From positions 1 to 20,425 of the forward strand of contig JBGSMV010000027.1 in the NCBI GenBank assembly GCA_041739995.1: a stretch of 20,425 nucleotides of DNA, written 5' to 3'. The position numbers were made by a program, and so were the translations under genes. Origin of the DNA: Bdellovibrionota bacterium. Lineage in GTDB: Bacteria; Bdellovibrionota_C; UBA2361; JBGSMV01. The notes under the pieces are model-generated. The model was not told the DNA's origin. It worked only from the letters and a program-made list of their open reading frames with translations, and searched no databases. This document shows positions 1-20,425 of this stretch, in pieces (the stretch's first letter is position 1; each line of letters begins with the position of its first letter).

Positions 1-35
1 CGCTTCCCAGCGTAGGATACACGTTCTGCGTTCAT
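1..35 (-). CDS. Probable 5' end of a divergent gene running off the left edge (MNAERVSYAGK...)
   Basis: On the minus strand, GGAGG (41-45) lies 5 nt before ATG (35-33); the frame is open to the window edge. Confidence 0.4.
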   Translation of the reverse strand, partial: MNAERVSYAGK

Positions 36-256
36 GCCTTCCTCCATGTCAAAAAAGTAATCAGTTTTTCAGCAACTAATTCGATTACTTCTGACTGGAG
101 GAAGATTCTTTCCTTACCTCTCCACTTCTACATAGCAACTAGACTCTCTCTTGTGAATCGATCGCGCGACCATCTTTGCGGCGTTACCGAAAAATTGGTA
201 ACGGTCTTATTTCAGCTTTCCTCTCAGGTTGGCACAGCAGTTGCTCACTCCTTCGT

Positions 257-1198
257 ATGAAAACAAGAGCGGTTCTCACATCACTTTCACTCGTACTTCT
301 TTTCAACAGCGACGCCGCGGCGAAACCACAAGCCCCCGAGCCGATTGTCATTGAAGCGATGACGACCTCTATGGCCCGCACGCTCACCGCCAATCCCTCG
401 TGCGTATGGGAGCAGGTGGGCAGACCGTTTAGCGGTTTGCCGCTAGACGCAAACCATCCTGAGGGATTTTTGCACCTTAATGCCTATGCGCCGCAAAGTT
501 GCATTCCTGCAACGGCACCTGTTCACCGCATTCAGACCGCATCTGATCACGCCTGCGATCAGGAGCTCCAACAGTTTACTGAGATCAGCGGACCGTTAAG
601 TTCGAGTGTTTCGATGTGGTGGGGGGAGGACGGCTCGTTGCGTGAGGTATACTCAATGGTCACAACCCGGCGGACCATCTCTGGTCCAACAGGTATCCTC
701 GCAGGACAATTTGGGACCGCCGAAGAGCGCCCCAATTTTGATCTACCACCTCCAATTGTCGGCGCTCCGACATACTCGCAGTTCACGAATGGTGCGCCGA
801 TTGTGGTGACGATGGATTGGGTCCATGGGAATGACTGGATCCTCTTGGATGCGCCGGACGAGCAAGTTGCTCTTGACGAGTTTCAGGAGATTTATGGCTA
901 TGACCCCCGAGACGCGATACTCACCGCCACCATTGAATATCAAGGCAATATCGAACCGATGATTTGGGGACCAACAAGTTTATTCGGAGGTCGTGTGCGT
1001 TACTCGTTAGATGTGTCGCGGAATCCGAACATTTCAGATTGGAATCGCGATAATGTCACGAGTATGCAGGACCTCTTTGGATTTCTGAGTGCGTATTTCG
1101 CTGGCTCGCCACGAGCAAGCTCCCTCGGCGGCGATACAACCTGTTGCGATGTCCTCGATATATTTGCCTATCTCCAAGCGTTCTTTGCACAGCGCTAA
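257..1198 (+). CDS. Secreted protein with C-terminal GC-type dockerin-like domain
   Basis: ATG257 gives a signal-peptide-like N-terminus (MKTRAVLTSLSLVLLFNSDAAA). The C-terminus has two repeats, SDWNRDNVTSMQDLFGFLSAYFAG and DVLDIFAYLQAFFA, resembling the DxNxDG-x-DIFxFLxAYFAG dockerin-like repeats of Phycisphaerales proteins. The ORF track starts further upstream at TTG176. Confidence 0.75.
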   Translation: MKTRAVLTSLSLVLLFNSDAAAKPQAPEPIVIEAMTTSMARTLTANPSCVWEQVGRPFSGLPLDANHPEGFLHLNAYAPQSCIPATAPVHRIQTASDHACDQELQQFTEISGPLSSSVSMWWGEDGSLREVYSMVTTRRTISGPTGILAGQFGTAEERPNFDLPPPIVGAPTYSQFTNGAPIVVTMDWVHGNDWILLDAPDEQVALDEFQEIYGYDPRDAILTATIEYQGNIEPMIWGPTSLFGGRVRYSLDVSRNPNISDWNRDNVTSMQDLFGFLSAYFAGSPRASSLGGDTTCCDVLDIFAYLQAFFAQR

Positions 1199-1240
1199 GT
1201 CCTCGGCTGGGACTTGTTAGATTATTCACGAACTCTAGCT

Positions 1241-1552
1241 TGGGGTGGATGAAATCGCCGGGGGGGGAGAGCAAAGAATACCTCAAGCCTGCCGTCAGAT
1301 GGTATGCCAGAGCCGCGCTCAATCCCATCAGTGACTTGGTCTGCTTGTATGAAACGCGTCTTCGAATTCGATCCCCTGGAGTGTCCGCGTTGTCGGGGAC
1401 AGATGAGGATTATTGCCTTCCTCACTGATGAGCAAGAGATTCTCAAAATCGCTGATTCTCTCCGGATACCACGGGCACAGGCCCCACCTAAGATTCCGCG
1501 GCCACCAGAAAAAGAGTTCTTCGACGACCTACCTCCCGACGACTTCGCTTGA
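1241..1552 (+). pseudogene. C-terminal remnant of an IS91-family rolling-circle transposase
   Basis: WSACMKRVFEFDPLECPRCRGQMRIIAFLTDEQEILKI...APP matches the C-terminal CxxC segment of IS91-like transposases. In-frame upstream, GG*NRRGGRAK looks like a decayed YG.YSNR.RG.R.K motif with a TGA at 1250. No N-terminal part is present. Confidence 0.75.
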
Positions 1553-1669
1553 CTCCGCAGGCAGGGGAGCGGTGTTTCCCAGCTGGAACCGGGCTCCTCC
1601 GAATCTGCATCTCGATCAATGAGTTGGGCTGGAGTCGCGCGCAAGGGGAAGCGGACTGTAGCCACCCAA

Positions 1670-1696
1670 GAAACTCTTGTTGCACTCCGCCGATAA
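1670..1696 (+). promoter_or_regulatory. Sigma-28 (FliA)-like promoter upstream of RAYT 1
   Basis: GAAACTCT-N11-GCCGATAA versus the consensus TAAAGTTT-N11-GCCGATAA; the -10 box (1689-1696) is perfect and ATG follows 10 nt downstream. Confidence 0.55.
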
Positions 1697-1706
1697 TTCC
1701 CCTGCT

Positions 1707-2684
1707 ATGCCATCACCGTTGAAGTATCACCCGCACGGGAGCGTGCTGTTTGTGACCTTGAGCCTCGAGGAAGGTCTGCTCCTGCTCGCGAACCCTCTGT
1801 GCGAAGCGATCGTGAAAAGCTGCCTCGCGAGAGCCCAAGCCCTTCATCCACTAAAGATTTGCCACTTCTTGGTGGAAGCAACGCATATTCACATGATTGT
1901 AGTGGTGGAAAACCCAAACGATGTAAGCGGTTTCATTAGCCGATTTAAAACCGAATCTGCGCATATGCTCAATCGTGTGCTGGGAAGAGCAAAACGCACC
2001 GTCTGGTGCAATGGATACGACAGTCCAGTGGTGCTCACACCCCTTAGAACTCTGATCGCCATTACCTACCTCTATGCGAACCCAGCTAAAGACAACCTGG
2101 AAGACTCAATCACCAAGTACCCAGGACTCTCGAGCTGGGGCATGTTCACCTCAGGAGAGCGTACAAAGCTCTGGAAGCGAATTCGACGACCTGCCCTTCA
2201 TGCACTCTCTCCCGATAGCCATAACCTGAGGGGCTATACCAAGGAAGCTGAGAGAGTCCTCCGAGACTCAAAGAACCTTCACTCCTTTCGGCTTCACCCC
2301 AATGCCTGGATGGAGGCGTTTGGTATCACTGACCCAAGCGAGCAAGCTGAGTGGAATGAACGGCTAAAGGAGAGCCTCTTTGCGATTGAAGTAGAAGCTA
2401 GAGAAGAGCGCGTACGCTTGAATCGCAGACCAATGGGGCAAGAGAAACTTAAGACTCAAGCCATGGACAAGTACTACCAGTCGAAACGGTCGGGACGCCG
2501 CATGTGGTGCCTCTGTGAGGATCGATCTCTGCGCGTCACATTCATTGCTCAGATTAAGGAGCTGATACACTCCGCTCGCCTGGTCTACCGTCGCTGGATT
2601 CTCGGTGACTTCAGTGTGCCGTATCCTCTGGGACTCTATCCCCCGTCGATGCCCAAGCTCGCTGAACCCCTCGGCGCATGGTGA
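1707..2684 (+). CDS. REP-associated tyrosine transposase-like protein (HUH Y1, IS200/RAYT superfamily)
   Basis: N-terminal LFVT strand, HUH motif THIHMIV, VWCNGYDS, catalytic Y..NP motif (YLYANPAKDNL), YPGLSS and a C-terminal FSVPYPLGLYPP tail. Confidence 0.85.
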   Translation: MPSPLKYHPHGSVLFVTLSLEEGLLLLANPLCEAIVKSCLARAQALHPLKICHFLVEATHIHMIVVVENPNDVSGFISRFKTESAHMLNRVLGRAKRTVWCNGYDSPVVLTPLRTLIAITYLYANPAKDNLEDSITKYPGLSSWGMFTSGERTKLWKRIRRPALHALSPDSHNLRGYTKEAERVLRDSKNLHSFRLHPNAWMEAFGITDPSEQAEWNERLKESLFAIEVEAREERVRLNRRPMGQEKLKTQAMDKYYQSKRSGRRMWCLCEDRSLRVTFIAQIKELIHSARLVYRRWILGDFSVPYPLGLYPPSMPKLAEPLGAW

Positions 2685-2892
2685 GATCTCCCTCCCGCGC
2701 CTATCCACGATTCCCTCAGTCGTGACGCACTGGTGTATCTGCATATCGCTCACAGGCACTTCGATTACGAGCATGCTCTATTAGTACTGCATCGGTGGTT
2801 GCCCGTTCAATGTCTGCAGGGAGGTAGAGAGAGAGGGGAGGCCGGCTCCAGGGACAAAATATTATCGGGAAAGATCGATTTGCTTAGACACC

Positions 2893-3183
2893 GACGAATT
2901 GCCGCAGCTTTGGAATGTGTTTGTCGGTGACATGAGTATAGTGGCCCCTCGCCCTCCGATTCCAGGAGAGGTGAGTTTGTATGAACGAAAGGATCGTCGT
3001 CGCCTGTCGATGCGACCGGGGCTCACGTGCACCTGGCAGGTAAGCGGCAGGAATACCATCAAAGAGTTCGAGGAATGGGTGCGGCTAGATCTCGACTATA
3101 TTGATAATTGGTCGCTTGTCAGGGACTTCTGGTTGATGGTGCGCACTATTCCGGCCGTGCTCTTGGGAACTGGAGCGCGCTAA
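2893..3183 (+). pseudogene. 5'-truncated bacterial sugar transferase (WcaJ/CpsE-type phosphoglycosyl transferase) C-terminal fragment
   Basis: DELPQLWNVFVGDMSIVAPRP...RPGLTCTWQVSGRN...LDLDYIDNWSL are hallmark motifs; the in-frame sequence upstream of 2893 shows no recognisable homology. Confidence 0.85.
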
Positions 3184-3287
3184 GCCGCAGCTTTAATCAG
3201 TAACCAAACACCTGAGTCAGGTGAAGTTATGTGGGTATCGGGAAGTTTCGTGGCGTACCGAGCCGTGGAGCTGCGATGCTACGCTCG

Positions 3288-4579
3288 TTATTGGAGCAAA
3301 ATTAGTGCTAGCTGCGGTTGTTGCCCGGCATTTGCCAGAACCGAGGTCGCGGTTTGCTGGAGAATCTGATTGCGAATCAGCCGCGCGCTCTCCGCTGCAA
3401 TATCGGAGTCCATAATCCGTGAAGCTGCTGCCAGAGTGTTCTCTGATAGGGTCCTAGCGAGACTTAGGGCTGACTCAAATCGACTTTGCATAGCGCCGAT
3501 GCGTCCGACGTGCTGGCCAAGTTCCAAGCGGCGGTTACTCAAAAATTCTAGCGCCTCAAGCGCTCGTGCGGAGGTTCCTACGGCGGTGAAATCGATAGCG
3601 GAATTGGGGGCGGAAGTCACAGACGGTTTTCCATTGACCGATTGAGCAGCAAACGCCCTAAGTCCTGAGAAGTCGAGCACGGCCGTTCCAGATGTTCCGA
3701 AAAGATTAATCGACTTAGTTGAGGCCCCGACCAGTTGCCCCGTTAGTGGGTCAAAATCGACATCGGCACCGCTACGATAATCATAAGTTCCATCGGCGTT
3801 TTTCGCGAAGACATCGACTCGGCCGTTGGTAGTGCTAGAGATCGCGTGAATTACTACCGCGAAATCTCTAGTAATCCCATCGCTGCCGACGACCGAAACC
3901 GTTGCAGCGGATCCAAGCCGCACGAGCTCTTCTTCGGTGAGAGCGTCGTCGAAGATGTAATCGAGATAGATGATCTGATCATTGTTATCTATACTCCCAT
4001 CGGACCCGGGGATACCACCCTGCGCGCCAATATCGCCTGCGATGTTAAGATTCCCGCTGAAGCGGAGTGTGTTGGTAGTGTTGATGCTCAGGCTCGAATC
4101 GCTGCCCCCAGAAGTGCCGACCTGGATTGAGAGATTGTTGATGCCATTTGATCGACCGGCTTGCAGAAGTAGCGTGTCATTAAAACTTGCACCCTCAGCG
4201 ATTCTTCCCGACTCAAGCAGCAACTGTTGGTACTCGCTGTTAAGCGATCGGCGCTGGGTGTCTGAGAGCACGCCGTTTGCGGACTGCGTTGCAAGCTCGC
4301 TCAGTCGTTGAATGATGCCAGACTGTTGCTCCAGGGCGCTGGCCATGATGTTGAGGCTCGAGAGGCCGTCGTTGATGTTTCGCAGCGCTTGGTTCTGAAG
4401 CCGGGATTGGTTGGTGAGCGAACTTGCCACCGCGAGGCCGGCAGCGTCGTCAGATGCACGGTTGATACGCAGCCCCGATCCCAGGCCAGGCGCTCAATTG
4501 AGCGCGTAAGGTCCTCGGTCGCGCTATCTAACGCGCGCGTTGTCCGCTGAGCTGCTAAATTAGAAGAGAGCGATATCAA
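3288..4579 (-). pseudogene. fliC: Flagellin, frameshifted by a 5-bp tandem duplication (428 aa if repaired)
   Basis: The N-terminus MISLSSNLAAQRTTRAL...IERL (TTG4579, AAGGAG upstream) continues in another frame as SGLRINRASDDAAGLAVASSL. The conserved C-terminus is IGAMQSRFES...SRIMDSDIAAESARLIRNQILQQTATSVLANAGQQPQLALILLQ. Removing one CCAGG at 4481-4490 gives a single 1287-nt frame reading ERLGSGLRIN. Confidence 0.9.
4481..4490. repeat. CCAGG-CCAGG tandem duplication at the flagellin frameshift
   Basis: Directly visible; deleting one unit restores the canonical RLxSGLRIN motif. Confidence 0.8.
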
Positions 4580-4759
4580 CTAGAGACACTGCTCCTTTAA
4601 GCGTAGGTACACCATAGCATTAGGAGTCGACTAGATTGGCTAAAGAATGACGATTGGCCGCGACTAAAGGCGTTCGGGCGCGGGGTTTGTGGGTTTTACG
4701 TAGGTCGATGGGAGGACGTTCTTGCTGCGTAATTCTTGGATTAATAGCACAAGCAGCGC

Positions 4760-4975
4760 CTAAAGAACGAAGCGCTCGATTGCATATACAAGCAACCCCG
4801 CCAAACCCCCAACGATGGTCCCATTTGTGCGTATGAATTGCAGGTCATTACCTACTTGCGATTCGAGTTTATCAACGAGCGTGCGCGTGTCCCATGTAGC
4901 AATAGTTTGTTTAACTGACGCCTTAATCAGGCTGCGCCGCGCGCCAATTAACTCAAATGACAATTCTCGCGCGAT
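4760..4975 (-). pseudogene. C-terminal remnant of a DUF445 (YjiN-like) membrane protein
   Basis: TIATWDTRTLVDKLESQVGNDLQFIRTNGTIVGGLAGLLVY matches the DUF445 C-terminal motif (E..VG.DLQFIRINGTLVGGL.G); the rest of the protein is absent. Confidence 0.75.
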
Positions 4976-5284
4976 ACGCTTGCAGTCCGCCTGAATCAAG
5001 TTCCTGTTAGGTTGTATAAAATTTCCGATGGAAAAGTCGTGCAGATGGCGCGCCCTCAAATGACCATTCGTGTACGTTAGAAATTCTTAAAAAGAGCTTT
5101 CACAGTTGCACAAAAAAGCATGGTAGCTCCGAGAGTTATCCATGATTTCTAAAGGCAGGTCCTAAAGTATTAACTCGAGTCGAATAAGGAGTGAGTTTAA
5201 TTGACTGAGGTTAGGTGAATTGGACATGCGTTATTTACGCATTATAAGTTACATTCAGGTAATTGCTCGCCATAATACATTTAA

Positions 5285-5866
5285 TTGTCATGCACTTCTC
5301 CATCGAATATTTCAGAAGGTGACCTACTAGATCTCGGAATAGAATTCACAATGTTCATAAAGGAAAGTAAAATAATAGATTCTGGAAAGGAGAAACCGGC
5401 CGGCGATACTTCTTTTACAGAAATGACAGTCAGTGCCCGTCCGAAATCTCTGCTAGCGGTCCCTCCGGCATTGCATGCGATAGGAGAAGCCATGGCCGAT
5501 GCCGCGCGAGGGCAGTTCTCTAGTTCTGACTATGCGATTCGTTTGAGCTGTACAACACAACGTTATTGCGTAGGAGAATCCGAGATAATTAGTGCAACTG
5601 TGTTGAGGTTAAGTCCTATGAAAGTTCTAGGACTCAAGCTTCCGATGGTTACAAAGGAGGCGATCCTAGAAATTTCGCTTTTTGTAAGGGATGTGCCCAG
5701 AACTGACATGCACGCCGATAGCTTCCTTTTTCGCGCAACTGATCCAGGGGCTCACCGCGTCATGTATTCCATCGCGTCGACCCTCGAAGAATTCATCGTG
5801 GAGCGCGCGCTTGAGCATCTAAGGCCGAGATATAAGCCAACTTTTGAAATTGTGCGTAGTCTATAA
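5285..5866 (+). CDS. Hypothetical protein (start uncertain; ATG5351 is an alternative)
   Basis: 193-codon ORF between AT-rich intergenic regions; no recognised motif. Confidence 0.5.
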   Translation: MSCTSPSNISEGDLLDLGIEFTMFIKESKIIDSGKEKPAGDTSFTEMTVSARPKSLLAVPPALHAIGEAMADAARGQFSSSDYAIRLSCTTQRYCVGESEIISATVLRLSPMKVLGLKLPMVTKEAILEISLFVRDVPRTDMHADSFLFRATDPGAHRVMYSIASTLEEFIVERALEHLRPRYKPTFEIVRSL

Positions 5867-5966
5867 CTTAAGCTTACAAACATTCTAAGCGCTTACAATA
5901 GCTACGGTGCAATATGACTGTAATAAGTAGGTAGCTACTAAACCCTGGCACGAGGCAAGAAATGCT

Positions 5967-6815
5967 ATGACACCATTCCGAACCTCTTTGCATTATCTAG
6001 CGCACGTCGCACTACTCATGCTGGCCATAGGCTCCTCGGCTCTCGCAGAAGTCCTCACCCTGAACGAGTGGAGCGAGATCTCAGAGACCGGATCGTACGC
6101 CCTTCCGCCCGGCACTCGCAGCGTCTATCGCTCTAGCTGTGGTGGTGTGCGGATTGAGGGCGGCTCTCTCAGTGGATCAAGCTTAGGAGACTGTGCGGCA
6201 GCTCTTAGCGTTGCCACAGCTGCGGTATCGACAGAAAGTCCGCCGCGCCTAACGGTGACTGTTCCAGATGGTGCGAAGCTGTATCTCAAGCCGAGTAATA
6301 CTTCCTGGTCCCCTAAATCACTACGATTCGAAAGCGAGGCTGACCGTCTCGCGAGAAGTAAGCTTCAAGAGCAGCTACAAAACGAACTGTTAGAGTTTGC
6401 TCCTGAAGATTTCTCGAAACGGCGTGCTAGGGCGGAAGAGCTCCGCATGCTGGGGTCCGCTTGGAGAGGAGCCGAATCGGAAGTTGCGCAGGCTCAGGCT
6501 GAAGAAGATCCTGAGGGCGCGGTGCTTTGCGTGCGTTCAAGCTCGCTCTTTGCGGAGTCTTTAGGCACCCACCAAGCCTGCCTCGACGCAGCGTGTCCAA
6601 AGAAAGCATCTGCCGGAATGCAATCAGGTTGTTTTCCTGCGTGTCTTTCAGATTACCGAAGTGTCGTGAAAAAGCTTGAAGAGCTCCTCTTGCAATGCTC
6701 CTCCTTCTATCCCGAACGAGGATGTGAGCATGTGGGCAAGTTTTATGAGGTCTGTACTGACGACCTGAGTTGTAAAAAGCTGCAAGAACTCTCCAGACGT
6801 TTTTGTAACGGGTGA
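5967..6815 (+). CDS. Hypothetical secreted cysteine-rich protein
   Basis: Signal peptide (..VALLMLAIGSSALA|EV), central helical segment, and 12 Cys, 10 of them in the C-terminal third. Confidence 0.7.
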   Translation: MTPFRTSLHYLAHVALLMLAIGSSALAEVLTLNEWSEISETGSYALPPGTRSVYRSSCGGVRIEGGSLSGSSLGDCAAALSVATAAVSTESPPRLTVTVPDGAKLYLKPSNTSWSPKSLRFESEADRLARSKLQEQLQNELLEFAPEDFSKRRARAEELRMLGSAWRGAESEVAQAQAEEDPEGAVLCVRSSSLFAESLGTHQACLDAACPKKASAGMQSGCFPACLSDYRSVVKKLEELLLQCSSFYPERGCEHVGKFYEVCTDDLSCKKLQELSRRFCNG

Positions 6816-6930
6816 GTCAACATGAATGACTCATTCAGCGAGATTCTCGGAACTGGAGCTCGACTACGATCGAGAGTGATCCCTCGACCTCGTAGGAAGT
6901 TGTCAAAGACCACAGCGGCGCTCTTTCTCA

Positions 6931-6965
6931 GAAAATAAACCCCTTCGCTCTGGGGAGCGAAGGGG
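6931..6965 (-). terminator. Rho-independent terminator, minus strand
   Basis: 11-bp perfect stem CCCCTTCGCTC/GAGCGAAGGGG (6940-6965) with a 4-nt loop, followed on the minus strand by TTTATTTTC. Confidence 0.75.
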
Positions 6966-7202
6966 GGTGCGGAGATCGCTTCGCGTCACGACCGCCGCAC
7001 AACTGGTCTACTAAGGAGGTTTCCCAGAGCCAGAGTTACCTGGCCCCGGCCTGAAAGAGCTCGCTTCCAGGCTGCGACGTAGTATCAAAGGCGACTCACG
7101 TAGTTGTCACAGTTTTGTAAAAAGGTACCGCGCCTCCTTTCTGTTCGCAGCCTTTGGGGGCGCTGGCAGTTGCGCCGGCGTGAAGCATGCACTGCGCAGT
7201 CC

Positions 7203-7877
7203 TTATGCGGCGACTCGAACATCGCTAAGCGACCCCATGTTCCAAATAAGGTCGCAAGATTTCTGGCGAACTCCTCGTCTCATACGACGAAGTGCTGAGT
7301 TTTTAAGGGTGCTTAGATGGCCGCGACTATATCCGAGTCGACGAGCAACTGACGCCACGTTCTCTTCACCTGCGACCGTATCCATTACGACTTGACGCTG
7401 GACCTCCGAGAGCTCGGCCACAAGCTTCCGGCAAAGTTCCCGTACATGATTGCCATGGGTTTCCGCTTCCGGCGAGGGGTTGGGGCAGGAGGGGATTTCT
7501 TTGGTAATCCGCTCACTTTCTTCGGATTTTTGAGCCTCTCTCTCATCGAGCAGAGGGACGTTTCGGATTTCCCTCGTACCTAGTCGCTTCAAGCGCTTGA
7601 GCTCCCCTTTGAGAACGTAATAGAGATAGGTGCTAAGCTCCGCGCCACGAGAGGGGTCGAAGCGGGCCAGGGCCTCGCATAGGGCGTAGTCGATCATCGA
7701 GGTCGCGTCGTCGCGCGGCAGGTCTAGCCCCCAGCGACGAATGAGGTGCCATCCCAGACGATGGGCCATGGGACGATGATGGAGGACTTGTTCCTCGAAC
7801 GAGCCCCCTTCGTTTTTGGCCTGTGCGGGGGGTATTTTTGCTGTTTTCGAATCGCGAATTTCATTTATGTTAATCAT
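7203..7877 (-). CDS. Sigma-70 family RNA polymerase sigma factor, FliA/WhiG-like
   Basis: Region 2 is DDATSMIDYALCEALARFDPSRGAELSTYL and the region 4 HTH is LSEVQRQVV...VASVARRLGYSRGHLSTLKNSALRRMR. GGAGG lies just upstream of ATG7877. Confidence 0.85.
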   Translation of the reverse strand: MININEIRDSKTAKIPPAQAKNEGGSFEEQVLHHRPMAHRLGWHLIRRWGLDLPRDDATSMIDYALCEALARFDPSRGAELSTYLYYVLKGELKRLKRLGTREIRNVPLLDEREAQKSEESERITKEIPSCPNPSPEAETHGNHVRELCRKLVAELSEVQRQVVMDTVAGEENVASVARRLGYSRGHLSTLKNSALRRMRRGVRQKSCDLIWNMGSLSDVRVAA

Positions 7878-8138
7878 AGGAACCTCCAAACATTCCCAAT
7901 TAAGATGATTGTAACATGCAACTAGTTTCAATGAACTTCTAATAGCGAGGGCTAGAACAGTCTTTCATTCATTAAGATATTGATATTACTAGTTTTAAAT
8001 ATTGTCTGGTTCTGGCCACGAAAATAAAGAGTTAAAACGCAGCTAATGTATAATGCAACTATATATGTCCCGCCGACTTGCCTGCTCGTTTTTGAACCGC
8101 CCAATGAGCTTTAGGGCGAGAATTTTGGGATAACTAGT

Positions 8139-9362
8139 GTGTCAGCGTGCGTGAGGGATCTGAGTAGGGAGCAGAGCGAAATGGCGGGCAGGTCTTTTGG
8201 GCCGAGGGACTCTCGGAGCAGGCATGGGAGGGATGAAACCATCGCGCAGCCCGCCGGTGCGCCGGGGCATTCGCCTTGGCCGATGACGTTCCCTCATATA
8301 GAAGCGCTCGCCCGCGGACCTTTTCAACATGCACCACTGGTGCGTCTCGAGAAGATCGAACAGTTTTTGCGAAAAGAGTACGGAATCTCTCAACGGGTAT
8401 ACGGAAAGATTGAGCTCAATGAGACGAGTACGTTCAAAGATAGAGCCGCTGAGCTCCAGATAGTGGCGGCCAAGGCGGCAGGGTTCAAGACAGTGGTCGC
8501 CGCGTCCTCTGGAAATTTTGCTGAGTCATTGGCGTTCTATTCGAAAAAGCATGGGCTAGGCCTGACACTATTCATGCCGGAAGAAAACTGTTCTGCGAAG
8601 CAGCTTCATCGTCTCCAGGAAGCATGTGGGGCCGAAGTAGTTCTTGTTCCCGGAAATGACTATGACAAGGCCCTGAACGAGAGTAATCGATACGCCCGCG
8701 GCAATCGAGGTGTCGCCTACAACGCCAACCCTGGAGAGAAGAACAAGTTCAAGGCAGGGAAGTCCTCGGGATGCATCGACAATCGGCAACTCCAGCTTCA
8801 AGCAAATGGCGTTATTGCCACTGAAATTGTGGAACAGCTTAGAGTGCGTGGGATCGACTCCGTAGGCTTGGTGATATGCCCCGCAGGAAATGGCACGCTC
8901 GCCGCTGCATTGCATGCAGGCTTTCGCGCCGCGCTGCAAAATCCGCCTATAATGGTGGCCACTGCTGAAAATCCTTTGATTCGCGCCTCGATTCGCAAGA
9001 TGAGGAACTGTGGGGAGCTGACCGGGCCGATCCATGTGACCTGTCTCACCGAAGCGGGAGCTGGCTCTTCGGCCATCGATGGCACCCTTGCCCTAAAAGC
9101 TACTCGACAAAGCGGCGGTACTGTAGTGGAAGTTGATTCGCCAGTTATACAAAAGGCGATGAACCTGCTTGATGAGGCTCTTCAAGAAGCTACTAAGTGT
9201 TTTCAGCGGAAGCCTGTTCGCGTTCTTCCCTTTGCGGCAGCGGGTCTGGCCGCCATTATTCGCCAGCCGGACATTGTTAAGTGGCTGGCGCACGGAAAGC
9301 GACAACCGATTGAAGGGCCAATCGTCCTGGTCATTACAGGCGTGGAAGATGGAGGATCATGA
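8139..9362 (+). CDS. PLP-dependent fold-type II enzyme, threonine-synthase-like (start uncertain: 8139, 8181 or 8283)
   Basis: Schiff-base Lys motif NETSTFKDRA, AASSGNFAESLA, phosphate loop CPAGNGT and C-terminal VLVITG. Confidence 0.85.
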   Translation: MSACVRDLSREQSEMAGRSFGPRDSRSRHGRDETIAQPAGAPGHSPWPMTFPHIEALARGPFQHAPLVRLEKIEQFLRKEYGISQRVYGKIELNETSTFKDRAAELQIVAAKAAGFKTVVAASSGNFAESLAFYSKKHGLGLTLFMPEENCSAKQLHRLQEACGAEVVLVPGNDYDKALNESNRYARGNRGVAYNANPGEKNKFKAGKSSGCIDNRQLQLQANGVIATEIVEQLRVRGIDSVGLVICPAGNGTLAAALHAGFRAALQNPPIMVATAENPLIRASIRKMRNCGELTGPIHVTCLTEAGAGSSAIDGTLALKATRQSGGTVVEVDSPVIQKAMNLLDEALQEATKCFQRKPVRVLPFAAAGLAAIIRQPDIVKWLAHGKRQPIEGPIVLVITGVEDGGS

Positions 9363-9799
9363 AAATCCGGCAAGCTCTTCCAAGTGACATCGACGCCTTG
9401 CTGAAGATCGATTCCGATCTGTTCAGTGATCCGTTTCCAAAGTTTGTGATGCGGCAGCTGCTTGACTTGGCCGGACCGCTTGCAGCGGTAGCTGAGGAGC
9501 AAGAGATTCTTGGATATGTCCTTGGTGCGCGAGATTTTACCAATACCAAAGCGTGGGCACTGAGCGCTGCGGTGCTGAGAACTCATCAACATCGTGGCAT
9601 TGCGCGTAAGTTAATCGAGCATCTCTTTACGCAGATGCGGACGATAGGGATTTCAGAAGCTTTTCTTACTGTTCGCCCAGAAAATCTCCCGATTCTAAAG
9701 ATTGCCGAGCACTTGGGAGCCGTTACAGTGGCAGACGATCCAGAATATTTTGGTGCGGGCCAGCGTCGGCTTGTTTTGAAGCTAGACCTTTCGGTTTAA
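9359..9799 (+). CDS. GNAT family N-acetyltransferase (RimI-like)
   Basis: Acetyl-CoA motif VLRTHQHRGIARKL, LTVRPEN and YFG; the start overlaps the PLP gene stop (ATGA). Confidence 0.85.
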   Translation: MKIRQALPSDIDALLKIDSDLFSDPFPKFVMRQLLDLAGPLAAVAEEQEILGYVLGARDFTNTKAWALSAAVLRTHQHRGIARKLIEHLFTQMRTIGISEAFLTVRPENLPILKIAEHLGAVTVADDPEYFGAGQRRLVLKLDLSV

Positions 9800-9831
9800 T
9801 GTGGGCGCAAGCAGATTTTCCTCTAATCCGA

Positions 9832-11139
9832 TTACGCATCGAGCCTTCGCGAGCTTAGTTTCATGGCGGCGTCTTCCCAGGTGTTGTCCGTTACCGAGAG
9901 TGGAGTGCCGGCTGCACTAAACTTATGCCTTAGAGCAATCGACGAGATGTCGAGCCTATCAGCTCCTTGTCGGACAAAAAGGTCACGGCACAGAGCGACA
10001 AATACATCAAACACCGGAGCGATGGCCTCAGCTTCAGCAAAGTGCACTATCTGCCATGATTTTTGGGAATGAACTGCTTCCATAAGCACTACGAACGCGC
10101 CATTTTCTACGAGCGCATAAGTCCTACTGGTTTGGCCAATCAGCGTTTCGCCACACTCTTCTAAAAGCTCCGCTTTCGTAAGGTATGAGATCAGAAATGC
10201 GCGCGCTTGTTTGCGCTCCATTTCGGATTTAAGCACCACGATACCCTCTGGCAATGACTCTTCATTAGGTGACGCTTGCTCAGGTTCTGCAACCGCTCGT
10301 TCGAGTAGCGAGAGAAAGGCTTGACGATCATTTTCGTTGAATTGTTTTAAGCCGATCTTAAATAGTGTATCTGCCGAAGAGAGGATCACTGCGAGGCGTT
10401 TTCGACCAGTTTCGCCGAGCGAAATAATGTATTGGCGGCGGTCTTCAGGGTGGATAGCTCGCGAGAGTATGCCGTTTTCTTCGTATTTAGAGATTAGCCT
10501 GGAGATGCGGGTTTGATCGTATGGTAAATTTTCTTTGAGAATCATGCGTGGAAGGCCTCCGGGGTGTTCGGAGAGCAGACTTAACATTTGAGACTCTTCA
10601 AGAGAAACACCGCTTCCAAAGAGTGTGCCGCCAAGAAATCCTAGCGCACGAGTAAGGCGCCGGATTTGGGCTTTTAGGGGATGATCTCCTGGATTCTCCG
10701 GGATCTCTGGCTGATTGAGTGAGTCCGCCATTATTCTCAGAAACGCAGAGAGTATTTCTAGTTCGGTAGAGGATAGCGATGCCCCAAACTCTTCAATCTG
10801 TTGTTCGCGTGTGCTGAGGTCACGTGCCAGGAATTTTCGACCGACTTCGGTAATTCCAAGAAGTCTCTCGCGGCGGTCTAAAGGATTGGGACTGAAGGTC
10901 AACATGTGGGCGTCAGCCAGTCTGCCGAGCAGCCGGGAAAGAGTGCTTTTCTCAATTTTTAATTGCTCTGTGATCTCTTGAGCAGTGATGGGAATGTCTT
11001 GAAGCTCCGCTGCTTCAATTTCAGAGAGCACGTAACTTTGGTCAACGGTAAGCAAAGGATGGAGGCGGAGCAAAATGCGCTCGAGCTTGCGACTTGCAGC
11101 AAGGAACAGCGTTACAAATTGTTGGGTGCACTCTGACAC
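9832..11139 (-). CDS. Tandem MarR-family winged-helix regulator with a C-terminal extension
   Basis: Two wHTH units (IEKSTLSRLLGRL...NPLDRRERLLGITEVG and DQTRISRLISKY...HPEDRRQYIISLGETG); GGAG precedes GTG11139. Confidence 0.85.
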   Translation of the reverse strand: MSECTQQFVTLFLAASRKLERILLRLHPLLTVDQSYVLSEIEAAELQDIPITAQEITEQLKIEKSTLSRLLGRLADAHMLTFSPNPLDRRERLLGITEVGRKFLARDLSTREQQIEEFGASLSSTELEILSAFLRIMADSLNQPEIPENPGDHPLKAQIRRLTRALGFLGGTLFGSGVSLEESQMLSLLSEHPGGLPRMILKENLPYDQTRISRLISKYEENGILSRAIHPEDRRQYIISLGETGRKRLAVILSSADTLFKIGLKQFNENDRQAFLSLLERAVAEPEQASPNEESLPEGIVVLKSEMERKQARAFLISYLTKAELLEECGETLIGQTSRTYALVENGAFVVLMEAVHSQKSWQIVHFAEAEAIAPVFDVFVALCRDLFVRQGADRLDISSIALRHKFSAAGTPLSVTDNTWEDAAMKLSSRRLDA

Positions 11140-11495
11140 GTCGGTCTCCAGTCGCGAAATTTGGTTCTAGTTTCCGTCTGCGCGCGAGGTTGTCTTGATG
11201 AGCTACTCGTTGAGTGAGTATCCACATGCCCTCGACTATAGAAACAAACCTTCCCCGGCCACCTACCATCTCTTCCTTCCCGTCCGACCAGCAACCCCAG
11301 ATCTATGCCCAGTGACCTTCGGTTATAGCGTGGACGGTTCAAGATGAATGCACCGCAAGTTTTCTTGGAAAAATTTGAGGGCCGCACTGGGTCGCTTTTC
11401 CTCGCTCAAGGATTTGCGGGATGGTGTCCGTATTTCAGGAAGAACGTTGGTATTTGATGGCTTAGGGCATTGAAACCCTTGGATATTTTTTCCGC

Positions 11496-11523
11496 TCAAG
11501 AGCTGGAGACCCTCCTCCGATAC
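11496..11523 (+). promoter_or_regulatory. Sigma-28-like promoter candidate for fliS
   Basis: TCAA-N16-TCCGATAC about 170 nt upstream of fliS; fliS is commonly FliA-dependent. Confidence 0.45.
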
Positions 11524-11690
11524 TCATTAGTGCAAGGGGAAGTGGTTAGTCCCCCGTGTGCCGCCCAACACGGACGCAGCAGTGCGTAGAGGGATACCAC
11601 ATCTTGAGGTAACCCAGGGGAGGTGCGTTGACCAAGCGGAAGTAGAGGTCAGTGTATCGGGAAGCCAGAGTTGAGTTAGCGAGGAGACCC

Positions 11691-12146
11691 ATGTACGGGA
11701 AAAACGCCCACGCCACGTATCAGACCGTTCAAGTCACGACCACCGATAGGGGTCGCCTGCTCCTCATGATGTATGAGGGAGCACTCAAGTTCCTCAAGCA
11801 GTCTAAGGCTGGCTTGGAAGGGAGCGACATTCCAAAATTCTGCCGATTTCTCAGTAAATCACAAGCGATCATCGCCGAGCTGATGAACACTCTCGATTTC
11901 GAGAAGGGTGGGAACATCGCGCGCGACCTCGATCGATTATATGATTTCATGCTCTTTTATCTAACAGAGGCGAACCTCTATCGCGATCCGAGTCGAATCC
12001 AGAAAGTGATAGATCTTCTCGACGTGATCTACCAAGCCTATAAGGCCATCATCGAGACGAACCAGGAAGGGCCCGAGAAATCGAAGGACTCCTCTAAAGG
12101 CTCGGTTATGGAAGAGGCGATCCGACGCGTTCAGATCTCACTTTAA
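11691..12146 (+). CDS. fliS: Flagellar export chaperone FliS
   Basis: YQTVQVTTTDRGRLLLMMYEGALKFL...KSQAIIAELMNTLDFEKGGNIARDLDRLYDFM...LTEANL; GAGGAG RBS 4 nt before ATG11691. Confidence 0.95.
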   Translation: MYGKNAHATYQTVQVTTTDRGRLLLMMYEGALKFLKQSKAGLEGSDIPKFCRFLSKSQAIIAELMNTLDFEKGGNIARDLDRLYDFMLFYLTEANLYRDPSRIQKVIDLLDVIYQAYKAIIETNQEGPEKSKDSSKGSVMEEAIRRVQISL

Positions 12147-12229
12147 GGCGGACTCAGAATCTGCGGCGAGACGCTATGATAGCATAGTGCTCACGCTCGC
12201 GGCGTGATCCCACCGATATCATTATGGGA

Positions 12230-12265
12230 CAATGGGACACCCACTATTGCTGGGGTGTGCCATTG
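12230..12265. repeat. Imperfect inverted repeat (REP-like hairpin candidate)
   Basis: CAATGGGACACCC ... GGGTGTGCCATTG, a 13-bp stem with one mismatch, in the fliS-glycosyltransferase intergenic region. Confidence 0.5.
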
Positions 12266-12508
12266 GTCTACCCCGCTTGGTAGGGGGTTAATCCATTCTC
12301 AAGTTGAAATAGTTGGGGTGCACCATCGCCAGAATTACTCATCTGAGATCGTTCACCTGAATAGTTTCAAGCCATTAGCCTTCATGCCCCGATAAATCGA
12401 CGCTCCTTGTCGCCCTCCAACCGCATCGTATCCACAGTAGAGCTCTGATCGAAGGATATAGGCCTGCCTAATGAGCGCACTTAAGCGCTTCGCGAAGGGA
12501 CTTCGTGC

Positions 12509-15358
12509 ATGTCTGGTTTTGAAAAGCTTTTAGAGCAAATGCGTGTCGATTGGGATCGGCGTATTGCCCATGACTATCGCTTTTGGATGAGCGACGGGCA
12601 CGCTAATGACCAAGCCATGTGGGAAAGTGGTGCACGGGATTTTGAAATTATCACCGCTGGGCTGCAACCTTCTTCCTCACAAACCATGGTCGATCTTGGC
12701 TGTGGAGTCGGACGACTACTAAAAACTGCTTCCCAGAATTTTGGGCGCGTGATCGGAGTAGATGTCTCGGCCGAAGCTATCGAGAAAGCTCGTGAGTTCT
12801 TATTGAGCGGACCAGAAGCGCTTCGTAATACCGAGTTGCACGTAGGGAACGGCTCCGACCTGCAACCAATACCTGAAAGTTCAGTCGATGTGCTGCTTAG
12901 CTTTGCGGCGATCAGTAGTATCCCAACCGAGGTAGTAGGAAACTATCTGCGTGAAATGCACCGAGTGCTTAAGCCAGACGGCGTAGCTCGATTGCAGCTC
13001 TATTTAGGACTCGAACAAACCGTTCGTCGTGAAGACACCCTTCACCTTCGCTGCTATCGCCGAGAACACCTCGAAGAAGCGCTTCGTCGCGCAGGGCTTG
13101 TGCTTGAAGGAGTCACAGAGCTTGTACTTCCCATTCAAGTTTCTTTCAAAGAGATAGGAATCGAGGCGGTAATCGCTTCGGTTCGACGTACCGATCGTCA
13201 GCCCATGTCGGCCGAAGAGATCTCGGCAGCGCTACTGCCTGACGGAGAGCCGATCGAAGGGGAGAGCACCTTAGGCAATGACCTTGAGTACTGGATGACT
13301 CTTAACTATGCCCGAGAGCTCGCTGAAAGAGGCGATCTCGATAGAGCTCGAGAGACGCTCGAGTATGCTGAACGCGTTTCTCACACCACAGCGGTAGATG
13401 TAGGCGATCTCATGCAACGGATTGTTGCAAAAATCGGGAGTTCTGAAGGCAATGGCAGCAAGCCAGCGAGTGAAGTTGCAAAATGTAATGACAACTCCTC
13501 GAACCCTCCCGTTCAAATCGAGAACTCAGGAGCAAAACAAAAGCTACTCACTCGGTTCCCCAATCTTCAGTCAAGATTCTCTGATAGTCCATCAGCGGCA
13601 AAAATCGAGGTTCGAAACACCGAAGAAGGGCCCGTAGTGATTGTTGACGGAGTGGCGCTTGATCATGCCAGCAAACCTAAGTCGGCAGCTCGGCAGTGGG
13701 CCAAACAAGCCATGGGCGATGTAAAGTATGCAAATTGCCAAGAGCTAGTGATAGTCGGGCTTGGATTTGGATACCATATTGAGGCTCTTAGAGAGCTTGG
13801 GTGTGACAAACCAATCCACATACTAGAGCCACATCCTGAGGTGGTGGAGGCGGCAGGGGCTGGGCGTCCTGCGGCTTGGATTGATATGATCTCGTCGCTT
13901 GATTGCGGTGTTGATGCAGCCATTCCACAGGGCAGTACAGTTCTAGGAGGCAACGCAGTCCTAGAAATTTGGACTCGCGCACAGACGCAAGCAGTGGCGT
14001 CGGAGTTTTGTGCAAAGATTCGCAGTAAGTTCTACGGAGAGCGAGGGCTTTCGCTCCTTCGCCCGAATATCGGGGTTCTTGGTCCTCTGAGTGGTGGCAC
14101 CTTGCCCATGGTGCCGTATGTGTGTCGTAGTTTGTATGGCTTGGGCCAACGGTTTCGCGAATATGACGTCAGTGGTTTCGCCTCCGGCTACGACCAAGTT
14201 TCAAAGTTCGTGCAGGGTAAGCCGCGTCGCTCGAGTGTTGAAAACACATACTGCGAAATGGTTTCCCAGGTGCTGCTTGAGTCCATCAACGAGCGCCCAG
14301 TTGATATTCTAATCTGCATGGCACTTGCGCCGATTTCTCCGCGCGTGCTTACCGAGCTTCGCAAGCGTGGGGTGATAACCGTGCTGTGGTTCGTCGAAGA
14401 CTACACTCGATTTACCTACTGGAAAGAAACCGCCAAGTTTTACGACTTCGTGTTCACTATTCAGAAAGGTAAGTGCTTGGACGCCATGCGTGCAGCAGGA
14501 GCTGGCGAGAGCCATTACCTTCCTGTTGGATGCGACCCTGGAATCCATGCCCCCCTAAGTCTTTCGACCGAAGAGAAAGAGCGCTGGGGCTCTCCAATTT
14601 CGTTCATGGGTGCGGGCTATCATAACCGACAGCAACTTTTTGCTTCGTTCTCGGATTACCCAATAAAGATTTGGGGTACTGAATGGCCCACGTGTCGCCC
14701 CTTTGATCATATGGTGCAAGAAGGTGGTCGAAGACTTTCACCGGCTGAATACGTTAAAGTGTTCAATGCATCGGACATCAATATCAATCTGCACTCCTCT
14801 CATGAACGAGATGGAGTGGACCCTTTTGGTGATTTCTTGAACCCGCGCACTTTTGAGCTTGCCGCTTCAGGAGTATTCCAGCTGGTCGACCACCGAAGTC
14901 TCTTGCCGGAGGCGTTTGAGGTGGGAACTGAGATGGCGACTTTTAGAAGTGCCGAAGAACTTCGAGAAAAACTTCAGTACTTCACGGCGCACCCGGAAGA
15001 GCGGGCAAAAATTGCAAACGCATCGAGGGAACGGGCTTTGAAGGATCATACCTATCAGGCCCGTATCCGTTCAATGCTTTCGACGATTTTTAGCAGTCGG
15101 TTTGAGCAGCTCAAGGCGCGCCTTGACGCCTCGCCTTGGCAGAAAGTGCTTGCCCGGGCGAAGCCGCATGCGGAACTGCACAGCCGCTGTGAGAAGGCTT
15201 TTACGCGAGGAGAAGAGCCGAACTTGGACGGTCTAGTAAGCGACGTGGTCGCAGGAAACGGGAAACTTTCAGAGACGGAGCAAAAGCTGATGTTTCTGTT
15301 CCACGTGCGAAAGCAGATCATTCGAATGAAAGAAGAAGAGTCGGGAGGCAAATCGTAG
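12509..15358 (+). CDS. Fusion protein: class I SAM methyltransferase + TPR-like helix + Maf N-terminal-like domain + CgeB/YkvP-type glycosyltransferase (DUF3880/Glyco_trans_1_2)
   Basis: VDLGCGVGRL, VIGVDVS and EMHRVLKPDG (methyltransferase); VDGVALDHASKPKSAARQW...VIVGLGFGYHIEAL...ILEP (Maf-N-like); LWFVED, YLPVGCDP, FMGAGYHNR, NPRTFELAASG and HTYQARI (CgeB-type GT). Confidence 0.85.
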   Translation: MSGFEKLLEQMRVDWDRRIAHDYRFWMSDGHANDQAMWESGARDFEIITAGLQPSSSQTMVDLGCGVGRLLKTASQNFGRVIGVDVSAEAIEKAREFLLSGPEALRNTELHVGNGSDLQPIPESSVDVLLSFAAISSIPTEVVGNYLREMHRVLKPDGVARLQLYLGLEQTVRREDTLHLRCYRREHLEEALRRAGLVLEGVTELVLPIQVSFKEIGIEAVIASVRRTDRQPMSAEEISAALLPDGEPIEGESTLGNDLEYWMTLNYARELAERGDLDRARETLEYAERVSHTTAVDVGDLMQRIVAKIGSSEGNGSKPASEVAKCNDNSSNPPVQIENSGAKQKLLTRFPNLQSRFSDSPSAAKIEVRNTEEGPVVIVDGVALDHASKPKSAARQWAKQAMGDVKYANCQELVIVGLGFGYHIEALRELGCDKPIHILEPHPEVVEAAGAGRPAAWIDMISSLDCGVDAAIPQGSTVLGGNAVLEIWTRAQTQAVASEFCAKIRSKFYGERGLSLLRPNIGVLGPLSGGTLPMVPYVCRSLYGLGQRFREYDVSGFASGYDQVSKFVQGKPRRSSVENTYCEMVSQVLLESINERPVDILICMALAPISPRVLTELRKRGVITVLWFVEDYTRFTYWKETAKFYDFVFTIQKGKCLDAMRAAGAGESHYLPVGCDPGIHAPLSLSTEEKERWGSPISFMGAGYHNRQQLFASFSDYPIKIWGTEWPTCRPFDHMVQEGGRRLSPAEYVKVFNASDININLHSSHERDGVDPFGDFLNPRTFELAASGVFQLVDHRSLLPEAFEVGTEMATFRSAEELREKLQYFTAHPEERAKIANASRERALKDHTYQARIRSMLSTIFSSRFEQLKARLDASPWQKVLARAKPHAELHSRCEKAFTRGEEPNLDGLVSDVVAGNGKLSETEQKLMFLFHVRKQIIRMKEEESGGKS

Positions 15359-15384
15359 CTCAAGCGCTCATTGGATAGATCATT

Positions 15385-17073
15385 ATGCATGGCATTCACG
15401 AACAAACTGGCGCTTTGAAGAAGCGATTTCCACATAAATCGAATGTGCTGCTGGTGAACATTACGCGCCTTGGAGATATGTTACAGGCTACGCCCACCAT
15501 TGCAGGATTGAAGGCCGAGAATCCCGACTGCAAAGTCACCGTGCTGGTGGAAAAGCAGTTTGAGTCAGTGTGTCATTTTATCCCGAATATTGACGCGGTC
15601 CGCTGTCTCGACCTTGGTATGACAGTTCGCGCGCTTGCGCGTGAGCAGGACGGTATCATCGATGCATTCGAGTACGTAACCGAGTTCGTGGACGAACTGC
15701 GTAAGGAAAAGTTTGACTATTGCCTTAATATGTCCTCATCCGCATATACCGCGTTGTTGCTGCGGTTGATCGGTATCGACAATAACGGCGGATGGACCTC
15801 GGATGACGAGGGAAACCGCGTGATCGAATCGGATTGGGCTAAGCTGTTCGCAACATCAGTTTTCCATCAGAATCGGCAGCTTAATTCTCTCAACTTAGTC
15901 GATGTATTTCGATGCTCAGCGGATGTGGAGGCTCATCCGAAGCAGCTCCTTATCAAGGTTGAATCTGAAGCTTCTCAGGTTGCGCGGGATTTGATTGCCG
16001 AAGCGCAGTTTACCAATACTGGACCACTGATCGCCCTTCAAGCAGGAGCGAGTCAGGAGAAACGTCAGTGGAGCCCTAGACTGTTCATTAGCCTGGTTCG
16101 TCAGTTGCTGGATCGCACGTCAGCAAGAATTGTACTGACTGGCACGAACAAGGAACTATCAATTCTTCAACCGATCGTGGATGAGGTGAATAATCCCAAT
16201 GTGTTTGTGGCTGCAGGGAAGACCACTATTCCTCAACTCGCCGCACTGCTGAAAGAATGTCAGCTCTTGGTGACAGGAGACACCGGGACGATGCATATGG
16301 CGGTTGCGGTGGGAACGCCGGTAGTTGCCATGTTCTTAGCTTCCGCATTCGGATTTGAGACCGGGCCATACAGTGAAGGTAACATAATTTTGCAACCGGT
16401 CATTGGCTGTGGCCCTTGTAATCCGAACAAGCCATGCGCTGGACTTGAATGTCACGATACCATTTCACCTGATATCGTGGCGGAACTTGCGGTGCAACGT
16501 CTCGCCGGGGAAGTGCATTCTGTGTCTAGTAGCATCGCCCCGCCTGAGCAGGTAATCGTCTATCGATCATTTTTTGATAAGTATGGATTCTGTGACCTAC
16601 AGGCGCTCAACAATCCGGCAGTGACGGAGCTGTCGCGTTATCGAACGGCCTACCGGAAGCTTTGGCTCGATGATCTAGGGGGCTATCCTGAGCTTGATTT
16701 AGACGCGCCGACCTCGGCACCATCGTCACTTCTTAAGTTTGCAACTCCGGCAGGTGAAGGCCTCGATCAAGTAGTGTTAGGCGCCCGACATGGGCAGCAG
16801 CTAATTCAAGAGCTCTTGCAGCTAGTTGGCGATGCCCATTCGTCCGCCTCACGCCTGGGTGAGGTGAACCGCGCGATAACTGACCTCGACCGGCAAATCG
16901 AGCAAATCGGCTACCATGTCGGTGGAATGGGACCGCTCACTCGTATGTTCGTGTTTTCAAAGGAAAATCTTTCTGGAACGGACCCGCGAGAGCTCGCATC
17001 ACAAATGTTGAACATATATCAGGCGCTTGAGCGGCGTGCACACAAGTTGGCGCTCGCATTAAGCCAGGTTTAG
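15385..17073 (+). CDS. Glycosyltransferase family 9 (heptosyltransferase-like) with C-terminal helical extension
   Basis: LLVNITRLGDMLQATP, LQAGASQEKRQW, LVTGDTGTMHMAVAVGTP, ETGPY and a Cys cluster CGPC..KPC...C. Confidence 0.9.
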   Translation: MHGIHEQTGALKKRFPHKSNVLLVNITRLGDMLQATPTIAGLKAENPDCKVTVLVEKQFESVCHFIPNIDAVRCLDLGMTVRALAREQDGIIDAFEYVTEFVDELRKEKFDYCLNMSSSAYTALLLRLIGIDNNGGWTSDDEGNRVIESDWAKLFATSVFHQNRQLNSLNLVDVFRCSADVEAHPKQLLIKVESEASQVARDLIAEAQFTNTGPLIALQAGASQEKRQWSPRLFISLVRQLLDRTSARIVLTGTNKELSILQPIVDEVNNPNVFVAAGKTTIPQLAALLKECQLLVTGDTGTMHMAVAVGTPVVAMFLASAFGFETGPYSEGNIILQPVIGCGPCNPNKPCAGLECHDTISPDIVAELAVQRLAGEVHSVSSSIAPPEQVIVYRSFFDKYGFCDLQALNNPAVTELSRYRTAYRKLWLDDLGGYPELDLDAPTSAPSSLLKFATPAGEGLDQVVLGARHGQQLIQELLQLVGDAHSSASRLGEVNRAITDLDRQIEQIGYHVGGMGPLTRMFVFSKENLSGTDPRELASQMLNIYQALERRAHKLALALSQV

Positions 17074-17132
17074 AGCGGGTTAGGCAGAGAGGAGTTGTCC
17101 TCCTAGGTTGCCGGGAAACTTCGCTTTTTAGG

Positions 17133-17738
17133 GTGATTCGTATGGTTTCAGTCTTAGTGAATGGTTCGGATTCTCAGTTTCCCGCCACAACTCTGCAAAA
17201 GCTTCCAGAGCTCATCGAGTTTATCAAAACCTCAATTGATCCAAGCCACATGATTACGGCAATTCGCATCGATGGCCGTGAGCTTGACGAACAAGACTGG
17301 AGTGCAAGTCTTGGCCAGTATGAGACAGCGATTCTGGAGGTTGAGACCGATACTCCAGAAAGCTTTGTTGCAAGCAGGATCGAGAAGTCTCCGGAAGTTG
17401 TTCGTTCGATGTTTCTTCTCTTCAGAGAGTCGCGCAAGGGCTTCCAGGGTGGAGATATGCAACTGGGAAATCGCCGCATGATCGAGGCGGTGAACACCGC
17501 GCGAGCATTCTTTGAGTGGTATAATTCTCTGCTCTCACTCATGCCGAAAGATAGACAGCATCTGTTCGACATCAATCCTCAGGTAAAAGACATCTCAGAG
17601 GTTTGCAAGAAGCTCTCTCAGCAACAACTCTACCAGTCATGGTGGGCGCTCAGTGAGACTCTCGAGAAAGAGCTTGAGCCGAAGTTGGATAGCTTGGAAG
17701 AGTGCCTGCGCGGCTTCCGACGCCAAACTCTTCCGTAA
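17133..17738 (+). CDS. Hypothetical protein, probably flagellar-locus associated (ATG17142 is an alternative start)
   Basis: 201-aa ORF co-oriented after GT9; a small beta/alpha N-terminal domain (ITAIRIDGREL) followed by a helical bundle ending LSETLEKELEP. Confidence 0.75.
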   Translation: MIRMVSVLVNGSDSQFPATTLQKLPELIEFIKTSIDPSHMITAIRIDGRELDEQDWSASLGQYETAILEVETDTPESFVASRIEKSPEVVRSMFLLFRESRKGFQGGDMQLGNRRMIEAVNTARAFFEWYNSLLSLMPKDRQHLFDINPQVKDISEVCKKLSQQQLYQSWWALSETLEKELEPKLDSLEECLRGFRRQTLP

Positions 17739-17921
17739 CCGGTAACGGGTCGTCATTCAGGTCAATGTATGCCGTAGGCTGGTCGCGAGACCGTCAGGGC
17801 AGCGATCTGCTTTTCCGCGCACGCATACTTTCAATGACTCTCATGATTTTCTCCTGACGGTGCGGCAATGGCGCTGTTGCGTGAAATTTTATATACGTTA
17901 TCTGCGCTTTGAAACTGTTTC

Positions 17922-18299
17922 TTGCTTGAAAAGCGCTGCTTCGCGCTTACCGAAGCGTTTCATCTCAACCAAGCAATGGTTTCGAAACTGGAGGAGCTGG
18001 CTCCTATTCCAACCGTCGGGACCAAAGACCTCGTTCGAAGCAAGGCGCTGATCGATAAGCTAAGTGCAGGTCTTCGCAGCCAGGTCGATGCTGTACAAGA
18101 GATGGGGCCGGCACTGGATGAAACGGGACTTGAGCTGCCACGTCAGGACAGCTTGGGTGTCGATCCTGGTTTCATCGCGATGATCAATGCCGTCCGTTCC
18201 GGGACTCCCAATCCCGGCCTCACCGCTGCCGAAGCAACACCGGAGGTCACACGTAACCGCATACATGAAATTGAGCATCGGCTGCGCGCCAAGAGCTAG
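17922..18299 (+). CDS. Hypothetical protein (start uncertain)
   Basis: 125-codon ORF followed immediately by a terminator-like hairpin; no recognised motif. Confidence 0.4.
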   Translation: MLEKRCFALTEAFHLNQAMVSKLEELAPIPTVGTKDLVRSKALIDKLSAGLRSQVDAVQEMGPALDETGLELPRQDSLGVDPGFIAMINAVRSGTPNPGLTAAEATPEVTRNRIHEIEHRLRAKS

Positions 18300-18320
18300 G
18301 TGCAGGAAATGCACCTCTTT
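18298..18320 (+). terminator. Possible intrinsic terminator
   Basis: AGGTGCA-GGAAA-TGCACCT stem-loop followed by CTTT. Confidence 0.45.
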
Positions 18321-18590
18321 GGTTGCCGTTTCACTATGAGCGAATTGCATTTTACGGGCGGCTGAATGTTCCCATGCACTGAGAATTTCAACGGCGAACG
18401 GGAGCATTGCATGCAAGCGGCGACGGGGCTTCGATTCCAAGAAATCTGGAACCTATAAGTACAGGAGCTTCGTTCCACGCTCGTGACGTCCCGATGTTCG
18501 GCGTCATGTGGTTAACCCTACCAAACTCAGGTCGCCCCATGAGCAGCGACGGCTATTAACCACTCGAACTTATTCAATATAAATGACGCT

Positions 18591-18632
18591 CTGAAATAAC
18601 AGCTCTCAGTTTTTCAGATAAGTATATATAAT
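18591..18632 (+). promoter_or_regulatory. Promoter/operator region of the TA pair
   Basis: Imperfect inverted repeat CTGAAA(T)AAC..GTTTTTCAG (18591-18617) and TATAAT at 18627-18632, 7 nt before ATG18640, with no SD sequence. Confidence 0.45.
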
Positions 18633-18639
18633 GAGCTAA

Positions 18640-18984
18640 ATGCGAAAGGGTATATATATAAAACTTGATAGTGATGTCATCGATCACTTTAGGGTGGAAG
18701 GCCCCGGCTATCAGGCGCGAATGAATGAGGCGCTCCGGGCAGCAATGCTGTCGTCGACCGATCTCACCAAAGCGGGTGTCGACTTAACGAGTCGACGTGC
18801 GGTTGCGCATGCTCAAGTGGCATTCGAGAGATTCTTCACTCAAGCGTTTTGGCACTTGCGTCCGGATGCGCTCATCACCGAGCGCATGTTGCCGGATGTC
18901 ATCACGGGACTTCGCCGCTATGGTGGGAAAGACGGGTTTAGAGAGGCGGAGAAAATATGCCGATTGATGAGTTCCAACTCCTAG
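18640..18984 (+). CDS. Putative antitoxin: BrnA-like (DUF4415) RHH domain fused to a small helical domain
   Basis: IYIKLDSDVIDHFRVEGPGYQARMNEALR is the BrnA signature; the C-terminal domain is AFERFFTQAFW...LRRYGGKDGFREAEKICR; the gene overlaps the downstream gene by 28 bp. Confidence 0.8.
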   Translation: MRKGIYIKLDSDVIDHFRVEGPGYQARMNEALRAAMLSSTDLTKAGVDLTSRRAVAHAQVAFERFFTQAFWHLRPDALITERMLPDVITGLRRYGGKDGFREAEKICRLMSSNS

Positions 18985-19742
18985 TCCTTTCGATTATCGG
19001 GAGGAATCGAAATCCAAATAGCTACGTTGCGGGTGGTTCGGCCATCAATTCCGCGGACAATACGCCGCGATTCTCTAACGATCTCGATCTATTCCACGCA
19101 TCTGCAGAAGCAGTTCAATCGAGTTTCGCCATAGATCAGAAGTCTCTCGTGCAAGAAGGATTTACTCTTAAGGTCAACGTCAATCAGCCTGGATTTATAA
19201 CTGCAGTTATTACTAAGTCTGGCGAGAGCCTCAAGCTCGACTGGGCCAGTGATTCCTCCTTCCGCTTCTTTCCCGTAGAGACTGATCCATTAATGGGTTA
19301 CCGGCTACATATTGTAGATCTAGCGACTAATAAGTGTCTCGCGCTCGCTGGACGTAGCGAAGTTCGCGACATCATCGATGGTCTATACTTGCATGAGCAT
19401 GTGATGTCGCTTGCATTCACTATCTGGGCCGCCTGCGGAAAGGACCCGGGCCTGACCCCTGACTTTATTCTGACCCAACTACGCCGCAACTCGCGCATTT
19501 CCCCCGAGTCACTCGCGCTAGAGCGCACCGTCAGACCAGTTGATGCAGTTCAACTCAAGCGAGATTGGACCGCATGCTTAGATACTGCCGAGTCGGCGTT
19601 ACTAAACTTTCCTGCAGAGCATCTTGGATGTGTTTTTGTAGATGACCAAAAGCAAGTGCCTCGCGAAGTCACCTCCTTCTCGCACCTGACCCCACACCAC
19701 GGCTCCGTCGGCGGCGCATGGCCCGCAATCAGGACGAGCTAA
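18957..19742 (+). CDS. AbiEii/AbiGii-type nucleotidyltransferase (type IV TA toxin-like)
   Basis: YVAGGSAIN, PRFSNDLDLF (DxD) and DLATNKCLALAGRSEVRDIID (K...R...RD.D) are AbiEii superfamily motifs. Confidence 0.85.
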   Translation: MPIDEFQLLVLSIIGRNRNPNSYVAGGSAINSADNTPRFSNDLDLFHASAEAVQSSFAIDQKSLVQEGFTLKVNVNQPGFITAVITKSGESLKLDWASDSSFRFFPVETDPLMGYRLHIVDLATNKCLALAGRSEVRDIIDGLYLHEHVMSLAFTIWAACGKDPGLTPDFILTQLRRNSRISPESLALERTVRPVDAVQLKRDWTACLDTAESALLNFPAEHLGCVFVDDQKQVPREVTSFSHLTPHHGSVGGAWPAIRTS

Positions 19743-19787
19743 GAATCCTAACCCCCCTTCCCTCAGAGACCTTGTGGTGGGGTGGAA

Positions 19788-19814
19788 GCAACTTTATCCC
19801 GAATTCTCCGATGA
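19788..19814 (+). promoter_or_regulatory. Sigma-28-like promoter candidate upstream of RAYT 2
   Basis: GCAACTTT-N11-TCCGATGA with ATG19826 11 nt downstream; same geometry as at RAYT 1. Confidence 0.45.
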
Positions 19815-19825
19815 TGTTCCCACGT

Positions 19826-20425
19826 ATGGGATATCATCCGAGAATAGAGACGAGCGAGTACGCATCGTTCCTAACTACGCGCGCGCGTAACAGCGAGCTG
19901 TGGTTTGTAAACAACGTGAAGCTTGAAGAAGCTATTCTAGGCTTTGTAGCTAAGTACTCGAAACGATATGACGTAGTCGTCTATGCGTTTGCGATGGAAG
20001 GCAACCACACGCAAAGTCCTGCCCACTTCTCCAAGCCCAATCGAGCTTCATACATGCGAGACCTGAACTCGAGCATTGCTCGTGCCGTACCGCGTCACAC
20101 CCCTGAGTACCCAGGGGGTAGGTTCTGGGGACGGAGGTACTCTCAAGAGTTTGTGCCAGGAGACGAGGATGTAGAGAACCAGTTCTTCTACACAGTGCTG
20201 CAACCTGTCCAAGACGGTTTAGTGGAGAAGATATCGGACTATCCTGGGTACAACTGCTTCCACGATGCGGTCTGGGGCATTACGCGCCGCTACAAGGTGG
20301 TGAACTGGGGAGCCTATAACGCAGCGAAGCGGTATAACTCAAAGTTAAGAATCAAGGACTTTGTAGAAGAGGTAGAGCTTTCATACGCTCGAGTGCCTGG
20401 GTACGAGCACCTCTCACAGAGAGAC
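19826..20425 (+). CDS. Second RAYT-like HUH transposase, truncated by the window end (not in the ORF track)
   Basis: Manual translation: MGYHPRIETSEYASFLTTRARNSELWF...VYAFAMEGNHTQ...MRDLNSSIAR...GRFWGRRYSQE...YTVLQPVQDGLVEKISDYPGYNC; the frame is open to the edge. Confidence 0.85.
   Translation, partial: MGYHPRIETSEYASFLTTRARNSELWFVNNVKLEEAILGFVAKYSKRYDVVVYAFAMEGNHTQSPAHFSKPNRASYMRDLNSSIARAVPRHTPEYPGGRFWGRRYSQEFVPGDEDVENQFFYTVLQPVQDGLVEKISDYPGYNCFHDAVWGITRRYKVVNWGAYNAAKRYNSKLRIKDFVEEVELSYARVPGYEHLSQRD

Follow-up and report, generated by a model that had tools for sequence, protein, structure and literature searches.

The window, by which we mean the whole stretch of 20,425 nucleotides analyzed here, encodes a flagellin of the FliC family that contains within its variable region a 32-residue motif which, by sequence comparison, is homologous to one repeat of a GC-type dockerin tag. 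The likeness of this motif to GC-type dockerin tags far exceeds chance on the same comparison and is real; a docking role for the unit, as proposed in a preliminary description of this DNA, finds no support. The explanation that we favor, with a confidence only slightly better than even, is that the loop and helix of the unit would constitute an accessory Ca2+-binding structural module of the flagellin outer domain and not a docking site. The host is a hot-spring Bdellovibrionota-like bacterium with a metagenome-assembled genome, and it is filed with Bdellovibrionota and not with Phycisphaerales or Planctomycetota.

The flagellin gene is split by a short tandem duplication

The flagellin gene extends over 3288..4579 on the minus strand and, as seen from its translations and from Pfam and NCBIfam searches, is split over two reading frames. 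Approximately 32 codons from a TTG at 4579 make up the N-terminal part, and the remainder lies in a different frame that is open from 4493 to 3288 (listed ORF 3288..4430, 380 aa). Within this ORF, Pfam places Flagellin_N (PF00669) at residues 2-91 with an E of 2.3e-13 and Flagellin_C (PF00700) at residues 304-379 with an E of 4.9e-16, and in a search of the genome the Flagellin_N match reaches across 4158-4484 (profile positions 28-136). NCBIfam flagellin models match with E down to 1e-33, every one of them below its equivalog cut-off.

The split is caused by a perfect 5-bp tandem duplication at 4481..4490 (CCAGG CCAGG on the plus strand), read from the sequence and by script, that leaves the first ~32 codons of this minus-strand gene in the other frame. 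With one copy of CCAGG the script yields a single frame of 428 codons from 4579 to 3288, the first 80 residues of which align gap-free to homologues, with 47 of 79 identical to homologue P0054. The preliminary description was correct in treating the flagellin as a gene in need of repair. The duplication is spanned unchanged by a single Logan contig, record 12 of run X3 (4428-4679), both copies are covered by one Logan contig of run X1 (3975-4497), and contigs of four runs from one study show no differences at the gene; no RNA holder of the gene is listed. As it stands the gene has no single intact frame running through the N-terminal D0 segment, which export requires. Because of the frameshift, no exportable flagellin would be made from the present copy, which, being broken, would have no current function. 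Both parts of the gene are stop-free and well aligned to homologues, which argues that the inactivation is recent. A 5-bp tandem duplication close to codon 32 has thus put this flagellin copy out of use in recent times.

A Shine-Dalgarno-like AAAGGAG, read from the sequence and putative in its role, lies 12 nt ahead of the TTG start (4592..4598, minus strand), and a consensus scan finds a terminator-like hairpin ~65 nt past the stop codon (3209..3223, minus strand) that is weak because the scan gave four sites versus 2.3 expected from shuffles. Sites found in a promoter scan were no more numerous than in shuffles, and no clear sigma-28 promoter was seen on reading the sequence upstream of the gene. 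The gene adjoins a transposase as well as a truncated fragment of a sugar transferase. Three listed plus-strand ORFs overlap it (3370..3645, 3846..4130 and 3982..4311), and the region is accounted for by the minus-strand flagellin frame.

The motif corresponds to one unit of a GC-type dockerin tag

Positions 3945..4040 of the minus strand translate exactly to the 32 residues quoted in the preliminary description, AGDIGAQGGIPGSDGSIDNNDQIIYLDYIFDD, which occupy residues 131-162 of the FliC-family ORF as one GC-type-dockerin-like unit and start ~40 residues beyond the end of the Flagellin_N match. When 1.84 billion representatives were searched by phmmer with the 212-aa variable region as the query, 257 matches were found at E<=1e-3. 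Among the best 150 of these 257, 137 cover residues 7-73 of the query, in which the motif is 40-71, and those 137 are GC-type dockerin tags near the C-termini of unrelated proteins, with two to three stretches each. The best E is 3.1e-9, both repeats of each tag match the single flagellin motif, and each of 12 sampled matches scores above the cut-off of NF041540, the GC-type dockerin model. The earlier suggestion that the motif resembles one repeat of a Phycisphaerales tag is borne out by these matches and by the labelled relatives of one long-type tag, whose best 120 relatives include 30 rows labelled with an organism, 29 of them from Phycisphaerales.

A profile of 204 such units, which leans towards the flagellin because its proteins were chosen as flagellin matches, gives the flagellin 38.4 bits, with an E of 1.6e-9 among the 35,198 ORFs of the genome and a runner-up at an E of 2.1; shuffling the 32 residues 5000 times yields a maximum of 14.9 bits. 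The curated NF041540 profile gives the flagellin 13.2 bits (E 0.089, positions 4-29 of 67), under its cut-off of 29 bits, and an 85-aa piece of the flagellin has no match at E<=10 to the Pfam dockerin (PF00404), to EF-hand or to any other family. The comparison with dockerin profiles that had been proposed earlier came out in two parts, as the phmmer and unit-profile matches are significant but the segment is not recognized by the curated profile or by Pfam.

The known tag and the flagellin segment share the same loop-helix unit (profile consensus ADLGSQGGVPGSDGLLDNNDFVVFIDLFF versus GDIGAQGGIPGSDGSIDNNDQIIYLDYIF in the window) and differ in its setting. The tag that NF041540 describes is found at the C-termini of 'GC-type dockerin domain-anchored proteins', for the most part from Phycisphaerales, and has two units, a Cys before the first unit and a terminal G-C. 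In contrast, the flagellin unit is internal (131-162 of 380), has neither the terminal G-C nor the preceding Cys (the ORF translation contains no Cys), and is single: the unit profile finds one significant unit, and a two-repeat profile aligns further (positions 24-86) without raising the score (38.2 versus 38.4 bits). The segment resembles cellulosomal type I dockerins (PF00404), or F-hands, in its predicted Ca2+-type loop of 12 residues, where position 6 is Gly, position 8 hydrophobic and position 12 Asp, and in the helix that comes after the loop. It differs from that system in having no profile match, a single repeat, displaced positions 1-3 and no cohesin match in the genome. One GC dockerin of the genome also matches PF00404, which links the GC-type and type I families.

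A predicted loop and helix in a FlgE-like outer domain

AlphaFold2 models predict that the variable, or outer, domain (3573..4172, minus strand, 200 aa) is a beta-barrel shaped like FlgE D2. Model and alignment together assign residues 131-148 (3987..4040, minus strand) to a predicted Ca2+-type loop of the long variant, which consists of D133, an insert QGGIPGS and then D144-G145-S-I147-D148-N-N-D151; it is modelled with a short helix at 134-138 and is otherwise irregular, at pLDDT 65-72. The exiting helix, NNDQIIYLDYIFD (residues 149-161, 3948..3986, minus strand), is strongly hydrophobic and is predicted both in the full model (H149-161, pLDDT ~80-83) and in a domain-only model (H63-75), so that the order of loop and then helix expected in the preliminary description is also that of the models. 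A second short helix follows at residues 166-172 (EEELVRL, 3915..3935, minus strand), with T.EEL kept across the subfamily. Set against the EF-hand ligand pattern D1-x-[DN]3-x-[DN]5-G6-x-hydrophobic8-x-x-x-[DE]12, the loop has D144, G145, I147, D148 and D151 as fitting residues at positions 5, 6, 8, 9 and 12, and the seven-residue QGGIPGS insert pushes positions 1 and 3 out of place, as happens in the long-type tags. The helix begins in the models at loop position 10, as it does in EF-hands and dockerins. Position 12 is Asp, the residue found there in dockerins versus Glu in classical EF-hands.

Structure comparison of the domain against 48,161 chains (VIA-align) places FlgE in all of the top eight rows (Z 9.4-6.0), with the next row at Z 4.7. 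The likeness to FlgE D2 is exemplified by 1wlg_A (Z 9.4, rmsd 3.5 over 129 residues), extends to the further structures 5ay6, 6jzt, 6ndt, 5npy, 5jxl, 9wx3 and 6ndx, and is accompanied by an identity of 11-19%. Foldseek returns eight rows at E<=1.1e-3 (TM 0.39-0.45), all of them FlgE hook structures or complexes with FlgE, the complexes being a hook-filament junction, a distal rod with hook and a filament-tip complex. Unlike FlgE, the window's protein has core helices of the flagellin type. The D2 domain of FlgE is all-beta, and the loop and helices (model residues 44-87) would therefore be an insertion.

The 3.8-Mb genome has about two dozen flagellin-like genes, and for the present paralogue we propose the following role. 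An accessory module of ~45 residues would be inserted in the FlgE-D2-like beta-barrel and would comprise a dockerin-type 'F-hand', namely a predicted Ca2+ loop and a hydrophobic helix in the long variant, the one typically seen in Phycisphaerales proteins, and then the second short helix. After export and polymerization, the loop would bind one Ca2+ via D133, D144, D148 and D151 together with backbone carbonyls, and the ion would order the loop and initiate the helix. The hydrophobic face of the helix would pack on the barrel and on the second helix, a packing that would stabilize the outer domain outside the cell, where Ca2+ is available. Ca2+ binding and the stabilizing role are what we infer for the loop and helix. 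The exiting helix is hydrophobic on almost every side (QIIYLDYIF), which fits a buried packing element and not an exposed binding face. What would speak against a Ca2+ module is that the loop is of the long variant, with positions 1 and 3 displaced, and is modelled with middling confidence.

Dockerins need two packed loop-helix repeats and each flagellin subunit has one, a point in favor of a quite improbable alternative in which the half-dockerins of adjacent subunits pair in trans to form a two-F-hand fold that braces the outer layer of the filament. Dimerization of outer domains does occur in other flagellins. However, the monomer model already packs the helix in its own domain beside the second helix, and many family members are without the unit.

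Conservation of the loop and distribution of the unit

A survey of 124 genomes from the phylum finds the flagellin subfamily to which this gene belongs in 17, and the host genome has four subfamily flagellins and 24 Flagellin_N matches in 3.8 Mb. An EF-hand- or dockerin-like loop is kept at the same site of the outer domain in about 25 of 42 members and is absent from at least 11 of the 42; a strict D-x-[DNST]-x-[DNSE]-G-x-hydrophobic-x3-D loop is found in 7 of the 42 outer domains, with positions 5-12 present in 18 more. As the preliminary description had anticipated, homologous flagellins keep the D, N and G positions of the loop. Across 24 of them D12 is retained in 21, D5 and G6 in 16 each, position 8 is hydrophobic (V/I/Y/L) in 16 and position 9 is D or N in 16. 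Additionally, D151 is almost invariant in 20 homologues, within an otherwise variable domain, and G145 is almost invariant in a 10-sequence alignment. The EF-hand-like loop recurs at this site in distant members, as far as 'same class' genomes, which argues that the element is old and constrained. At least 11 of the 42 members lack the whole module, which is thus dispensable for the fold, and this dispensability fits an add-on function, such as binding or surface variation, equally well as stabilization.

Profile-profile comparison (hhalign) of the subfamily domain with long-type tags aligns the right columns but stays below significance, at a probability of 12.6% and an E of 0.0023, and for the subfamily as a whole homology to dockerins is no more than suggestive. 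A short-unit profile assigns the intact paralogue on contig C28 an E of 0.013 and the C41 fragment an E of 0.019 among the 35,198 ORFs, the first matches below 11 dockerin ORFs; no NCBIfam family is matched by the 71 aa that surround the DWDGIGGVAVGDIFAFLSF unit of the C28 paralogue.

Searches of 5.8 billion proteins for homologues of the variable region, or of the motif region 125-172, return the window's own protein only; the outer domain retrieved no related loci from genome contigs, and a search of metagenome contigs gave none either. The long-type unit was not found elsewhere among the 124 genomes of the phylum, and the short-type dockerins of the genome do not match the long-type profile at E<10. 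This isolation, the frameshift, and the transposase and truncated sugar-transferase fragment alongside all count towards an unlikely alternative in which the gene is a decaying pseudogene and the motif a functionless relic that binds nothing, left from recombination with a dockerin-tag gene whose donor was possibly a member of the Phycisphaerales. However, apart from the 5-bp duplication the gene is stop-free and aligned with its homologues, as expected of a recent inactivation, the loop at the same site in distant relatives is old and constrained, and the G+C of the motif (0.51) is close to that of the genome (0.52).

A hardly probable explanation is mimicry, in which a Phycisphaerales-type unit carried on the flagellum would let the cell bind a planctomycete surface or be taken for one. 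The host phylum is largely predatory, the unit is much nearer to the long type (38.4 bits) of almost exclusively Phycisphaerales proteins than to the genome's own short-type dockerins, and it is the sole long-type match in the 124 genomes. Against this, the analysis gave no sign of predation or of planctomycete contact, and the single gene involved is broken. Homologues P0004, P0016 and P0003 also have long loops of equal spacing with lower similarity to the window's unit, and this shared spacing means that vertical descent with divergence can explain that unit.

The dockerin neighbor and the question of docking

The second dockerin-like protein noticed previously at a distance of ~2 kb is indeed present. 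It is encoded at 176..1198 on the plus strand, looks secreted and carries C-terminally a degenerate GC dockerin of the short type (1043-1189). As a protein it matches NF041540 at an E of 5.2e-6 and 26.8 bits, and in the genome search it scores 28.9 bits (29.7 bits with in-frame neighbors). Its resemblance to the other dockerin proteins of the genome, two of which are encoded on contig C28, covers the C-terminal 50 residues only.

This neighbor formed part of the earlier case for a flagellum-docking system. In such a system, single dockerin units would be displayed in their thousands along the filament and would bind, in a Ca2+-dependent manner, a partner that is cohesin-like or of another kind, such as a surface component or the GC-dockerin beta-propeller proteins of the genome. 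We regard docking or adhesion of this kind as distinctly unlikely. The unit does belong to a family named as an anchoring tag, and the module would be an optional add-on to a surface domain. Furthermore, two of the four subfamily flagellins in the host lie <=3 kb from a GC-dockerin protein gene, and within the phylum GC dockerins are held by six genomes, five of which have the flagellin subfamily as well, a co-occurrence that hints at a link in genomes that are related and not independent. However, the proximity is limited to the host, as the four other genomes with both (G042, G031, G054 and G058) have the flagellin and dockerin genes on separate contigs or at least about 187 kb apart. NF041540 has no match in 12 of the 17 subfamily genomes, including the same-genus G001 with its 10 such flagellin places, and cohesin PF00963 has 0 matches at E<=0.01 in host genome G000, which is 91% complete and in which absence is accordingly not proof. 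The flagellin also presents half a dockerin only, lacking the flanking Cys and the terminal GC, its helix is too hydrophobic for solvent exposure, and the neighboring protein has nothing but its tag in common with the other dockerin proteins. The proposed docking system is not upheld, with synteny unconserved, dockerins missing from most subfamily genomes, no cohesin match and at least 11 of 42 members without the loop and helix.

Very improbable as well is a joint proposal in which filaments would be display scaffolds whose half-dockerins pair between subunits or recruit GC-dockerin proteins, with a unit that is Phycisphaerales-derived or imitated. Under that proposal, the CCAGG duplication would serve to switch off one of the variants that more than 20 flagellin genes provide, and the flagellum of a bacterium from a largely predatory phylum would bear a planctomycete-like tag.

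Relation to other modules in flagellins

Flagellin outer domains are a known site of added functions, and the Ca2+-binding structural module that we favor would be one of these. Functional modules in flagellin hypervariable regions are represented by flagellinolysin, and 61 domain families have been reported in such regions (Eckhard et al. 2017, PMC5595980). As with flagellinolysin, a foreign module would have been recombined into a surface-exposed region of the flagellin and multiplied by polymerization; unlike the flagellinolysin enzyme domain, the module of the window would be a metal loop of 30-45 residues. Dockerin, EF-hand and calcium-binding domains go unmentioned in the main text of PMC5595980, and its list of 61 domains may include dockerin-like entries. 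The literature searched yielded neither a dockerin-type Ca2+ loop-helix in a flagellin nor a report of a calcium-binding flagellin outer domain, and its matches for an EF-hand in a flagellin hypervariable region concern plant signaling only. No literature was found for 'GC-type dockerin', and the partner and function of the tag are undescribed there.

The gene at issue is broken and isolated in the databases, and no partner for it is apparent. If the loop binds Ca2+, the flagellin would provide a simple case of metal-dependent folding after unfolded passage through the flagellar channel, and its small soluble domain would open the uncharacterised GC-type dockerin unit to experiment. The subfamily also offers the case of a flagellin whose outer domain has the shape of FlgE D2, found here in a genome with a very large flagellin family, and an odd cross-phylum likeness to the tags of Phycisphaerales.

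A dockerin-type unit in a flagellin

The minus strand at 3288-4579 encodes a flagellin. ORF 3288..4430 (380 aa) matches Pfam Flagellin_N at residues 2-91 (E 2.3e-13) and Flagellin_C at residues 304-379 (E 4.9e-16), as well as many NCBIfam flagellin models (best E 1e-33), with FlgL models matching weakly. Within its variable outer domain the preliminary description had singled out a 32-residue motif that it likened to C-terminal dockerin-like tags of Phycisphaerales. The quoted peptide is the exact translation of window 3945-4040 (-), corresponding to ORF residues 131-162, ~40 residues past the end of the Flagellin_N match, and both the observation and the proposed homology to GC-type dockerins have been confirmed.

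A phmmer search of 1.84 billion representatives with the 212-aa variable region gave 257 matches at E<=1e-3. The 150 matches listed comprise the protein itself, 8 full-length matches to proteins of 404-463 aa (flagellins), 4 long repeat proteins that match other parts of the query, and 137 that align to query positions 7-73 in two or three stretches each, mostly at or near their C-terminus (best E 3.1e-9). The matched proteins carry the tag CPAD.G.QGG.PG.DG.LDNNDF.VFID.FF twice followed by a terminal GC, and all 12 sampled matches pass the cut-off of NF041540, 'GC-type dockerin domain-anchored protein' (36.5-69.7 bits). A strict pattern recovered 204 tag units in 124 of 151 stored proteins. 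A profile of these units, which is biased in that its members were selected by similarity to the flagellin query, scores the flagellin at 38.4 bits (E 1.6e-9) and has no further match below E 2 in the genome's 35,198 ORFs; 5000 shuffles of the motif reached a maximum of 14.9 bits. Free of this bias are the phmmer E-values and the curated NF041540 profile; the latter scores 13.2 bits (E 0.089) and aligns at positions 4-29 of its 67, covering the first repeat alone. Pfam dockerin and EF-hand models do not match the motif.

On sequence grounds, the likeness to dockerin tags is real and the flagellin holds one unit homologous to a GC-type dockerin repeat. The flagellin is nevertheless not a member of this domain family because, whereas GC-type dockerins have two repeats, its single repeat is internal, has neither flanking Cys nor terminal GC, and scores under the NF041540 cut-off.

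Tag type and host

Tags occur as a long type with a QGG.PG insert and a short type without it. A long-type query (P0012 residues 295-364) found 293 related proteins at E<=1e-6. Organism labels, present on 30 rows of the best 120, read 'Phycisphaerales bacterium' in 29 cases and 'Chloroflexi bacterium' in one; six labelled proteins (P0085, P0074, P0053, P0129, P0024 and P0073) are also matched by the flagellin. A protein-atlas look-up agrees weakly, with Planctomycetota as the commonest phylum on few records. The designation 'Phycisphaerales-type' is therefore supported.

The host is filed under Bdellovibrionota and is not a planctomycete. Its genome (3.8-Mb, 81 contigs, 52% G+C, 91% complete), of which the window is the entire contig C68, yields 14 NF041540 matches (E<=0.01), all of the short type (ADFNQDGVVNVPDIFAFLSAFFA); 11 exceed the cut-off. 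The long-type pattern is present in just one of 35,198 ORFs, the flagellin, which is also the single match in 124 phylum genomes of a profile built from 11 small long-type tag proteins (E 4.2e-9). At 0.51, the motif matches the genome in G+C content.

Conservation of the loop among flagellins

Flagellin families are very large in this genome, with 24 Flagellin_N matches (23 above cut-off) in 3.8 Mb, several of which are split or truncated copies (C79:156598/156894, C54, C80, C55, C67:18767). The closest paralogues, on contigs C28 (39% identical) and C10 (37%), align along their full length. At the motif position the C28 paralogue and a truncated C41 copy read PDWDG[IV]GGVAV.DIFAF[LI]SF, similar to the short dockerin unit found in this genome itself (ADFDGSGAVAVPDIFAFL). 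When a profile of 16 such units is run over the 35,198 ORFs, both flagellins rank directly after the 11 dockerin ORFs, at E values of only 0.013 and 0.019.

An outer-domain profile located the flagellin subfamily in 17 of 124 phylum genomes, at up to 10 places (G001, same genus). An alignment of 24 members, 22 of them non-redundant, was numbered backwards from the invariant Asp; the loop has D12 in 21/24, D5 in 16/24 and D1 in 8/24, while G6, V/I/Y/L at position 8 and D/N at position 9 each occur in 16/24. A strict 12-residue EF-hand/dockerin loop is found in 7 of 42 non-redundant outer domains (e.g., DYNGDGRVSPGD, DINENGSITLGD, DPTNDGVVNSTD), positions 5-12 only in 18 more, one of which (L054) matches at a different place in the domain and is probably a false positive, and neither in 17. 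Alignments place a deletion of the whole loop-helix segment in at least 11 members (L027, L043, L046, L048, L049, L052, L054, L055, L056, L057 and P0108). Strong dockerin likeness is confined to the window's copy (38.4 bits), with P0004 at 13 bits and others near zero; when subfamily and tags were compared profile to profile, the right columns aligned, but weakly (probability 12.6%, E 0.0023). The module is best read as old within the subfamily and often lost, and the window's copy as strikingly near Phycisphaerales tags in a recently knocked-out gene.

Predicted structure

A full-ORF model built with 20 homologues (pLDDT 86, pTM 0.79) combines long D0/D1 helices with a beta-rich outer domain, in which the loop (residues 131-148, pLDDT 65-72) leads into a helix at residues 149-161 (NNDQIIYLDYIFD), then a second helix at 166-172 (EEELVRL) and strands; a domain-only model (pLDDT 68.5) agrees. 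As in EF-hands, the first helix begins at loop position 10, and it is probably buried, to judge from its residues. For the outer domain (window 3573-4172 (-)) the predicted fold is that of domain D2 of the hook protein FlgE. The top 8 of 48,161 chains are all FlgE (Z 9.4-6.0; 1wlg_A, rmsd 3.5 over 129 residues), the first row below them has Z 4.7, and no flagellin chain is among the best 50 rows; Foldseek is consistent with this likeness at low TM-scores (0.39-0.45). The outer domain carries one GC-dockerin-type loop-helix, for which we prefer the reading of an accessory structural module of the FlgE-D2-like domain that would bind Ca2+.

A separate segment, NGRVDVFAKNADGTYDY (window 3780-3860 (-), ORF residues ~196-237), aligns with recurring units that read …GRLDVFARG.DGQLWH… in long repeat proteins (P0005 in 6 stretches, E 1.3e-10; also P0013, P0027 and P0123), which may reflect a shared beta-hairpin motif or a repeat-summing effect.

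A frameshift near the start of the gene

The TTG start at 4579 (MISLSSNLAAQRTT...SIERLA) is out of frame with the remaining gene because of a perfect 5-bp tandem duplication, CCAGG CCAGG (4481-4490, + strand letters). With a single copy, a script gives one 428-codon frame whose first 80 residues match homologues in a gap-free alignment (47/79 identical to P0054). The duplication site is unchanged in one public contig spanning it (run X3, 4428-4679) and both copies are covered by another (run X1, 3975-4497). A single study, with the labels hot springs or biofilm metagenome, produced all four holder runs, among which may be the source sample. Since the remaining gene stays open and is well conserved, the break should be recent or, alternatively, possibly an on/off slip.

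Gene neighbourhood and the docking question

The preliminary description had suggested a flagellum-docking system, and had considered that the units could pair between subunits, dock secreted proteins, or bind or mimic a planctomycete surface. The nearby dockerin-like gene on which it drew is present: ORF 176..1198 has a degenerate short-type tag, which is all that it has in common with other dockerin proteins. It is separated from the flagellin by a REP-associated tyrosine transposase (1677-2684 (+); NF047646, E 3.6e-11, below cut-off) and what looks, from its own sequence, like a bacterial sugar transferase C-terminal fragment (2899-3183 (+)), so the area looks rearranged. A second such neighbourhood occurs on C28, where 2.7 kb separate the flagellin from a pair of GC-dockerin beta-propeller proteins; the other scanned neighbour ORFs (a symporter, FG-GAP repeats, DUFs) include no flagellar family.

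Outside the source genome the gene link fails. NF041540 is found in 6 of 124 phylum genomes, a patchy spread suggesting that complete genes with their tags have been transferred between the phyla. Five of the six also have the flagellin type, but these represent three families and are not independent. The nearest pair in G042, of the same order, is ~187 kb apart, and in G031, G054 and G058 no contig holds both. Among the 17 flagellin-type genomes, 12 lack any NF041540 match at E<=1e-5, and for G001 and G012 the search stayed empty at E<=0.001 too. Cohesin has no match in the source genome. Docking, pairing in trans and mimicry are unlikely: all that speaks for them is the two local neighbourhoods and a co-occurrence that kinship confounds. 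A structural module that would bind Ca2+ remains our preferred reading.

The source genome's GC-dockerin proteins (C28, C67, C10, C51, C57) are of beta-propeller or DUF7453 type (Rax2/DUF5122, PF24251), architectures that match Phycisphaerales-labelled P0129, P0132 and P0219. Located 2.6 kb from the flagellin is a sigma-70 family factor (7203-7931 (-)) weakly like SigB/F/G (E 4e-12) and FliA/WhiG (1.5e-8), far below cut-offs, with a possible role as a flagellar sigma factor or an alternative one. Window 12509-17073 (+) encodes a 949-aa methyltransferase/DUF3880/Glyco_trans_1_2 fusion with a faint Maf_flag10_N match (E 0.009), then a 562-aa GT9 heptosyltransferase-like protein, and is possibly an island for glycosylation of LPS or flagellin. 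Finally, 9832-11139 (-) encodes a 435-aa protein with two tandem MarR-type winged-helix domains (MarR_2, 2 stretches), an unusual arrangement as MarR proteins are normally single-domain dimers.
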